Origin: Lewinellaceae bacterium
GTDB lineage: Bacteria > Bacteroidota > Bacteroidia > Chitinophagales > Saprospiraceae
Direction: 5' to 3'
Assembly: GCA_963710195.1 (NCBI GenBank)
Contig: CAVPZF010000008.1
Coordinates: 1,179,410-1,243,409 of the forward strand
Length of the DNA: 64,000 bases
Shown piece after piece: positions 1 to 64,000 of this stretch. Under the pieces are notes generated by a model. That model had not been told where the DNA came from. It searched no databases and was given only the letters and a program-made list of their open reading frames with translations. A program made the position numbers and the translations under genes. How positions within the stretch are numbered: position 1 is the stretch's first letter; each line of letters opens with the position of its first letter.

Positions 1-88
1 CGGAGAAAGAGGGATTCGAACCCTCGATACGGGGTTACCGTATATACGCTTTCCAGGCGTACCTCTTCAACCACTCGAGCACTTCTCC
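1..88 (-). tRNA. tRNA-Ser (anticodon GGA)
   Basis: The reverse complement GGAGAAGTGCTCGAGTGGTTGAAGAGGTACGCCTGGAAAGCGTATATACGGTAACCCCGTATCGAGGGTTCGAATCCCTCTTTCTCCG folds as a class II tRNA: acceptor GGAGAAG/TTTCTCC, anticodon stem TACGC/GCGTA with loop CTGGAAA, long variable arm ATACGG/CCGTAT, T-loop TTCGAAT, discriminator G at window position 1. Confidence 0.95.
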
Positions 89-129
89 TATAATTTTGAA
101 CTGATAGCCATCCGTTGATGGACATTAAA

Positions 130-237
130 CAGGGGAGGCAAGTGAGGGGAGCTACCGTATCTACGCTTGAGCTGCGCTAATCGTCGTTCCTCCTCGGGGT
201 TCCAGGCGTATCGCTGCAACCACTCGAGCACTTCTCC
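130..237 (-). pseudogene. tRNA-Ser-derived pseudo-copy with 32-nt anticodon-loop insert (168-199) and no T-arm
   Basis: Matches the tRNA 5' half, resumes at AGCGTA-x-ATACGGTA after the insert, then diverges; no TTCGA T-loop. Confidence 0.75.
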
Positions 238-278
238 AATAATTTTGAACTGATAGCCATCCGTTGATGGACATTAAA

Positions 279-385
279 CGGGGGAGGCAAGCAAGGGAGC
301 TACCGTATCTACGCTTGAGCTGCGCTGATCGTCGTTCCTCCTCGGGGTTCCAGGCGTATCGCTGCAACCACTCGAGCACTTCTCC
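279..385 (-). pseudogene. Second tRNA-Ser-derived pseudo-copy with 32-nt insert (316-347)
   Basis: Same structure as 130-237; the insert differs by one base. Confidence 0.75.
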
Positions 386-462
386 AAAATTGATTTCCGC
401 GCCACCCCTTGTAAGCAGTAAGCGGCCGATGTCGTCGCCCACGCATTCGTGGAGATCTGACG

Positions 463-493
463 CAAAAATTGTAAAAACGATCAACAAAACAAA
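463..493 (-). promoter_or_regulatory. Possible Bacteroidota sigma-A promoter for the tRNA repeat array
   Basis: Minus-strand AATTTTTG (463-470, one mismatch to TAnnTTTG) with TTTG 19 nt upstream (490-493). Confidence 0.4.
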
Positions 494-550
494 ATTTTTA
501 ACCGGCTCCCGTGAAATAAGCAGGGGCATTTAGTCGTAGTAGTGCTTCGT

Positions 551-1342
551 TCAACCAATCCCCTCATTTGCAAAACGGTCAAGTTCAAACAGTTGCCGCG
601 CGTTCGCGGAAGTAACTGCACCCACTTCTGCCGGACTAGATTCCCAAAGATCAGCAATTCTTTTTGCGATTAGGGGAAGGTAGGCCGTTTCATTCCGCTT
701 TCCGCGGTGCGGGGTGGGTGCAAGATAGGGTGCGTCGGTCTCTAAAACGATTCGGTTGCGGTCCGTTTGCCGGATCACTTCCTCCAGTCCGCCATTTTTA
801 AAGGTTGCTACTCCGCCTATGCCTAAGTAAAACCCCAAGTCCACCGCTCGTCCTGCTTGTGTAAGATCCCCCGTAAAACAGTGAAAGACGCCGCGCAACT
901 TGGCATCGTTGATCCCTTCCAGTAGGTCAAGCAGTTCGTCTATGGCCTCCCGGGCGTGAATGCTGACGGGCAGGCCATAAGCCACCGCCCATCCACACTG
1001 CCGAAGAAAGGCCGCTTCTTGATGCTGCCGGTATGTCTTTTCCCAGTACAGGTCCATGCCGATCTCGCCGATGGCCACCCACCGGCGCTCCCGCAAGTAG
1101 GCTTCGACTACCGCTAACTCCTCCTCAAAATTTTCCCTGACACTCACGGGGTGGAGCCCGATCATTGCCAGACACTCGCTGGGGTGATTCCGTTCCAGCT
1201 CCAGCATGGCCGCGTGGGTACTGCGGTCAATGGCGGGCAGGAGTGACAGGTTCACGCCCGCCTCCCGCGCCCGCTGGAGTACGGCCGGCCGGTCTTCGGA
1301 AAATTTAGTGCTGTAGAGGTGGGTGTGGGTGTCAATGAACAT
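551..1342 (-). CDS. tatD: TatD family hydrolase/nuclease
   Basis: MFIDTHTHL start, GEIGMD, HCFTG and LETDAPYL motifs; start moved to the ATG at 1342. Confidence 0.93.
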   Translation of the reverse strand: MFIDTHTHLYSTKFSEDRPAVLQRAREAGVNLSLLPAIDRSTHAAMLELERNHPSECLAMIGLHPVSVRENFEEELAVVEAYLRERRWVAIGEIGMDLYWEKTYRQHQEAAFLRQCGWAVAYGLPVSIHAREAIDELLDLLEGINDAKLRGVFHCFTGDLTQAGRAVDLGFYLGIGGVATFKNGGLEEVIRQTDRNRIVLETDAPYLAPTPHRGKRNETAYLPLIAKRIADLWESSPAEVGAVTSANARQLFELDRFANEGIG

Positions 1343-1392
1343 TACACGGGGATGTACCGGGGGCAATACCCGGGGTGCCTACCTTGGCGGCT

Positions 1393-2049
1393 ATGGCGAA
1401 AAAGAAATTCTACGTCGTCTGGATGGGCCACGTTCCGGGTATTTACACCGACTGGGCGTCAGCCAAGCAACAGGTCGAGGCCTACAAAGGTGCGAAGTAC
1501 AAGTCCTTCCCCGACCGCGCGCAGGCCGAAGCCGCCTTCCGCAAGGGCTTCGGAACCTACTTGAAGCAAGCCCTCTCCCCGGCGGCGGGATCTTCCTCCC
1601 ACCCGCGCACCCGCCGTACCTCCGCCGTCCCCTCCACCGACCGCATCATCGCGACGAGCATCAGTGTGGATGCGGCCTGCTCGGGCAATCCCGGCCGCAT
1701 GGAGTACCAGGGCGTCACTACCAGCGGGAAAAAGCAACTGTTCCACCGGGCCTTCCCCCTGGGTACCAACAACATCGGCGAATTTTTGGCCCTCGTGCAC
1801 GCCCTGGCCTTCCTGCAGCAACAAGAACAATCCGATCTGCCGATCTACACCGACTCCAAGATCGCCATGGGCTGGATCAAAAAAGGAAAGTGTAAGACCA
1901 CCCTGGTCCGCAATGCTCAAACTGCCGAACTCTACGAAATGGTCGCGCGCGCCGAAGCCTGGCTAAAGGCCAACCGCATCACTAACCCGGTGTATAAATG
2001 GAAGACGGAGATCTGGGGGGAAATTCCGGCTGATTTTGGAAGGAAGTGA
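1393..2049 (+). CDS. rnhA: Ribonuclease HI with N-terminal viroplasmin-like hybrid-binding domain
   Basis: KFYVVWMGHVPGIYTDW N-domain; SVDAACSGNPG, TNNIGEFLA, IYTDS and GEIPADFGRK RNase H motifs. Confidence 0.92.
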   Translation: MAKKKFYVVWMGHVPGIYTDWASAKQQVEAYKGAKYKSFPDRAQAEAAFRKGFGTYLKQALSPAAGSSSHPRTRRTSAVPSTDRIIATSISVDAACSGNPGRMEYQGVTTSGKKQLFHRAFPLGTNNIGEFLALVHALAFLQQQEQSDLPIYTDSKIAMGWIKKGKCKTTLVRNAQTAELYEMVARAEAWLKANRITNPVYKWKTEIWGEIPADFGRK

Positions 2050-2125
2050 GCAAGCGGGCTTCACGTAAGGAGATGGGCTGCGCTTTAGGGTAGGGACTAA
2101 GCCAGCGAAGCGTCGTCCCCCCCGC

Positions 2126-2680
2126 TTATCGCACAAACTTCATCCGGTACTTCAACTCAATGTCCCCCTTGCGGATCTTCTCCAGTTTACGTTTCACGAG
2201 GCGGCGCTTAAGGGGCTTAAGCATTTCCGTGAAGAGGATGCCTTCGATGTGGTCGTACTCGTGCTGGATCACGCGGGCGTTCATGCCGGTGAAGGTCTTG
2301 GTGTGGCTCACGAAATTTTCGTCCTGATACTGGAGGGTGACCTCTTGCGGGCGCTCCACGTCGCCGGTGATGTCGGGAATGCTAAGACAGCCCTCGCCGT
2401 AGCTCCAGTCGTCGCCGGCTTCTTCCAAAATTTCGGCATTGATGAATACTTCGCGAACGCCCTGATTCCCTTCGCCTTCTGCTTGCATCGGGGTGCTGTC
2501 AATAACGAAGAGGCGGATGCTCCTGCCGATCTGTGGAGCGGCCAGCCCCACCCCGTTGGCTTCCTCCATGGTTTCCCACATATCGGCGATCAACTGGGCC
2601 AAGTCGGGATAGTCGGGCGTGATGGCTTTGGCTACCTGCTTGAGTACGGGTTGACCGTAGGCATAAATCGGTAAAATCAT
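2126..2680 (-). CDS. def: Peptide deformylase
   Basis: GVGLAAPQIG, EGCLS and QHEYDH motifs. Confidence 0.96.
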   Translation of the reverse strand: MILPIYAYGQPVLKQVAKAITPDYPDLAQLIADMWETMEEANGVGLAAPQIGRSIRLFVIDSTPMQAEGEGNQGVREVFINAEILEEAGDDWSYGEGCLSIPDITGDVERPQEVTLQYQDENFVSHTKTFTGMNARVIQHEYDHIEGILFTEMLKPLKRRLVKRKLEKIRKGDIELKYRMKFVR

Positions 2681-2723
2681 GTGCATTGATTTGCGCTACA
2701 CTAACACACGAAGGCGGGCATGG

Positions 2724-3134
2724 TTAGCGCCGCTCCTCCATGAAATCTTGTAGGATAAGGGCCGCGGCAATGCGGTCGACTTCGGTTTTGTCACGACGTT
2801 GCTTCTTCCGCATGCCCATTTGCAACATGCTTTCCCGGGCGCGGCGGCTCGTATTAAACTCGTCCTGCCGGTGCAGGACGATCGCCGGGTACTGCTTGCG
2901 AAACTTTCGCTCGAAACCAACGATCTCGTGCTGCACGGGATTGCCCTGCCCCCCCAGATCGGTGGACTCCCCCACTACCAGGTCCCCGACCTCCTCCGCC
3001 GCCAGGTAGGTAGCCAGCCAATCGAATAATTTGCCGGTGGGCACGGTGGTCAACCCGGTAGCGATCAGCCGGAGCGGATCGGAAACGGCGATGCCACACT
3101 TCTTGCGTCCGTAGTCGATGGCGAGTATGCGCAT
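2724..3134 (-). CDS. ruvX: YqgF/RuvX family nuclease (pre-16S rRNA maturation)
   Basis: RILAIDYGRKKCGIAVSD, DEFNTS and VDRIAAALILQDF motifs. Confidence 0.93.
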   Translation of the reverse strand: MRILAIDYGRKKCGIAVSDPLRLIATGLTTVPTGKLFDWLATYLAAEEVGDLVVGESTDLGGQGNPVQHEIVGFERKFRKQYPAIVLHRQDEFNTSRRARESMLQMGMRKKQRRDKTEVDRIAAALILQDFMEERR

Positions 3135-3146
3135 GCGGGGTACGGA

Positions 3147-6100
3147 TCAGGTAGTTTCTACTTCGAGGGGCTCCAGGACCGGCTCGTCATCACGGCTGTA
3201 GCGGGCAATCACCTCCCGGATTCCGCGCCGGGTCTTGTAGAGCAGCCACAGCATGACGGGCACCACGACCAGGGTGAGGAAGGTGGCGAAGATCAGGCCG
3301 TAGATGACGGTGAGCGCCATGGGCCCCCAGATGGCGGTGTTGTCACCCCCCAGGAAGTACTTGCCGTCCCAGGTAGCGATGAAGCTGAAGAAATCGAAGT
3401 TAAAACCGATGGCCAGGGGGATGAGGCCGAGCACCGTAGTGATGGCCGTCAACAGGACCGGCCGTAGCCGGGTTGCCCCCCCTTCGATGATGGTCTCCCG
3501 GATGTCGGACAAGTCCAGATCGGAGATCTTTTCTACCCCCCGTTCGTCCACTTTTTCCCGCATGAGCAGGGTCGTGTAGTCGATCAGTACGATGGCGTTG
3601 TTCACCACCACGCCCGCCAGGGAGATGATGCCTACCCCGGTGAAGACCACCGAAAAGGTGCCCCCGAAGAAGAAGTAGCCCAACAATACCCCGATCGTCG
3701 ATAAAACCACCGAGGTCAGGATGATGAAGGGCGAGCTGATGCTGTTGAACTGGGCGACGATGATGATGAAGATCAGGAAGAGGGCAAAGACGAAAGCCCC
3801 CAGCAGAAAGCCGACGTCCTCCTGTTGCTGTTGTTGCTCGCCGGTGAACTCGTAATTGAAGCCCTGCGGAAAATCGTAATCCGCCAGCGCCGCCGCGATC
3901 TGGGGTACCACCGCGTTGCCGTTGTATCCATCCAGCACGTTTGAGCTGACGGTAATGACCCGGTCCAGGTCCTTGCGCTTGATGCTGCTGTACGTGGTGG
4001 TGTATTCCACCTGGGCTACCGTGGAGATCGGTACCTGGGTGATCCTGCCCGTGGCCGGGTCGCGGAAGGTGATGCGCTGGTCCAGCAGCCGGTCTACCCG
4101 GTTGCGGTCGCGCTCGTTCAGGCGCAGGAAGATGGGATATTCGTCTTCCCCTAGCTTGTACTTGCTGATCTCCTTGCCGTAGACGGAGGTACGCAGCGCG
4201 CTGGCGATCTGGAAGGTGGACAGTCCGTAACGCCGGGCGGCCTCCCGGTTGACGTTCACCAGCAGTTCGGGCTTGCCGAGTTTTACGTCCGCGGTGAGTT
4301 CTTCGATGCCGGGAATACCCTGGGCGTTGATGTAGCTGATGACGTCGTTGCCGAGCGGAATAAGCTTATCGAGATCCTCCCCGGAAATTTCCAGGTTGAT
4401 GGCTTTACCCGTCGGGGGGCCGTCGGCATTCTTATCGACCGTAACCTTGGCGCCGGGAATACCCTGTACCGTCTCCCGGATCTCCTCCATGACCTGGGTG
4501 GTATTTACGCCGTCGCGTTCGCGGAAGGGGACGAAACTCACCGTGATGCGGGCTTTATTGGGGGTCACGCCCGGTTCGGGGGGCGTGTTGGGGTCGGAGG
4601 TATTCTCCCCGATCTGGGTGAGTACGGACTCTACAATATCCTCGTAGGGTTCCAGCTGCGCCAGCAGGCGGGTCTCTAATTGGCGGGCCACTTCGTTGGT
4701 GGCCTCGATGTCGGAGCCCAGGGGGAGCTCCACGAAGGCGTTGACGTAAAGGGGGTCCGCACTCGGAAAGAATTCAATGGCCGGCGGCCTCCAGACGGAC
4801 AGGGCAATGGCACCGATGAAAAGGACGACCATACCGACCAGGATCGACCTGCCCCAGCGTAAGGAACCACTGATCACGCGCCGGTAGTTGTTTTCCAGCC
4901 ACGGCAAAAATCGCTCCTGGAACACGAAAGAAAGCGGGCGCAGGGCAAAAAAGTACACCAGGGTGATGAGCGTTGCGATCAACATCAGGTTGCCCAACCA
5001 CTGCAGGCCTGTGAGCCAGCCGATGGTGCCGACCACCATCAGGCCACCCGCGGTAAGCAGCGTACTGCGTACCCGCCGTTTGCGCTGGCGTTCCGTCGTA
5101 GCTTTTTCGTCTACCTTCATGAAGGTCTTGGCCAGCACCGGATTGATGACCAGGGCGACAATCAAGGAAGAGACCAGGACCAGAATCAGGGTAATCGGGA
5201 AGTACTTCATAAACTCACCGACGATCCCCGGCCAGACGGCCAGCGGACTGAAGGCCGCCAGCGTCGTAGCCGTGGAGGCAATGATCGGCCAGGCCACCTC
5301 ACCGGCCCCGTACTTCGCCGCATCGTCCGACCGCTCCCCATTCTGCATGTACCGGAAGACGTTCTCTACGATGACGATCCCGTTGTCAACCAACAGGCCC
5401 AGGGCTAGAATGAGGGCGAAGAGCACCACGATATTGAGCGTCACCCCCGAAAGCCAGATCCAGAGGATGCCCATCAGCATCGATAGCGGAATGGCGATGC
5501 CCACGAACAACGCATTGCGCAGGCCTAGGAAGAACAGCAGGACCACCACCACCAGGATGACCCCGGAGATGATGCTGTTCTCGAGGTTATCGACCTGGTC
5601 ACGGGTATTGTCCGACTGGTCGTTGAAGAACGTAATGTCGAGTCCGGCGGGCAGGCTGGCGCGTACCCGGGCGACGGTTGCCTGGATCTCGTCGGAGGTG
5701 GACAGGAGATTCTCCCCCGATTTTTTAATGACGTCCAGGCTCACTACCGGCAGCCCGTTGGCGCGGGCGATACTCACCGGATCGGCGTAGCCGAAGTTGA
5801 CCGTCGCCACGTCACGCAGATACACCAGCCGCTGCTTCTCGTTTTTGATGATGGTGTTGGCCAGCTCCTCGGCGTCGTCGTATTCGCCTACGACGCGGAT
5901 CGCGCGGCGCACCTGATTGTTGACAATCTCTCCGCCCGACAGCGTGAGGTTTTCGCCGCCTACGGCATTTTCGATGTCCTGAAAGCTAAGTTGCAGGCTC
6001 TCCAGCTTACGCACGTCCACGGCGATCTCGATCTCCCGCTCCTGCACGCCCTTGAGCTGTACGTCGTTGACCCCGTCGATGTCCTCCAGTTCGTCCTCCA

Positions 6101-6599
6101 TCAGCTCGGCGTAGCGCCGCAGGTCATCCGGGGAAAAGTCACCGCTCATGTTCACCGTGACGATGGGAAAGTCGGAGGCACTGATTTCGAGTACCGTAGG
6201 GTCGGTATCCAGATCGGAGGGCAGCTCGGGCTTGGCCAGATCGATGGCGTCCTTCACCCGGCGGGTGGCCTCGTCGATGTCCTCGTCGGCGTTGAATTCC
6301 ACCGTGATGACCGAAAAGTCCTGGATACTGGTCGACGTTAGGTTCTTGAGGCCGTCCACGCTCTGGAGCTCCTTTTCCAGGGGCCGCGTCACCAGGTTCT
6401 CGATATCGGCGGCGGAGTTGCCGAAGTAAGGGGTATTGACGAACACCTGGGGGAATTTGACCTCCGGGAACTGCTCCTTGGGTACCTGGTCGTAAGCGAA
6501 CAAACCAAAGATGAAAATCATGATCGTCAGCAGGAATACGCTGGTCGCGTTGTCTACCGCTAGGTTAGTGAGACTGAAAGTCCGTTTGTTGTCCTTCAT
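3147..6599 (-). CDS. RND efflux transporter permease (AcrB/AcrD/AcrF family)
   Basis: 1150 aa with two large periplasmic loops; GLLVDNGIVIVEN, GVVVNNAIVLID and RLRPVLLTAITT motifs. Confidence 0.93.
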   Translation of the reverse strand: MKDNKRTFSLTNLAVDNATSVFLLTIMIFIFGLFAYDQVPKEQFPEVKFPQVFVNTPYFGNSAADIENLVTRPLEKELQSVDGLKNLTSTSIQDFSVITVEFNADEDIDEATRRVKDAIDLAKPELPSDLDTDPTVLEISASDFPIVTVNMSGDFSPDDLRRYAELMEDELEDIDGVNDVQLKGVQEREIEIAVDVRKLESLQLSFQDIENAVGGENLTLSGGEIVNNQVRRAIRVVGEYDDAEELANTIIKNEKQRLVYLRDVATVNFGYADPVSIARANGLPVVSLDVIKKSGENLLSTSDEIQATVARVRASLPAGLDITFFNDQSDNTRDQVDNLENSIISGVILVVVVLLFFLGLRNALFVGIAIPLSMLMGILWIWLSGVTLNIVVLFALILALGLLVDNGIVIVENVFRYMQNGERSDDAAKYGAGEVAWPIIASTATTLAAFSPLAVWPGIVGEFMKYFPITLILVLVSSLIVALVINPVLAKTFMKVDEKATTERQRKRRVRSTLLTAGGLMVVGTIGWLTGLQWLGNLMLIATLITLVYFFALRPLSFVFQERFLPWLENNYRRVISGSLRWGRSILVGMVVLFIGAIALSVWRPPAIEFFPSADPLYVNAFVELPLGSDIEATNEVARQLETRLLAQLEPYEDIVESVLTQIGENTSDPNTPPEPGVTPNKARITVSFVPFRERDGVNTTQVMEEIRETVQGIPGAKVTVDKNADGPPTGKAINLEISGEDLDKLIPLGNDVISYINAQGIPGIEELTADVKLGKPELLVNVNREAARRYGLSTFQIASALRTSVYGKEISKYKLGEDEYPIFLRLNERDRNRVDRLLDQRITFRDPATGRITQVPISTVAQVEYTTTYSSIKRKDLDRVITVSSNVLDGYNGNAVVPQIAAALADYDFPQGFNYEFTGEQQQQQEDVGFLLGAFVFALFLIFIIIVAQFNSISSPFIILTSVVLSTIGVLLGYFFFGGTFSVVFTGVGIISLAGVVVNNAIVLIDYTTLLMREKVDERGVEKISDLDLSDIRETIIEGGATRLRPVLLTAITTVLGLIPLAIGFNFDFFSFIATWDGKYFLGGDNTAIWGPMALTVIYGLIFATFLTLVVVPVMLWLLYKTRRGIREVIARYSRDDEPVLEPLEVETT

Positions 6600-6606
6600 C
6601 GGAGTG

Positions 6607-7773
6607 CTATTGGATGGGATTCTGGCTGAGGGAAATGCGCTGGCCGTCGGTCAGGCCCCGGGCGCCGGAGGTGATGATGCGGTCGCCGGCTGCAACGCCC
6701 CCCTCGATGACGGCTTGATTGTTGTAGCTGCTGCCCACCGATACGTACGCTTTCTGAGCGCGGACTATGCCCTCGCCCTCCACGGCGGCAAAGACAAAGC
6801 GCCGCCCGTCGATCTCCTGTTGGATGTTGTCCTGGCTGACGGTCAGGACGTTTTCGGCCTCGTAGTCGAGTACCTCGACCTCGGCCAGTAGGTTGGCCTT
6901 CAGTTGGCGCATGTACTGGCGGGGGACGTCGATCTCCACCTCAAAGGTGCGGTTGGCGGGGTCTACCGTGCGCCCGATCCGGCTGATCGGGGCGTCAAAC
7001 TCCAGCTTGAGCGCCGGTACCCGCACGTGCACGTTCTGCCGCACCTTCACCTTGCTCAGCAAGTCTTCCGGGGCATCGGCTATGATGTCCAGGTCGTCGG
7101 TGCTGATGATCGACAGGATCGGCGCCCCGGGCAGGGCGGCTTCTCCGGTGCGCAGCATCACCTGCTCCACCGTACCGCTGAGGGGTGCGTAGACGTTGCG
7201 CTTGTTGGCCTGCACGTCGATCGACTTGAGTTGCTGCTGGATCCGATCGTAGGTATTCTTGGCCTGCAGGTACTGGATTTCGGAGCCGATGTTTTGGTCC
7301 CACAGTTTCTTCTGTCGCTCGTACACCGTCTCGGCCAGGGTCGCGGCGGTTTCCAGCTCGGCGCGCTGGGTTTCGGTGCCCGCTACGTCCAGGGTCGCCA
7401 CCAACTGGCCTTTACGGATGGGGTCGCCCTCTTCGAAATTCATGCGCAGGATACGTCCGGGAATTTCCGGGGTAGCCATGGCCGTTTCGGAGGCCCGTAC
7501 GGTAGCCTGTACTTCGGCAAAATTACTGAAGCTACTGGGCGTGACGGTCTCGTAGGCCACCAGGGTAGCATTGGGGGCAAAGCTGGGGTCGATCGTGATC
7601 AACCTGTCTTCCAGTTCCTCGACCTCCTGGGTCAGTTCCCGAAGCTGATCGCGGCGGTCCTTGAGGGCGGCCTGGATTTCCTCCGACGTTTGGGGATTTT
7701 CCGCTGCATCCGGGGCGCGGCCGCAGGTGCAAAGAACGAGGGCGAGGCCGAGCAGGGAGAGAGTGCGGGTCAT
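6607..7773 (-). CDS. RND efflux periplasmic adaptor (membrane fusion protein)
   Basis: Lipoprotein-like N-terminus, helical hairpin, APLSGTV lipoyl-like motif and VDPANRTFEV; lies between tolC-like and RND genes. Confidence 0.9.
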   Translation of the reverse strand: MTRTLSLLGLALVLCTCGRAPDAAENPQTSEEIQAALKDRRDQLRELTQEVEELEDRLITIDPSFAPNATLVAYETVTPSSFSNFAEVQATVRASETAMATPEIPGRILRMNFEEGDPIRKGQLVATLDVAGTETQRAELETAATLAETVYERQKKLWDQNIGSEIQYLQAKNTYDRIQQQLKSIDVQANKRNVYAPLSGTVEQVMLRTGEAALPGAPILSIISTDDLDIIADAPEDLLSKVKVRQNVHVRVPALKLEFDAPISRIGRTVDPANRTFEVEIDVPRQYMRQLKANLLAEVEVLDYEAENVLTVSQDNIQQEIDGRRFVFAAVEGEGIVRAQKAYVSVGSSYNNQAVIEGGVAAGDRIITSGARGLTDGQRISLSQNPIQ

Positions 7774-7809
7774 GGAGATAGTATTTAAAAGCTGATAAAA
7801 ACGAAGGCA

Positions 7810-9132
7810 TTAGCGTCCGAGGGCGAGGTAGAGTTCTTCCTTGGCCACGAGGGCATCGTACAGGGCGCTGAGGTAGTTGGCCTGGGATTCGTAGAGCTGC
7901 TGTTCGGCCTGTACGGTCTCGATGCTGCTCCCGACCCCCTCGGTGTATTTGATCTGGGTCACGTCGTAGATGCGCTGGGCCAGCTCCAGGTTTTCCCGGT
8001 TGACCTGCAGGCGGTCGCTGGCGGTACGGAAGGTGCCCCGGGCGTTGAGCACTTCGAGGGCGATGCTGCGGACCACGTCGTCCCGCTGGTTGACTACCTT
8101 TTCCTTCGCCAGACGGGCACGCTGGAGGCGGGAACTGCGTCCCCCGAAATCGTAAATGGGTACGAAGGCCGATAGGCCCACCAATACCGTGGGGGCCCAG
8201 AAACCATCGCTCAGGTTATCGCCCTGGTACTGGTACTGGGCGGCGGCCGATGCGGTCAGTTTAGGCAGGTAGGCCGCCCGCTGCAGTTCGATGTTGAGGT
8301 CCTGCAGGACGAGGGTCTCGTCCAGCAGCCGCAGCTCGCTGCGCTGTTGGTACGGAATAGCGGCGGTCAGGGCGGCCTCCTCGACTTCGAGTTGCAGTTG
8401 ATCCAGGTCGTCGGCAACCTGGAGCTCCTGCTCCTCGGGGTAGTTAAGGGTAAATTTGAGCGCGCGTAGGGCGTTCTCCCGCTGCTGCTCCACGTTCGCG
8501 CGATTGGACTGCAGGTTTCTCAGGCTCAGGTTCAGTCGATCTACGTCGAGTTGTTCCACGAAGCCGGCCTCGTACTGTGCCCGGGTTTCGTCCAGTAGCC
8601 GCTGCAGATTGGCGATGTTGTTGTCCAGGATATCCACGTTGGTGGACAGCAGCAAGACGGGGAAGTAGCTCTGGGTGACCTGATTGCGCAACTGCCGCTG
8701 GGCGTTTTCGAGTTGGAGGTTAAAGTAGCTGCTGCTGGCCCGCGCGGCCCGTAGACCGACAAAGAAGGAACCATCGAAGAGCATCGCACTCATGCTCACC
8801 CCGCCCGTGAAGCTGTTTCTGAGCTGGAAAGCGATTGACGTAGGCGCATTGGGGTCGCCCATGGCAAAGGCCTCGGGCAGCGGCAGGACGGGTACCTTCA
8901 AGTAGTGAAGGAAGTCGAGCGAAGCATTGAACTGCGGCAGACCGGTGCTGAGCTGTTCGCGCACGTTCTGCTCCGCGTCCAGGATATCGACCCGGGCGTT
9001 GCGGATGGTGTTGGAGTTCAGGGCGGCGTAGTTCACCGCGTCTTCCAGGGAATACTTGGCCGGAGCCGCGGTCTCCTGACCCGACACGGTGCCGAGCAGC
9101 AGGAAAACAAGGGGGATAAGAAAGAAACGCAT
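7810..9132 (-). CDS. TolC family outer membrane efflux protein
   Basis: Signal peptide, two helical repeats, C-terminal YTEGVGSSIE..QAE motif, operon context. Confidence 0.9.
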   Translation of the reverse strand: MRFFLIPLVFLLLGTVSGQETAAPAKYSLEDAVNYAALNSNTIRNARVDILDAEQNVREQLSTGLPQFNASLDFLHYLKVPVLPLPEAFAMGDPNAPTSIAFQLRNSFTGGVSMSAMLFDGSFFVGLRAARASSSYFNLQLENAQRQLRNQVTQSYFPVLLLSTNVDILDNNIANLQRLLDETRAQYEAGFVEQLDVDRLNLSLRNLQSNRANVEQQRENALRALKFTLNYPEEQELQVADDLDQLQLEVEEAALTAAIPYQQRSELRLLDETLVLQDLNIELQRAAYLPKLTASAAAQYQYQGDNLSDGFWAPTVLVGLSAFVPIYDFGGRSSRLQRARLAKEKVVNQRDDVVRSIALEVLNARGTFRTASDRLQVNRENLELAQRIYDVTQIKYTEGVGSSIETVQAEQQLYESQANYLSALYDALVAKEELYLALGR

Positions 9133-9142
9133 ACGCAGGGGC

Positions 9143-9766
9143 TTAAGAAAGGTCTTCTTGCTTGAGGTAGTGGTCGAGACGGTCGCGACCGAATTGATTC
9201 ACGATGCCGTTAAAGTGGTAAGTGCTATGCTGGCGCAGGATGTCGGAGAGTGAACGGTCCTGGGCCGGGAACACCCCCCGGTCGATGACCATCATGGTCA
9301 TACCGACGTACAGGTTGGCAATGATCTCGGCATCGATGTCGTCGCGGTAGAGCCCTTCCTCCATTCCCCGCTCGATGTTGGCCGCCACCCCCCGGTGAAA
9401 CTCCCCTTGGTGAGCCTTTACCTGGGTGTGGAATATTTCCGGATAGTACTTCCGCAGGTCGTGCATGGCCGTGGGGGAGATTTCCCGCATTTGTCGGATG
9501 AAGTAGCGGCTATTACGCAAGAATTCGTCGATGGCGTCGGCGGATTCCTGCTGGTTTCGCTGCAGGGTTGCCAGGTCTTTGCACGTGTCGTCTTCCAGTA
9601 CAAGCTGTACCAACTCTTCTTTATTCTCGATGAGTTGGTAAAGCGTCTTTTTGGAGATGCCCACTTCCCGCGCGATGTCGTCCATGCTCACGCTACGTAT
9701 ACCGATTCGCTTGAAGAGCACGTGCGCCTTCTCGATCAGCTGCTGCTTTTCCTTAATCTGTGTCAC
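9143..9766 (-). CDS. TetR/AcrR family transcriptional regulator
   Basis: GIRSVSMDDIAREVGISKKTLYQ helix-turn-helix; probable GTG start at 9766; first gene of the efflux operon. Confidence 0.9.
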   Translation of the reverse strand: MTQIKEKQQLIEKAHVLFKRIGIRSVSMDDIAREVGISKKTLYQLIENKEELVQLVLEDDTCKDLATLQRNQQESADAIDEFLRNSRYFIRQMREISPTAMHDLRKYYPEIFHTQVKAHQGEFHRGVAANIERGMEEGLYRDDIDAEIIANLYVGMTMMVIDRGVFPAQDRSLSDILRQHSTYHFNGIVNQFGRDRLDHYLKQEDLS

Positions 9767-9775
9767 GACGCAAAG

Positions 9776-9815
9776 AACGGGGGAAACTTTGATTAGTTCC
9801 AAAGTTTCCCCCGTT
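9776..9815. promoter_or_regulatory. Perfect 16-bp inverted repeat, probable TetR operator
   Basis: AACGGGGGAAACTTTG (9776-9791) / CAAAGTTTCCCCCGTT (9800-9815) with an 8-nt spacer, 10 nt upstream of the tetR start in a divergent intergenic region. The repeat is seen; the operator role is inferred. Confidence 0.65.
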
Positions 9816-9866
9816 TTTTCTTGTGCGTAATGTTGCACCTGCGGCCCCGCCCACTGGTTCCTTACA

Positions 9867-10780
9867 TTGCCCGGCATTAAGCTAGGTGATCTGCGTAACC
9901 GGCTGGCCGCCGCCTACCAATCGGGCGACCCATCCCAGGGGGGAGATTTTGGTCTAGGGGATAAAGTGGCCCGTCAGTCTGGCACTCGATTGATCAATAG
10001 TGATGGGGGTTTCAACGTGGTGCACCGGGGCCGCAGTCTCTTCGCCCCCTACAAGAACCTGGTGGAGATGAGCTGGCCGCGCTTTATTACGCTGTCCGTA
10101 CTTGCTTACCTGCTGTGTAACCTGCTGTTCGCCGTAGGCTTTTACCTGATCGGACCGGAGCAACTTACGGGGATTGAGGGGTGGAACCCATTTGATCAAT
10201 TCCTAGGCTGTTTTTACTTCAGCGTACAGACCTTTACGACCGTAGGCTACGGTACGATCTCCCCCGACTCGGTAGCCACCAATGCGCTGGCCGCGTTGTT
10301 GGCCCTGTTCGGGTGGATTGCCCTGGCCCTGGCGACGGGACTATTTTTCGCGCGCTTTTCCCGCCCTACCCGCATGGTGGTGTTCTCCGACAAGGCTATC
10401 CTGGCGCCGCTGGTAGACGGCCAACGAGGTCTCCAATTCCGGATCGCGAATGAGCGGGATACCAACCTGACTAACGTACACGCCAGCGTCGTACTGACCT
10501 GGCTGGAACGCGACTACGTACCGCTGTGCACCCGATCGAGGAGGACAGCCCGGTCGACGGCTGGACGGAAGACGACTACCGCCAGCGTACAGCGAACTAC
10601 TGGTGGCCATCGAGGCGTACGACCAGACCTTCGCCCAGCAGGTGCAAGTCACCAGAAGCTACACCTACGAGGAGATGGAAGTGGGACGTCCGCTTCCGCC
10701 CCATGTACCGGGAGAAACAGCGAATGACGGAGCTCTTCATCGACCAGATCAGCGATACCTCACCCGGTGAGGAGCCGTAA
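9867..10780 (+). pseudogene. KirBac-type inward-rectifier potassium channel, C-terminal domain frameshifted
   Basis: Two TM helices with the TFTTVGYG filter. C-terminal motifs VHPIEEDSP, LLVAIEAYDQTFAQQV..RSYTYEE and WDVRFRPMY fall in different frames. Confidence 0.8.
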
Positions 10781-11635
10781 CCCGTGATCGATCAATCGCT
10801 CAACCGCCGCCGCCGGTTGCTTACTGAAGGTGCCCTGCTCGCGGTTGGCGAGCAGCACCGAGAGGGAGGCCGAGCGGTGGCCCAGGGCGTTCGCGAGGCC
10901 GTAGATACCGGCGGTCTCCATTTCTATGTTGGTCAGGCGCAGCCCCGTGGTACTCCGGAACTGCCGTAGGGCGGTCAGTAAGCCAGCGTACATGCGCGAA
11001 GGCAGCCGGAGACTACGTCCCTGGGGAGCGTAAAAGCCAGCGGCGGTGAGGGTGATGCCCCGGGCTAATTCGGGTATGCTGTCCCAGTTCAGGTCGGGTA
11101 GGGCGGGGCGCACGATCAACGGTAGTACCGGAAGTTGGACCCCACCATCCTTAAGGTGAGCCTTCAGCGCATCGGTTAGCTCGTCACCAGTCTCCTCTCG
11201 TGGGTAGAAAGGTAGCAGTCCGTCCAGCGCCAGCGCGGCTTCGGAGAGGAGGACACTGTCTAACGGCAGGTCCGCCTGGAACGCACCACTCGTCCCCAGC
11301 CGAAGGAAGGTGAGTACGCTCAGTCGTTCTCTGACCGTTCGCCGGCTAAGGTCGATGTTGAACAGCGCATCGAGCTCATTGAGGACGATGTCGATGTTAT
11401 CGGTACCAATGCCAGTACCGATGACCGTTAGCCGCTTGCCGCGGAGCGTGCCGGTATGGGTGACGAATTCCCGGGCTTCTACCCGTAGTTCCACGGAGTC
11501 AAAGCGTCGACTCACCTGGGCTACCCGCTCGGGATCCCCGACGGTGATGATGGTGTCGGCGACTTGCCCGGGCAGGAGATCCAGGTGGTAGAGCGCCCCG
11601 TTCGGGCGCAGGATAAGTTCAGACGCTGCGAGCAA
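10760..11635 (-). CDS. Nucleoside (uridine/purine) phosphorylase, PNP_UDP_1 family
   Basis: SELILRPNGALYHL, VGDPERV, TGIGTDNIDIV, RLGTSG and NIEMET motifs. Confidence 0.9.
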   Translation of the reverse strand: MLAASELILRPNGALYHLDLLPGQVADTIITVGDPERVAQVSRRFDSVELRVEAREFVTHTGTLRGKRLTVIGTGIGTDNIDIVLNELDALFNIDLSRRTVRERLSVLTFLRLGTSGAFQADLPLDSVLLSEAALALDGLLPFYPREETGDELTDALKAHLKDGGVQLPVLPLIVRPALPDLNWDSIPELARGITLTAAGFYAPQGRSLRLPSRMYAGLLTALRQFRSTTGLRLTNIEMETAGIYGLANALGHRSASLSVLLANREQGTFSKQPAAAVERLIDHGLRLLTG

Positions 11636-11974
11636 CTATTCCTGGCGCTTCAATTGGCCCACCCGATCCTTCAGGGTGTCTTCCTGGATCTCCGAGCGCC
11701 AGAACTTTTCGATGGCCTTTCCCTCGTGTACGAGAATTGCCTGCGGGCTGGCGTGCTCGACGTCCAGCCGCTCCGCCACCTCGCTGGAAAGCGGTTTAGC
11801 GTACTGAATGACGAGGCCGTAGACCTCTACGTCGTGCTTCGCGTTGGAGATCTGCTCCTGGGCGCGCGCGCTGAAGGGACAGCTGTTGCTGTGCTTAAAG
11901 ATGACGATGGGTTGGTCCTGGGAGGCAGCGATCGCCGCGTCGAGGTCCTCGGAAGTATTCATGGTGTGAAACAT
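11636..11974 (-). CDS. ytxJ: YtxJ/BrxC-like monothiol thioredoxin-fold protein (DUF2847)
   Basis: IFKHSNSCPFS and HASPQAIL motifs resemble Bacillus YtxJ (FKHS.TCPIS, HESPQ). Confidence 0.8.
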   Translation of the reverse strand: MFHTMNTSEDLDAAIAASQDQPIVIFKHSNSCPFSARAQEQISNAKHDVEVYGLVIQYAKPLSSEVAERLDVEHASPQAILVHEGKAIEKFWRSEIQEDTLKDRVGQLKRQE

Positions 11975-12012
11975 GCCAGCAGAACGACGGGTGCAGGAAG
12001 GCGGTTCGCTGC

Positions 12013-12750
12013 CTATAGTCGAAAGACCAAACTGGCCTGCACGCCCACCGTGCGGTCGCCGTCGTCTCGTGTAGGGAACGGGATACCGGCTCGCACGTAT
12101 TGGTACACGGTACGGTCTTCCCGGTCCTCACTCACGTCGGTTAGGGTATGGTAAAGGCGAATGTCCAACCTAAGGCGGTCGGAGAGGGAGAGCATTGCCC
12201 CCGCGTTCAGGGAAAGGCAAAGCCGGCGGATGGCCGCGTTGGTGTACCGGTCGTCGCTGAGCAGGTCCACTTCCTCGCCGGCCGAAAATGGGGTCGACCC
12301 GGCAATGGATTGGTCTTCCCCCTCCAGATCGATTCGCCGGCGTGCCCGGACGAGGTAACTGAAGCCGGGGCCGGCATACAGGTCGACCCCCTTACCTGCT
12401 AGTGTCAGGAGTACGGGTAGGGTGACGTAATCGTAGCGGTCCTTGATGCTACCGTTAAGGGAGCGACTCGCGTCGGGGATCACTTCGTTGAAGTTCACAT
12501 CCACGGCACTCCGCCGGACCTCATAATTGAGCTCCGCGCTCACGGAGAGCCTTTCGGTCAGGGAGGCCACCCGGCCGGCCACGCCGATCTGGTAGCCGAG
12601 GGCGGGACGAAAGGATTCGACCTTGTCCCCGCTGATTTGCTCCGACGGCCCGTAGGTGGTCCCTCCCGTGACCCCGGCCCGGAGGCCGAATTGTGCGGTG
12701 AGCGCATTGGTAAAAAGCAGACTGAGCAGTAAGACCGCTAACTTTGGCAT
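12013..12750 (-). CDS. Outer-membrane beta-barrel (porin family) protein
   Basis: Signal peptide followed by QFGLRAG, alternating amphipathic strands, YVTLPVLL and LYAGPGFSYL, hydrophobic C-terminus. Confidence 0.75.
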   Translation of the reverse strand: MPKLAVLLLSLLFTNALTAQFGLRAGVTGGTTYGPSEQISGDKVESFRPALGYQIGVAGRVASLTERLSVSAELNYEVRRSAVDVNFNEVIPDASRSLNGSIKDRYDYVTLPVLLTLAGKGVDLYAGPGFSYLVRARRRIDLEGEDQSIAGSTPFSAGEEVDLLSDDRYTNAAIRRLCLSLNAGAMLSLSDRLRLDIRLYHTLTDVSEDREDRTVYQYVRAGIPFPTRDDGDRTVGVQASLVFRL

Positions 12751-12858
12751 GGTTTATTCATTTAAAAAGATGGCAGCCTAGAACGCTATGCGCGTGAGAC
12801 CGGGATAGTATTAGTCTCTTCTAGAGGACGTACTTATCCTTACCGCAGCGCTAGTCCG

Positions 12859-13701
12859 GTGCGCGCACTTAACTATCCATTAACCAAATCTACCTACGTG
12901 AAATCCCCCCGCCGGTTCCAGCGCTCCCGGGCGCGCAACTCCGCCACCCCCCCGGGCATGGATCGGGAGCCAGCCGAGCTGATCGGCATGCGCCTGAATA
13001 AGTACATTGCCCACTCTGGCATAGCCAGCCGCCGGACGGCCGGCGATATGGTAAAGGCCGGCCGGGTAAAGGTCAACGGGGAGGTGCTGGACAACCCCGC
13101 CTACCAGATCGCGGAGGGTGATGTCGTGGAATACGACGGTGAGGTCGTGGCTCCTACGGAGCGGTTCTTTTACCTGCTTCTAAACAAGCCGCGCAACGTG
13201 ATCACCACCACCGACGACGAGCACGACCGCACCACGGTCATGGACCTGCTGGACGAGCCCGGCCTGAAGGGTGTCCGCCTCTTTCCCGTCGGCCGCCTCG
13301 ATCGCGATACCACCGGGCTGCTCCTCATCACCAACGACGGCGACGTCACTACCCGCCTGACGCACCCCCGCTTCGAGACCGCCAAGATTTACGAGGCTAC
13401 CCTCGACCGCCCCTTCTCCCTGACCGACCTCGCGCAAATGCAGGTGGGTTACGACCTGGACGACGGCCCCTTCCTCCCCGACTGGGCCCGCTACGCCAGG
13501 GAAGACAACCCCCTGACCGTGACCCTCCAGATCCACAACGGCCGCAACCGCATCGTCCGCCGCGCCTTCGAGCACCTGGGGTACACCGTCGAAAAGCTCG
13601 ACCGCACCTACCTCGCGGGACTGACCAAAAAGAATCTGCCCCGGGGCTTTTATCGGTACTTGACGGGAGAGGAGGTGAGGAGGCTGAAGTACTTTCAGTA
13701 G
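12859..13701 (+). CDS. rRNA pseudouridine synthase, RsuA/RluB family with S4 domain (start uncertain, may be 12898 or 12958)
   Basis: MRLNKYIA..G..SRR S4 domain, LLNKP and VGRLDRDTTGLLL catalytic motif. Confidence 0.92.
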   Translation: MRALNYPLTKSTYVKSPRRFQRSRARNSATPPGMDREPAELIGMRLNKYIAHSGIASRRTAGDMVKAGRVKVNGEVLDNPAYQIAEGDVVEYDGEVVAPTERFFYLLLNKPRNVITTTDDEHDRTTVMDLLDEPGLKGVRLFPVGRLDRDTTGLLLITNDGDVTTRLTHPRFETAKIYEATLDRPFSLTDLAQMQVGYDLDDGPFLPDWARYAREDNPLTVTLQIHNGRNRIVRRAFEHLGYTVEKLDRTYLAGLTKKNLPRGFYRYLTGEEVRRLKYFQ

Positions 13702-13705
13702 ACCG

Positions 13706-14536
13706 CTATGCGGGGGTAGCGGGCGCAGCCTGTCTGAAGTGCACATCCATCTGAGGGAAGGGAATATTCACCCCGGCGGCATCGAAGGCCTTCTTCACGT
13801 GTTCGTTGAGGTGAATAAGGGCGGGCCAGTAATCGGGACTGGCGGTCCAGGCGCGGCAGCCGAGGTCGACGCTGCTGTTGTTGAGGGTACGTACGAAGAT
13901 GTCGATGTCCCGATCGAGGAGGATTCCGGGGGCAGATTCTATGACGGAGCGGATGGTCGCGCGGGCATGGTCGATGTCGTCGCTATAGGCGATGCCGAAG
14001 GTGAGGTCGAGTCGACGGATGCCCTGAGCGGTTAGGTTTTCAATGGCATCTCCCATGACCTTGCCGTTGGGAATGATGATCAGGCGATTATCGATCGCAG
14101 TCAGGATCGTGTGAAAGACCTGTATGTCCTTTACGACCGCGGTATAGCCACTGGTCACGATTACATCCCCCACCTTGAAGGGGCGAAAAGTGAGTAGGAG
14201 AATGCCGCTGGCAAAGTGCCCAAGGTTTCCCTGCAGCGCCAAGCCGAGGGCGAGCGACATGGCGGACAAAATTGCGATAAACGAAGTAGTCTCCACTCCA
14301 AACAGGCCAACGATCGAGAGGATCAACAATATTTTTAGCCCGACACTCAGGAAGCTGGTAAGGAAGCTCGTGACGCTGATGTCTACGTCCCGCTTGTGCA
14401 GCATAGCGCGTACCTGGCGCGCGAGCCAACCAATCAACCAGAAGCCGACTATCAGTAAAAAGAGAGCGGCTAGGATACGGATGCCGGTCTGCAGCAAGAT
14501 TGGCTCGTATTTGTCCCAGGTTTCCTGAATATCCAT
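13706..14536 (-). CDS. mscS: Small-conductance mechanosensitive channel
   Basis: GLALQGNLGHFASG, RPFKVGDVI, IIPNG and NIPFPQMDV motifs. Confidence 0.92.
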   Translation of the reverse strand: MDIQETWDKYEPILLQTGIRILAALFLLIVGFWLIGWLARQVRAMLHKRDVDISVTSFLTSFLSVGLKILLILSIVGLFGVETTSFIAILSAMSLALGLALQGNLGHFASGILLLTFRPFKVGDVIVTSGYTAVVKDIQVFHTILTAIDNRLIIIPNGKVMGDAIENLTAQGIRRLDLTFGIAYSDDIDHARATIRSVIESAPGILLDRDIDIFVRTLNNSSVDLGCRAWTASPDYWPALIHLNEHVKKAFDAAGVNIPFPQMDVHFRQAAPATPA

Positions 14537-14609
14537 TGTAGGCCAAGTTTAGGGCCACAAGGTAAGTCTGTCGCATAGCTTAGTGACCAGGGACTAAACG
14601 AAAAAGGCG

Positions 14610-14617
14610 TACTTTTG
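14610..14617 (+). promoter_or_regulatory. Bacteroidota -7 promoter element for recX
   Basis: TACTTTTG matches TAnnTTTG, 24 nt upstream of the start codon. Confidence 0.55.
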
Positions 14618-14640
14618 CAACAAATCCTGGTATCTTCACC

Positions 14641-15126
14641 GTGTTTCCCCCCGAGAAAAAAGTCGTGTACACTGCCGAGCAGGCGCTGGAGGCCCTGCAG
14701 CATTACTGTGCCTATCAAGACCGCTGTCACAAGGAGGCCCGGGAAAAGCTCCACGAACTGGGGTACTACGGGGATCCGGCCGAAGAAGTGATCGTCGAGC
14801 TCATCCGCGAGAAGTACCTGGACGAGGAGCGCTTCGCCCGTTCCTACGCCCGGGGAAAGTTTAAGATGAAGCGCTGGGGCCGCTACCGCATCACCCAGGA
14901 GCTCAAACAACGCCACATCAGTGCATACTGCATCCGCAAGGCCCTAACCGAGATCGAGGAGGCGGATTATTTCGATACGCTCTGCCGGGAGCTCGAGCGA
15001 CGTAACGCAATCGAGACCGCCGGACAGCATCCGTATCTACGGCGGCGAAAACTTGCGGACTATATGTTCAAACGGGGCTACGAATCCGGACTAATCTGGC
15101 AGGCCATCAACGATCTCGAACTCTGA
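14641..15126 (+). CDS. recX: Regulatory protein RecX
   Basis: YCAYQDRC, YLDEERFARSYARGK, WGRYRI..ELKQ and KRGYE motifs. Confidence 0.92.
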   Translation: MFPPEKKVVYTAEQALEALQHYCAYQDRCHKEAREKLHELGYYGDPAEEVIVELIREKYLDEERFARSYARGKFKMKRWGRYRITQELKQRHISAYCIRKALTEIEEADYFDTLCRELERRNAIETAGQHPYLRRRKLADYMFKRGYESGLIWQAINDLEL

Positions 15127-15181
15127 CCCACCAAAACCCCGCGGAAAGTCATCTGTTCCATTGATTAGAACCGCACCATCC

Positions 15182-16264
15182 ATGTCCGCGTACCGCACTT
15201 TCTTCCTTTTCTTTTGCCTGGCCTGTTGCTACGGCCTGACTTCCTGTTCCGAGGACGTGCAGCGTAAGCTGCAACCCACCCCTTCCGCGTTCGGTCAGAT
15301 CAACAGTTTGGTAGTCATTGCCGACAGCAGCGCCTGGATGGCGGGCGTGGGCGACTCCGTGGCCTACTTCTTCGAGGCACCCTACATCCTGCTTCCCCAG
15401 CCGGAGCCCATCTTCGACGTCCGCTTCATCGAACCGGGCCGCGTGGTGGCCGAGCCCACCTGGGGCCAACTCCGCAACTACGTCGTGCTGGCGGACCTGA
15501 GCGATACCGACAGCCCCACCACCCAGATGGTGCTCAACGACCTGAGCGACCAGAAGATCCAGCAGGTACGGACCGAAGGCTTTGGCACCGCGGTGGCCAA
15601 GAATAAATGGGCTACGGGACAACAGCTGGTTTACATCCTCGGTAAGAACCACAACGCATTGCTTACGGGCTTCAGCACGGTATACCCCGGAGTCGTGAAG
15701 CGCCTTCAGGAAGGGGAGGACGAGCGCATGCGGGTTACCACCTATTTTGAAGGCACCAACCGCCGCCTTGGCGATACCATCCGGGAAGTGGCTGGGGCTA
15801 ACCTCGACATACCGGGGGGCTACGTACGCGTTCCCCTGAATACCGATGGCGTAATCTGGCTGCGCAAAGAGGTACAGGGGGCCAGCCTAAATATAATGCT
15901 CACCAAAGTGCCCTACGAAAATCAGGAACAACTGACCAAAGAGGGCTTGAAGGAGATCCGCAACCGCCTCGGGAAGGAGTACGTCAGTTCGACCACCGAT
16001 AACACCTTTATGCAGATCAACGACACGGACCTGCCTCTCTTCACGGAAGCTACGGAACTCAACGGGGCCTTTGCGATTGAGGGTCGGGGCATCTGGGAGA
16101 TCGAGAACGACTTCCTGGCCGGTCCCTTCGTCTCCTACCTGGTCAACGATGCCAAGAACAACGAACTGGTCTTCGTCGACGGCTTCGTGTACGCGCCCGG
16201 ACGGAAGAAGCGTGACCTGATGGAAGAGGTGGTCCAGGTCATTCGTACGGCGGACGTCAACTAG
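15182..16264 (+). CDS. DUF4837-like lipoprotein
   Basis: Lipobox LTSC; PQPEPIF, W..GQ and DGFVYAPGRKKRD pattern typical of this Bacteroidota family (recognised from motifs). Confidence 0.7.
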   Translation: MSAYRTFFLFFCLACCYGLTSCSEDVQRKLQPTPSAFGQINSLVVIADSSAWMAGVGDSVAYFFEAPYILLPQPEPIFDVRFIEPGRVVAEPTWGQLRNYVVLADLSDTDSPTTQMVLNDLSDQKIQQVRTEGFGTAVAKNKWATGQQLVYILGKNHNALLTGFSTVYPGVVKRLQEGEDERMRVTTYFEGTNRRLGDTIREVAGANLDIPGGYVRVPLNTDGVIWLRKEVQGASLNIMLTKVPYENQEQLTKEGLKEIRNRLGKEYVSSTTDNTFMQINDTDLPLFTEATELNGAFAIEGRGIWEIENDFLAGPFVSYLVNDAKNNELVFVDGFVYAPGRKKRDLMEEVVQVIRTADVN

Positions 16265-16539
16265 TCGCGCGCAGGTTTCCTCCCCCACCTCCAGTGGGCG
16301 CTCTTGTTAATGCCGTGTACGCCCGGCCAGTGAGCGCGCATGGCCTATCATTCCGCCACCGGGATTACCTACTACTTGGATACGTACCCCGCTTGATCCT
16401 GAACCATGATTTAAGTGTCGGCTGCACAACCTATAGCAGCCGTCTAAAAGCCGTGGTAAACATGTAGCTGCCGCACCGGTTAAAACGACTGATTTAGATT
16501 TAGGCATTCGATTTTATTCCCATCAAACCAAATTTCCTT

Positions 16540-17547
16540 ATGACACCTTTTCCCTCCTTCAGCCGGCTCAGCCTGCTGGCCCTTGCTCTTGTAGCCCTTT
16601 CCTTCACCTCCTGTCAGGATGACGACGATACCATACTCGGTATTGACTTCAACGATGACGGTCGGCTTTTCCTCTCCTCCAACACGACCGGCAACGTCGG
16701 TACGATTAATCTGGAAGGGGATGATCAGAGCCTGAAGACCTTCGCCGCTGCCGGCACGGATGCGGACGGCATCTATTACGATACAGATGGCAACAACCTT
16801 TTCCAAATAGACCGCACGAACAGCGTCTTGGTGAAGTACGACGATGTCATCAACGGAGCCGATAATGGCAACGTCAATATTGACGACCGCAGCACCTCCA
16901 ACTTCTCCAACGGGAGGGGCCTGGATTACCGCAATGGCACTTTCGTGGTGGCCCAACAGGGCGGGGCCGATAACGACAACACCAATAAGTTCGTCCTGTA
17001 CAACGACGACCTAGAGAATACCGCTACCTACACCACGCCGATTGCCCTCTGGGGTCTTCAGTTTGTAGGATCTTCCCTTTATGCCGTAGTCGACCTGAGC
17101 GATTCGGTAGCCGTATACGAGAACTTCGTCGGTAACGTCAACGGCGATACCATCATGCCTACCCGCTACATCAAAGTAAACGGCATCACCCGAACCCACG
17201 GGCTGGAATACGACGCCGACGACGACCTCATGATCCTCACCGACATCGGTGATGCCCGTAGCGACAGTGACGGTGGACTCGTAATCATTCGTGATTTCTC
17301 CACCCTCAATTCTACCGTCGACTCCGTGGGGATGGGTGACTACACCATGATCGCCGGTGCAGCTACCATGCTCGGTAACCCCGTTGACGTCGATTACGAC
17401 AAAGACACCGATCAGATCTACGTAGCCGAGCGCGCCAACAGTGGCGGTGCCCTGCTGATCTTCTCCGCTTCCGCTTCGGGCAACGTGGCTCCCGTGAACA
17501 CGGTACCGTTTCCCGGCCTGAGCTCGCTGTTTCTTTACCGCGACTAA
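16540..17547 (+). CDS. Lipoprotein, probable beta-propeller of unknown function
   Basis: Lipobox FTSC; recurring blade-like motifs DADGIYYD, GRGLDY, THGLEYD and NPVDVDYD. Confidence 0.7.
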   Translation: MTPFPSFSRLSLLALALVALSFTSCQDDDDTILGIDFNDDGRLFLSSNTTGNVGTINLEGDDQSLKTFAAAGTDADGIYYDTDGNNLFQIDRTNSVLVKYDDVINGADNGNVNIDDRSTSNFSNGRGLDYRNGTFVVAQQGGADNDNTNKFVLYNDDLENTATYTTPIALWGLQFVGSSLYAVVDLSDSVAVYENFVGNVNGDTIMPTRYIKVNGITRTHGLEYDADDDLMILTDIGDARSDSDGGLVIIRDFSTLNSTVDSVGMGDYTMIAGAATMLGNPVDVDYDKDTDQIYVAERANSGGALLIFSASASGNVAPVNTVPFPGLSSLFLYRD

Positions 17548-17597
17548 GCTTAATGCCCTGCGCTTTTTGGTGTGGTGAAGCTTGCTACTGTTTCGGA

Positions 17598-18653
17598 CTA
17601 AAGCGCCGCAGCAATCAGATTACCAAATTGCCGGGTACCCACCCTACGCGAAGGACGTAGATCTTCGGTACCTACTCCCTGGGCTAGGGTATCATTGACG
17701 GCCTGGCGGATCGCGGTCGCTTCTTCCCGCAGTTCCAGGTGGTCCAGCATCATGGCGGCGGACAGGATGGCGGCGATGGGGTTAGCGCGGTCCTGTCCGG
17801 CCCCTTCCGGCCAGGAGCCGTGGATGGGCTCGAACATGCCAACTGTTGCCCCAATGCTGCTGGAGGGTAGCAAGCCGAGGGAGCCCGCCAGTACGCTGGA
17901 GGCGTCCGAAAGGATATCCCCGAACATATTGCTGGTAACGATGACGTCGAACTGGGCCGGATTCAGGATCAACTGCATGGCGGCATTGTCCACGAACATG
18001 AAGTTCAGCTCCACGTCGTCGTTCTCCGCGGCTATTTCACGCGTCACCTCCCGCCACAGCCGGCTGCTCTCCATCACGTTAGCCTTGTCGACCAGGGTCA
18101 GCTTACGCCGCCGGGCCCGGGCTTCGACGAAGCCCATCTTTACGATGCGCTCGATCTCCATGCGGGTATAGGTACACGTGTCGTAGGCCGTATTGCCCCC
18201 GTCCTTGCGCCCTTTCTCCCCGAAGTAGATACCACCGGTCAGTTCGCGTACGATCAGCAGGTCTACGCCCTTGATGCGTTCGGGCCGCAGCGGGCTTAAG
18301 TCTACTAACTCGGCGTAGCCCGCTACGGGCCGTAAGTTAGCAAACAACCCGAGTTCCTTGCGGAGCTTCAGCAGTCCCTGCTCGGGCCGCACTTTAGCGG
18401 TGGGGTCGTTGTCGAAACGGGGGTGGCCGATGGCCCCGAAGAGCAGCGCATCACTGCGCTTGCAGAGCGCGAGGGTATCGTCGGGCAGGGGGTCACCGGT
18501 CTGGTCAATAGCCACGGCCCCCACGGGGGCGTAGGTGTAATCAAGGGTATGATTGAACTGGTCCGCTACCACGTCTAGCACCTTAATGGCTTCGGCGATG
18601 ACTTCGGGTCCGATCCCGTCTCCGTCCAGGACGGCAATGTTAAATGTACTCAC
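17598..18653 (-). CDS. leuB: 3-isopropylmalate dehydrogenase
   Basis: GDGIGPEV, PEQGLLKLRK, NMFGDILSD and EPIHGS motifs; probable GTG start at 18653. Confidence 0.96.
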   Translation of the reverse strand: MSTFNIAVLDGDGIGPEVIAEAIKVLDVVADQFNHTLDYTYAPVGAVAIDQTGDPLPDDTLALCKRSDALLFGAIGHPRFDNDPTAKVRPEQGLLKLRKELGLFANLRPVAGYAELVDLSPLRPERIKGVDLLIVRELTGGIYFGEKGRKDGGNTAYDTCTYTRMEIERIVKMGFVEARARRRKLTLVDKANVMESSRLWREVTREIAAENDDVELNFMFVDNAAMQLILNPAQFDVIVTSNMFGDILSDASSVLAGSLGLLPSSSIGATVGMFEPIHGSWPEGAGQDRANPIAAILSAAMMLDHLELREEATAIRQAVNDTLAQGVGTEDLRPSRRVGTRQFGNLIAAAL

Positions 18654-18663
18654 TTCAAGTAGT

Positions 18664-19257
18664 CTAGTGTTCGACCCGCTGCGCTTCAAAGGCTTCGATC
18701 TTTTCCCGCTGACTAAGCAGGAAATCGATGTCGTCGTAGCCGTTGATCAGGCAGGTCTTCTTGTAATCGTCAATCTCGAAACCGGTCACCGTGCCGGTCT
18801 CTTCGTTGGTCAAGGTTTGCTGCTCCAGGTCTACCGTGAAGCGGGCCACAGGATTCGCCTCGATGGTAAGAAAAATCTCGTCCAGGGCTGCGGGTGTGAT
18901 GGTCACCGGCAATAGGCCGTTGTTGAGGGCATTGCCCCTAAAGATATCCGCGAAGTAGCTCGACACCACCGCCCGGAAGCCAAAATCCTGGATTGCCCAG
19001 GCCGCGTGTTCCCGACTGGAGCCGCACCCGAAATTTGCACCGGCTACTAACAGCTCCCCCGCGTAGGTGGGATTGTTCAGTACAAAGCCTTCCTTAGGGT
19101 GATTCAGCTTGTCGTAGCGCCAGTCGCGGAAGAGGTTTTCCCCGAATCCTTCCCGGGTCGTCGCCTTCAGGAAACGAGCGGGAATGATCTGGTCGGTATC
19201 CACGTCCTCGATGGGCAGGGGGACGGCCGTGGTGGTTAGGGTTTTGAAGGGGTGCAT
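18664..19257 (-). CDS. leuD: 3-isopropylmalate dehydratase small subunit
   Basis: [14 protein letters not shown] and [14 protein letters not shown] motifs. Confidence 0.97.
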
Positions 19258-19262
19258 GGGGG

Positions 19263-19322
19263 TTTACGATTTACGATTTACGATTTCATTTCGATTTACG
19301 ATTTACGATTTACGATTTACGC
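19263..19322 (+). repeat. Heptamer array (TTTACGA)3-TTTCATTTCGA-(TTTACGA)3-TTTACGC
   Basis: Read directly from the sequence; it ends 5 nt upstream of the leuD ATG and supplies the stop codon of the four-helix-bundle ORF. Confidence 0.97.
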
Positions 19323-19696
19323 GCATTTCTCAGCCCCTCTTGTTTGTTCGTGATCCGCTTGGTGGTTGCCGTAAATATGGACACCAATTCGTTCGCTTCT
19401 TTAATAAGCGGAGCTACACGATTTGATTCCAGGTATCCCATTCTGCGTATGTAGCGTAACTCAGCGTGCGATTCTCTCAATTCTTTGAGTAGTACTTTAA
19501 TCTTGTGAAGAAAATCTTTCTGTGACTCTGCGGCTCTTGCTTCCGGATAGTGAAATCCTGGATGCGTTGCCGCACGCAGGAGTTGCCCCGCTACGTGCTG
19601 CGCATCAAAGTACTGCTTCGTTGGCAGCGCCCGGCAGAGTTTAGAGCACCGCACCCCATAGTCAAGCAACCTTTCTTCTAATTCTCCTGCAGTCAT
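19310..19696 (-). CDS. Four-helix-bundle protein (23S rRNA intervening-sequence protein family)
   Basis: LEERLLDYGVR..KL, GQLLRAAT, EARAAES.KDFLHKIKVLLKELRES and KEANELVSIF pattern; a hand count of 19321-19500 gave about 45% GC versus above 60% in spot-checked leuC lines. Confidence 0.88.
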   Translation of the reverse strand: MTAGELEERLLDYGVRCSKLCRALPTKQYFDAQHVAGQLLRAATHPGFHYPEARAAESQKDFLHKIKVLLKELRESHAELRYIRRMGYLESNRVAPLIKEANELVSIFTATTKRITNKQEGLRNARKS

Positions 19697-19814
19697 GTCA
19701 TTTCTCTAGGTGACTACAAGCATACAAAATACTTAACAGACAAACAAATTGTTTTAAAATATTTGCCCTCGGTCGAGCCGTACCGGACGAAGCGAGTTGC
19801 CCCACCAATCTACC

Positions 19815-19857
19815 ATCGTAAATCGTAAATCGTAAATCGTAAATCGTAAATCGTAAA
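19815..19857 (-). repeat. Heptamer array (TTTACGA)6 on the minus strand, inverted relative to 19263-19322
   Basis: Six perfect ATCGTAA units on the + strand; on the mRNA the array begins 2 nt after the leuC TAG. Confidence 0.97.
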
Positions 19858-19859
19858 TT

Positions 19860-21242
19860 CTACCTTCTAACGTCCACAATCCGCCCAGCAATCGCCGCCG
19901 CCGCCGCCGTAAGCGGACTCGCCAAGATTGTCCGCGCGCCGGGCCCCTGCCGCCCCTCAAAGTTGCGGTTAGAAGTGGAGACGCAGTAGCGGCCGGGGGG
20001 CACCTTGTCCTCATTCATCCCCAGGCAGGCCGAGCAACCCGCACCGCGAAACTCAAAGCCGGCGGCCTCGAAGACCCGATCTAGCCCCTCGGCAACGGCC
20101 TGACGGGAGACTTGCTGGGAGCCGGGAACGACGATCGCCGTGATCTTCTCGTGCACCCGCTTCCCTGCCACTAGTCCCGCGGCAAGACGTAGGTCCTCAA
20201 TGCGGCTGTTGGTACAGGAGCCGATGAAGACGTAGTCGATGGGCATATCCTGCATCCGCTGACCGATGGTGAGGTCCATGTAATTCATCGCTTTAAGCAT
20301 GCTGGCCTCGCCGTGCAAGGCGCTGGCCAGGGGGATCGAGTCGGCCACGCCCATGCCCATGCCCGGGTTGGTACCGTAGGTGATCATGGGGGGGATGTCC
20401 TCCGCCCGGTAAGTGTACTCCGTATCGAAGAAGGCGTCGGCGTCGGTCGGGAGAGTCTTCCAGAACGCGACGGCGGCGTCCCATGCCGCTCCCTTCGGAG
20501 TGAACTTCCGTCCCTCCAGGTAGTCGAAAGTAGTCTGATCGGGCGCAATAAGGCCACCACGGGCGCCCATCTCGATGCTCATGTTGCAGATCGTCATCCG
20601 CCCCTCCATACTCAGATTCCGGATGGCGCTGCCGGCGTACTCCACGAAGTGACCGGTGCCCCCGCCCGTGCCGAGTTGGGCGATCACGTAGAGGATGAGG
20701 TCCTTGGCAGTGACGCCGGGCTGTAGGTCGCCTTCGACGTTGATGCGCATCTTTTTAGGCTTAGCCAGCAGCACGCACTGGGTCGCCATAACTTGTTCTA
20801 CCTGGCTGGTGCCGATGCCGAAGGCGATTGCGCCGAAGGCCCCGTGGGTACTCGTATGGCTGTCGCCGCATACCATCGTGATGCCCGGGCGGGTGATGCC
20901 CAGCTCGGGGCCGATCACGTGTACGATGCCCTGGTAGGGGTGGCCGAGGCCGTAAAGCTCCACGCCAAACTCCGCGCAGTTGCTGGTGAGCATCTCGACC
21001 TGCTTGCGGCTGAGGGGCTCGGTGATGGGCTTATCCTGGTCCTTAGTCGGTACGTTATGGTCGGCCGTGGCCACGATCCGCTCCCGGCGAAACAGCGGAA
21101 TGCCGCGCTGGCGTAGTCCATTGAAGGCCTGAGGGCTAGTCACTTCGTGGATCAGGTGCTTGTCGATGTACAGGACTTGGTTGCCCCCGGGTACGGAGGT
21201 GACGACGTGGGTGTCCCATACTTTATCGAATAGGGTGGGCAT
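19860..21242 (-). CDS. leuC: 3-isopropylmalate dehydratase large subunit
   Basis: TLFDKVWD.H, HEVTSPQAF, CGDSHTSTHGAFG, FIGSCTNSRIEDL, GCSACLGMN and STSNRNFEGRQG motifs. Confidence 0.97.
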   Translation of the reverse strand: MPTLFDKVWDTHVVTSVPGGNQVLYIDKHLIHEVTSPQAFNGLRQRGIPLFRRERIVATADHNVPTKDQDKPITEPLSRKQVEMLTSNCAEFGVELYGLGHPYQGIVHVIGPELGITRPGITMVCGDSHTSTHGAFGAIAFGIGTSQVEQVMATQCVLLAKPKKMRINVEGDLQPGVTAKDLILYVIAQLGTGGGTGHFVEYAGSAIRNLSMEGRMTICNMSIEMGARGGLIAPDQTTFDYLEGRKFTPKGAAWDAAVAFWKTLPTDADAFFDTEYTYRAEDIPPMITYGTNPGMGMGVADSIPLASALHGEASMLKAMNYMDLTIGQRMQDMPIDYVFIGSCTNSRIEDLRLAAGLVAGKRVHEKITAIVVPGSQQVSRQAVAEGLDRVFEAAGFEFRGAGCSACLGMNEDKVPPGRYCVSTSNRNFEGRQGPGARTILASPLTAAAAAIAGRIVDVRR

Positions 21243-21425
21243 GATGGCTCTATTTGGGCCACAAAGATAAACAGATCGGGACGGGACGGCTCGCGACCCC
21301 CGGTCGCGGCAAAGCACACCCAAGCGGAGGTCGGGAATCGGATACCCTAGCTGCTACTCCCAATTTTTGCACCTTTGCTACCTCTTCGTACCCGCACCTA
21401 TTATAGATAAACACCTCTTCATTCC

Positions 21426-22208
21426 ATGTAGAGCTCCGAAACGTACCACCCGGAACCTTACTGGTCTACCGTAGCCAAGCGCATCCGACACCGGGGTGAT
21501 GCCAACATCATTACCGGAGACGACGAGGCCTACTACCGCTACAAAAGGGAGCGGTTTTTAGAAATGCTCTCCTCTCTGGATTTCGGTGGAAAGTCGGTGC
21601 TGGAGATCGGGCACGGCCCCGGCGGCAACCTGCGGTTTATCCTCGACTCCCCCACCCCTCCCCCCGCTAAACTGATGGGTGTTGACATATCCAGCGAGAT
21701 GGGAGCCCTCGCCCGTTCTACACTACCCGAGAAGGTGGAGCTGACTAAGATAAACGGGACCAAACTGCCCTTCCCGGATTGTTCGGTAGACCTGGTCTTC
21801 ACTGCAACGGTCTTACAGCACAATACGGATGAGGCCATGCTCAGGCCATTGATTCAGGAAATTGCTCGGGTCGCGAAAACGGAAATTCACCTTTTCGAAC
21901 GGATTGATGATCCTATCGCCGGTGATGAGCTGTGCTTAGGCAGACCCGTGAGCTACTACGCGGATCTTTTTCGGGTGGAAGGATTTGAGCTCGTTGATAC
22001 CAAATTCATCAATATTCACGCCAGTTACCTCATGGCCGGCACCATCCGTAAAGTGCTTAATTCCAAGGACCGGGAAGAGGGGGAGCCCCTAAATGCTTTC
22101 TCGCTGAACCTTCAGGAGACCCTGCTGCCCCTATCCAAACGATTAGATCAGGCGATGCACAAGGACCGTGACCTGGCGAAACTAAGCTTCCGTCGAAACG
22201 GCAAGTGA
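21426..22208 (+). pseudogene. Class I SAM-dependent methyltransferase with in-frame TAG at codon 2 (intact ORF only from ATG 21564)
   Basis: VLEIGHGPGG, GVDISSEM and DLVFTATVLQH motifs; ATG-TAG at 21426-21431 is followed by 44 open in-frame codons. Confidence 0.65.
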
Positions 22209-22227
22209 TCGCCAGGTCATGGTCCTT
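22161..22227. repeat. 19-bp inverted repeat straddling the methyltransferase stop codon
   Basis: AAGGACCGTGACCTGGCGA (22161-22179) / TCGCCAGGTCATGGTCCTT (22209-22227), with one G-T pair. Confidence 0.85.
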
Positions 22228-22328
22228 CAGAACTCCGTGAAGGTCTGCGGGTAAGCGAAGCGCCTCTGCGTCGACGCAGTGGCTCTGCGGTAAATCCATT
22301 ACACTACGGTAGTGAGAGGTGAACAACC

Positions 22329-23483
22329 TCAGGCGGCGACCCCCTTCATCATACCCTCTAGATCGGTGTCCTCTACTTCTTTCTTCTGGTCGGCGATGGT
22401 CAGAAATTCCTCATACGCCTCGTCGAGCTGAACTTTAGTGAGATCGTAGCCGAGCAATTTGAAGCGGTAGGCCAGGGCGGCGCGGCCGCTGCGTGCGGTG
22501 AGGACGATCTTGGACTGGTCGACGCCGACCTCCGCCGGGTCGATGATCTCATAGGTGTCGCGCCGCTTGATGACGCCGTCCTGATGAATACCGGAGCTGT
22601 GGGCGAAGGCATTGTCGCCCACGATGGCCTTATTCGGCTGCACCAGCATACCCATACTTTCGCTGACCATATGGCTGGTCTCGAGCAGCAATTTAGCGTT
22701 GACGTTGGTGTACAGGCCCAGGTCGGCGTGCTGCCGCAGGATCATTACGACTTCTTCCAGAGCCGTATTTCCGGCGCGTTCGCCGATGCCGTTGATGGTG
22801 CACTCGATCTGGCGGGCACCATTCTGCGCCCCGGCAATAGAGTTGGCGGTAGCCAGACCCAGGTCGTTGTGGCAGTGGGTACTCAGGATGCAGTTGTGGA
22901 TGCCGTTGACGTTGTCGCGCAGGTAGGCGATCTTGGCTCCGTATTCTTCCGGTAAGCAGTAGCCGGTGGTGTCGGGGATGTTGAGCACCGTTGCACCCGC
23001 GTCCACGACTGCCTGAATGACGCGGGCGAGAAATTCATTATCCGCACGGCCGGCGTCTTCGGCGTAGAACTCCACGTCTTCTACATAAGACTTAGCGTGC
23101 TTGACGGCCGCCACGGCGCGCTCGATAATTTTCTCGGGCGTAGTGCGGAGCTTGTATTGAATGTGGCTGTCGCTAACACCGATACCCGTATGAATACGGG
23201 GGTGTTTGGCAGGCCTCAGGGCTGCGGCGGCTACGTCAATGTCGTTCATCACGGCCCGGGTGAGCCCGCAGACAATCACGTCCTTAACCGTACGGGCGAT
23301 CTCCTGCACCGACTTAAAGTCGCCGGGACTAGAAACCGGAAAGCCAGCCTCGATCACGTCTACGCCGAGCAGCTCTAGCTGACGGGCGATCACGATCTTT
23401 TGCCGAGTGTCCAGCTTGCAGCCGGGCACTTGCTCGCCGTCGCGCAGCGTAGTATCAAAAATCTGTACTTGCTTGGTATTCAT
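22329..23483 (-). CDS. leuA: 2-isopropylmalate synthase (short form without C-terminal regulatory domain)
   Basis: [28 protein letters not shown] and [12 protein letters not shown] motifs. Confidence 0.95.
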
Positions 23484-23685
23484 ACTTGGTCGGGCCGGTT
23501 AGCGGGCTTCTTATATCTTTAGGGCAGTAATTAAGACGGAGTTGTCGATCACCTAAAATTAGTATTTCCCCGTACAAAGCCATCGGGGCAGCAATGTCTA
23601 TTATCTACCCTAATGCTAAACAAGTGCCGAAGCAATTGTTCTGCAACACTTTGGCATTCAAGTTATTACTGAAACAGTTTATACA

Positions 23686-25242
23686 ATGCCTAAGCAGAAG
23701 ACCGACGACTTACTTAAGCTGGTAGCTTCCCTCAACCGCGCCGAAAAGCGTCATTTTCGCCTTTTCGTGAAGCGCAATCAGCAGGCGGAGGCCGATATTC
23801 TTTTCCTCCAGCTCTTCGACCTTCTCGAACGGACCGGTGAATACGACGAGACTTACCTGCTTAAACGGATCGAAGGTATAAAAAAGTCGCAGCTCAGCAA
23901 CCTCAAGGCGCACCTCTACAAACAGCTGCTTACCAGCCTGCGGCTGCTGAATCGGAACAAAGACGACGAGATCACCCTGCGGGAAAACCTCGACTACGCC
24001 CGCATCCTCTACAACAAGGGGCTTTACCGGCAGTCGCTCGACGTGCTCGATAAGACTAAAAAACGGGCCCTCGAAGTAGAATCCCACACCATTGCCCTGG
24101 AAACCGCTCAGTTTGAAAAGCTGATCGAAGGGCAGTACATCACCCGCAGCATCGCCGGTCGCGCGGAAGAGCTTAGCATAGAGTGTGAAGCCCTGACGAC
24201 CAAGATTGCCGATTCCAACAGCTACTCTAACCTCTCCCTACGCTTATACGGTCTTTATCTGAAAGACGGCCTGGTCAGTAGCGAGGAGGAATCCGACGAC
24301 CTGCTCGCCTTTTTCCGCGACAACCTGCCCAGGGCCGAGTTCGAGGAGCTGGACTTCTGGGGTAGGGTCTACTACTGCCAGAGCTATTACTGGCTGCATC
24401 TCATGCGGCAGGAATTCCCCCTCTGTTACCGCCATACCCAGCGGTGGGTCGACCTCTTCCGCGAGCAACCCAAGATGATCGAGGTGAATGCCCCCCTTTA
24501 CCTGAAGGGGATGCACAACCACCTGGCTAACCTCTTCAATATGTGGCAGTACGACAAGTTTATTGCCGAACTGCACCGCCTCGATCTTTTCCCCCACCAG
24601 TTTGACCTCACCAACAACGTCAACGTCGCGGGGCTCTACCACCTCTATCAGTTCGATCACCAGATCAGGCGCCACTACATGGAGGGCACCTTTACTCAGG
24701 GCCTGGGTCTGGTGCCCCAGATCATGGAGGTCGTTGACGATAACCGGTACAACTGGGATGACCACCGCCATATGGTGTTCTTCTACCGCATCGCCTGCCT
24801 GTACTTCGGGAGCGGAGACAACGATACGGCCATCGACTACCTCAACCTCATCATTAATCAGCGCAGCCCCAATTACCGGTCGGACATCCAGGCCTACGCT
24901 CGCATCCTCAGCCTGATCTGCCACTTTGAAATGGGCAACGTGCAGTTGGTGGAGTACCAGGTAAAAAGCGTCTACCGCTTCCTCTCCAAGGTCGAGCACC
25001 TGCAGGAAACCCAGCAGATCATCTTCCGCTTCCTGCGCCGCATCCCGCGTATCCGCGAACAAGACCTACGCGAGGAGTTCATCAAACTGAAGGAACGGCT
25101 GGACGAAGTGGCGCTACGGCCCTACGAGTCCCGGCCGTTCACTTATCTCGACATCCCGAGCTGGCTCGAATCCAAGATCGAGGGGGTATCGGTGCAGGAA
25201 GTGATCCGGCGGCAGTTCGAAGAGAACCGGCAGTTGGTTTAG
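23686..25242 (+). CDS. Conserved all-helical (TPR-like) hypothetical protein
   Basis: 518-aa ORF with good codon usage and an N-terminal LVASLNRAEKRHFRLF helix; divergent from leuA. Confidence 0.8.
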   Translation: MPKQKTDDLLKLVASLNRAEKRHFRLFVKRNQQAEADILFLQLFDLLERTGEYDETYLLKRIEGIKKSQLSNLKAHLYKQLLTSLRLLNRNKDDEITLRENLDYARILYNKGLYRQSLDVLDKTKKRALEVESHTIALETAQFEKLIEGQYITRSIAGRAEELSIECEALTTKIADSNSYSNLSLRLYGLYLKDGLVSSEEESDDLLAFFRDNLPRAEFEELDFWGRVYYCQSYYWLHLMRQEFPLCYRHTQRWVDLFREQPKMIEVNAPLYLKGMHNHLANLFNMWQYDKFIAELHRLDLFPHQFDLTNNVNVAGLYHLYQFDHQIRRHYMEGTFTQGLGLVPQIMEVVDDNRYNWDDHRHMVFFYRIACLYFGSGDNDTAIDYLNLIINQRSPNYRSDIQAYARILSLICHFEMGNVQLVEYQVKSVYRFLSKVEHLQETQQIIFRFLRRIPRIREQDLREEFIKLKERLDEVALRPYESRPFTYLDIPSWLESKIEGVSVQEVIRRQFEENRQLV

Positions 25243-25244
25243 CA

Positions 25245-26462
25245 CTAACGCTGAGAAAGCACGGCCTCCCGGGCGGCCTTCATGGGGATGCCGATGCACC
25301 GCTTTTCCATGTACAGCAGCATACGGTCCATGAGGGCGCGGGCTTCGGGATCGAGGTCCTCGATTTCCTTACGGAAGACTTTATTCACCGCATTATGGCG
25401 GATCGCCTTGATTTGCCCGGGCACCTCAGCCATGGCGCGCTCGATGAGGCGGGTCTGGTACAGGATTTCGGTCTCCTCCAGGTGGCGCTCGATGATGCCG
25501 TGGGCCAGGTCAACCTCCCGGCGGCGAAAGCTCATGTTTTCATCGGCTAGCGCGCGCAAGTGCTCGATGGCGATGTAGGTGAAGTCGTAGCGGGCTACGG
25601 TCGCCTCGGAGACGTCGGCCGGTACGCCCAGGTCCACGACAATCTTGCCGGTAGCGGCTTCCCCGGCCAGGAGGAAATTGAACAGCTCAGGGGTAATGAC
25701 GGCCTGAGAGGCGGCCGTACACACGAAGAGCACGTCGAAGCCCCCCTTGTAGCCGTCTAAGTCGTTGAGCTCAATGGCCCGGCCATTGTCGAAGCCACTG
25801 ACCAACTGCTGGGCCCGCTGCAGGGTGCGGTTGGCAACCGTCACGTTGGTGTAGCCCTGCTTCAGGAGAAACTTGGTCACCAGCAGGTTAGTCTGTCCGG
25901 CCCCAACGATCAGGATACGTGCCTTGCGGCTGGGGGCGTGGCGCTGCAATTGTTGCATGGAGAGGGACACCACGGATACCGATTTCTCCCCGATCCGGGT
26001 GTTGGCGTAAATGTCCTTGGCGGCCAGAACGGCCTGGTTACAGATGATGCGCAGGTCGTCGCCAATCAGGCCCCACTCGCGGCAGCGCTCCTGGCTTTCG
26101 CGTAGCTGGCCGAGAATTTGGCGCTCGCCGACAACGAGAGAGTCAATCGACCCGGCCACCTCGTAGAGGTGTTTGATGGCCCGCAGCCCGTTCAGGTGCT
26201 TGAGCCGGCTGAGGACGGGGGTAGGCGTTTCGAGCAGACTGGCTTTAAATTTGTCGTCCACCGCACGTTCAGTGGTGAAGAGCAGCAGGACCCGGTTGCA
26301 GGTGGAGGCATAATAAACCTCGTGCATCAAGCCCCGGTCGCGCAGCCGCATCAGGTGCTCCCGCAACCCCGCTCCGCCCTCAAAGGCGGTGACCAGCTCG
26401 CCGACCTCCTTCAGTTTGGCGTTCCGGTGGGTCAGGGTTAGGATGTGGAAGTGCTGCAGCAT
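25245..26462 (-). CDS. hemA: Glutamyl-tRNA reductase
   Basis: STCNR catalytic motif, SIDSLVVGERQILGQ, IVGAG and NRT motifs. Confidence 0.93.
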   Translation of the reverse strand: MLQHFHILTLTHRNAKLKEVGELVTAFEGGAGLREHLMRLRDRGLMHEVYYASTCNRVLLLFTTERAVDDKFKASLLETPTPVLSRLKHLNGLRAIKHLYEVAGSIDSLVVGERQILGQLRESQERCREWGLIGDDLRIICNQAVLAAKDIYANTRIGEKSVSVVSLSMQQLQRHAPSRKARILIVGAGQTNLLVTKFLLKQGYTNVTVANRTLQRAQQLVSGFDNGRAIELNDLDGYKGGFDVLFVCTAASQAVITPELFNFLLAGEAATGKIVVDLGVPADVSEATVARYDFTYIAIEHLRALADENMSFRRREVDLAHGIIERHLEETEILYQTRLIERAMAEVPGQIKAIRHNAVNKVFRKEIEDLDPEARALMDRMLLYMEKRCIGIPMKAAREAVLSQR

Positions 26463-26563
26463 AGAGGGGGTAGAAACGGCCACAAAGATAATTTACCGAA
26501 AAAACGATTCTGTCACGTGGGGGTAGAATTAGCCCATGGCCGTAAGTACACCTACAACAACAC

Positions 26564-27493
26564 CTAAGCGGCGTCCTGGATTATCGCAGAGAAGTACCAT
26601 ACGTAAAACAAAAGTAAAACGTAGCCCTCCCAGCGCGTGATCTTGCGGTTGTTGCTCATGACGCCGAGCAGGATGGTCATCACGATCATTAGGGGCAGGT
26701 AAGTGGAAATGATCTCGGGCGGTATGATGAGCGGCCCGAAAAAGCGCGGAATTGCCATCACGATGAAGGTGTTGAAGATGTTGGACCCAATGGCGTTGCC
26801 CACGGCAATGGAGGCCTTTCCCTTGCGGGCGGCGGCCAGGCTGACGGCCACTTCCGGCAGGCTCGTCCCTACGGCCACCGCCGATAGGGCAATGACGGTA
26901 GGTGCGATATTGAGAATCAGGCTGATGCCCGTAATGGCCTGGATAACGAAGGTCGCCGACAGGCTCACAACCGCCCCCCCCACCAGCAGGGAGACGTAAT
27001 CTTTCGTACTGGCGCTCGGACGATCCTCTTTATCGGTCTTGTCCTGATCCTTAAAGCTGTAGGCCAGGAAGATTACGATCCCCCCCAGGAAGAGGAAGCA
27101 CTCGAAGAGGGAAAGGTTGAAGTCCATCAACGAGAAGTACAGCAGAAAGGCGCTCCCCCACAGGAAGGGGATATCGATGTGCCAGAGGTTGTAGTCGAGG
27201 TCAATATTCTTCACCACTACGGCGGTCAGGCCCAGGACCAGGGCGATGTTGGTGATGTTGGAGCCTACTACGTTACCCACCACGATCTGACTACTGCCCT
27301 GCAGGACCGAAACGATACTGGTCGCCAGCTCGGGCAGGGAAGTGCCGAAGGCGACAATGGTCACCCCGATGATGAAGGGGCTGATGCCCAGCGACAAACC
27401 AATGCGCTCGGCCGAGTCCACAAAGCGGTCACTCGACCACAGCAGGGCGGCAATACTAAGCACGAAAATGCCAATTTGTAGGAGTAGATCCAT
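26564..27493 (-). CDS. Calcium/sodium antiporter (CaCA, YrbG-like)
   Basis: Two alpha repeats, GTSLPEL..GNVVGSNITN and GTSLPEV..GNAIGSNIFN. Confidence 0.92.
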   Translation of the reverse strand: MDLLLQIGIFVLSIAALLWSSDRFVDSAERIGLSLGISPFIIGVTIVAFGTSLPELATSIVSVLQGSSQIVVGNVVGSNITNIALVLGLTAVVVKNIDLDYNLWHIDIPFLWGSAFLLYFSLMDFNLSLFECFLFLGGIVIFLAYSFKDQDKTDKEDRPSASTKDYVSLLVGGAVVSLSATFVIQAITGISLILNIAPTVIALSAVAVGTSLPEVAVSLAAARKGKASIAVGNAIGSNIFNTFIVMAIPRFFGPLIIPPEIISTYLPLMIVMTILLGVMSNNRKITRWEGYVLLLFYVWYFSAIIQDAA

Positions 27494-27495
27494 AA

Positions 27496-28800
27496 TCAGG
27501 CGGTACGGGTAGCGGCACCGGAGGTCGCCGAAGCTTCCCAATCAGGCAGTCCAGACAGCAGTTGTGACCGCAGTTCGCGGAGGCGGGTGTCGTATTTACC
27601 CCGGCCGCTGAAGCGGCCGGCCCAGAAAGCCCGGTAGGTGACCCAGTAGCGCAGAGCAAACAGCCCGGAGACCGGTAGGCTAATTAAGTAGACCCACCCC
27701 ATCCCCTCCGGGTACACCCAGTTGAAGAGCAGCGTTTGCAGCAGGTACAGGAGGGGGAGCACGACCCACGAGCCGAGCGTTTGCACGGTGGCCTTATACC
27801 CCCGGTCAATGCCAAGGGCCTTCCAGATACCATTCATGGCCAGCAGCCAGGGCAGGTGGTTGAGCAGTCCGTACAGGAACAGCGGCAGTCCCAGAAACAG
27901 GCCGGCGGAATAACTGCGGTGGGGGTTACGGCTAAACTCCAGGTCCTGCTGCCCGGTCTCGCGCAGCAGGCTGTCGTATTCGGCGGCGACGGCGCAGCGG
28001 GCCTCCCGCTCCTCCGCCCCGAGCTCCCGCAGCCAGGCCAGGATGCGCTGCGTACGGTAGTGGTGGGCCGCTACGGTCCGGGGATGGTCGCTTTGCACGC
28101 TGCGCTCGATGCGGCGCAGGCAACGCTCCTCGGTCTTATCCTTGGTGTGGATGAGCAGTCCCTCCATGCGTTCGCCGAGCAAGTTGGTGAGCCCACGCAC
28201 GGCGCGCATCGGGCTTTTTTCGTAGGCTTCCCGCCATTCGGCCGCCACGATGGGTTCGCCGTAGCGGACGAAAGCGCGACTAAAGGCGGTGGTCGGACTC
28301 TCATAATTCACGCCCACGGGCTGCAGGGTCACGCCAAGCTGCCAGTCGTTGCGCGCTTCCCCCTCCAGGGCCAGGCTAGCGGCACCGGCCTTGATCTTGC
28401 GCAGTTTTCGCTCTAGTTCCGAGTAGGCCTCCGGGGCGATGTACATGATCTTGCCCGTCTCTAAAGCATTGAACGTGCGGTTGAAGACTTCCTCCTTGCT
28501 TCCTTTATCGGCTCCGGCCTCCTTGTCCTTCGGGCGCGCCACGGGGATGCAGAAGGGATCAATGATGAAGCCGGTGACCGGGTTCATCCACAGACCGGCA
28601 TTGGCCAGGAAGTAGGTCTGGTAGTCGAGGTGAATACCAGCCATCAGGGGGTCAGCCAGGGTATTCGGATGGTTACCGCACAGCAGCGTCGGCCCGGGAT
28701 GGTTGGCGTAGTGTACCCCTTCCGTCTCCATCGAGGGATAGAAAATGCGCAGCATCCAGCGGCTCATAAAGTGAAGGACCCAGAAAAAGGGTTTAGACAT
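27496..28800 (-). CDS. PlsC-like glycerolipid acyltransferase with C-terminal membrane domain
   Basis: NHPNTLAD (HX4D), FLAN, IAPEA and IKAGAA motifs. Confidence 0.85.
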   Translation of the reverse strand: MSKPFFWVLHFMSRWMLRIFYPSMETEGVHYANHPGPTLLCGNHPNTLADPLMAGIHLDYQTYFLANAGLWMNPVTGFIIDPFCIPVARPKDKEAGADKGSKEEVFNRTFNALETGKIMYIAPEAYSELERKLRKIKAGAASLALEGEARNDWQLGVTLQPVGVNYESPTTAFSRAFVRYGEPIVAAEWREAYEKSPMRAVRGLTNLLGERMEGLLIHTKDKTEERCLRRIERSVQSDHPRTVAAHHYRTQRILAWLRELGAEEREARCAVAAEYDSLLRETGQQDLEFSRNPHRSYSAGLFLGLPLFLYGLLNHLPWLLAMNGIWKALGIDRGYKATVQTLGSWVVLPLLYLLQTLLFNWVYPEGMGWVYLISLPVSGLFALRYWVTYRAFWAGRFSGRGKYDTRLRELRSQLLSGLPDWEASATSGAATRTA

Positions 28801-28848
28801 AGATAGGGTAGCAAGGGGGTTGCAAAGTAGGCATTCTACCGCACCCGC

Positions 28849-29916
28849 TCACGCCCGGAAGTCGAGGAGGTAATCGCGTACCAGCCCATTAAAGGCCTCC
28901 CCCTCCCCGAAATGAAAGCGCACCTCGACGGGAAGTACGAAAACTGGCAGTTGCGACTCCTCGATGAACGCCCGATGCATTTCCAGGCGGGTGGCGTCCT
29001 TTTCCGTGGTCACAATCGCGCGGTGCTTGCCCGGCATCTCCTCGTAGCGTTGTCGGAGGTTAGCCAGATCGCTGCCGGTGAAAAAGTGGTGATCGGCGTA
29101 GTCCAGGCTACGGACACTTTGTGCGGCGGTGCGCAGGTGCGAAAGCAGGTACTCCGTATTGGCGATGGCGGAGATTAGCAGTACCGAAATTCCTTCTTCC
29201 AGGCGCAGGCGGTAGCGGTGGTCCAGCAGATAATAGGGCGCCGTATAGGCGTAGTAGCTAAAGAATACCCGCTGGTGGGGCAGTGGGTCGATCTCCCCGA
29301 TCAGCGCGTCGGCGGCGGCGCGGTCGAGGGTCTCCGGGCACTTACTGACGACGATCACGTCGGCCCGCGCGTAGCCGCTTCGCCACTCGCGTAGGCGGCC
29401 GCTGGGCAGCAGGTGGTCGCGGGTGAAGGGGCGCGCCCATTCGGTGAGGAGGATGTTGAGGCCCGGCTTGACGGCGCGATGCTGAAAGGCGTCGTCGAGC
29501 AGTACCAACTGGGTATCCGGCCGCCGCCCCACGATCTCCGGAATGGCGAAAGCGCGCTCCTCGGCCACGGTCACCATCACCTCGGGAAACTTGCGTACGT
29601 ACTGCAGGGGTTCGTCCCCCACGTCCTCTACCGTATGCTCCGGCCGCACCACCAGAAAGCCCCGCGTTTTGCGCCGGTAGCCCCGGCTGAGGGTAGCGAT
29701 GTTCAGGTAAGGGTCGAGTAAGCGGATGAGGTACTCGATGTGCGGTGTTTTCCCCGCCCCGCCCACCGAGAGATTCCCGACGCTGATCACCGGTACCGAA
29801 AAGCTGATGCCCCGCAGGATGCCCCGCCGGTAGGCCCAGTTGCGAAAGCCTACCCCGGCCCCGTACAGGAGCGAGATCGGAGACAGCAGGAGTTTAGCTA
29901 CGGTAGATTGGACCAT
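28849..29916 (-). CDS. lpxK: Tetraacyldisaccharide 4'-kinase
   Basis: VGNLSVGGAGKTP, LSRGY, GDEPL, LDDAFQHR, DHHFF and TTEKDA motifs. Confidence 0.95.
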   Translation of the reverse strand: MVQSTVAKLLLSPISLLYGAGVGFRNWAYRRGILRGISFSVPVISVGNLSVGGAGKTPHIEYLIRLLDPYLNIATLSRGYRRKTRGFLVVRPEHTVEDVGDEPLQYVRKFPEVMVTVAEERAFAIPEIVGRRPDTQLVLLDDAFQHRAVKPGLNILLTEWARPFTRDHLLPSGRLREWRSGYARADVIVVSKCPETLDRAAADALIGEIDPLPHQRVFFSYYAYTAPYYLLDHRYRLRLEEGISVLLISAIANTEYLLSHLRTAAQSVRSLDYADHHFFTGSDLANLRQRYEEMPGKHRAIVTTEKDATRLEMHRAFIEESQLPVFVLPVEVRFHFGEGEAFNGLVRDYLLDFRA

Positions 29917-29997
29917 ACGCAAGGAAATGCAGCGGTACAATAGTACGGCGGGGCGGCCCATCCCCCCCGTTGCCGCGGTTTCGTCCCCGACAAACTG

Positions 29998-30537
29998 CTA
30001 CAGGTCCAGGTACACCGCCGTCGATTGCGCCACCGGCGTACCGTCGTCGAGTTCCCCCTCCAGGGTGAAGGTGTACCTGCCCGGGGGGATTTCCGCCCGT
30101 TCCAGGAAGGAGGCGCCGAAACTTAGGTCCACCCCCTGGCCGTACACGAATGCATCCGCGTCGAATTCCGGAATACCCGCCAGCAGGGCCACGAGATCCG
30201 CCCCCACGGCCAGGGGCTGCCCGTCAAAGGTGATGCTGCGGTCGAGGAATACCCGCACGCTAGCGGGGTCCAGCGTGCGGTCGTAAGTCTCGTCGCAACT
30301 GAAGGCCAGCAGCAACTGAGCCGGACGAACTACCGGTACCTCCGTAAAACGATCGTAGTCCGCACGGGCCGAGTACCGGAAGGGACCGCCCAGGGTATCC
30401 GCCACTAGGCCTACGCTTACGGGCGCGCTGGTATTTTCCACGAGGCTAACTGCGATATCGCCACTAAATCGGTATTCTTCCTTGCAGCAGCCGGTGAGCA
30501 GCGCGCAGAGCAGGATGATGCACAACGGGTAATTCAT
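29998..30537 (-). CDS. Hypothetical lipoprotein
   Basis: Lipobox LTGC, 179 aa, typical codon bias; no family recognised. Confidence 0.65.
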   Translation of the reverse strand: MNYPLCIILLCALLTGCCKEEYRFSGDIAVSLVENTSAPVSVGLVADTLGGPFRYSARADYDRFTEVPVVRPAQLLLAFSCDETYDRTLDPASVRVFLDRSITFDGQPLAVGADLVALLAGIPEFDADAFVYGQGVDLSFGASFLERAEIPPGRYTFTLEGELDDGTPVAQSTAVYLDL

Positions 30538-30576
30538 GGATCACCAACGTTTGGGCTTGCTCCTTATTATGGGCGC

Positions 30577-31377
30577 TTACTTTGGGGAGGTGGCGTAGAA
30601 AAAGTCGCGCCGGGAGAGCAAACCGGAGCCCGCCAGCACGGTGAGTCCCACCGCACCCGCGAGGGCCGCCCAAAAGAGCACCGGCGCATCCTGCTGTTTG
30701 ACGGCTACGGCCACCAGGGCCCAGGCTACCGTGAGGGCGTAGAAGCCGTCCCGCCGCAGGCCCAGGTAGGCACCCAGGGCAATCAGCACCAGCACGAGCC
30801 CAGTAGCGATGTAAATGGCCACCTGAGGAGGGAAGTCGATGCCAACCTGCCGCAGCGCCAGCGCCGTGGAGATGACGGTGGCCGCGCTGATCCACCCCAG
30901 GTACAGCGAAGGGGCGAAGTAGCTCCATCCGTAGGCGGGCTCTCCCACTTCGCGGACGTGGGCGCGCAGGGATAGGTACGCCCCGATGAGGGCCAGGAGG
31001 TGCCAAAGGAGGTCTACGAAAACGAGCAACTGGTTATCCCCCAAGCTGATCGGCACGAAGGCAATACTGGCCAGCCCCGCCACGATCAAAAATTGATAGG
31101 CGCGGCGCTGGCCGGCTGACTCGCGGTCGACCCGCAACTGCAGCGCGGCAAAGATGATCATCCCCGTAAAGATCACCCCCCAGATGCTGAAGCCGTAGCT
31201 CGCCGCGTCCACCCGGGTCTGCAGGCCGTCGGAGAAGCGGTCCTGGTTGGCGTCGAGAACGACTGGAATGTAGTTGGCGATCGGAACGAGGAGAAAGACG
31301 GCGAGCAGGGCGTAGCGCCAGTTGCGGGTAGCGGGGGAAACGGTCATGGGAGGGAGCTTGTGTGTAGATAAACCCAA
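30577..31377 (-). CDS. Multi-pass membrane protein (TspO-like/tryptophan-rich sensory family-like)
   Basis: About 8 hydrophobic helices, A.YGFSIWGVIF and SLYLGWISAAT motifs. Confidence 0.65.
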   Translation of the reverse strand: MGLSTHKLPPMTVSPATRNWRYALLAVFLLVPIANYIPVVLDANQDRFSDGLQTRVDAASYGFSIWGVIFTGMIIFAALQLRVDRESAGQRRAYQFLIVAGLASIAFVPISLGDNQLLVFVDLLWHLLALIGAYLSLRAHVREVGEPAYGWSYFAPSLYLGWISAATVISTALALRQVGIDFPPQVAIYIATGLVLVLIALGAYLGLRRDGFYALTVAWALVAVAVKQQDAPVLFWAALAGAVGLTVLAGSGLLSRRDFFYATSPK

Positions 31378-31425
31378 TCGCGGCTACCGGGTTAATTCGT
31401 TACATCAGTTTAATCCCCCTCACTT

Positions 31426-32508
31426 ATGCCGCTTCAGTCGCACTACGGAAAACAGGGCGTCCTGCTCGTCAACCTCGGGACGCCGGATGCGCCCACCCCG
31501 AAGGCGGTCAACCGCTACCTGGGGGAGTTCCTGACCGACCCGCGGGTGATCGACAACCTGCCCGGCGTCGCCCAGCAGCTGCTCGTGCGCGGCATCATCG
31601 CCCCGATCCGCTCCGGCATCGTCAACCCCTTCAAGACGGGCGGCTCCACCAAGCTCTACCAGGAGCTGTGGACGGAAGACGGCAGCCCCCTCAAGTACTA
31701 CGGCGAAATCGTGGCCGCTAAGGTCGCGGCCGCCCTCGGCGACGGCTACGTACTGCGCCTAGCCATGCGGTACCAAAACCCCAGCATCGAGTCGGCACTG
31801 AACGCCCTGCTGGCCGAGCAGGTATCGAGCATCCTGGTCTTTCCGCTCTTTCCCCAGTACGCCAGCGCTACCACGGGTTCCGTACACCAGGAGGTCATGC
31901 GGCTGCTCTCCCGGCAGCAGACGATCCCCGACGTGAAGCTCGTCAACAGCTACTACGAGCAGCCCGAGCTGATCAAGGTCTTTGCCGACAACGCCCGCGA
32001 CCTCGGCGACCTCTCCCGCTACGACCACATCATTTTCAGTTACCACGGCCTGCCCCAGCGCCAGCTGAAGAAGGCCGACGAATGCAACCACTGCTACGTG
32101 CAGGCAGGTTGCTGCACATCGATAAGCCGCGTCAACCAATTTTGTTACAGCGCGCAGTGCCACGCCACCACCCGCGCCATCGCCGCCGAGTTGGGCCTCC
32201 CCCCCGACCGCTACACCACCAGCTTCCAGAGCCGCCTCGGCTTCGATGACTGGGCCAAGCCCTACACCATCGACACCCTGGAGAACCTGGCCAAGGAAAA
32301 GGGCGCGAAGAAGATTCTCTGCTTTAGTCCCGCCTTCGTGGCCGACTGCCTCGAAACGACCATCGAGATCGGCGTCGAATATCAGGAGGAGTTCGAGAAG
32401 TGGGGCGGCGATCACATCGACTTGGTGCCCAGCCTCAACGACGATCCGCGCTGGATCAACGCCCTCGTGAGTATGATCCGCGAGGAAACGAAGGAAGCCG
32501 TAGCGTGA
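31426..32508 (+). CDS. hemH: Ferrochelatase
   Basis: LLVNLGTP, AMRYQNPS, PLFPQYASATTGS, FSYHGLP, FQSRLG and FVADCLET motifs; Cys-rich internal insert. Confidence 0.96.
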   Translation: MPLQSHYGKQGVLLVNLGTPDAPTPKAVNRYLGEFLTDPRVIDNLPGVAQQLLVRGIIAPIRSGIVNPFKTGGSTKLYQELWTEDGSPLKYYGEIVAAKVAAALGDGYVLRLAMRYQNPSIESALNALLAEQVSSILVFPLFPQYASATTGSVHQEVMRLLSRQQTIPDVKLVNSYYEQPELIKVFADNARDLGDLSRYDHIIFSYHGLPQRQLKKADECNHCYVQAGCCTSISRVNQFCYSAQCHATTRAIAAELGLPPDRYTTSFQSRLGFDDWAKPYTIDTLENLAKEKGAKKILCFSPAFVADCLETTIEIGVEYQEEFEKWGGDHIDLVPSLNDDPRWINALVSMIREETKEAVA

Positions 32509-33146
32509 GCGGAAAAGCATACTTCATTAGCGGCATTGGTACGGAGGTAGGCAAGACGGTTACCAGCGCCTTCCTGCAACTGGCCCTCGACGCCGACTAC
32601 TGGAAACCCGTGCAGGCGGGTGACCTAGACTTCGGTGATCGCGACCGGGTACAGTCCTGGACCGGTATGGATGCCGACCGCTACCATCCCGAGCGCTACC
32701 GCCTGCGTACGCCCGCCAGTCCGCACTACGCGGCGCGGGTCGATGGCCTGGAAATTTCGCTTACCGATTTCACCCTGCCCGACACGCAGGGACGCGCCCT
32801 ATTGGTCGAGGGTGCGGGCGGACTGCTTGTCCCCCTCAACGAGCAAGCCTGCATGATCGACCTGGCTGCCCACCTGAAGCTGCCGGTCATCCTGGTCTCG
32901 CGCCACTACCTCGGCAGCATCAATCATACCCTGCTGAGCCTGGAGGTGTTGCGGGGACGCGGGATGCGGTGCGCGGGCGTCGTATTCAGCGGGGGAGACA
33001 ACCCGGAATCGGCGCGGATCATACAGCAGCATTCGGGGGTAAAGGTTCTGGCGGAGCTTCCGGAAATGGAAGAAGTAGGCCACACCGAAATGCACACGGC
33101 ACTTGTAGTAACCGTTAATCAGAAATTGTACGACGCCCTAGACTAA
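32505..33146 (+). CDS. bioD: Dethiobiotin synthase
   Basis: GIGTEVGKT, YWKPVQAG, SPHYAA, VEGAGG and LGSINHT motifs; GTG start overlaps the hemH stop. Confidence 0.95.
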   Translation: MSGKAYFISGIGTEVGKTVTSAFLQLALDADYWKPVQAGDLDFGDRDRVQSWTGMDADRYHPERYRLRTPASPHYAARVDGLEISLTDFTLPDTQGRALLVEGAGGLLVPLNEQACMIDLAAHLKLPVILVSRHYLGSINHTLLSLEVLRGRGMRCAGVVFSGGDNPESARIIQQHSGVKVLAELPEMEEVGHTEMHTALVVTVNQKLYDALD

Positions 33147-33160
33147 GCTAACTTTGTCGG

Positions 33161-34167
33161 GTGTCCCCTGCTAAAATCCTCATCGTCCGCTTCTCCTCCA
33201 TCGGCGACATCGTGCTCACCACTCCCGTCATTCGCTGCGTCAAGCAACAGACCGGCGCGGAGGTGCACTTTCTGACGAAGGCGAGCTTTGCGGCTACCCT
33301 GAAGCACAATCCTTACGTCGACCGTCTCTGGACCATCAGAAAGGATATCGGAGACATCGCTCCGGAGCTTACCACACAGGGCTTCACTCACCTGATCGAC
33401 CTCCACGGCAACTTGCGGACGCTGGAGCTCAAGCAGCGACTGATCGTTCGGGAAATCTGCGCCGGGGTCAGCGCCCGCCGCGCATCCGCACCTTTGACAA
33501 ACTAAATTTTCGCAAGTTCCTGCTCACCCGCCTGCGCATCGATTGGATGCCCGAACGCCACGTCGTGGATCGCTACCTCGCGGCCGCCGCCTTTCTGGGG
33601 GTACGGAACGACGGCAAGGGGCTCGACTACTTTGTGGGCGCGGGAGAGGGGGTAGAGCGGGCCGACGACCTACCCTTCGTGGCCTTTGTGATTGGGGCGG
33701 CCCACGCGACCAAACGGCTGGAGGAGGGGCAGATCATCCGGATTTGTGCGACCCTCCCCCACCCCGTCGTCCTGCTCGGGGGACCGGCGGAGGCGGCGCT
33801 CGGCGACCGCATCGCGGCCACGGGAACCCACATCGAGAACGCCTGCGGCAAGTACCCCCTGAATGGATCGGCGGACTTGGTTCGACAGGCTGCCGTGGTC
33901 ATCACTCACGATACGGGCTTAATGCACGTCGCGGCGGCTTACCGCAAAGCCATTGTCAGCGTATGGGGAAACACCGTACCCGCCCTGGGCATGTATTCCT
34001 ACCTCCCGGACGCGGAAGCTCAAGTTGTGGCCGAGGTGAAGGGGTTGGACTGCAGGCCCTGTTCCAAAATTGGGTACGCAAGCTGCCCCCAAGGCCACTT
34101 CCGCTGCATGCGGGAGCAGGACTTAGAACAAATTACCAAGGCGGCGCTACTCGCGGTCGAAACGTAA
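33161..34167 (+). pseudogene. Glycosyltransferase family 9 (heptosyltransferase-like), split by a single frameshift near 33450
   Basis: RFSSIGDIVLTTP and DLH.NLRT in one frame; TFDKLNF, HVVDRY, ITHDTGLMH and WGNT in another. Adding one G restores a continuous ORF. Confidence 0.8.
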
Positions 34168-34542
34168 CTCCTGCAGAACCATCTTATCGGCCTTCTTCAC
34201 CACGTAGATGTAGAGGCGGTATACCCCGGTGCTGGTAGTGAGGTTACCGATACAGTACTCGGCATTATCGGACTTAGAGGAGCCCTGGTGGACCTGGCTG
34301 AAGCCGGAGGGGGCGTTGGTGGAGAAAAAGGCCTGTAGTTTCTGGCGGGCCTGGTCGCGGGTGTAAAGGTCCTCTGTGCCGAGGAGACTGAGCTCCACCT
34401 CGGAATCCATCATACCGGCCAGGGCGGCCGTGTTGCCGCTGCCGAGGGCCTTGGTGATGTCACCGATGGTCTGTGCCTGGAGTGAACTGCTGCCCACTAG
34501 GGGAGAGAGCACGAGGGCGAAGGTGAGGAAGAGGGAGTTCAT
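34147..34542 (-). CDS. DUF4783-like secreted protein
   Basis: Signal peptide; ITKALGSGN, QKLQAFF..N.P..F..HQG and YRLYIY pattern (recognised from motifs). Confidence 0.7.
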   Translation of the reverse strand: MNSLFLTFALVLSPLVGSSSLQAQTIGDITKALGSGNTAALAGMMDSEVELSLLGTEDLYTRDQARQKLQAFFSTNAPSGFSQVHQGSSKSDNAEYCIGNLTTSTGVYRLYIYVVKKADKMVLQELRFDRE

Positions 34543-34800
34543 AAGGGGTTCAATTTGTGTATCAATCGATCGTCGTCGGGCGAGCGGCAACAACCGAGCA
34601 CATCAGTAAAACGTGCGGGGTTCAGGACGGGTTAACAAGGCGACGTTAAAATAAGAATTGCCCACCTTAGCGGTACCGGGCAAGCGGTCCCCTACTACGA
34701 AGAGGTTTGTAAAGATCTCGCTAGTGACCTGGAGAATGAGCGCTTAGGGACCGCCTTCGGCCCTTATGCCCCATTAGAACAGAAAAGTAAGGTATAGCTG

Positions 34801-34832
34801 TTTGTGGTTTGGTAGAATTAACGTTACCTTTG
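34801..34832 (+). promoter_or_regulatory. Bacteroidota sigma-A promoter for rplS
   Basis: TTTG (34801-34804), 20-nt spacer, TACCTTTG (34825-34832). Confidence 0.65.
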
Positions 34833-34867
34833 CGGGCCGCAAGCTGCGGTAAAAATTTACAGAAGCC

Positions 34868-35215
34868 ATGGACGCCATCTCCTTCGTACACGAACAGGTC
34901 AGCAAACAAAAAGACTTTCCCAAATTTCGCGCCGGTGATACCGTCGTGGTCGATTACCTCATTACGGAGGGTGAAAAGTCGCGAATTCAGCAGTTTCGGG
35001 GCGATGTGATCCAGATTAAGGGGGAGGGACTTACTAAAACTTTTACCGTCCGGAAGATTTCTAACAGCATTGGCGTAGAACGGATTTTTCCGATCTCCTC
35101 CCCCTCCATTGATGCCATCACTATTGTAAAGAATGGTAAGGTGCGCCGCAGCCGCCTGTTTTACCTGCGCGACCGCGTAGGGAAGAAGGCCCGCATTAAG
35201 GAGCGCCGCATCTAA
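34868..35215 (+). CDS. rplS: 50S ribosomal protein L19
   Basis: [30 protein letters not shown] and [10 protein letters not shown] motifs. Confidence 0.98.
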
Positions 35216-35350
35216 TAATTGTCGCCCACTGCGGCGTCTGCGCCAGCCCGGCCCTTCCCCGTGAAGGGCCGGGCTGTGTTGTTTAGGGATCCACCGTTAG
35301 CCAGCACACCACCGGATGGTTCCCCGCCGGAGATTGCCGATATTGCAGGT

Positions 35351-36721
35351 ATGACCCACGCAGAACGCGCCGCCGACTTCCTCCTCGACGAGCCCCGCAC
35401 CAACTGGCACGACGAATCGCTCTGGCACGTCCGCTCCAAGCGCGATACCATCGTGCAGGGCATTTCCGAGTGGGAATCTATACGGCAATTGGGCTCGGAC
35501 ATCAAGGATAACGTCCTCAGCAACTTGGATACCTACCTAGAGGAGTTCGCCGCCCAGGCTACCGCGAATGGGGTTATCGTCCACTGGGCCGTGGACGCCC
35601 GGGAGCACAACGCGATCGTACACTCCATCCTGGTACGCCACCGGATCGACCGCATCGTTAAATCTAAGTCGATGTTGACGGAGGAGTGTCACCTCAACGG
35701 CTATTTAGAGGAACAGGGCATCGAGGTAATCGACACTGATCTGGGGGAGCGTATCCTGCAACTCCGCCAGGAACCCCCGAGTCACATCGTCATGCCCGCC
35801 ATCCACCTTAAAAAGGAGGAGATTGGTCGGTTGTTCCACGAGCAGCTGGGGACGGACGAGGGCGCCAGTGATCCTCAGTATTTGACCGAGGCCGCCCGGC
35901 AGCACCTGCGGGAAAAGTTTCTGGCCGCCCGGGCCGGCATCACCGGCGTGAACTTCGCGGTGGCCGAGACCGGGGGAATCGTGGTGTGCACCAATGAGGG
36001 CAACGCCGACATGGGGGTCCACCTTGCCCCCGTACAGATCCACTGCATGGGTATAGAAAAGGTCATTCCCCGGGCCGAACATCTGGGGGTCTTCACGCGC
36101 CTGCTCGCCCGCAGCGCCACGGGTCAGCCGGTCACCATCTACACCAGTCACCACCACAAACCTAAGCCCGGCGGCGAGATGCACGTCGTGATCGTTGACA
36201 ACGGGCGCACGAAGCAGCTCGGGCGGGAAGACTTCCGCAACAGCCTAAAGTGCATTCGGTGTGGCGCCTGCATGAATACCTGCCCGATTTACCGCCGCAG
36301 CGGGGGGCATAGCTACGACCACACCATCCCGGGCCCAATCGGCAGTATCCTATCCCCCGGCATCGACCTGAAGCAGCACGGCGACCTGGCCTTTGCCTCC
36401 ACCCTGTGCGGGAGCTGCTCCGACGTCTGCCCGGTCAAGATCGATATCCACGAACAGCTCTATAAGTGGCGACAGCTCGTCAGTGAAGCGGGCCACCTAG
36501 CGCATACAAAGCGGGTGCCCCTGCTCGGTGCCGGCGCCGTCCTGAGCCGCGGCGGCCTCTACAACTTCGTAGGCAAAGCCGCCCGTAGCGCCCTGAAGCT
36601 GTTGCCCCGCGCCTGGGTATACCATCGCTTCAATCCCTGGGGGGAGAGCCGGGAACTGCCGGAAGTCCCCGCGGAAAGTTTCAAGGAGTGGTACGCCCGT
36701 ACCCACAACGCCAACGCGTGA
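35351..36721 (+). CDS. lutB: Lactate utilization protein B (LutB/LldF, Fe-S)
   Basis: VKSKSMLTEE, TDLGE, TNEGNA, CIRCGACMNTCP and STLCGSCSDVCPVKI motifs. Confidence 0.92.
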   Translation: MTHAERAADFLLDEPRTNWHDESLWHVRSKRDTIVQGISEWESIRQLGSDIKDNVLSNLDTYLEEFAAQATANGVIVHWAVDAREHNAIVHSILVRHRIDRIVKSKSMLTEECHLNGYLEEQGIEVIDTDLGERILQLRQEPPSHIVMPAIHLKKEEIGRLFHEQLGTDEGASDPQYLTEAARQHLREKFLAARAGITGVNFAVAETGGIVVCTNEGNADMGVHLAPVQIHCMGIEKVIPRAEHLGVFTRLLARSATGQPVTIYTSHHHKPKPGGEMHVVIVDNGRTKQLGREDFRNSLKCIRCGACMNTCPIYRRSGGHSYDHTIPGPIGSILSPGIDLKQHGDLAFASTLCGSCSDVCPVKIDIHEQLYKWRQLVSEAGHLAHTKRVPLLGAGAVLSRGGLYNFVGKAARSALKLLPRAWVYHRFNPWGESRELPEVPAESFKEWYARTHNANA

Positions 36722-37296
36722 GCAGCAAAGCAGTCATTCTCCAGGCCATACGGGATAACAAGCCCGGCCCCCGGGAGCTCCCCCAGCTCCCCCCCGATCC
36801 CATACCGGAGGGGGCGGGGGCGCAGGTGTCGTGGGAGCCCCGGTTTCGCGCGGTACTGGCCGCCAGCAAGACCACCTTTTTGGAGCGCGGGCAGCTCGCG
36901 GCCTACGTGAGCGGGTTTGCGGGTACCACCGTCGCCTCGACCCTCCCGGAGGTACCCGGCAACCTCGACCCCGCCGCCGTGGCCGACCCCTTACAGCTCG
37001 CCGGGGTCGACCTGGCCGTACTGCGGGCACAGATCGGGGTAGCGGAGAACGGGGCCATGTGGGTAAGCGAAACCGAAGCGGTTCACCGCGTACTGCCCTT
37101 CATCACGCAGCATCTGATCCTGGTACTAAGCCGCTCCGCCCTGGTTGGTACCATGCACGAGGCCTACCGGCGCATCGACATCGGAGCCACCGGCTTCGGT
37201 GTATTCATTGCCGGACCCAGCAAAACGGCGGACATCGAGCAGAGTTTAGTGATTGGTGCCCACGGCCCGCGGAGCCTGATCGTATGCCTGGAGTAA
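36718..37296 (+). CDS. lutC: LUD-domain protein (LutC/YkgG)
   Basis: GVAENGAMW and FIAGPSKTADIEQSLVIGAHGP motifs. Confidence 0.9.
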   Translation: MSSKAVILQAIRDNKPGPRELPQLPPDPIPEGAGAQVSWEPRFRAVLAASKTTFLERGQLAAYVSGFAGTTVASTLPEVPGNLDPAAVADPLQLAGVDLAVLRAQIGVAENGAMWVSETEAVHRVLPFITQHLILVLSRSALVGTMHEAYRRIDIGATGFGVFIAGPSKTADIEQSLVIGAHGPRSLIVCLE

Positions 37297-37459
37297 GTTC
37301 TTCCCGGTTAGGTGGATTACAAACTTTAACGTTTCTTCGTAATACATCCTCCGGTTAGGGCGTTTAGTAACCTGCCTGACGAACAAGCGGGCCATCTTTC
37401 GAGTGGTCTCCGGCAATTGCACCGTGCCGGTTTCGCACTCATCATCAAACCAACACTTT

Positions 37460-38482
37460 ATGGCAACCATCCAGAGTAATCCTACTCCCGACCCTCAGTT
37501 TACCCCCACCCCGCGTCCGCAAAAGAATCGTACGCCTCTCCTGGCGGGCATCATCGGCGTATTGCTCATCGCCCTCATCGCCCTCGGCATCGGCTTCATG
37601 AACCGGGGTACGGATAACGCAAAGGTTACCACCGACCTAGTCGAGATGGAGCAGTTTAAGGCCCAGGCCGAAAAGCAGTACTACGAATCCCTCGCCGAGC
37701 TGGAGGAAATGCGCGGCAGCAACGAAGAGCTGAACGCCATGATCGATCAGCAGAAGGAAGAGCTTCGCCTGCAGAATGAAAAGATCACCAGCCTCACGCG
37801 CGATTCCCGCAACCTCGGCTCGGCCCGCACCGAGCTCGCGGCCCTGAAGTCGCAGGTGACCGGCTACTTAGCCGAACTGGAGGAACTACGCGCCACCAAT
37901 GCGGCACTGGCCGAGGACCGGGACCGGCTGTCTAGCGAACGGGACCTGCTGAGCAGCGACCTTCAGGTCAGCCAGCAAACCAATGAGCAACTCAACAGCG
38001 AGCGGGCCGTCCTGGTCAGTGAGCGGGAGCAACTCGCGACCAAGAACAACGAACTGAGCCGCAAGGTGAATGTAGCGAGCGTACTCAAGACCAACAACGT
38101 CACGGCCGAGGGCCAGAAAATGCGCAATAGCGGTCGTTGGGTAGGTCGTAATAACGCCAAGAACGTGGAGCGTCTCTACGTGTGCTTCAATAGCCTGGAC
38201 AACGCCGTTGCCCGCGCCGGAGAAGAGACTTTCCAGATGCGCATCATCAATCCTACGGGAGAGACGATGAGTATCGAGGCGGAAGGTAGCGGAGTGCTCA
38301 CCACGGATGCCGGCGAACAGATCCCCTTCACCAAGAACGTTCCCTTCGATTTCCAGGGCGATGCCGCTAATCACTGTGCCGAGTGGAATGCTTCCGGCAC
38401 CGAGTTTGCCGAAGGGATTTACAACATTGAATTATACAACAAGGGCTTCCTGGTGGGAAGCACGGAGTTGGAACTAAAGTAA
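37460..38482 (+). CDS. Single-pass membrane protein with long coiled coil and C-terminal beta-rich domain
   Basis: One TM helix, heptad-rich middle, C-terminal EGIYNIELYNKGFLVGSTELELK. Confidence 0.75.
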   Translation: MATIQSNPTPDPQFTPTPRPQKNRTPLLAGIIGVLLIALIALGIGFMNRGTDNAKVTTDLVEMEQFKAQAEKQYYESLAELEEMRGSNEELNAMIDQQKEELRLQNEKITSLTRDSRNLGSARTELAALKSQVTGYLAELEELRATNAALAEDRDRLSSERDLLSSDLQVSQQTNEQLNSERAVLVSEREQLATKNNELSRKVNVASVLKTNNVTAEGQKMRNSGRWVGRNNAKNVERLYVCFNSLDNAVARAGEETFQMRIINPTGETMSIEAEGSGVLTTDAGEQIPFTKNVPFDFQGDAANHCAEWNASGTEFAEGIYNIELYNKGFLVGSTELELK

Positions 38483-38499
38483 CCCGACCTGCATAGGTC

Positions 38500-38535
38500 A
38501 GCGCGGGCTGCCTCCGGGGGGGGGCAGCCCGCGCT
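38500..38535. terminator. 13-bp GC-rich hairpin (terminator or mRNA-stabilising stem)
   Basis: AGCGCGGGCTGCC / GGCAGCCCGCGCT just after the stop codon; no strong U-tract. Confidence 0.5.
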
Positions 38536-38546
38536 ATATTTACGCC

Positions 38547-38864
38547 ATGCCCGTCCATCCTGCTACCGCCGACCTGCTCCGCCAGGATTTCGACCTCCCC
38601 CGTCAACCGCTCACCGAAGCGGAACTGCTGGAGTGGCTTGCCCGACGCGTGGCCGACCTGATGCGCCACCGGATGGAATACCTAATGAGTCTCTGCTACA
38701 CCCTGGACCTGGACGAGGCCGCCGTTGCCCGCGCCCTGCATCCCGCTACACCCGCGGCCCCGCACGAGGCCCTTGCCCGCTTGCTGTACGACCGGCAGTG
38801 CGCCCGGGCCCACACCAAGGCTGTTTTTCGCAGTGCTCCGCTAGACGATGCCGATGCCTGGTAG
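38547..38864 (+). CDS. Small helical hypothetical protein
   Basis: 105 aa, overlaps the start of the downstream O-methyltransferase; pattern LMSLCY.LDLDE..V..AL. Confidence 0.65.
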   Translation: MPVHPATADLLRQDFDLPRQPLTEAELLEWLARRVADLMRHRMEYLMSLCYTLDLDEAAVARALHPATPAAPHEALARLLYDRQCARAHTKAVFRSAPLDDADAW

Positions 38865-39504
38865 ATCACAACGCGACCGCCCCGACCCCCGGGCGGATTA
38901 CGCCAGCTCCTTCAGCGGTCCCGTGCCCGCTTATCTCTCTGAGGTGGAGCGGCAGACGCACCTCAGAACCCTAGCCCCCCAGCAAATGAGCGGGCGGCTG
39001 CAGGGTCGGCTCCTCGCTATGCTGTCCGCCATTCACCGGCCCGAACGTGTGCTCGAGATCGGCACCTTCACCGGCTACGCCACCCTCTGCCTGGCGGAAG
39101 GCCTAAGCGCGGACGGTGCGATAGACACCATCGAGGGGGACGCGGAGGTCGCCTGGCTGGCCCAACACCATTTCAATGCCTCCCCCTATGCGGACCAGAT
39201 TGATTTGCACGTCGGGCAGGCGGAAGAGGTGCTCGTGGCCTTGGTGGGCCCTTATGACCTCGTCTTTTTGGACGCCAATAAGCGCAGCTACCCGGAGTAC
39301 TTTGAACTCCTGGCGGAACGCATCCGGCCCGGAGGACTTTTGCTAGCAGATAATGTGTTATGGGACGGCAAGGCCGGCCGCAAGACCCGGGACGCGGACG
39401 CCGATTCGTTGCACCGCTACAACAGCCTGGTGCACCAGGACGCCCGCTTTACGGTGACCGTCCTACCGCTCCGCGACGGGCTGTCGGTTGCCCGACGTCG
39501 TTGA
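38848..39504 (+). CDS. O-methyltransferase (caffeoyl-CoA OMT/YrrM-like family)
   Basis: QGRLLAML, VLEIGTFTGY, DLVFLDA.K, ADNVLW.G and LPLRDGL motifs. Confidence 0.92.
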   Translation: MPMPGRSQRDRPDPRADYASSFSGPVPAYLSEVERQTHLRTLAPQQMSGRLQGRLLAMLSAIHRPERVLEIGTFTGYATLCLAEGLSADGAIDTIEGDAEVAWLAQHHFNASPYADQIDLHVGQAEEVLVALVGPYDLVFLDANKRSYPEYFELLAERIRPGGLLLADNVLWDGKAGRKTRDADADSLHRYNSLVHQDARFTVTVLPLRDGLSVARRR

Positions 39505-39614
39505 CCGTTGCCGGCCCCCAATTTAATTGCGGCGCTGAACAAAATATCCGTGTAGGCACATCTATAAGTGCGTGAATGCTACGCACTTAGATTATTAAAC
39601 AAAGACAGAACAAC

Positions 39615-40481
39615 ATGCAATTCATTACCACTACCGACAAAGCATCAGGCCAAGAAGTCAAGCTGCGCTATCAGGAGTACGGAAGCGGAAAACCCGTAGT
39701 TTTCATTCACGGCTGGCCGCTGACCGGCGACATGTTCGAGTACCAAATGGAGCAGCTGAGTCGGGAAGGCCTACGCTGTATTGCCTATGATCGGCGGGGT
39801 TTTGGGTATTCTTCCAAGGTAGGAGACAGCTACAATTACGACACCCTGGCCGATGATCTACAGGCGGTGCTGACAGAGCTGGACCTACGTGACGTGACCG
39901 TGGTAGGCTTTAGTATGGGCGGCGGCGAGGTGGCCCGCTACATCGGCAAATACGGCGAGGACCGCTTGTCGGCGGCTGTACTCATCAGTTCCGTTACGCC
40001 CTACATGCTCGATACCGACGACCACGAAGGCGTAGAGTGGAGTGTATTTCAGGGCATGATCGACGGGATGCGAAAGGACCGAGCCGATTTCTTCGCCACC
40101 TGGGCTAAGCAGTTTTACGGCATTGGTCTGCTGAGCCACCCCGTTAGTGACGCCTTCCTGGGCTGGACCCAGGGGATGGCCCTGAGCGGCTCGTCCCGCG
40201 CGGGGATCGACTACATTACGGCCTTCGCTAAGACGGATTTCCGTCCTGACCTCGAGAAGTTTACGATTCCTACGTTAATTATCCACGGGCAGGACGACAA
40301 GATCGTGCCCATCAAAGTAGGGGGTGACGCTACCCACCAGCTGATCCCCGCCGCCACTTACCATAAGTACGATGATGCCCCCCACGGGCTCTTCTACACC
40401 CACCGGGAGCGCCTGCATCGCGACATCCTGTCCTTCGTCCGGACCAAAGCGAGCGTCAAGCGCGAGATCGCCGTCAGCTAG
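39615..40481 (+). CDS. Alpha/beta hydrolase, non-heme chloroperoxidase/arylesterase family
   Basis: FIHGWPL, YDRRGFG.S, GFSMGGGE, IHG.DD and APHGL motifs. Confidence 0.92.
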   Translation: MQFITTTDKASGQEVKLRYQEYGSGKPVVFIHGWPLTGDMFEYQMEQLSREGLRCIAYDRRGFGYSSKVGDSYNYDTLADDLQAVLTELDLRDVTVVGFSMGGGEVARYIGKYGEDRLSAAVLISSVTPYMLDTDDHEGVEWSVFQGMIDGMRKDRADFFATWAKQFYGIGLLSHPVSDAFLGWTQGMALSGSSRAGIDYITAFAKTDFRPDLEKFTIPTLIIHGQDDKIVPIKVGGDATHQLIPAATYHKYDDAPHGLFYTHRERLHRDILSFVRTKASVKREIAVS

Positions 40482-40505
40482 GTATGTTTGACCCCCGCAC
40501 CGTAG

Positions 40506-40540
40506 AAGCGCCCACCCATCCCGATGAGTGGGCGCTTTTG
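40506..40540 (+). terminator. Intrinsic terminator between convergent genes
   Basis: AAGCGCCCAC / GTGGGCGCTT stem followed by TT. Confidence 0.7.
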
Positions 40541-41575
40541 TTATGCGTTAATGGAGGCTGCTTCCGCCTTTGGAAGTCCTTGGACTCCGTTGACGGTAGT
40601 ATACTTAAAACTGAGCTTTTTGTCGGGATAGATATAGCTGAAGGCGGACTGCACGGCCAGCGTACCCTCGTGAAATCCACACAGGATCAACTTAAGTTTA
40701 CCAGGGTAGGTATTGATGTCCCCAATGGCGTAGATGCCGGGGACGCCCGTGCTGTAGTCTCGGGTGTCGACCTCGATGGCATTCTTATCGATGGTGAGGT
40801 TCCAGTCGGAGATGGGACCGAGTTTCGGCGAGAGGCCAAAGAGGGGGACAAAGCTGTCGACAGCGATTGTTTCCTCCTCGCCCGCCTTGTGTTTGACGAT
40901 GACGCCTTCTACTTTCCGGTCGCCGACAATGCCTACCGCCTGGGCGTTGGTAACGAGATTGATTCGTCCGGCTTTGGCCAACTCCATCACCTTTTCTACG
41001 CTATCGAGGGCGCCGCGGAAACTGTCGCGGCGGTGGACGAGGGTCACTTCGGCCGCTACTTGAGCCAGGAAGATGGTCCAGTCAAGGGCCGAGTCGCCCC
41101 CGCCGGCCAAAAGTACTCGCTTGTCGCGGTAGACTTCCGGGTCTCGAATGACGTAAGCCACCCCGTTATCCTCAAAATTTTCGATGTTAGGGATGGGCGG
41201 TTTGCGGGGCTCAAAGCAGCCCAGTCCACCGGCGATGCAGATCACCGGGGCTTCGATGGTCGTACCGCGGCTGGTGGTCAAGCGGTACATCTTTTCCCCG
41301 ACCTGCTCCAGTTTGTCGGCGCGCTCCCCCAGGGTGAAGCCGGGGTGGAAAGGCTTGATCTGCTCGAGCAGGTTATCGACCAACTCCCCGGCCAGTATGC
41401 TGGGGAAGCCGGGAATATCGTAAATCGGCTTTTTGGGGTAGATCTCCGTGAGTTGTCCTCCGGGTTGACCCAGGCTGTCTATGAGGTGGCAGCGCAGTTT
41501 AAGCAGTCCGGCCTCGAAAACGGTAAATAGGCCAACGGGGCCGGCCCCAATGATTAGAATATCTGTTTGGATCAT
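40541..41575 (-). CDS. NAD(P)/FAD oxidoreductase, thioredoxin-reductase-like ferredoxin-NADP+ reductase (YumC-type)
   Basis: IIGAGPVGL, GGQL..YP.KPIYDIPG, GGGDSALDW and GDI.TYPGKLKLIL.GF.E motifs; no CXXC. Confidence 0.88.
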   Translation of the reverse strand: MIQTDILIIGAGPVGLFTVFEAGLLKLRCHLIDSLGQPGGQLTEIYPKKPIYDIPGFPSILAGELVDNLLEQIKPFHPGFTLGERADKLEQVGEKMYRLTTSRGTTIEAPVICIAGGLGCFEPRKPPIPNIENFEDNGVAYVIRDPEVYRDKRVLLAGGGDSALDWTIFLAQVAAEVTLVHRRDSFRGALDSVEKVMELAKAGRINLVTNAQAVGIVGDRKVEGVIVKHKAGEEETIAVDSFVPLFGLSPKLGPISDWNLTIDKNAIEVDTRDYSTGVPGIYAIGDINTYPGKLKLILCGFHEGTLAVQSAFSYIYPDKKLSFKYTTVNGVQGLPKAEAASINA

Positions 41576-41608
41576 CTGGTTTTACTTGCTGTGGGTTCAG
41601 TAAATTAA

Positions 41609-42295
41609 CTACAGGTGCAGCCCGCACTCCTCCTTGTCCGTCCCTGCCCAGCGACCGGCGCGGCCCTGCCCGGAGCGGGTGCAGTGGGTGCAGCCAATGG
41701 AGCCATACCCCAGGGCCTCGAGGGGGTGACGGGGCAACTTATCTTTTTCGAGGAGGTAGCGGAATTCTCCCTCCTCGATATCGATGAGCGGATGGAAGTG
41801 AATAAGTCCTTCCACCTCTTCAAAGATTTCCATGGCCGCCCGGTTCATCGTTTGGTAGCTGTGCACCCCCGACATCCATACCCGGTGGCCAGCCTTCACG
41901 GTTTTAAGCGGCATGACTTTATTATAGTGGCAACAGCGACCGGGCTGACTGTCCCACATCCTATTGTCCTGGGTGAGGGCATGTCGTTGGGGGTCGGGTA
42001 AAATTTCTGCCACCTCCAAGCCCGTAAGTTCGGCTAGGGTATTCCGATAAGCCAGGGTTTCGGGAAAGTGGTAGCCAGTATTTAAAATGTGGACCTTTTG
42101 CGCGGCGTTGGCCCGGCTCACTAGGGTCAACATGACTACGGACTTGGTTCCAAAGCTAGAAGTAAAGAGCACTTCTTGAACGGGAAAGTAGTGGTATAGC
42201 CGGGTGATCCGCTCCTGGAAGTCCAGGACGGCAAATTTTTCGTTCAGCGCGGCCAAGTCGAAGGTGACCGCCGCTCCGGGTTGGGGTGAGCTCAT
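41609..42295 (-). CDS. cysH: Phosphoadenylyl-sulfate (PAPS/APS) reductase family protein
   Basis: TSSFG, LNTGYHF.ET, CCHYNKV.PL, GY.SIGCTHCT and C-terminal KEECGLH motifs. Confidence 0.92.
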   Translation of the reverse strand: MSSPQPGAAVTFDLAALNEKFAVLDFQERITRLYHYFPVQEVLFTSSFGTKSVVMLTLVSRANAAQKVHILNTGYHFPETLAYRNTLAELTGLEVAEILPDPQRHALTQDNRMWDSQPGRCCHYNKVMPLKTVKAGHRVWMSGVHSYQTMNRAAMEIFEEVEGLIHFHPLIDIEEGEFRYLLEKDKLPRHPLEALGYGSIGCTHCTRSGQGRAGRWAGTDKEECGLHL

Positions 42296-42439
42296 ATCTC
42301 TTTGTTTTCGTCCGCTTCTTCAGGCAGGGAGGAGGGCATAGCGGCGACCCGCCTGGGCGGAGGCAAGTAAACCGCCGGTCCGCGCATTCGGTTCGACGCT
42401 TTAGTTTGCTCGCCCCTAAAGGCGATCCCGGATACCTGC

Positions 42440-42880
42440 TAGCCCTCCGCAACTAGTGTGGTCGCTTCTCTTTCGCACAGTTCGGTTTGCGGATACCACC
42501 GAAAGCGTCGGCTAACGTAAGGCGCTGGCCCGTAAGTTACCGTGCTGCCCGAGTTTTAATCGCTGCGGGATGGAGGGTAAGCGGTGATCGTGAGTCGGCC
42601 CTCCGCTCTCGTCACGTTTCGCAGGGTTTGGTTGACCTCGCGGAAGTTCGCGATTTGATGTCCAGGAGGGCCACCCGGACGTCCCCTCTATAGATACCTA
42701 CCTACTTCAGCTAGGGCTGCTCCTCCTCCCCGCTACTAGGAGGGTACCGTGTCTCCCTCTCCCCATAGTCGCGGTATGTGGGTTATCCAATTAAGGGAGA
42801 CCAACGGCGTCCTGGAGGGTCATGCTGCTACGAGCTTTCGTGACCCGGTCCTGAGCCTTCCAGGAACTGAGCATCTGATA
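42440..42880 (-). ncRNA. Candidate structured non-coding RNA or long leader (family unassigned)
   Basis: No convincing ORF; several nested stems (TCCTGGA/TCCAGGA enclosing GGGTCA/TGACCC; CCGT..GTCTCCCT/AGGGAGAC.ACGG enclosing CCC.CATA/TATGGGG). Strand and ends are inferred. Confidence 0.4.
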
Positions 42881-43114
42881 GGGGAAAAGCGAGTCTAAAG
42901 CGGAGTATATTTAAAGCAATGGGGTATACAATAACCCCATGGGCTGTGAATATTGCGTAAAAAATTTGGGCACGCATAACTCTGCGCTATTCCAAATAAT
43001 ATTCTGTTTATTCAATTTATTCAGAATGCTACCAATTATAGTTAATTTTTTCAAAACAATATTTCCCAAATTGTGTTAAAAAGGGGTTAAAAGTCTTTCC
43101 TGACGACAAGAAAA

Positions 43115-43147
43115 TTTGCTTGGGTGCGGAGAGGTAGCTTATATTTG
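43115..43147 (+). promoter_or_regulatory. Bacteroidota sigma-A promoter for the ECF sigma gene
   Basis: TTTG (43115-43118), 21-nt spacer, TATATTTG (43140-43147), in an AT-rich tract. Confidence 0.65.
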
Positions 43148-43300
43148 ATCGTAGAAAGGGGCTGCACCCCCTGTTAGTTTTTACTTTTCTCATTTCTCAT
43201 TAAAGTCTTCCTATTAGTCTATACGTCTACACTAACTGATAACTGGCAGTAGCGCCGGCTCCCGCTTCGGGAATAATCCCAAATTGAAACATCGTTAGTT

Positions 43301-43879
43301 ATGGACGTCAAGTCTCACACCGATCAGGAACTGATCAACCTCTACCTCACTGGAAACGATCGCGCATTCGAAGAATTGCTCGGCCGTCACCAGCAAAAGA
43401 TTTACACCTCCATCTACCTTTTCACGAAGGACCACAGCAAAGCGGAAGATATCTTCCAGGAGGTGTTCATCAAAATTATCGATACGCTCCGTCGGGGCAA
43501 ATACAACCACGAGGGCAAGTTCCTCCAGTGGGCCATGCGAATCTCGTACAATATGTGCGTAGACTCCTTCCGCCGCAACAAGCGCCGTCCCCAGGTCGGC
43601 CAAACCGAAACCTTTAACATCTTCGACGTACTTCAGTCCGACGAAAACAATGCCGAAGATGGCATGATCCGCAGCCAGACCCACGATAAGGTCCGCAAGC
43701 TGGTCGATGCGCTTCCCCCCGAGCAGCGTGAGGTGGTAATCCTCCGCCACTACGCCGACATGAGCTTTAAGGAAATCGCTAAGCTCACCCGCGTCAGCAT
43801 CAACACGGCCCTCGGCCGGATGCGCTACGCCCTCATCAACATGCGCAAGATGATCGAGGAGAAGGAGATCGCACTGTAG
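43301..43879 (+). CDS. RNA polymerase sigma-70 factor, ECF type
   Basis: Region 2 (AEDIFQEVFIKI, KFLQWAMRI..N.CVD) and region 4 (LPPEQREVVILR, SFKEIA, SINTALGRMRYA). Confidence 0.95.
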   Translation: MDVKSHTDQELINLYLTGNDRAFEELLGRHQQKIYTSIYLFTKDHSKAEDIFQEVFIKIIDTLRRGKYNHEGKFLQWAMRISYNMCVDSFRRNKRRPQVGQTETFNIFDVLQSDENNAEDGMIRSQTHDKVRKLVDALPPEQREVVILRHYADMSFKEIAKLTRVSINTALGRMRYALINMRKMIEEKEIAL

Positions 43880-43912
43880 TCGCTTCCTTTTGACCATTAA
43901 TCCCGAAGCAGT

Positions 43913-43949
43913 AAACCCCGTTAGCACGCGTGCTAACGGGGTTTTTTTT
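43913..43949 (+). terminator. Rho-independent terminator
   Basis: AAACCCCGTTAGCA-CGCG-TGCTAACGGGGTTT followed by a T-tract. Confidence 0.92.
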
Positions 43950-43969
43950 GGCCGGGAAGCAAGCGTAGC

Positions 43970-45271
43970 TCAGACGCCCTCGGACAGCGGGATGGGAAAT
44001 TGGGTGAAAATATCATCTCCCGCCCGGTCGATCGGCAAAAAAGTAGCGTTGAGGCGATTGTAGCGACGCAGGTCCCACATGCGGTGGCCCTCTCCCCAGA
44101 GGCTGTAGCACCGCTGGTAGAGCATCTCGTCGAGGAGGGCTTGCTGCGTGACCTCCCCGGCGTAGTCCCCGATTCCTGCAACAGTGCGAATCACGTTAAG
44201 GGCACGAACGCCTTCCTCGAGATTACCTAGGTTAATGTTAGCTTCGGCGTAGATCAGCACCAGTTCCTCGTTGCGGATGATGTCGATCGGTGCGGTCGCG
44301 GAGGAATAGAGGGCGGTTTCGAACCGTCCATTGAGGCCGTCCTGCCCATCGATCTGCACGCGCTCCCGGAACTTGTTCAAGCGCGCGTCGCCGGAGGTGG
44401 CCTCGGTGATTATACGGGGGTGAACAACGATCTGGTCGCCGCTCTGTCCGGGAGCCTTGTAGAGGGGATTGAGCAAATCCCCAGGATTTGTGCTGAATAC
44501 GTGCTGGGGGCCAGTCTGTAGACTACCCTCCAAGTCGAGGAAGCTAGCGTTGACGTAATCAAGCGCCTGTTGGTAGCGGGCAGCGTGCACAGCTACGCGA
44601 GCGGCAATCGCCCGATTGAAGCCTACAAATGTTTCCGGCGTACTGAAGCCGTCGAAACCGTCGGAGAGAGTGAAAGAGAATTCAGCACCCCCCAGGGCAC
44701 TATTGGCCTGATCCAGCAGCGCGAGTATAGCATCGTAACCCGCATCCGCACCGACAAAGGGCCCTAGGTTCTCCGAATCGTTGACGTCGAGCCGGACCCC
44801 ATTGCTGCCCAGCATATCCAGCACCTGACTCAGCATGAAGGCCTTTATGGTGTTGGCGAAGGCGCGGTAACCCTGCTTCTCCGCCTCGGTGACGAGTTCG
44901 GTGTTGTCTACTGCCTGGAGAAGAATATTAGCGGTCTTTACCACCCGGTAACGCGAGGAAAAAGGTCCGGTGATGTAAAAGGTGTTGGCGTCGAGGGTCA
45001 GGTTGTCCTTACCTAGCAAATCAGTGGTGTTCCGAGGGTCGGCATCAAAGATGTATAGTTCGCGGGCGATGCTTCCGCTGGCCGTCACGTAGCTGGTGTA
45101 GCCGTTACGCATGGTCGCCTCTATACCCGTGGCTAGTAAATTCAGTTCGGCGGGAGTAGCATTATTCAAGACGCTGGCAATGCTGGGACCATCCGGATCG
45201 AACTGCTCTTCGATCTCGCAGGAACTAAGGGTAAAAAGAAGCAGGCAAAGGATAAAGAATTGGGATTTCAT
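43970..45271 (-). CDS. RagB/SusD family lipoprotein
   Basis: Lipobox LSSC, IIRNEELVLIYAEA and GEGHRMWDLRRY motifs; directly downstream of a SusC-like gene. Confidence 0.92.
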   Translation of the reverse strand: MKSQFFILCLLLFTLSSCEIEEQFDPDGPSIASVLNNATPAELNLLATGIEATMRNGYTSYVTASGSIARELYIFDADPRNTTDLLGKDNLTLDANTFYITGPFSSRYRVVKTANILLQAVDNTELVTEAEKQGYRAFANTIKAFMLSQVLDMLGSNGVRLDVNDSENLGPFVGADAGYDAILALLDQANSALGGAEFSFTLSDGFDGFSTPETFVGFNRAIAARVAVHAARYQQALDYVNASFLDLEGSLQTGPQHVFSTNPGDLLNPLYKAPGQSGDQIVVHPRIITEATSGDARLNKFRERVQIDGQDGLNGRFETALYSSATAPIDIIRNEELVLIYAEANINLGNLEEGVRALNVIRTVAGIGDYAGEVTQQALLDEMLYQRCYSLWGEGHRMWDLRRYNRLNATFLPIDRAGDDIFTQFPIPLSEGV

Positions 45272-45329
45272 AGGGGAGGATTGATGGCGGCGGGCCGCCT
45301 GGCAGTAGTTGAAAGGGAGTGGGCGGGAG

Positions 45330-48266
45330 CTAGAAATCAAAGCCAAGATTGAGGTAAAACTGCTTGCTGCTGGGGAAGGGAGCTACCTCGAGGTTGGTGG
45401 AAAGCCCGCTGCCCCCCTTCACCGAAGTCTCCGGGTCGTAGCTGCTGTAATCGGTGATTGTGAAGATGTTGCGCCCGGACACTCCGACCCGCAGCCCCTG
45501 AAAGAACGTACTCTCGAGGGGAATCCGGTAACTTATGCCCGCTTCCCGGAGGCGGAAGTAAGACCCATCCTCGATTAGGCTGGTCAGGTTGTCGTACTCC
45601 CGGGGAGTGGTATTCCCTAGGTTAGTGAGTAGGCGAGTAAGGTTCAGTACGTCACTTCCCTCGCGCCAGTGAAAGAGAAAGCTCACGTCCAGGTTCTCAA
45701 ATAGGGTCAGGTTGTTTGACCAGCCGAACTGAAAGGTGGGCTCGGTATTACCCGTGAGGGTGGGCACGCCGTCGACGCTGGTCCACAGGCCGGTGATGGG
45801 AGACCCCTCGTTGAGGTAAAAGGTGCCCAGGCCAAGACCGAAACCTACCCCCGGGGGAACGAAACTAGGGATGTCCTCCCCTTCGCTGCCGTCTTCCACC
45901 CCTAAGCGGGTGATTTCACTGCGGTTAAGCCAGAAATTGAAAGTGGTCCGGTACTGAAAATCTGCCCCCTGAAACGGAGCGAGGCCCAACTGGAACTCAA
46001 ATCCGCGGTTGCGCAGGTCTAGGTCATTGCGTATCTCGGACGTGAAGCCGGTGGAGGTGGGAATGGAACGGTCGTAAAGTAAGTTGTTGACGTCGCGGAT
46101 GTAGTAGGTCGCCGTGACGTTCACCTTATTGTCGAATAGGCCAAAGTCAGTACCGAACTCCAGTTCGGAGCTGGTTTCGGGCTCCAGGTCTTCCCGGCCC
46201 TGAGTTCCGACGACGGTTAGGCCAGAGCGCCCGCCAATGCTGTTGTTATTGAGTGAGGTGAACAGTCGGCCAAAACTGGCGCTGTTACCGGTCTGTCCGT
46301 AGGCGATACGCAGCTTCAGCTGATCCACCGGTCCCCCGTCCCGCCAGAAGTCAAACTGACTGACGTTAAGGGCGAGCGAGGCGCGGGGGAAGGCGAAGAA
46401 CTTATTGGGGTCTCCGTTGAGGGAAGACTTATCGAAGCGCACCCCTGCCGTCATAATCACCTGATCGTTAACGTTTACTTCCTCCTGGATCAGGTAGCCG
46501 AACTCCTCCACATTGGAAAGGCTTTGGAATATCGCCTGGGCGCCACCCTGGGAGAGGTTGGTCTGTACCGGAATGAGCTGGGTAGACTGAGCTAGCAGGT
46601 TATCGGCCGATTGGTTCAGGTAGGTGATGCCCGCCTGGGTCGTGAAGTTGATTCCCCCGGGTGTGTAATAATCGTGCACGCCGATGGCGCTGTAGTTATA
46701 GTTGAAGATGTCATTCTTTCCCTCAGCTAGGAAACCGTTCTGCTGGTTACGTTGCGACTGGAAGGTTTCGGGTACGTAGACGAAGGTCTTGCCGAGAATA
46801 AAGTCCAGTCCGCCGTTGAGTACCAGTCGCAGGGCCTGATTGTCCGATTCCAGGATGCGGTAGTTGATGTTGACGCCCTCCAGCACCCGGTCGATGTTCT
46901 CCTCGTTGCGGGTTTGGTCGCGTGTCTGGAGAGGATTGCCGGAGAAGTTTGGGTTGTCCGGATAGACGCCGTTCTCGTCGGGAAAGAGGTTGACCCAGTC
47001 GCGGGTAAAGGCCAGGGTATAGCCGTAAGAAAGTCCGCCCTCGTTCTCGTTACCGCTGAAGGAGCGGGAGGCCTGGGAGCGGACGTAGTTGGTATTGGAC
47101 TGAATCTTTAGCCGGTCGCTGATCGCGTGGGTGACGTTGAGGCGGGCGGTAAAGCGCTCGTAACCGGTGTTCTTGATGATGCCGTCCTCGTCGCGCCAGC
47201 TGCCACTGACGAAGAAGTTGGTCTTGTCGTTGCCCCCGCTGACCTTCAGTCGGCTGTCGGTGATGAAGCCTTGTTCGCCGTAGAGGATGTCTTCGTAATC
47301 AAACAGCTCACCGCGCGCGACGGCCGCTTCGTAGTCGGCGCGGGCCTGCCGGCCCGCTGCCTGCTGATCGGGCTTCTCGCCCCCGAACTCGTCCTCGACC
47401 TGCTGGGGGGTGAAACTGCGCCGGCCCACCTTACGAATAATGGTGTTGAAGCCCAGGTCCTGGTTGAAGGTGACTTTCGTCCGGCCGGCGGAGCCCTTTT
47501 TGGTGGTGATGATTACGACGCCCGCGTTGGCCCGGGTGCCGTAGATCGCGGCGGCGGAGGCCCCCTTGAGCACCTCGATGCTTTCGATGTCGTCCGGATT
47601 GAGGTCGGCTACCCGGTTGGAGGAGCCCTCCTCGTTAGCGGCGTTGGCCCCCGAGGCAAAGCGGGATCCACTGGGAATTTCTACGTTAGAGATGTAGACG
47701 CCGTCGACGATAAACAGCGGTTGGTTGTTGCCGGAGAGCGAGGATATTCCCCGTAGGCGCACGGCGTAGCCGCCCCCGGGGGCGCCGCTGGTCTGGGTGA
47801 TGTTTACCCCCGTCAACTTGCCGTAGAGCGCGCCGTCCACGGTCTGCTGGCTGGTCACGCCGGTCAGTTCCTCCCCGCTGACGACGGAGACCGCGTTGGC
47901 CAGGTTAGACCGCTTGATGGTGGAGGCCAGGCCCGTAACCACCACCTGCTCCAGGTTGGCTATGTCTTCGCCGAGCTCGATCTGCAGCGGAGCAATGTCG
48001 CGGGTTACTTCCACGAGCTGGGAGGCGAAACCGGTATAACTGAGGCGCAGCGAAGCCGGATCGGTGGGGACGTCGAGGCTGAAGCGCCCGTCGAAATCCG
48101 TGACCGTCCCCGTCGTCGTACCCACCACCAGGATGGAGACCCCGATCAGCGGCTCACCCGTCGGATCGGTAATCGTCCCCGACACGGGGTACTGCGCGAA
48201 CAGCGCAGTAGGCGCTAAAAAGAGAAAGAGCAAGCTTACCGCCGTAAGGAGTGGGCTGGGGTTCAT
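45330..48266 (-). CDS. SusC/RagA family TonB-linked outer-membrane transporter
   Basis: N-terminal carboxypeptidase-like domain (GEPLIGVSI), plug motif DLNPDDIESIEVLKGASAAAIYGTRANAGVVIITTKKG, C-terminal F. Confidence 0.95.
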   Translation of the reverse strand: MNPSPLLTAVSLLFLFLAPTALFAQYPVSGTITDPTGEPLIGVSILVVGTTTGTVTDFDGRFSLDVPTDPASLRLSYTGFASQLVEVTRDIAPLQIELGEDIANLEQVVVTGLASTIKRSNLANAVSVVSGEELTGVTSQQTVDGALYGKLTGVNITQTSGAPGGGYAVRLRGISSLSGNNQPLFIVDGVYISNVEIPSGSRFASGANAANEEGSSNRVADLNPDDIESIEVLKGASAAAIYGTRANAGVVIITTKKGSAGRTKVTFNQDLGFNTIIRKVGRRSFTPQQVEDEFGGEKPDQQAAGRQARADYEAAVARGELFDYEDILYGEQGFITDSRLKVSGGNDKTNFFVSGSWRDEDGIIKNTGYERFTARLNVTHAISDRLKIQSNTNYVRSQASRSFSGNENEGGLSYGYTLAFTRDWVNLFPDENGVYPDNPNFSGNPLQTRDQTRNEENIDRVLEGVNINYRILESDNQALRLVLNGGLDFILGKTFVYVPETFQSQRNQQNGFLAEGKNDIFNYNYSAIGVHDYYTPGGINFTTQAGITYLNQSADNLLAQSTQLIPVQTNLSQGGAQAIFQSLSNVEEFGYLIQEEVNVNDQVIMTAGVRFDKSSLNGDPNKFFAFPRASLALNVSQFDFWRDGGPVDQLKLRIAYGQTGNSASFGRLFTSLNNNSIGGRSGLTVVGTQGREDLEPETSSELEFGTDFGLFDNKVNVTATYYIRDVNNLLYDRSIPTSTGFTSEIRNDLDLRNRGFEFQLGLAPFQGADFQYRTTFNFWLNRSEITRLGVEDGSEGEDIPSFVPPGVGFGLGLGTFYLNEGSPITGLWTSVDGVPTLTGNTEPTFQFGWSNNLTLFENLDVSFLFHWREGSDVLNLTRLLTNLGNTTPREYDNLTSLIEDGSYFRLREAGISYRIPLESTFFQGLRVGVSGRNIFTITDYSSYDPETSVKGGSGLSTNLEVAPFPSSKQFYLNLGFDF

Positions 48267-48525
48267 GGTGTGATTGTTAGCAAGTGTAAAGAAGGCAGCT
48301 ATCCTGAACAGTCCGGATATCCCGGCAATGATATTGAATAACCACTTAGCAGCCAACTATGCTGTGGCTTTTTTACCAATATACAGAAAGCCCCGGTCAA
48401 TAAGCGAGGGTCCAGCGCCCCCCGGAGGAGACCACTATTTCTTCCCGGGAGGTATCCGGGGTTTGGGGCGGGGCTTCAACGGTTGGGGTTGCCGCCACAC
48501 CCGCGCACCCGCCCCGGGTATTTCA

Positions 48526-48533
48526 TACCTTTG
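48526..48533 (+). promoter_or_regulatory. Bacteroidota -7 promoter element for the wzz-ligase pair
   Basis: TACCTTTG, 24 nt upstream of the ATG. Confidence 0.55.
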
Positions 48534-48556
48534 CGCGCCCCATTCCTTGCCTACGT

Positions 48557-49660
48557 ATGCTACAGACTTCTTCCCCGCCTACCCACCTGCTGGGCGTCCT
48601 GCGCACTCTCTGGCGGTGGCGGCGACCCATTCTGGCTACTACCCTGGCGGGCGCCGTGCTGGCCATTGTTATTTCGTTGCTGCTGCCCCCTTACTATACG
48701 GGCTACACCTCCTTCGTAGCCATCAGTCCCGAGCAAATTTCGATTGAAAGCACCTTTGGCACCACCGGTAACCGGGTGCAATTTTACGGGACCGGCGACG
48801 ACATCGACCGCATGCTGAGCATCGCCGAGAGCAATGAATTGATCGACTTCATGGTCGATTCCTTTCACCTGTTCTCCGTTTATGACATCGACAGCACCAC
48901 GGTCAAGGGACCAGTGTACGTACGGGAGGAATTTCAGAGCCTCTACGACGTGGAACGGTCTCCGCGCGACATCGTGGAATTGAGCATTCAGGATCGCGAC
49001 CCCCGCCGTGCCGCCGCCATGGCCCGGGCCGCCCGCGATAAGATTGACGCCCTGCACCTCTCCCTCATTCGCGCCACTCATTCCCGCAATGCTGCGGGCC
49101 TCGAGGTCGATCTACGGCAGAGCGAGACCCAGCTGACCGACCTCAACCACCGGCTTTCCGATGTACGCAAACAGTACGGAATCTACAACACCCAAGCCCA
49201 AAGTGAGGCACTAGCTACGGCCTCCAGCCAACTGGACCAACAGCTTGCTACCACCGAGGCCCGGCTGGAAGCCTTCCGCGAACTGGGTCAGCGAGACAGC
49301 ATTGCTAAGCTTTCGGTCAACCTAATTGGCCTGCAACGTACGCGCCTATCGCTAAACGCTCAGCTCGACCGCCTCAACTCCAGCATTGGACAGATCGAGA
49401 ATATGGAAGAAGAACGTACCGAGGCCAATAATATGCTTAATGAGAACCGCAACCGGCTTAAGCAGTACCAGGCCATCCTTCAGGGCGACCGGCGGACCCT
49501 GGAGGTGATTGAGGAAGCGAACGTGCCCCTCGTCAAGAGTTCTCCTATCCGGTGGTTGATCGTATCCATCACTACCGTAGTGAGTTTCCTCATGGCCGCC
49601 GTTGGCGCGCTGCTGCTGGAGAACGGTCGGCGCTTGGACTGGGGAAGCATCACGCGGTGA
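48557..49660 (+). CDS. Wzz/GumC-like polysaccharide chain-length determinant
   Basis: N- and C-terminal TM helices, coiled-coil periplasmic domain, VIEEANVP..KSSPIRWLIV motif. Confidence 0.85.
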   Translation: MLQTSSPPTHLLGVLRTLWRWRRPILATTLAGAVLAIVISLLLPPYYTGYTSFVAISPEQISIESTFGTTGNRVQFYGTGDDIDRMLSIAESNELIDFMVDSFHLFSVYDIDSTTVKGPVYVREEFQSLYDVERSPRDIVELSIQDRDPRRAAAMARAARDKIDALHLSLIRATHSRNAAGLEVDLRQSETQLTDLNHRLSDVRKQYGIYNTQAQSEALATASSQLDQQLATTEARLEAFRELGQRDSIAKLSVNLIGLQRTRLSLNAQLDRLNSSIGQIENMEEERTEANNMLNENRNRLKQYQAILQGDRRTLEVIEEANVPLVKSSPIRWLIVSITTVVSFLMAAVGALLLENGRRLDWGSITR

Positions 49661-51081
49661 GCCTGCCCCTGCGTCTATACATAGGTTACGCGGCCGGAGT
49701 GCTCCTGTGCCTAGGGGGGGCCATCGCGAGCGGAGCCTACTGGATCGGGGGCTTACCGCTACTCGTGTGGGCGGTGGGGCAGTCGGTCATGGATTTCCGG
49801 CCCCTCTTCTGGCTCATGCTGGTTTGTATTCCCCTGGGGGCGGAGGTCACGCTGCCGGGAGGGCTGGGCACGGATCTGCCCACCGAACCGCTGGCCATCG
49901 CCCTAACGGGGCTCCTCGTAGTGCATGCGGCGCGTCACTGGCCGCAGTACGACCACCGCTTGTTTCTCCACCCGATCGCCCTGCTGCTCTACCTACACGT
50001 GGCCTGGATTATTGTAGCTAGCCTATTTGGGGAGATCCGGCTCATCAGCCTCAAGTTTTCCCTGGCTAAGCTGTGGTACGTAGGGGCCTTCTTTTTGTTG
50101 CCCCTGCTCTTGCTGCGGACCCCATCTCGGGTCAGGATATTTGTCCACTGCGTGTTCTGGCCGCTGCTTTTCGTAGCGGTGCAGTCGCTGTTGCGTCACG
50201 CCACCTACCAGTTTAGTTTCGCCGATCAGTTCCGCACCCTCCATCCCTTTATGCGTAACCACGTGAGCTACGCCGGTTGCCTGACTACCTTCGTGCCGTG
50301 GCTGGCCTACCTGATCGTGGAGCGGCGGCGGGACGGAAGCAGCTACCGGTGGCTCCTGTACGGGGTAGGCGCGATTTGGCTCGTAGCCATCGGATTCGCC
50401 TTTACCCGCGCGGCATACATTGCCCTAGGGCTGGCCGCAATCGCCTTCTTCCTGATTCGCTGGCGGTGGATGCGCCCCGCCCTGCTGGCGGCGCTGGTGA
50501 TGGGAGCCGGCTTGGTGGGGTACTTTACGTACCAACATAACTACCTCAACTACGCGCCTAACTTCGACACGACGGTCGCCCACCGGGAATTTGATGACCT
50601 CATTTCGGCGACCTACAAATTGGAAGACATCTCTACCATGGAGCGCTTCTACCGCTGGGTGGCGGGCGGCAATATGGTGCCCTACCGGCCCGTGACGGGT
50701 TTTGGCCCGGGCAATTTTGTAGAACTGTACCAGGGCTATACCAACAACAACTTTGAGACCTACGTCAGCGACAACCCCGAGCGCAGCGGCATCCATAATT
50801 ATTACCTGATGACCCTGGTGGAGCAGGGGTACGTGGGCCTGTTTATTTTGCTTCTTTTCCTTTGCGGCACGCTACTGGCCGGAGAACGCCTTTACCACGC
50901 GCAGCGCGGTCCCTCCGCCCGCGCGGCGGTCATGGCGGGTCTCCTGTCGGTCATCATCGTGGGCGCCTTTTCCCTCATCAACGACGTGCTGGAAACCGAC
51001 AAGATCGGTTCCCTCTTCTTCATAAGTGCCGCCGTAGTGATTACCATGGGGAAATACCGCTCAGCCCAGATCTCCCTGTAA
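49657..51081 (+). CDS. O-antigen ligase/polymerase family protein
   Basis: Multi-pass membrane protein; FTRAAY, STMERFYRW, GFGPGNF and HNYYL..LVEQG motifs. Confidence 0.85.
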   Translation: MSLPLRLYIGYAAGVLLCLGGAIASGAYWIGGLPLLVWAVGQSVMDFRPLFWLMLVCIPLGAEVTLPGGLGTDLPTEPLAIALTGLLVVHAARHWPQYDHRLFLHPIALLLYLHVAWIIVASLFGEIRLISLKFSLAKLWYVGAFFLLPLLLLRTPSRVRIFVHCVFWPLLFVAVQSLLRHATYQFSFADQFRTLHPFMRNHVSYAGCLTTFVPWLAYLIVERRRDGSSYRWLLYGVGAIWLVAIGFAFTRAAYIALGLAAIAFFLIRWRWMRPALLAALVMGAGLVGYFTYQHNYLNYAPNFDTTVAHREFDDLISATYKLEDISTMERFYRWVAGGNMVPYRPVTGFGPGNFVELYQGYTNNNFETYVSDNPERSGIHNYYLMTLVEQGYVGLFILLLFLCGTLLAGERLYHAQRGPSARAAVMAGLLSVIIVGAFSLINDVLETDKIGSLFFISAAVVITMGKYRSAQISL

Positions 51082-51438
51082 GTAGAGCACCGCACACAGG
51101 GCAAGCATTCCGGAAGCGACGCTGATCGTCAGGTAGGCCAGGGCTACGGGGGCGTGTCCGTGCTGTAGCAACTGCAGGAGCTCCGCGGCGAAGGTAGAAA
51201 AGGTGGAAAAGCCTCCGCAGAAACCCGTCAGCAACAGCAGTTGCCCGGCTTTCGGCAGCTGCTCGCGGCCCACCAGCGATAAACCGAGGCCCACCAGTAC
51301 GCAGGCCGCGAGATTGGCGACTAGCGTGGCCCAGGGAAAGTGACCCTCGGAAGGGGGATCGGGGGGCAGGAGGAGGGTGAGACCGTAGCGAGACATGGCG
51401 CCTAGCCCACCGCCCAAAAAAACCCACCACCAGCTCAC
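51061..51438 (-). CDS. crcB: Fluoride channel Fluc/CrcB
   Basis: GGGLGAMSRY, FPWATL.AN and TGFCGGFSTFSTF motifs. Confidence 0.95.
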   Translation of the reverse strand: MSWWWVFLGGGLGAMSRYGLTLLLPPDPPSEGHFPWATLVANLAACVLVGLGLSLVGREQLPKAGQLLLLTGFCGGFSTFSTFAAELLQLLQHGHAPVALAYLTISVASGMLALCAVLYLQGDLG

Positions 51439-52523
51439 GCGGCCTGCTGGATTCTTTCGGCGGCCTTACTGCGCCGGATCGCGCTGGCGTGGCGGCGCAG
51501 GAGTAGCGTCAAACCGACCGCCAGGCCGATCTCGATGAACAGGATCAAGTGGAGATCGAGCAAAGGATCAAGGAACAAAGCAAGGCTAATGAAGAGCAAA
51601 TTGACCAAGCCCAGGACGAAGGTCGCCTGCATGTGGCTCAGCTTGGAATCGATCAAAAGGTGGTGGATATGCCGCCGGTCGGGCTTCATGGGACTCACCC
51701 CGTTGAGGGCGCGGGTGATGAAAACGCGAATTGTATCGAACAGGGGAATAATTAGAATGCCGACCGCTACGCTGATGGGATTGGAAAAGCGGTACAGCGT
51801 GGGGATAGCGGCCGTGGAACACACATCAATGAACTCTATGGTCATTACGCCCAGCAAGATTCCGATGACTAGGGCACCGGTGTCGCCCATAAAGGTCTTT
51901 TCGGTCTTCGACATGTTGTAGTAGAGAAACGCCAGCAGTCCGCCGGCCGCGGCAAGCGCCAGCACACCCAGATGAGCCATCCCCACTACGAAAAACCAGG
52001 TGCCAAAACTTAGCATGGCGATGATACCAATGGTGCCGGCCAGGCCGTCGATCCCATCAATCAGGTTGAAGGCATTCGCAATGACCAAGAGCGTGAAAGC
52101 GCTGAAGGTAATCGACAACCAGTACGGAAGCTCGGAAGTGGAGTAAAACAAATCATACAACTGCTCCAGACGGATTTCCCCGCGGGTGACCAGGATAGCT
52201 ATCGCAATGACGAGCCCGGCCGTCTTCTTACCCGCCGACATCTCCTTGATGTCATCTTTCGTGCCAATCATAAATACGATTACGAGCGCGCTGAGAATGT
52301 ACTGCAGTCCATCCCACTGCCCCATGGGGGTGAGGAGCAGGGAACAGAAGAGAATCCCCAGAAAAATAGGGATTCCACCCAGGCAGGGCGTTATGGTTTC
52401 GTGGCTGCTGCGGGCCTCCGGGTGGGCCACCAGCTTTTTCTCTATGGCAATGCGGATCACGTGGGGCATGATCGAAAACACTAGGGCGAAGGAGATGAGA
52501 AAGCTTAGTATAAAATTAAGCAT
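51435..52523 (-). CDS. MraY/WecA-family polyprenyl-phosphate sugar-1-phosphate transferase
   Basis: TPCLGG, GTKDD, NAFNLIDGIDGL, FMGDTG, PLFDT and DRRHIHH motifs. Confidence 0.9.
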   Translation of the reverse strand: MLNFILSFLISFALVFSIMPHVIRIAIEKKLVAHPEARSSHETITPCLGGIPIFLGILFCSLLLTPMGQWDGLQYILSALVIVFMIGTKDDIKEMSAGKKTAGLVIAIAILVTRGEIRLEQLYDLFYSTSELPYWLSITFSAFTLLVIANAFNLIDGIDGLAGTIGIIAMLSFGTWFFVVGMAHLGVLALAAAGGLLAFLYYNMSKTEKTFMGDTGALVIGILLGVMTIEFIDVCSTAAIPTLYRFSNPISVAVGILIIPLFDTIRVFITRALNGVSPMKPDRRHIHHLLIDSKLSHMQATFVLGLVNLLFISLALFLDPLLDLHLILFIEIGLAVGLTLLLRRHASAIRRSKAAERIQQAA

Positions 52524-52633
52524 ACGCAGGTGTTAGAAGCCACGGAGAGACGCCGGAAACAAAAATAGGGCAAAGCAACAGACGCAAAGTCAACAGAACT
52601 TTAAATCTCGGCAAATATAGCGCCCCCCGTTCA

Positions 52634-53401
52634 TTACCCTACGACACGCCATTCCGTCGTTGGGGCAAAGTGGACCTCCCGCAGGTAAAGTCCCGCCGCC
52701 GGCACACTAAACGGCCGGGGCAGCGGCTGCTGCAATTCCAGCGCCTCCCGTACTTCTGCCAGTGCGAGTTTCCCACTGCCCACCTGCAGGCACATGCCCA
52801 CGATCAGCCGCACCATCCCCCGCAGGAAGCGGTTGGCAGAGATGTGGTAGCAAAGTTCTTCCTCCCCGAACGTCCACCGGCTCTCGGTCACCCTACATTT
52901 CATCGTGAAGGCATCCGAATTAGTCTTACAGAAGGGGGCAAACTCCCCGTAGGCCGGCAGGAGCGCGGCGGCGGCTTCCATTCGTCCGTAATCGAGATCC
53001 CGGATCGCCGGCAACCAGGCTGCGGTATCCGTCCGAAAGGGATCTTTGCGCAAACTCAACCGGTACACGTAAGCGCGGCCGGTGGGGCTAAACCGCGCAT
53101 GCACTTTCGGGGGCACCTCCCACATCCTTCGCAGGGCAATGTCCTCCGGCAAGTAGCGATTAAGGCGCTGCAACAGGCACGTGGGCAACTCCCCGGCGTA
53201 ATCAAAGTGGGCCGCGTAGTCCGAGGCGTGTACTCCGGCGTCCGTCCGCCCGCAGCCCACCAGCTTAATGGGCTGGCCCAGGATCAGCGTCAGGGCCGAG
53301 TCAATGGTTTCCTCCACCGAGCGGGCGTTGGGCTGGCGCTGCCACCCGGCATAGGCCGTGCCGCGGTAAGCCAACTCCAGCAGGTACCTACGCGAACTCA
53401 T
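52634..53401 (-). CDS. truA: tRNA pseudouridine(38-40) synthase
   Basis: YRGTAYAGWQRQ, GCGRTDAGVHA, HARFS and ANRFLRGMVR motifs. Confidence 0.96.
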   Translation of the reverse strand: MSSRRYLLELAYRGTAYAGWQRQPNARSVEETIDSALTLILGQPIKLVGCGRTDAGVHASDYAAHFDYAGELPTCLLQRLNRYLPEDIALRRMWEVPPKVHARFSPTGRAYVYRLSLRKDPFRTDTAAWLPAIRDLDYGRMEAAAALLPAYGEFAPFCKTNSDAFTMKCRVTESRWTFGEEELCYHISANRFLRGMVRLIVGMCLQVGSGKLALAEVREALELQQPLPRPFSVPAAGLYLREVHFAPTTEWRVVG

Positions 53402-54084
53402 AAAAGGGGTGTCTTCTTGGAACGCGTGACAAAGGGAGGATTCAGATAGAAGGGCTCGTAGGTCGCTAGGTTAGGGCGGCGGCGCGCAGGTGTCAGGAGG
53501 TACCGCGCGGCCGCGACCGCGGGTTCACCCAAGGTGAAGGCGTTATCGTCGTCGAGGGCTTCCCGTAGCCGCTGCTGGCCGGGGCCACACCCGTAGATGT
53601 GCCCCAGGCCGGCCCCGCCCAGCAATTGGCCCCTCCAGGTGGGCTCGGTGAGCCGTACGTTCATGACCTCGGTGACGGCCTCCCCCGTCCCCGCCGCGAA
53701 CACTTGTCCGAATACCTCCCCCCGCCGCGAGTCAATCACCGCGAAGCGATAGTCCGTCCCCACCGGAGCAACGCCGGCCAGGGCGAGGGCGCGGAGCGTG
53801 GGTACAACTTCCAGATTCAGGCCCGGCAGGGCCGCGCAGAGCCCCTTAGCCGTCGCTGCGCCAACCCGGAGGCTGGTGTAGGAACCGGGACCATCGCTCA
53901 GCACGACGGTGTCCAGCGCGGACAGCTTCACGCCCGACTCAGTGATCGCTTGTTGGATGTACCGGGTCAGGTGACTGGCGTGCCGGTGGGGAGCATCGGC
54001 ACTTACCTCGGCGAGCAGTACCCCATCGCGGGCGACTGCCACCGAACACAGATCAGTGGCGGTCTCCAAAAGCAATTCGGTCAT
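53398..54084 (-). CDS. tsaB: tRNA threonylcarbamoyladenosine biosynthesis protein TsaB
   Basis: LETAT..CSVA, GPGSYTSLRVG...AKG and IDSRRGEVF motifs. Confidence 0.92.
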   Translation of the reverse strand: MTELLLETATDLCSVAVARDGVLLAEVSADAPHRHASHLTRYIQQAITESGVKLSALDTVVLSDGPGSYTSLRVGAATAKGLCAALPGLNLEVVPTLRALALAGVAPVGTDYRFAVIDSRRGEVFGQVFAAGTGEAVTEVMNVRLTEPTWRGQLLGGAGLGHIYGCGPGQQRLREALDDDNAFTLGEPAVAAARYLLTPARRRPNLATYEPFYLNPPFVTRSKKTPLL

Positions 54085-54407
54085 AGCTCCAGCAGTTCAG
54101 TCGGTGACCAGAAGCGGGTGGTAAAGTCAACGACCCGATCCTGCGCCACCCGAACACCTTCGGCCGCGAGGCGATCCTCCATCAACTGCGGGGGGCGGAA
54201 GCGGTGGCGGCCACTTAGTTCCCCTAGCCGGTTGACGACGCGGTGGGCCGGCAAGTCGCCAGCGCCCACGCCCTGGAACAAGGCCCAGCCCACCATCCGG
54301 GCACTCCCCAGCGTGAGAAAATCAGCGATGGAACCGTAGGTGGTCACGCGACCGGGCGGGATCAGCCGGACCACGTCGTGCACGTCTTCGATGTAGTGCC
54401 CCGCCAC
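54081..54407 (-). CDS. MGMT-family alkyltransferase-like protein (Atl/YbaZ-like)
   Basis: IPPGRVTTYGSIA, ARMVGWA and PAHRVVN (no catalytic Cys). Confidence 0.88.
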   Translation of the reverse strand: MAGHYIEDVHDVVRLIPPGRVTTYGSIADFLTLGSARMVGWALFQGVGAGDLPAHRVVNRLGELSGRHRFRPPQLMEDRLAAEGVRVAQDRVVDFTTRFWSPTELLEL

Positions 54408-54409
54408 GC

Positions 54410-55072
54410 CTAACGGTGGATTTCCCGGGCCATCTGCTTATCCCTGACCGAGCGGGGAACGGTGCCGAAGACGTAGTCCCACAGGGGCTGGGAGACGCCG
54501 AAGAGCACCTCGTCCTCGCTGTAGTGGTGGATCGAATGGTTGACCCACAGCATCCGCAGGAAGTTGCGGGGCGGAGCGTAGATATGCACCGTATAGTGCA
54601 CCATCAGGTAGAGCGCATAGCCCACCACGAAGCCGGCCAGGTAGGAAAAGGAATACTGCCCCAGCACGAGCTCGAAGAGAAAGAGCAGGCTGGTGGCCAG
54701 TGCAATAGCAAGGAGGGGAGGCATCGCCAGCCGCTTCTTATCCTTGGGGTAGTCGTGGTGCATCCCGTGCATTTTGTATGTCGCTTTCTTGTAGGCGTCG
54801 GAGGCGCCGTGGGGCGGGTGGTATACCCACCGGTGCACGGCGTACTCCATAAACGTAAACCCCAGGATGCCGGAAAAGAACACGATAACTACGGTATAGC
54901 CCGGGATGTCAGTGCGGGATAGGGTGTACCAGAGCAGCCCAATGGCGTAAAGGAAAAAGATGATAATCGGGGTGGCGATGTGCGTCTGGCTCAGCCGGTT
55001 GAGCAGTCTATTCTCAAACATCGGCGGTGACATGTCGGCATTCGACTTGAATTTTTGGGTGCGGGCTTTCAT
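54410..55072 (-). CDS. Fatty-acid hydroxylase/sterol desaturase family protein (FA2H/Scs7-like)
   Basis: His boxes EY..HRWVYH, HGMHH, HY..H and HSIHH; D..RL.MPP and FGVS..LWD.VFGT motifs. Confidence 0.88.
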   Translation of the reverse strand: MKARTQKFKSNADMSPPMFENRLLNRLSQTHIATPIIIFFLYAIGLLWYTLSRTDIPGYTVVIVFFSGILGFTFMEYAVHRWVYHPPHGASDAYKKATYKMHGMHHDYPKDKKRLAMPPLLAIALATSLLFLFELVLGQYSFSYLAGFVVGYALYLMVHYTVHIYAPPRNFLRMLWVNHSIHHYSEDEVLFGVSQPLWDYVFGTVPRSVRDKQMAREIHR

Positions 55073-55116
55073 CGGAATGAATTAGCGGAGTGCGGCCTCA
55101 GCTGCTGTATACGAGG

Positions 55117-56202
55117 CTACACTAAGTTGAATCGTTGTTTAATCTTCCGACCGTACACACGTTTGTACACGCGGTACATGCGCTGAAGATGTTTGACACT
55201 GTAAGTAGCCGGCTCGCCGTTTGGTTTAAGGTAGCCCTGCTCCTGCATCCACTCGTCGTTAAAAATCTTGCCGAGGTACTTGCTTCCGTGATCGGGGAAC
55301 AGGACAACGACGACGTCATCGGGGCCGAGTTGCTTGCGCATGGAGAACACAGCCTCCAGGGCCGCTCCGCTGCTGTACCCCAGCAAGAGCCCTTCCCGCT
55401 GGGCCAGCTCCCGCACGCGGAGGGCGGCAGCCCGGTCGCCTACCTTGATAAACTCATCAATCAGGTCGAAGGCAACATTGTCGGGAATGATGGTCTTGCC
55501 CAGCCCCTCCACCTTCCAGCTGAAAATCTCATCGGGATCGAATACCCCGGTCTGCCAGTACTTTTTAAGCACGGAGCCGTAGGCGTCCACGCCCACAATG
55601 GTGACGTCGGGATTCTGCTCCTTTAGGTAGCGGGCGGTACCCGAAAGCGTCCCGCCGGTCCCGGCACAGCACACGTAATGGGTGACCTTGCCCTCCGTGT
55701 CCTTCCAGATCTCGGGGCCGGTGCTGTGGTAATGGGCGCCGCTGTTGTCCAGGTTCCAGTTCTGGCGCAGGTAAAAGCTATTGGGGAGGGTAGCGGCTAA
55801 CTCTTCGGCCCGGCTGTAGTAAGACTCAGGATCTTCGGGGGCGGCATCCTTGGGACACAGCACGATCTTTGCGCCGAGGGCCTTTAGTAGCGCCTGCTTC
55901 TCGGGTCCCGCCTTATCGGTGAGGGTGAGGATGCACTTATAGCCCTTAATGGCAGCGATCATCGCGATGCTGAAGCCGGTGTTCCCGCTGGTGGCTTCGA
56001 TCAGCGTGGCTCCGGGCTGGATGCGTCCCTTGCGCTCGGCCTGCTCGATCATGTACAGCGCGGCCCGGTCCTTAGCGGAGTGGCCGGGGTTCATCGACTC
56101 CATCTTGCCGTAGACCGTAGCGGGAATGCGGCTTCCACAGATGCGGTCAAGACGAATCAATGGCGTATTGCCGATTGCTTGTAGAACACTTTCGTGGCGC
56201 AT
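55117..56202 (-). CDS. PLP-dependent cysteine synthase/cystathionine beta-synthase family protein
   Basis: IGNTPL, NPGHSAKDR, EATSGNTG, GTGGT and GYSSGA motifs. Confidence 0.92.
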   Translation of the reverse strand: MRHESVLQAIGNTPLIRLDRICGSRIPATVYGKMESMNPGHSAKDRAALYMIEQAERKGRIQPGATLIEATSGNTGFSIAMIAAIKGYKCILTLTDKAGPEKQALLKALGAKIVLCPKDAAPEDPESYYSRAEELAATLPNSFYLRQNWNLDNSGAHYHSTGPEIWKDTEGKVTHYVCCAGTGGTLSGTARYLKEQNPDVTIVGVDAYGSVLKKYWQTGVFDPDEIFSWKVEGLGKTIIPDNVAFDLIDEFIKVGDRAAALRVRELAQREGLLLGYSSGAALEAVFSMRKQLGPDDVVVVLFPDHGSKYLGKIFNDEWMQEQGYLKPNGEPATYSVKHLQRMYRVYKRVYGRKIKQRFNLV

Positions 56203-56360
56203 ATAAGGGTGAGAATTGGTGAACCGGGGCAGCGAAGTTACGGCTATTGGCTAAACACGGTCACCGCGCCGCTGGTTGGCTCGCTATATTGCGGGGCCCC
56301 GGCGCGGCCGCTATTGGTCAACGCGGGCGCTTCCGCGATCACTCCCCTTACACCCGCCCT

Positions 56361-56786
56361 ATGGCCAAGTTCAACGTTTCCCTCAAGGCCCGTCTGATTC
56401 TGGAAGACCGGGGCCGTATCCTGTTGCTCAAGCAGACCAAGCCCAACGGGGGCAATTACAGCCTCATCGGCGGCACCATCGAGTCGAAGGAATACGCCGT
56501 CGAAACCCTGATCCGGGAAAGTTTCGAAGAGGCGGGGATCGAACTGACGCCGGCTGACCTGACGCTGGTCCACGTGCTGCACAAGCGCTACAAGAAGGCC
56601 CACCGGATCGTGCTGTACTTCCGCGCCCACCACTACGAGGGCGAGCCCCAGAGCAAGGAGCGCAAGAAGTTCGAAAACGTCGAGTGGCACCCCTACAACA
56701 ACCTGCCCCCCAACCTCACCACCACGGTGCGGCGGGTGCTGGACGCTTACAGCCGCGGCCGCCTGTATTCGGAGCTAGAAAAGTAG
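56361..56786 (+). CDS. NUDIX hydrolase
   Basis: Nudix box GG.IE..E....TLIRE.FEEAG. Confidence 0.85.
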   Translation: MAKFNVSLKARLILEDRGRILLLKQTKPNGGNYSLIGGTIESKEYAVETLIRESFEEAGIELTPADLTLVHVLHKRYKKAHRIVLYFRAHHYEGEPQSKERKKFENVEWHPYNNLPPNLTTTVRRVLDAYSRGRLYSELEK

Positions 56787-56864
56787 GCAAAGCGCCGGTG
56801 GGGGCTTACCTTAGTCCTTCGTTGCGAATCTGTACCTTCTTCCCGGCCGGCATTTCCCCGGACT

Positions 56865-57581
56865 ATGACCCGTTTACTTCCCGCCCTGCGCATGGGCGAT
56901 CTGGCCCCCGCTGACCAGCCCCGCGAAAAGCTGCTGCGCCACGGCCCCCGCTCCCTGACCGACGCCGAACTGCTCGCCATCCTCGTGCGCAGCGGCACCC
57001 GGGGCTGCTCGGTACTGGAGCTTTCCCACCGCATTCTTCGCTCCGTAGACCATGACCTTCACGCCCTGGCCCGCCTACAGGTGCAAGACTTGGTCCGCAT
57101 TGGCGGCGTGGGCCGGGTAAAGGCTATGCAACTTATTGCCGCCCTCGAGCTCGGCCGGCGACGCGAGGCCGCCCTCCCCCACCGGAAGCCGCAACTCGAC
57201 AATAGCGAAAGCTGTTTTCGTCACCTCAAGCCCCTACTGGGCGACCTCAACCACGAAGAGTTCTACCTACTGTGCCTCAACCGAGCAAACCAACTGCTGG
57301 GTACCCACTTAATCAGTCGCGGGGGCACCACCGGCACCGTGGCGGACGCTAAACATATTTTCCGCACGGCCCTGCAACACGGATCGGCCACTTCCCTGGT
57401 GCTGGCCCACAATCACCCCAGCGGCCAGGTGCAGCCCAGCGCGGCCGACGTCCGGCTGACGACCAAGCTCTGCCGGGCTGCCCGCAGTCTGGACCTACAC
57501 GTGCTCGACCACCTGATCGTAGCCGGCCACCGCTACTACAGCTTTGCCGACCACGCCCTGCTGGAAGGGAACGAAGAGTAG
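56865..57581 (+). CDS. radC: RadC/JAB-domain protein
   Basis: PREKL, LTDAELLAIL.RSG, G.G.VKA HhH and HNHPSG...PS.AD motifs. Confidence 0.95.
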   Translation: MTRLLPALRMGDLAPADQPREKLLRHGPRSLTDAELLAILVRSGTRGCSVLELSHRILRSVDHDLHALARLQVQDLVRIGGVGRVKAMQLIAALELGRRREAALPHRKPQLDNSESCFRHLKPLLGDLNHEEFYLLCLNRANQLLGTHLISRGGTTGTVADAKHIFRTALQHGSATSLVLAHNHPSGQVQPSAADVRLTTKLCRAARSLDLHVLDHLIVAGHRYYSFADHALLEGNEE

Positions 57582-57661
57582 TCTTGAAAGCATATCTTCG
57601 CGCTCTCTCACCAGATACTGCCCGGCTTCCTTACATTGGGGCAGCCGCAAACCACTTGCCC

Positions 57662-58222
57662 ATGGCCTCTACCTCCGACATCAAGAACGGATTTACCTTC
57701 CGCCACAACCACGACATTTACAGCGTCGTAGAGTTTCAGCACGTCAAACCAGGGAAGGGCGCTGCCTTTGTCCGCACCAAGATCAAGAGCCTTTCCACGG
57801 GCCGCGTTCTGAGCGAGACCTTCCCCTCCGGCCACAAGGTGGACGAGGTGCGGGTGGAGCGCCACAAGATGCAGTACCTCTATAAGGACGAGATGGGCTA
57901 CCACTTCATGAACACGGAGTCCTACGAACAGGCCCGTATCCAGGAGGTTATGATCGACAATCCCGGCTTCATCCGCGAAGGCGACACCATCGAAGTGCTC
58001 TACAATACCGAAGACAACACCCCCCTAACCGTCGATTTGCCCCAGTACGTGGAAATGGAGGTGACCTATACCGAACCGGGGGTCAGGGGAGACACCGCCA
58101 CCAATACCCTTAAGCCGGCGACCATCGAAACCGGGACCGAAGTGCGCGTTCCGCTATTCGTGAACTCCGGCGACAAGATTAAGATTGACACCCGCAGCGG
58201 CTCCTACGTGAGCCGCGTCTAA
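57662..58222 (+). CDS. efp: Elongation factor P
   Basis: HVKPGKGAAFVRTK, PGVRGDTA and VPLFVNSGD.IKIDTR motifs. Confidence 0.97.
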   Translation: MASTSDIKNGFTFRHNHDIYSVVEFQHVKPGKGAAFVRTKIKSLSTGRVLSETFPSGHKVDEVRVERHKMQYLYKDEMGYHFMNTESYEQARIQEVMIDNPGFIREGDTIEVLYNTEDNTPLTVDLPQYVEMEVTYTEPGVRGDTATNTLKPATIETGTEVRVPLFVNSGDKIKIDTRSGSYVSRV

Positions 58223-58236
58223 ACCACGCCCAACGC

Positions 58237-58758
58237 ATGACGCTTAAAGACATTCAGGAGCTTATCAAGCTGGTTGCCAAAACCGAAATTTCGGAATTTA
58301 AATACAAGGACGACCAGCTCGCCGTACACATTCGGGGCAAGTCCTACGCCGTCGCGCCGGCCCCGTCCATCATCAACGTGCCGGCCGCCCCCCTGGCTCC
58401 CGCCTACGGCAGCCCAGCCGCGGCCCCTGCACCCGCGCCCGCCGCCGAATCCGCCACTCCCGGAAACGGGGGGGGTGACGTGCCCGCCGCCGCCGCCGAG
58501 CAGGCCACGGCGAGCAACTTGGTGGAGGTCAAGTCTCCCATGATCGGCACCTTCTACCGCTCCGCCTCTCCCGATAAGCCCGTCTACGTCAAGGTGGGCG
58601 ACCGGGTCGCTAAGGGAGACACGGTGTGCATCGTAGAGGCGATGAAACTATTCAATGAAATCGAGTCGGAGGTGGCCGGCAAAATTGTCAAGGTCCTGGT
58701 CGAAGACGCTCAACCCATCGAGTACGACCAGCCCCTGTTTTTGGTGGACCCGTCCTAG
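58237..58758 (+). CDS. accB: Acetyl-CoA carboxylase biotin carboxyl carrier protein
   Basis: Ala/Pro linker, SPMIGTFYR and EAMKLFNEI biotinylation motif. Confidence 0.97.
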
Positions 58759-58766
58759 ACCTACCC

Positions 58767-60119
58767 ATGGCTAATAAATTCAACAAAGTACTGATCGCTA
58801 ACCGCGGCGAGATCGCCCTGCGCATCATCCGCACGTGTCGGGAAATGGGCATCAAGACCGTAGCGATCTACTCCACCGCCGACCGCGAAAGCCTGCACGT
58901 GCGCTTCGCCGATGAAGCCGTCTGTATCGGGCCGCCCGCTTCCGCGGAAAGCTACCTGAGCATCCCGCGCATTATGGCGGCCGTAGAAATCACCAACGCC
59001 GATGCCGTACACCCGGGCTATGGTTTTCTGAGTGAGAACGCCGACTTCGCCGAGATCTGCCAGGACTACGGCATCAAGTTTATCGGCCCCCGGCCAGAAC
59101 ACATCCGGACCATGGGGGATAAGATCACCGCAAAGGACACCATGATCCGGGCCGGTGTACCCGTCGTGCCCGGTGACGGTAACCTGCTAAAGAGCGCCGA
59201 AGACGGCATGGAGCGGGCCGAAACCATGGGATACCCCGTCATGATCAAGGCCACGGCCGGTGGTGGGGGGAAGGGGATGCGGGTGGTCACGCGCAAGGAA
59301 GACTTCGAGAACCTCTGGAACTCTGCCCGCGCCGAAGCAAAGGCCAGTTTTGGGAACGACGGGATCTACATGGAGAAGTACATCGCCAAGCCCCGCCACA
59401 TTGAGATCCAGGTGATCGGCGACCAGACCGGAAAGGTTATCCACCTCAGCGAGCGCGACTGCTCAGTCCAGCGCCGCCACCAGAAGCTGCTGGAGGAATG
59501 CCCCAGCCCCTTCATGACCGACGATCTGCGTCAGCGCATGGGCGAAGCCGCCATCCAGGCCGGGGAGGCCATCGGTTACGAGGGCGTAGGCACGGTGGAG
59601 TTCCTGGTGGACGCCGACCGCAATTTCTACTTCATGGAGATGAATACCCGCATCCAGGTAGAACACCCGGTTACCGAAGAATCTATCGACCACGACCTCA
59701 TTAAGGAACAGATCAAAGTGGCCTACGGCGAGACGCTGTCGGGCAAGAACTACTTCCCTAAGGGGCACGTCATCGAGTGCCGCATCAACGCCGAGGATCC
59801 CTGGCGTGACTTTCGTCCAAGCCCCGGCAAGATCACCAGCTTCCACAGTTCGAAGGGGCACGGGGTGCGCGTGGATACCCACGTTTATGCCGGCTATACC
59901 GTAAGCCCCTACTACGACAGCATGATTGCTAAACTGATCGTGCGCGCGCCCACCCGGGCCGAGGCCATTACCAAAATGGAGCGGGCCCTGGATGAGTTCA
60001 TCGTAGAGGGCATAAAAACGACCGTCCCCTTCCACCAGTGGCTCCTGCGGCAGGACGACTTCCGCAGCGGCGACTTCGACACGGCCTGGCTCGGGAAGCA
60101 GGACCTACCCAAAAAGTAA
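58767..60119 (+). CDS. accC: Biotin carboxylase
   Basis: [37 protein letters not shown] and [10 protein letters not shown] motifs. Confidence 0.97.
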
Positions 60120-60305
60120 GAGTTTGTATGGCATTCCGCTCCCCGCCGCAAACTTGTTCTTTCGCGTCAATTTTCGCCTCAAACAGCGTCATTTAGCCCG
60201 CTAGGCTCCCCTTTTTGGAAGCTCGAATCGACCCAACTTGGCGGCGTCTTCGACAGGCTCGAAAAGCTCAAACAAGCACTCAGTTCTACTGTACGCTAAG
60301 TAGGT

Positions 60306-60342
60306 AAGCCCCCCCCCCTGCGCCCTGTGCCGGGGGGCTTTT
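60306..60342. terminator. Probable bidirectional terminator hairpin
   Basis: AAGCCCCCC / GGGGGGCTT stem followed by TT, between convergent genes. Confidence 0.65.
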
Positions 60343-60344
60343 GG

Positions 60345-61280
60345 TCATACGGTGGGTCGCACCTTGCGCAGCAGCTCAATGGTGGCGCGGATGCCGGCGT
60401 CCTCCGTCATGGAATCGCCTTCGTACTCGATCCCCATCCACCCCCGGTAGCCGGCCGCCTTGACGAGCCCGAGCATCCGGCGGTAGTCAATGTCTACTTC
60501 TTGCCCCGCCGCCGTAAAATTGTAGGTTTTGGCCGAGACAGCCTTAGCGTAGGGCATCATTTCCTGCACGCCGCGGTAGGGGTCGTAGGCTTCGGCACAC
60601 CCATCTGCCGTGCGCTCGATACAGAAGTTCCCGAAGTCCGGTAGGGTGCCGCAGTTGTCCATGCCGGTACCCGCGATAACACCGGCCAGCCAACTGCCGT
60701 CGCTGCTGTAGCCGCCGTGATTTTCTACGAGTACGTTGAGTCCCTCCTGGGCGGCGTACTCAGCGAGCTGCGCCAACCCTTCGGTGGCGGCGGCCGCCAG
60801 CTCCTCCCGGCTTCCCTGCCCGGCGGCGTTCACACGGATGCTGTGGCAGCCGAGGTAGTGGGCCACGTCGACCCAGGGGTGGTGATTTTCTACCGCCGTC
60901 TTCCGGGCCGCGGTGTCCCGGTCCCCCAGGTTCCCCTCGCCGTCCACCATAATCAGCAAGGAACGTACGCCGTGATCATCGGCTCGCTGCTTCAGCCGGC
61001 CGAGGTAAGCCTGGTCCCGTGCCCGGTCCCGAAAGAATTGATTGACGTACTCGACGCCGCCCAGTCCGTAAGTATTCCGGGTGATGCCGGCGAAATCCAG
61101 GGGATCCAACGCTTTAGAAAAAAAGGATCGGTGGAGGCTCCATTGGGCCAGGCTGATGTCGAACCAATCGCCCCCAACCGCGGCGGCGGCCGGCTGGGTG
61201 TCCGGGGCAGCGGTACGGCACCCGGTGAGCAAACCGGCTCCTAGGAGAGCGGTGGAATAGAGGAATTTTCTGCGTTGCAT
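60345..61280 (-). CDS. Sugar-phosphate isomerase/epimerase family TIM-barrel protein with Tat-like leader
   Basis: MQRRKFL leader, ISLAQWSLHR, VENHGG, LPDFGNF, SAK and GIEYEG motifs. Confidence 0.88.
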   Translation of the reverse strand: MQRRKFLYSTALLGAGLLTGCRTAAPDTQPAAAAVGGDWFDISLAQWSLHRSFFSKALDPLDFAGITRNTYGLGGVEYVNQFFRDRARDQAYLGRLKQRADDHGVRSLLIMVDGEGNLGDRDTAARKTAVENHHPWVDVAHYLGCHSIRVNAAGQGSREELAAAATEGLAQLAEYAAQEGLNVLVENHGGYSSDGSWLAGVIAGTGMDNCGTLPDFGNFCIERTADGCAEAYDPYRGVQEMMPYAKAVSAKTYNFTAAGQEVDIDYRRMLGLVKAAGYRGWMGIEYEGDSMTEDAGIRATIELLRKVRPTV

Positions 61281-61415
61281 GATTGACGGACTTAGGGTAG
61301 AAAGGTAAGCGAAAGCCGTGGACTATGCGCACAATGGGCCATTGCCTATTTTAGGGGCACGAAATCGTGCCCTCGGAACACCCCGGCCGGGCGCCGCTAC
61401 CGCCATATCCCCGCC

Positions 61416-62501
61416 ATGAGAATCGTAAACCTGCTGCGCTCCGCCGAAGAGCGGGCGCTGACCAACCGCAAAAAGGCCGGTGCTCCTCCCGGCACCATGG
61501 TCTATACCGGTCAGCGGCAGACCGAACAGGTGCACATTCACCTGACGCAGTACCACGGCGAATTCTTCGAGGTACAGACCGCCCTCGATGGGCTGCCGGA
61601 GCCCCGCACCGAACGGGCGACCCTGTGGTTCGATATGCGGGGCCTCCACAACCTGGCCCTCGTGGCTGAATTGGGTAGCCGCTTCGGCATGCACCCCCTG
61701 GCCCTGGAAGACGTGGTCGACGTACACCAGCGACCCAAGATCGAGGTACACGGCAACGGCCTGCTCGTGGTCATCAAAGCCTTTGCCTTCAACAGTCAAC
61801 AACTAGAGCTCAGCGCCGAGCAGGTGTCCATCTACCTGTGTGAAGGAACCGTCCTCACCTTCCAGGAAGACGAAGGCGATCTCTTCAAGAGCGTACGCAA
61901 GCGCCTGGAGACAGCTACCGGCCGCATCCGCAGCCGCGGGGCGGACTACCTGGTCTATGCCCTGGTGGACAATGTGGTGGACAAGTACTTTACCGTCATC
62001 GACCAGATCGAGGAGGAATTGGACAGGTTAGAAGAAACCATCATGCGGGCACCGGACGTAGCCACCAAGGCCAAAATACACGACCTGCGGCTGGCCCTGC
62101 TCACCCTGCGCAAGAGCATCAGCCCCCTCCGGGAACTCATGAATCGCTTCAGCGACAGCGAGAGTACCTTGGTTTCCGCCGATACCCAGGTATATATCCG
62201 GGACTTGCGCGACCACGTCATTCAGATTACTGACTTAGTCGAAACCTACCGCGACGTCACGAACGGGCTGTATGACCTATACGTGAGTGAAATCAGTTTC
62301 CGGATGAACAGCGTGATGCAGACGCTGACGATCGTATCCACCATTTTTATTCCGCTAAGTTTTCTGGTGGGCGTGTACGGCATGAACTGGGAAAACATGC
62401 CCGAATTGCGCACCAAATACGGCTACTTTGTACTCTGGGGAGTGATGCTGTCACTCATCGTGGGAATGCTCGGCTGGTTCCGCTGGCGCCGCTGGATCTA
62501 G
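61416..62501 (+). CDS. corA: Magnesium/cobalt transporter CorA
   Basis: KKAGAPPGT, HPLALED, QRPKIE and TIFIPLSFLVGVYGMN motifs. Confidence 0.95.
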   Translation: MRIVNLLRSAEERALTNRKKAGAPPGTMVYTGQRQTEQVHIHLTQYHGEFFEVQTALDGLPEPRTERATLWFDMRGLHNLALVAELGSRFGMHPLALEDVVDVHQRPKIEVHGNGLLVVIKAFAFNSQQLELSAEQVSIYLCEGTVLTFQEDEGDLFKSVRKRLETATGRIRSRGADYLVYALVDNVVDKYFTVIDQIEEELDRLEETIMRAPDVATKAKIHDLRLALLTLRKSISPLRELMNRFSDSESTLVSADTQVYIRDLRDHVIQITDLVETYRDVTNGLYDLYVSEISFRMNSVMQTLTIVSTIFIPLSFLVGVYGMNWENMPELRTKYGYFVLWGVMLSLIVGMLGWFRWRRWI

Positions 62502-62566
62502 GGCCGCGCCGAGATTGCAAAATAATTTGGTCGTAAATTTGCCGCTTCAACTACGCTCACCGCGCC

Positions 62567-63496
62567 ATGAATAAACGCACGCTCACGATTATCGCCATCT
62601 TTCTTGCCCTTTTGTTCGTCGGAGCGCTGGTGTGGGGCATTTCCACCAAAAGTAAACTGGAGGCCAGCTACGGCGAGAAGTCGGAAGAAGCGGAGCAACT
62701 CACCCTGCTGCGCGATAACCTACAACAATCCGTAGACAGCCTCGATCGCGCCTTCACCGAAGTGAGCGGAGAGAATGCACAACTCCAGGGGGAACTTACC
62801 GAGGCCCAGGAAACCGCTAAACGCGCCCTCTACGATATGCGGGCCGCCCAAAAGTCCCGGAAAAACGACAACGACGTGGCGTACAAAATGCGCGTCCAGA
62901 TTGAGGACCTTATGAACGTCCGTACCATGCTTGAGACCAGTATCGTGGAATTGGAGGAGGAAAACAAGGACCTGCGCACCCGCAACGTGGCGCTTTCGCG
63001 CGACCTGAGCACCGCCAAGACCGAAGCCTACCAAGCGACCAAGCAGGTGGATAACCTGAGCCGCATGAACGAAAGCATGGAGGCCGACATCGACCGCCTG
63101 ACGCTGGGTGCCTTCCGGGCCTCGGCCATACAGGTGGACCTGTTGCGCAAGAACGGCTCCAACACTGCCAACGCGAACCGCGCCCGGCGTATCTCCGTGA
63201 GCTTCGACCTGACCGACGTCCCCGCCGAATACCTTGGGGTACGCCCCATTTTCCTAGTGCTGACCGATAACTCGGCCACTCCGGTCATCAGCGAAAATCC
63301 CGTGCGGGCCAAGTCCATTGTCAATGGGGCCACTAAGGACATCATTGCACTAGAGGGCCGGGACATCAACCTGGAGCGCAACCAGCGCATCAGCTTCACC
63401 CACGAACTGGACGATAAACTGGCCGAGGGCTTTTACCGGGCCGAAATCTACACCGACGTCGGCATGCTGGGTTCCGCCAAGGTGCAACTGCGCTAG
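62567..63496 (+). CDS. Single-pass membrane protein with long coiled coil and C-terminal beta-rich domain
   Basis: N-terminal TM, heptad region, C-terminal EGFYRAEIYTDVGMLGSAKVQLR; preceded by TAAATTTG (62534-62541). Confidence 0.75.
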   Translation: MNKRTLTIIAIFLALLFVGALVWGISTKSKLEASYGEKSEEAEQLTLLRDNLQQSVDSLDRAFTEVSGENAQLQGELTEAQETAKRALYDMRAAQKSRKNDNDVAYKMRVQIEDLMNVRTMLETSIVELEEENKDLRTRNVALSRDLSTAKTEAYQATKQVDNLSRMNESMEADIDRLTLGAFRASAIQVDLLRKNGSNTANANRARRISVSFDLTDVPAEYLGVRPIFLVLTDNSATPVISENPVRAKSIVNGATKDIIALEGRDINLERNQRISFTHELDDKLAEGFYRAEIYTDVGMLGSAKVQLR

Positions 63497-63500
63497 GTCC

Positions 63501-63598
63501 CTCGTCGGCCGAGCGTCGCGCCAGCTTCGCTCATCCGCCGAGGGTGACTCACGACCACTCGGCCGACGAGCCAAACCACGCATGGCTCGGCGGACGAG
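63501..63598. repeat. Cluster of four related 13-mers in alternating inverted arrangement
   Basis: CTCGTCGGCCGAG (63501), CTCATCCGCCGAG (63530), CTCGGCCGACGAG (63558), CTCGGCGGACGAG (63586). Confidence 0.85.
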
Positions 63599-63614
63599 TT
63601 AAACTTCACTGACT

Positions 63615-64000
63615 ATGGTATTCCTGGAATTTGAAAAGCCCCTAGAGAAACTGTACGAGCAACTGGAAAAAGTCCGGGAAGTAGGCGACGATGGCATCGT
63701 GGACATGCAGGCCACGATCGAAGAACTGGAAGGCCGCATTAAGCAAACGCGGCGCGACATCTACAGCAACCTGAGCGGCTGGCAACGGGTACAGTTAAGT
63801 CGCCACCCCGAGCGCCCCTACACCCTTTATTACATCGAGCAGATGTGCCGCAAGTTTGTGGAGTTGCACGGCGACCGCCACTTCGGCGACGACAAGGCCG
63901 TAGTGGGCGGCATTGGGAATATGGACGGACAGACCGTCGTCATCCTCGGCCACCAAAAGGGCGTCAACACCAAAATGCGCCAGTACCGCAACTTTGGCAT
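63615..64000 (+). CDS. accA: Acetyl-CoA carboxylase carboxyltransferase alpha subunit (runs off the window end)
   Basis: My translation: MVFLEFEKPL..WQRVQLSRHPERPYTL..ELHGDRHFGDDKAVVGG..GHQKG. Confidence 0.95.
   Translation, partial: MVFLEFEKPLEKLYEQLEKVREVGDDGIVDMQATIEELEGRIKQTRRDIYSNLSGWQRVQLSRHPERPYTLYYIEQMCRKFVELHGDRHFGDDKAVVGGIGNMDGQTVVILGHQKGVNTKMRQYRNFG

Follow-up and report, generated by a model that had tools for sequence, protein, structure and literature searches.

The Rickettsia palindromic elements (RPEs), which are reviewed with other intragenic MITEs in PMC10969869, are non-autonomous repeats of about 100 to 150 bp that survive in frame within unrelated genes. REP and REPIN elements are very short dispersed repeats with small covarying hairpins and no coding capacity, and they are mobilised by RAYT transposases (PMC3116915). 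The same article names the "small dispersed repeats (SDR)" of heterocyst-forming cyanobacteria. Two further systems involve tRNA genes. Local tandem tRNA pseudogenes are collinear with the parent gene and adjoin it, and att-site duplications leave a tRNA fragment, broken in the anticodon loop, repeated beside the intact gene. The units at the locus described here are tRNA pseudogenes made by local duplication, and the insert that they carry behaves like an intragenic MITE.

We analysed a 64,000-nt stretch of DNA (the window) that begins within the tRNA-Ser(GGA) gene of the source genome, G000. The original prediction had placed two units of about 149 nt before this gene on the minus strand, and sequence reading, Tandem Repeats Finder, and BLAST bore out every detail of that description (Table 1). 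Each unit begins with the tRNA 5' end, carries the 32-nt insert, resumes the tRNA sequence, lacks the T arm, and contains a CCATC/GATGG hairpin, all as predicted. An A/T-rich spacer forms the last part of each unit, after the hairpin. Tandem Repeats Finder reported a repeat at window positions 51 to 391 with a period of 148, 2.3 copies, and 94% matches. When unit 1 was compared with the whole genome by BLAST, it matched itself at 100%, unit 2 at 97% over 147 nt, and the real tRNA along its first 38 nt at 92% with 3 mismatches, and there were no other matches. The three differences from the real tRNA (35/38 identity) all fall in the D arm, which reads GCAGCGA in unit 1 and GAAGAGG in the gene.

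The insert in the two units has the sequence CCCCGAGGAGGAACGACGAT[C/T]AGCGCAGCTCA. It is laid out as CTCNGAG, a G-GAA-C mini-hairpin, CGACGATC, and an AGC-GCA-GCT mini-hairpin. The insert was predicted to lie between tRNA positions 37 and 38. It does lie within the anticodon loop, but the junction has A's from both the element and the loop, which leaves the exact insertion point ambiguous within A36 to A38, anywhere from 35/36 to 37/38.

Table 1. Features of the tRNA-Ser(GGA) locus, in window coordinates
Feature	Position	Strand	Remarks
Functional single-copy tRNA-Ser(GGA)	1..88	(-)	ARAGORN; Rfam tRNA 55.5 bits; final base(s) just beyond the window edge
Pseudo-unit 2, 149 nt	89..237	(-)	Decayed copy of tRNA-Ser and its 5' leader, with insert; aligns with units of 8 other species
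Pseudo-unit 1, 148 nt	238..385	(-)	97% identical to unit 2
Unit 1, tRNA 5' half	348..385	(-)	Acceptor 5' strand, D arm, anticodon 5' strand, and loop to A37
Unit 2, tRNA 5' half	200..237	(-)	
Unit 1, 32-nt insert	316..347	(-)	Core of the Lewinella-group mini-repeat; profile from dispersed copies matches, E = 5e-9
Unit 2, 32-nt insert	168..199	(-)	One C-to-T difference from the unit 1 insert
Anticodon-stem 3' strand and variable-arm 5' half (AGCGTAGATACGGTA)	unit 1 301..315; unit 2 153..167	(-)	
Decayed 3' part of the tRNA copy	unit 1 271..300; unit 2 122..152	(-)	C/T-rich, ~30 nt; lacks the T arm, keeps a weak acceptor 3' remnant
Leader hairpin CCATC-AACG-GATGG	unit 1 257..270; unit 2 108..121	(-)	Unit 2 copy lies directly upstream of the real tRNA
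Conserved promoter-like block AAAAATTTTGTTTTGTTGATCGTTTTTACAATTTTTGCG, ~39 nt	461..499	(-)	~75 nt upstream of unit 1

The real gene is the only one in the genome for a serine tRNA with the GGA anticodon, and its cloverleaf has an MFE z-score of -2.2. We ran the ARAGORN and covariance-model check that had been suggested for the units. ARAGORN and the Rfam tRNA model called the real tRNA-Ser(GGA) and neither unit. The T arm is absent from all 11 units that we aligned across species. A "tRNA-Gly(ACC)" call elsewhere in the source genome is a false positive inside a coding region. Searches of the 4.47-Mb genome, allowing up to 7 mismatches or using a profile, found no further copy of the unit or the insert. 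The proposed search for interrupted copies at other tRNA loci of the source genome found no partial copies.

The neighbours of the locus are tatD (TatD_DNase) and exbB (MotA_ExbB), and there is no integrase or island near it. An ORF of 122 aa spans the units, but we rejected it as coding: no family matches it, and in a second genome, G001, the frame is not open. The insert core also contains AGGAGG, which could pair with the CCUCC of the 16S tail of this genome. We draw no conclusion from this pairing, because no start codon lies at a usable distance from AGGAGG.

We searched for the insert in 47 species genomes of the same genus. The insert is the 32- to 36-nt core of a short dispersed repeat; it is not specific to tRNA and, by these comparisons, appears not to be an intron. 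Its consensus in other species is AACTCYGAGGASGAASGACGATCAGCG(C)MAGCTAAA. There are at least 20 dispersed copies in G016 ("Lewinellaceae bacterium SD302") and at least 12 in G055, an incomplete genome. A few copies occur in G015, G021, G023, G041, G050, and G057, and others are found in marine metagenome contigs. The metagenomes yielded dispersed copies only and no tRNA-embedded units. In a pattern scan of one genome per prokaryotic species, the exact core was found only in Lewinella, Neolewinella, and Lewinellaceae records.

The settings of the core vary. It can stand alone or beside half-copies. It is also found inside a repeat of about 200 nt in G055, which has terminal inverted repeats of about 25 nt, and in the apical part of a long-stem repeat of about 300 nt in G041, G021, G023, and metagenomes. 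The 32- to 36-nt core itself has no terminal inverted repeats. In G016, copies lie in the sense direction and in the same frame within genes for a CN_hydrolase, a LytS-type His_kinase, and a SusC-like TonB receptor (Plug domain), and another copy lies antisense in an MFS transporter (MFS_1) gene. The G016 CN_hydrolase gene has 29 extra codons. Eleven orthologues are uninterrupted exactly at this site, and therefore insertion is demonstrated. The insert thus shows three traits of MITEs: it is multi-copy, it is non-coding, and it is present or absent at orthologous sites. Two copies are bordered by direct repeats of 7 and 10 nt. Direct repeats of at least 5 nt border 16% of the copy contexts, against 4.6% of shuffles, with two clear cases that differ in length.

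The core contains two GNA-loop mini-hairpins of 1 to 4 bp, and the whole unit is not palindromic. The first mini-hairpin alternates between G-GNA-C and C-GNA-G, and the second among AGC-GNA-GCT, ACC-GNA-GGT, and AGCC-GYA-GGCT. Across the pairs that were counted, 99% of the cells show pairing, and none of 500 shuffles reached the observed covariation score, in which the counts are of sequences and not of independent events. Rfam searches in E-value mode gave nothing relevant for the locus, for 19 dispersed-copy loci, or for the long G041, G021, and G050 contexts.

The original prediction had likened the insert to the REP-like repeats of Bacteroidota. A dispersed short-repeat family of a Bacteroidota lineage is indeed what we found, but its identity as REP did not hold. 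Like REP and REPIN elements, the copies are very short and dispersed, with small covarying hairpins and no coding capacity. Unlike them, the copies are also intragenic (in the MFS_1, His_kinase, CN_hydrolase, and Plug-domain genes), and we saw no inverted doublets. A RAYT connection is not apparent either. Y1_Tnp genes are present in 46 of the 47 genomes irrespective of copy number, and the core profile had no match in 16 Y1_Tnp loci. The sole match to the Y1/RAYT family in G016 is weak and lies about 100 kb from any copy. We therefore rejected a REP/REPIN-RAYT identity, since neither RAYT flanking nor an exclusively extragenic location was found. No recurring gene that could be a candidate mobiliser lies beside the dispersed copies.

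The RPEs are similar in that they are non-autonomous short repeats surviving in frame in unrelated genes, here those for the CN_hydrolase, His_kinase, TonB receptor, and MFS transporter. However, the conserved core is several times smaller than an RPE (32 to 36 nt), it lacks terminal inverted repeats of its own and is nested in several different larger repeats, and its host belongs to Bacteroidota rather than to Rickettsia. Elhai et al. (2008) reportedly described SDR as mobile-looking modules of a few tens of nucleotides that occur alone, in larger repeats, or within genes. SDR would resemble the present family in all three settings, but they belong to another phylum and have another sequence.

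A small element that targets tRNA loops had also been proposed. The small insertional element is real, as the empty CN_hydrolase site attests, but the targeting is not borne out: no other tRNA matched, and flanking inverted repeats are not enriched. A preference for hairpin loops was an impression from L028, L027, L056, and the tRNA, and we dropped it when flanking inverted repeats stood at 7.5% against 5.7% in shuffles.

Homologous units were found in 9 of the 47 species, namely the source genome and eight others (G001, G004, G011, G019, G042, G044, G056, and G058). In all nine, the units lie directly upstream of tRNA-Ser(GGA) and have the same insert in the same place. There are one or two units per species, with two in G000 and G001. 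A tenth species, G049, is the sister of G000 and G011; its unit measures 99 nt, having lost the anticodon arm together with the core through a deletion between two GGTA motifs. In the unit-bearing genomes, G000 included, the tRNA-embedded core is the sole copy, and none is dispersed. Dispersed copies thus occur in 0 of 9 unit-bearing genomes and in 8 of 38 others, a difference that by hand calculation gives about p = 0.16 and is not significant alone.

Several features tie the units to one another. The C-rich segment that replaces the T arm is related across the unit-bearing species, and unit 1 of the source genome has a derived D-arm state, AGCGA, in common with G011, G058, and G056. The pseudo 5' halves are identical to the live tRNA in G001, G019, G042, and G044, and the acceptor and anticodon-stem bases of the G056 unit are those specific to its own species. 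Both observations would follow from patchy conversion of the units by the live gene. The remnant of the acceptor 3' strand always lies at the same offset. G001, G044, and G049 have it in perfect form, elsewhere it is eroded, and its pairing is no better than in shuffles. Erosion of the anticodon stem and of the acceptor pairing is seen in several species. Changes in G058 and G011 that looked compensatory had hinted at a maintained acceptor stem, but they did not exceed those in shuffles.

The CCATC/GATGG hairpin does not belong to a tRNA mimic. It is a leader feature of tRNA-Ser, with a covarying stem and an AACG-type loop, and is found 20 to 35 nt upstream of tRNA-Ser(GGA) genus-wide, unit-less loci included. 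Because the hairpin is also in the plain loci, the duplicated segment was the native leader, hairpin and spacer, together with the tRNA.

In a tree of the adjacent exbB-like gene (42 species; a single gene, with moderate support), the unit bearers fall into several groups within a crown clade, and at least five lineages with plain loci lie between them. This pattern suggests that the unit was lost at least five times in the crown clade. G056 lies outside that clade, among unit-less and dispersed-copy species. Its position could reflect many extra losses, lateral transfer, or a second origin. The simplest history has one old duplication and one insertion, followed by repeated loss, trimming, and doubling through direct-repeat recombination. 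The proposal that the pseudo-copy was duplicated after the insertion is supported, since single units with that same insert occur in relatives and the doubling in G001 was independent.

Across the nine species, 18 of 23 columns (78%) are invariant in the insert core and 26 of 39 in the 5' half, whereas none of 33 is invariant in the decayed segment and none of 27 in the spacer. The corresponding figure for exbB fourfold sites is 16 of 101 (16%), and the pairwise exbB fourfold divergence of the unit bearers is 0.21 to 0.54. In crown-clade units, the second mini-hairpin has been lengthened by a compensated insertion of C and G. By these figures the insert core, although no other copy of it exists in these genomes, changes at a much lower rate than neutral sites do. 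Gene conversion may explain the 5' half. It would not explain the core, because these genomes contain no other core copy. We conclude that, where the unit persists, the primary sequence of the core and its mini-hairpins appear to be under constraint. The most likely reason is that the core is recognised by something. The unit as a whole seems to be dispensable in many lineages, because it has been lost at least five times and its core was deleted in G049.

A rival explanation is that the units are purely neutral relics, a decaying tRNA duplication around a dead mini-element, in which no part is selected and the apparent conservation reflects gene conversion and chance. We regard this as unlikely, although it deserves more weight than any other rival. 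The repeated losses and the core-deleting event in G049 speak for it, as do the decay of the T arm and of the acceptor and anticodon stems, the lack of a stable fold, and the four species whose 5' halves match the live tRNA, as expected from gene conversion. The difficulty lies in the core. It has no conversion donor in these genomes, it is 78% invariant when neutral sites are at 16% and the adjacent 33 columns at 0%, and its hairpin has undergone a compensated two-base change. The original prediction had kept a neutral decayed duplication as its fallback, and the slow evolution of the insert argues against it.

The units also invite comparison with att sites, where a tRNA fragment is likewise repeated beside an intact gene and the break is in the anticodon loop. 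The anticodon loop is a classic integrase crossover site. The units could be integration scars, left by small cassettes that recombined site-specifically in the anticodon loop, brought a new 5' half and leader, and stranded the old 5' half, with the core as a recombination arm. A tandem duplication is formally equal to the integration of a 148-nt circle, and the number of units varies. However, the 5' half is repeated here, not the 3' end, and the tRNA sequence resumes past the insert with the anticodon 3' strand and the start of the variable arm. The hairpin and spacer in the units are native leader, present in plain loci too. TatD and ExbB flank the locus without an integrase or island, and the same core occurs without any tRNA part in ORFs and in other repeats. 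We therefore consider integration scars very improbable.

RNAfold gave the units no better fold than shuffled sequence (z = +0.8, -0.05, and -1.2), and RNAalifold found no consensus structure besides the leader hairpin. A predicted helix between the D arm and the insert (GCUCGAGU with ACUCNGAG) is invariant in sequence. Rfam, the RNAfold z-scores, and RNAalifold thus lend no support to a known RNA family or a stable structured RNA, and we rejected that candidate.

These results bear on the idea that the units are real genes, either for a small RNA on a tRNA scaffold or for a tRNA with an intron, in which splicing would join CCTGGAA to AGCGTA. We consider this idea very improbable as well. The T arm is missing in every species, ARAGORN and Rfam call neither unit, and the units lack a stable fold. 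Three genomes (G001, G044, and G049) have a perfect acceptor 3' strand, but in most units the acceptor pairing is no better than in shuffles. The conserved core and an insert near 37/38 are what such genes might show, and the original prediction had drawn the analogy with the canonical intron position. That analogy fails: the same repeat lies in protein genes and intergenic DNA, there is no ribozyme-sized or bulge-helix-bulge structure, and the host is a pseudogene without a T arm. No helix joins the two junctions in the predicted folds, and Rfam had no intron match. A 32-nt sequence is too short for a self-splicing intron, and the archaeal splicing endonuclease is not known from bacteria.

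The least credible explanation is that the assembler doubled one unit, which might be suspected because the window starts within the tRNA and tandem repeats are error-prone in assembly, but which is hardly tenable because several substitutions and one indel set the units apart, the 1.55-Mb contig continues on both sides of the locus, two units arose independently in G001, and arrangements of one or two units recur in eight other independent assemblies.

The units are probably transcribed together with the tRNA. Many congeners, whether or not they have units, carry a near-identical block AAAAATTTTGTTTTGTTGATCGTTTTTACAATTTTTGCG ahead of their tRNA-Ser locus. A scan for the sigma-70 consensus at the locus found nothing, which is expected because Bacteroidota promoters differ from that consensus. 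The block may be a Bacteroidota-type promoter. Downstream of the tRNA there is a covarying hairpin and then a T-rich run. The conserved upstream block and these downstream features place the units within the presumed tRNA-Ser transcription unit, which suggests that they are co-transcribed with tRNA-Ser. They might then serve as the decoys, processing signals, or sRNA precursors that the original prediction had listed.

We favour the explanation that the units are old tRNA pseudogene copies with a fossil mini-element, whose core is still constrained and which are co-transcribed with the tRNA, and we assign it a probability of roughly 0.6. The comparisons indicate that the leader and tRNA were duplicated in a Lewinella/Neolewinella ancestor and that the anticodon loop of the upstream copy took up a member of the 32- to 36-nt repeat. 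The T arm and the variable arm's 3' half were then evidently lost from the upstream copy. By the same comparisons, the unit passed to at least ten species, was repeatedly lost or trimmed, and was doubled independently in G000 and G001. Recombination between the 5'-half direct repeats would drive the loss, trimming, and doubling, while gene conversion from the live gene may keep the 5' half of the units tRNA-like. Lying between the promoter-like block and the tRNA, the units would be transcribed within the tRNA-Ser precursor, and the RNase P cut at the 5' end of the real tRNA would free them. The core, with its two covarying GNA-triloop mini-hairpins and the invariant purine-rich GAGGAGGAACGACGAT, may still be recognised in a sequence-specific way, whether by a protein or by a complementary nucleic acid, and it could have been co-opted or become entrenched in the tRNA-Ser leader. 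The core itself would be no tRNA, no intron, and no stably folded sRNA.

Set against ordinary local tandem tRNA pseudogenes, the units are alike in being collinear with the tRNA (from the acceptor 5' strand to the acceptor 3' remnant), in adjoining the parent gene, and in including the leader. They are unlike them in persisting in at least ten species, in keeping the 5' half while the 3' part decays, and in carrying an insert of foreign origin that changes more slowly than the sequence around it.

A bolder version of the favoured explanation is that the mini-element has been domesticated. The twin GNA mini-hairpins and GAGGAGGAACGACGAT would then form a sequence-specific recognition module that a dead tRNA presents in its enlarged anticodon loop. 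Expressed from the strong tRNA-Ser promoter, the module would act as a small regulatory RNA or a binding-site sponge. We consider this doubtful, somewhat more so than the neutral relic. As a sponge, the module would bind a host factor or the machinery that moves the repeat family. The distribution of dispersed copies, with 0 of 9 unit-bearing and 8 of 38 other genomes having them, would fit a sponge for the repeat-moving machinery.

This work defines an apparently undescribed family of very small insertional repeats in Lewinella and Neolewinella, with a core of 32 to 36 nt, whose members can sit in frame within ordinary enzymes and transporters. For annotation, units such as those described here should be regarded as neither tRNA genes nor introns. 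If the constraint on the core is real, an essential tRNA gene present in a single copy would have held a fragment of selfish DNA in its leader for a long time, within a scaffold derived from a tRNA. In that case, tRNA pseudogenes and mini-repeats could turn in this way into regulatory RNA or into modules that bind proteins.

No genome of the genus combined the tRNA-embedded unit, a decayed tRNA-Ser(GGA) copy with its leader and a 32-nt insert, with dispersed copies of the short repeat whose core makes up that insert. Dispersed copies were present in 0 of the 9 unit-bearing genomes versus 8 of the 38 others, a pattern that is not significant alone and is in part phylogenetic.

The core is also carried by two larger repeats. 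The first, of about 300 nt, has long arms that are complementary within each copy and differ in sequence from copy to copy (AAAATCTGT/ACAGATTT versus AAAATTGAA/TTCAATTTT). The core is positioned close to the apex, and the 5' side of the repeat has a hairpin, CTCCTTTTC/GAAAAGGAG. An Rfam search found nothing matching this repeat. The second, of about 200 nt, is MITE-like, with terminal inverted repeats of about 25 nt (AAATAACTTAC..TTTTGACC) and a long hairpin inside. Its right half holds the core, and many contigs of its host assembly are broken at it.

Features of the tRNA-Ser(GGA) locus and of the larger repeats that carry the core (L numbers, individual loci compared)
Feature	Position	Strand	Remarks
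Near-invariant block AAAAATTTTGTTTTGTTGAWCGTTTTTRCAATTTTTGYG	window 461-499	minus	conservation among congeners
Leader hairpin, AACG-type loop	window 108-121 and 257-270	minus	also L008-L020, L159-L182 upstream of tRNA-Ser
Hairpin CCCGCCAAAGCGGTGGG, then TCATCATCTTATTATT	source genome, contig CAVPZF010000008.1, about 1179380-1179405, just outside the window	minus	conserved in relatives
Long-armed repeat, about 300 nt	L056 about 1390-1780; also L066, L017, L041, L151, L158		
MITE-like repeat, about 200 nt	L070, L073, L076, L091, L094		G055, Neolewinella MAG JBLIGS01

ARAGORN also reported a 96-nt "tRNA-Gly(ACC)" on the same contig of the source genome (1009319-1009414, outside the window). It lies within an apparent helicase-type coding region, and a paralogous stretch is present on contig C1. 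We rejected the call as a false positive.

Many congeners, among them the distant G020, G009, and G048, have the AAAAATTTTGTTTTGTTGAWCGTTTTTRCAATTTTTGYG block upstream of their tRNA-Ser locus, and it is a candidate for a strong Bacteroidota-type promoter. At the other end, the CCCGCCAAAGCGGTGGG hairpin and TCATCATCTTATTATT follow the tRNA by about 5 to 30 nt, and the stem changes among relatives are compensatory. Together they probably act as the terminator of the tRNA-Ser transcription unit; a simple terminator scan did not call the hairpin.

In most species of the genus, a hairpin with an AACG-type loop lies 20 to 35 nt upstream of tRNA-Ser(GGA), often followed by an ATTGA(C)A...A/T-rich spacer. 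The stem is variable but covarying, as in GCCGTT-AACG-AACGGT and ATTCAG-AACG-CTGAAT. The hairpin is probably a processing or regulatory signal of the tRNA-Ser leader. In the congener G011, which has a single unit, an unrelated stretch of about 170 nt (L004, about 1605-1790) lies between this unit and the real tRNA's leader hairpin.

Follow-up and report, generated by a model that had tools for sequence, protein, structure and literature searches.

A four-helix-bundle gene between inverted heptamer arrays at the leuC-leuD junction of a Lewinellaceae bacterium: a possible intervening-sequence-like cassette in an mRNA operon

The window analysed here is a stretch of 64,000 nucleotides from contig CAVPZF010000008.1 of a Lewinellaceae bacterium, and the leu genes are located on its minus strand (Table 1). 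The leuC-leuD spacer is a 602-base cassette, in which one small conserved gene lies between mirror-image runs of a 7-base repeat. The order is left array, short inner region, four-helix-bundle gene, and right array. The whole spacer is occupied by the cassette, whose arms abut the stop codon of leuC and the start codon of leuD. The true start of leuC is likely at MPTLFDK (21242). Its stop codon TAG (19862-19860) is followed by AA, and the left arm begins 2 nt 3' of the stop. Tandem Repeats Finder (TRF) located the left arm at 19815-19858 (period 7, 6.3 copies, 100% matches) and the right arm at 19263-19321 (period 7, 8.9 copies, 92%). The right arm is composed of (TCGTAAA)3 at 19315-19295, TCGAAATGAAA at 19294-19284, and (TCGTAAA)3 at 19283-19263; it is followed by CCCCC and the leuD ATG at 19257, so that the arm ends 5 nt before the ATG. 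The four-helix-bundle ORF starts with ATG at 19696, and its stop codon TAA (19312-19310) lies within the first TCGTAAA unit of the right arm, whose TAA triplets stop all three reading frames. An earlier sequence-only reading had given the array positions, their inversion, and the stop codon supplied by the repeat, and the sequence and TRF showed it to be correct in every detail. The lower-GC segment that it had described was also found, with a GC content of 0.43-0.53 across 19300-19800 versus 0.58-0.69 in the flanks.

Table 1. Features of the leuC-leuD junction and its surroundings (positions in the window).
Feature	Position	Strand	Evidence
leuC (3-isopropylmalate dehydratase large subunit)	19860..21323	-	PF00330 Aconitase E = 1.1e-171; ORF list
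Left arm (TTTACGA)6	19816..19857	-	Sequence; TRF; RNA fold pairing with right arm
Inner-left motif CTCGCTTCGTCCG, variant of GCTCGCTNCGCTCG	19784..19796	-	Genome motif search
Promoter-like TTG-N20-TAtgCTTG, conserved AAACAATTTGTT upstream	19717..19747	-	Pattern match; putative function
Four-helix-bundle gene, 128 aa, pI 9.7	19310..19696	-	TIGR02436 E = 1e-13
Right arm (TCGTAAA)3-TCGAAATGAAA-(TCGTAAA)3	19263..19321	-	Sequence; TRF; fold
leuD (small subunit)	18664..19257	-	PF00694 Aconitase_C E = 4.2e-33
leuB (3-isopropylmalate dehydrogenase), context gene further downstream in the operon	17598..18689	-	PF00180 E = 2.3e-127

The four-helix-bundle gene is the only ORF in the cassette, and a transposase is absent. 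No terminator-like site was found on the minus strand in 19258-19859; the GC-rich hairpin and U run of an intrinsic terminator are missing, and CCCCCATG stands 3' of the right arm. No Rfam family matched within 18600-20400. The motif GCTCGCTNCGCTCG has 134 matches in the genome at no more than one mismatch, most of them adjoining arrays, and it occurs 3' of 7/8-nt arrays at many sites; the metagenomic orthologue L023/L024 has it in the consensus form. The Bacteroidota promoter consensus is of the -33/-7 type. A promoter-like pattern of this type is located upstream of the four-helix-bundle gene and occurs at equal offset in G000, G011, G018, G004, L024, and L022; a pattern search did not find it in the G002/G003/G005 clade. 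A promoter of the cassette's own is thus putative, since the pattern was positive in just one clade.

The encoded protein scored 51.4 bits against TIGR02436 (cut-off 24) and belongs to this family; its score against PF05635 was 33.5 bits, marginally under the cut-off of 33.8, and its database relatives carry PF05635. The AlphaFold model (pLDDT 97.1) is an up-down four-helix bundle with helices at residues 3-23, 30-54, 59-86, and 91-127. The best Foldseek matches were 2RLD (TM 0.74-0.87), 2GSC, and 4DWL (Avd), and phmmer identified 2RLD at E = 3.6e-7. Structurally, the protein is a member of the S23p/Avd family, in line with the earlier assignment to a family related to Avd. The protein is basic (pI 8.5-9.8), and the gene is under purifying selection (pN/pS 0.10-0.30, with pS saturated). 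The solved relatives 2RLD, 2GSC, and 4DWL are each listed with chains A-E, and the Xanthomonas S23p protein has been described as a homopentamer (PMC4990558). By analogy with these relatives, the protein is probably a pentamer.

In the RNA fold, the two arms close a predicted stem of 43 bp, made up of 18+25 bp on either side of an internal loop. The minimum free energy (MFE) of this fold is -207.5 kcal/mol (z = -7.3), and 0/20 shuffles folded as well. The MFE folds of 13 of the 15 cassettes link the upstream and downstream flanks by at least 30 bp; the other two have few long-range pairs. An RNAduplex matrix of 170-nt flanks was non-discriminating, because GC-rich coding flanks dominate the energies; reverse-complement k-mer sharing and chimera folds were used instead. 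Long-range pairs numbered 59 with cognate flanks versus 22.5 in chimeras whose right flank was a foreign one (Wilcoxon p = 1.5e-4). The left and right flanks had in common a mean of 9.6 reverse-complement 9-mers when cognate versus 1.16 when non-cognate, and the same-strand control was about zero. The arm units vary among orthologous cassettes, and the arm-to-arm complementarity is kept. The duplex of about 40 bp that the sequence-only reading had put forward agrees with the folds, and the co-variation of the arms, which it had proposed as a check, is seen in the k-mer counts. The arms of several orthologues are imperfect, with perfect runs of just 10-15 bp, and the copy number of the right arm is variable (3+3 units here versus 14 in L024). 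The right-arm identity among orthologues (0.6-0.8) has no shuffled low-complexity baseline and is not evidence of sequence constraint.

The leuC-leuD junction was compared in 17 genomes of the genus, and filled, empty, and scarred sites were all found; filled and empty ones had been envisaged in the initial reading. The cassette is present in 9/17 genomes, clean empty sites of 10-18 nt in 3/17, and cassette remnants in at least 2/17 (G012 and G016); G006 holds a PIN toxin module instead. The G016 junction carries a short array and no gene. The G012 junction falls in an AAATGTT word common to both arms of the filled relatives, and G012 is therefore a deletion derivative rather than a pre-insertion state. 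Between the two closest species (G000/G011), the entire cassette, including the arms, forms a divergence island: identity is 85-92% in the flanks and 50-68% within the cassette, and the boundaries of the island coincide with the stop of leuC and the start of leuD. The identity at four-fold sites was 0.71 for leuD versus 0.26 for the four-helix-bundle gene (P = 8e-6). The cassette allele predates the separation of these species. No near-identical copies were found; synonymous sites are saturated in all pairs. At the leu site, the cassette is an old resident rather than a recent insertion. No target duplication was visible between filled and empty sites, the closest empty site (G013) having a diverged leuC tail. 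Among the hallmarks of transposons and MITEs, terminal inverted repeats are present, and a transposase or multiple near-identical copies are not. The earlier proposal of a transposase-free mobile cassette holds in that the gene and the arms behave as one unit without a transposase; no sign of active spread was found, all copies being synonymously saturated and both target duplications and recent duplicates lacking.

Cassettes of this kind are not confined to the leu site. In this genome, inverted arrays bracket all five TIGR02436 genes, and the unit differs from gene to gene. They also bracket 26 of 54 further four-helix-bundle genes of Neolewinella/Lewinella, and similar flanks at other such genes had indeed been anticipated. 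The score of these 26 loci was reached by 21/5000 random windows of this genome (0.4%), and the direct-orientation control gave 1/54 genus loci. Copies of the same subfamily were found off the leu site in L022 (between FKBP and M20 peptidase genes) and L081, and a further cassette, different in both protein subfamily and unit, occupies the nrdB-nrdA operon junction in this genus. Across non-orthologous loci, the type of arm unit tracks the protein subfamily (Mantel rho 0.21, 0/2000 permutations). The leu-site cassettes are all co-oriented with the host operon (11/11); elsewhere in the genus, 11 of the 31 cassettes that lie between co-directional host genes have the antisense orientation. Strict co-orientation as a general rule was thus rejected; a cassette need not be carried in the host mRNA, and a function that depends on this transcript cannot be general.

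Arrays also occur apart from the gene. This genome contains 127 period-7/8 arrays in few families, and each four-helix-bundle cassette of G000 uses one of the main array families of the genome. Array counts across lags 5-11 were not used, because windows of different length do not allow a comparison. This genome also contains gene-less foldbacks with the layout array-core-loop-core'-array'. Inverted array pairs 400-800 nt apart in G000 enclosed only internal tandem repeats and no passenger genes. The arrays are mostly in transcribed spacers; they adjoin stops more often than starts and are under-represented between divergent genes. In G001, 28 windows contain TTTACGA arrays, yet this genome has neither a gene of this subfamily nor a cassette with these arms. 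The simple form of a "master copy" idea, in which an array family depends on a gene with the matching unit, was rejected by G001. Repeats without the gene in relatives had been named beforehand as a sign against the cassette, together with a lack of enrichment of flanking arrays; the former is seen in G001, but the enrichment is clear (26/54 versus 0.4%).

Among the closest known systems are the ORF-bearing intervening sequences (IVS) of 23S rRNA. The IVS in helix 45 of the Coxiella burnetii 23S rRNA has a 28-bp stem, tandem heptamers (GACAGAT)3, and an S23p ORF; it is excised by RNase III, and its authors proposed former mobility (PMC4990558). The IVS of Coxiella and Leptospira resemble the leu cassette in their S23p/PF05635 passenger, their size of about 430-600 nt, the absence of a transposase, and complementary ends that form a stem of 28-43 bp with heptamers in the stem region. 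However, the host of the leu cassette is the leuC-leuD mRNA operon, not helix 25 or 45 of the 23S rRNA, and its arms consist of long arrays of a single heptamer. The leu-site gene shows an apparent promoter of its own as well as purifying selection; the Coxiella ORF, by contrast, is in decay and probably not translated. Excision by RNase III was demonstrated for the Coxiella IVS and may also occur in the leu cassette.

Other systems share single features with the cassette. Avd of the diversity-generating retroelements (PDB 4DWL, 8UB7) has the same four-helix-bundle fold (Foldseek TM 0.63-0.77); it is basic, as is the leu protein, pentameric, and nucleic-acid-binding within an RNP. However, the sequence identity is just 11-14%, and template/variable repeats are absent. 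No PF00078 match was found in the 99%-complete genome, and an RT-dependent (DGR-like) mechanism was rejected, as the genome has no reverse transcriptase. REP/BIME and MITE-like foldbacks are likewise palindromic, intergenic, many-copy repeats, and a gene-less foldback form exists in this genome; unlike them, the cassette has no RAYT/transposase partner, and its arms are tandem arrays with fast-changing units instead of one conserved sequence. TRAP binds (G/U)AG repeats in the trp leader; although its fold is unrelated, a ring oligomer might by analogy read one short repeat per subunit, which would account for the constant period and for the association of unit type with subfamily. Dispersed heptamers have been described in bacteria, such as TAACTGA in Beggiatoaceae, Cyanobacteria, and Bacteroidetes (PMC4679880) and GGGNATC in Xanthomonas and Nostoc (PMC4692102). 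These repeats, including the cyanobacterial STRR, are also tandem 7-nt, intergenic, variable in copy number, and lineage-specific, lying close to stops or starts and mostly between co-directional or convergent genes. The papers on them described arrays alone and named no gene family; here, paired inverted arrays enclose one family.

With about even confidence, the leu insertion is best explained as an old, IVS-like, self-contained hairpin cassette in an mRNA operon, which rarely moved and was exchanged and lost. The stem probably acts in the transcript. The leuC gene, the cassette, and leuD would be co-transcribed, the cassette having no internal terminator-like site; pairing of the arms in the transcript would leave the passenger gene in a loop and place the stop of leuC beside the leuD start. 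The insertion is proposed to be harmless because of this looping out. The stem length would suit an RNase III substrate, as in the rRNA IVS, and an rnc gene (RNase III) is present in the genome. Alternatively, the stem might gate leuD initiation until the ribosome finishing leuC melts it. The protein probably binds the repeat, and the pentamer may recognize its own array as RNA or DNA, which could serve the control of its own expression or the protection of the cassette. The one observation in favour of binding is the covariation of unit and subfamily, which common descent of the gene and the arms could also give. The turnover would be mostly deletion and homologous exchange through the conserved flanking genes, and true transposition to new sites would be rare.

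A DNA-level foldback mobile element is possible but unlikely. The inverted arrays would then be terminal repeats that either a host enzyme or the four-helix-bundle protein recognizes, the RNA stem would be incidental, and the gene-bearing cassettes and gene-less array foldbacks would be the autonomous form and its non-autonomous derivatives, respectively. Such an element would account for the filled, empty, and remnant leu sites, the same subfamily at other loci, the 127 arrays in few families with one used by each cassette, the gene-less foldbacks, the tracking of subfamily by unit type, and both orientations relative to host genes. However, domains of a nuclease, recombinase, or reverse transcriptase are absent (the genome having no RT), no target-site duplication is visible at the leu site, and near-identical copies are lacking, all pairs being synonymously saturated. 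The arrays of G001 without a subfamily gene, and the location of arrays mostly in transcribed spacers, biased to stops and depleted between divergent genes, also argue against it.

It is quite improbable that the arrays are independent host or selfish hairpins and that only the gene module is mobile, settling in the loops of hairpins already present, in the way that the family does in the helices of rRNA. Such hairpins would fit the abundance of gene-less arrays and foldbacks with the same units, the arrays of G001 without the gene, and the short array without it at the G016 leu junction. However, the G000/G011 divergence island takes in the arms and not the gene alone, G012 is a deletion derivative, and unit-specific targeting would be needed for the unit type to follow the subfamily across loci. 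A chance origin without function, with slippage-prone low-complexity arrays beside a small gene and fortuitous complementarity, would fit the variable copy number and the many imperfect arms, but it is very improbable and already contradicted by the enrichment (5/5 genome and 26/54 genus genes armed versus 0.4% of random windows, direct control 1/54) and covariation tests, with cognate flanks clearly unlike non-cognate ones and a fold z of -7.3.

No published description of such cassettes outside rRNA was found in the literature. As a speculative generalization, which we consider rather unlikely as a whole, PF05635 pentamers might read tandem 7-8-nt arrays in a sequence-specific manner, each subunit reading one unit and each subfamily recognizing a unit of its own; the gene and its inverted arrays would be one heritable system colonising transcribed junctions (operon spacers and rRNA helices), and the dispersed heptamer and octamer arrays of many bacteria would be its footprints or satellites. 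This would connect the function of the common S23p/Avd-like four-helix-bundle proteins with the origin of the rRNA IVS, and also with the over-representation of 7-nt tandem repeats in bacterial intergenic DNA. The leu locus is a good test bed, with housekeeping host genes and an easy phenotype (leucine prototrophy). The genus offers named, described species and natural filled, empty, scarred, and allele-swapped leu junctions, and the nrdB-nrdA cassette, of another subfamily and unit, makes specificity testable by swapping. If the stem does insulate the inserted gene within the operon, the same simple principle could be used to design polycistronic mRNAs that carry passenger genes.

The leuC-leuD cassette (19258-19859) contains a four-helix-bundle gene bracketed by inverted tandem arrays, and forms a single unit between its host genes. 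Profile searches assigned Aconitase and Aconitase_C domains to leuC and leuD, respectively. The enclosed ORF matched TIGR02436 "four helix bundle protein" (E = 1e-13), and scored 33.5 bits against PF05635, slightly below the cut-off. The GC content is 0.43-0.53 inside the cassette versus 0.58-0.69 outside, and the ORF stop TAA lies within the first unit of the right array. The arrays, spacings, lower GC, and repeat-derived stop codon described in the sequence-only reading were all confirmed by the sequence, Tandem Repeats Finder, GC, and profile analyses. Because the right-arm period is 7, TAA recurs in all three frames inside three units, as read from the sequence; translation running into this arm therefore ends before leuD. 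A minus-strand scan of the cassette found no terminator-like site, which makes it plausible that transcription continues from leuC into leuD. Upstream, the leu gene row is broken by a SAM-dependent methyltransferase gene on the opposite strand to the leuA-like gene.

Coordinates of the leuC-leuD cassette and other features (window positions unless a handle precedes them; C1, C4, C7, and C8 are contigs of the source genome G000; L012 is a fetched comparison locus)
Feature	Position	Strand	Remarks
Tandem repeat, 148 nt	51-391		2.3 copies, 94% matches (Tandem Repeats Finder)
leuD ATG	19257	minus	5 nt (CCCCC) after right-arm end
Right arm (TCGTAAA)3-TCGAAATGAAA-(TCGTAAA)3	19315-19295, then TCGAAATGAAA, then 19283-19263	minus	Tandem Repeats Finder
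128-codon ORF	ATG 19696, TAA 19312-19310	minus	TIGR02436 match
Left arm (TTTACGA)6	19857-19816	minus	2 nt past leuC stop; Tandem Repeats Finder
leuC stop TAG	19862-19860	minus	sequence
SAM-dependent methyltransferase gene	21564-22208	plus	between leuA-like gene and leuC
leuA-like gene	22329-23483	minus	
nrdB-like/nrdA-like cassette	C8:1472081-1473795		outside window
Cassette between two Fe-S protein genes	C7:343913-345627		outside window
Gene-less foldbacks (examples)	C7:274428/274462, C4:214534/214574		array-core-loop-core'-array'
Inverted 8-nt arrays, AGTTCTTT type	C1:29811-30471, C8:813685-814225, C4:245857-246554		400-600 nt apart
G006 leuC-leuD junction	L012:2079-2833		PIN_2 toxin gene (148 aa)

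RNA fold prediction showed that the arrays can form the duplex proposed earlier, with 18+25 bp paired on the two sides of the TCGAAATGAAA irregularity, closing a 641-nt stretch (MFE -207.5 kcal/mol, z = -7.3; 0/20 shuffles as stable). No Rfam family was matched. Across 15 cassettes, the left and right flanks shared a mean of 9.6 reverse-complement 9-mers in cognate pairs versus 1.16 in non-cognate pairs, 68% of which shared none; the same-strand control was about 0. The upstream and downstream flanks paired over at least 30 bp in the MFE fold of 13/15 cassettes. Replacing the right flank by that of an unrelated cassette lowered the long-range pairs from 59 to a mean of 22.5 (Wilcoxon p = 1.5e-4). 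As judged from these comparisons, the predicted arm pairing is preserved while the repeat units change between cassettes.

The source genome (4.47 Mb, 60% GC) belongs to Neolewinella/Lewinella, judging by the names carried by the protein's relatives, and contains five TIGR02436 genes. Each of the five has inverted tandem arrays on its two sides, and no two share a unit: the leu site has TTTACGA; the contig 5 copy has TTAGTTCG/AGAACTAA; the copy between an nrdB-like stop and an nrdA-like ATG has ATATGCG/CGCATAT; the copy flanked by two Fe-S protein genes has GGTTGTTG-type arrays and a 14-mer; and a truncated copy has CCGGTAG/CTACCGG. All arms lie 0-9 nt from host stop or start codons. The nrdB-like/nrdA-like cassette is an operon insertion with a gene from another subfamily (loci L032, L066, and L078 are listed with it); its left arm and a GCTCGCTTCGCTCG motif form a ~77-nt unit in six copies, and this junction is also filled in G001, G017, and G006. 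The Fe-S hosts encode a 4Fe-4S protein (447 aa) and a CCG-domain protein (261 aa, PF02754), and their stop and ATG are in contact with the arms; L076 is listed alongside.

Sixty further TIGR02436 loci were fetched from a single genus (Neolewinella/Lewinella), 54 with a usable ORF, and scored by the reverse-complement 8-mers common to both 300-nt flanks. Scores of at least 10 were reached by 26/54 loci versus 21/5000 random G000 windows, and by 1/54 in the same-strand control. Chance is thus excluded as the source of the inverted layout, and the suspicion that heptamer flanks occur at other four-helix-bundle genes proved right within this genus. Between co-directional host genes, 20 cassettes across the genus were co-oriented and 11 antisense, by crude ORF calls.

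The protein was predicted as a four-helix bundle (AlphaFold, pLDDT 97). The top structural matches were BT_0352 (2RLD), Xcc0516 (2GSC), and the DGR protein Avd (4DWL, 8UB7), each entry listed with chains A-E. A DGR-like mechanism was ruled out, since a search of the G000 genome found no reverse transcriptase. The proteins are basic (pI 8.5-9.8), and in the genus survey the repeat-unit type tracks the protein subfamily. SYRDLEVYK-type proteins have GGTTGCA/GGTTGCT arms; NERAAQLExRL-type proteins, several at nrdB-nrdA, have NNNATCG arms (ATATGCG, GAGAATC, GCCAATC); FxxWxAYxK-type proteins have [TG]TAGTNN(N) arms; and leu-type proteins have TTTA[CA]NA arms. With pairs at orthologous loci removed, protein similarity correlated with arm 7-mer sharing (Mantel rho 0.21, 0/2000 permutations as high). 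The correlation is consistent with a protein that recognises its repeat, and also with gene and arms simply being inherited together.

A LeuD search was positive in another 17 genus genomes and two outgroups; the junction was readable on one contig in 16/17, giving 17 genus junctions including G000, which were aligned and parsed. Both empty and filled sites were seen, as well as remnants. Nine genomes (G000, G011, G018, G004, G002, G015, G003, G005, G014) carry a homologous cassette at the identical place, and the site is likewise filled in the metagenomic contigs L023/L024 and L026. Clean empty spacers of 10-18 nt occur in G013, G001, and G010. In G012, a left-arm piece is joined directly to a right-arm piece at an AAATGTT word found in both arms of filled relatives; G016 retains a 27-nt AATTCTA-type array; and G017 and G007 have possible cassette fragments. 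The G006 junction holds no four-helix-bundle cassette; its PIN_2 gene overlaps a 103-aa upstream ORF, and the two are probably a toxin-antitoxin pair. Small modules have landed at the leuC-leuD junction repeatedly. The arm units are TTTACGA (G000, L024, L026), ATTACCA/TTTACGA (G011), TTTACCA/TTTACAA (G018), TTTAAAA (G004), TTTAACA/TTCAACA (G002, G003, G005), and GAAGTNN (G014). The right-arm copy number is variable, with 14 units in L024, where the leuD GTG start is created at the arm end; the leuC stop lies inside the left arm in G011, G018, and G014. The filled state requires ~5 changes on the poorly resolved LeuD tree, and the site was therefore long filled, then emptied repeatedly or refilled.

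Among the four-helix-bundle genes at the leu site, synonymous differences are saturated in every pair (pS 0.75-0.96), and none of the copies is recent; the low pN/pS (0.10-0.30) shows that the protein is under purifying selection. G000 and its closest relative G011 share 85-92% identity through leuC, leuD, and leuB; the drop to 50-68% coincides exactly with the interval from the leuC stop to the leuD start and takes in both arms. At four-fold sites, identity is 71% in leuD versus 26% (9/35) in the four-helix-bundle gene (P = 8e-6, even with different baselines allowed). The divergence is confined to the cassette, and the two alleles therefore predate the species split. Allele exchange via homologous recombination within the conserved genes on either side is the simplest explanation; a locally raised mutation rate is an alternative. 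Genes of the leu subfamily also occur elsewhere (L022, from N. litorea, has GAAGTAC/GTACTTC arms and lies between genes for FKBP and an M20 peptidase; L081 is at another locus), so movement to new sites occurred, long ago.

G000 contains 127 period-7/8 arrays of a few families, and every four-helix-bundle cassette draws on one main array family. By crude gene calls, 109 arrays are mostly intergenic, against a ~86% coding genome; they are over-represented beside stop codons and where genes converge, and under-represented where genes diverge. The motif GCTCGCTNCGCTCG (GCTCGCT[TGA]CGCTCG; 134 G000 matches at up to 1 mismatch) follows many arrays, mostly just inside them, and is often part of gene-less foldbacks. 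A second inner motif, GCT[AG]CCGCA / TGCGG[TC]AGC, lies inside arms across subfamilies and species. The array families are strongly species-specific, with none in most other genus genomes.

A foldback transposon acting at the DNA level is an unlikely source of the cassette; gene-less foldbacks do occur in G000, and the other inverted array pairs examined for passengers held internal tandem repeats only (~24-30 nt in the AGTTCTTT type). Settlement of a gene module in hairpins already present is more doubtful still. In G001, 28 windows match (TTTACGA)3 with up to 2 mismatches, the leu junction is empty, and no gene of the leu subfamily was detected; dispersed arrays are therefore independent of a resident cassette with the same unit. 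G001 is a relative with the repeats and without a gene of the leu subfamily, one of the findings that the sequence-only reading had listed against itself.

Among described systems, ORF-bearing 23S rRNA intervening sequences come closest. The Coxiella example measures 428 nt, has a terminal stem of 28 bp and (GACAGAT)3 heptamers, and carries an S23p ORF; RNase III excises it (PMC4990558). Heptamer arrays have been described alone, without a gene partner (PMC4679880; PMC4692102), and a full-text literature search found no paper tying the TIGR02436/PF05635 family to inverted arrays in operons. RNase III is encoded in G000. We give about an even chance to an RNA-hairpin cassette, which would be co-transcribed with leuCD. 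The four-helix-bundle protein might bind its own repeats, and the stem might be cut by RNase III or melted in a ribosome-dependent way. Pairing of the arms in vivo would loop out the passenger gene and set the leuC stop beside the leuD start.
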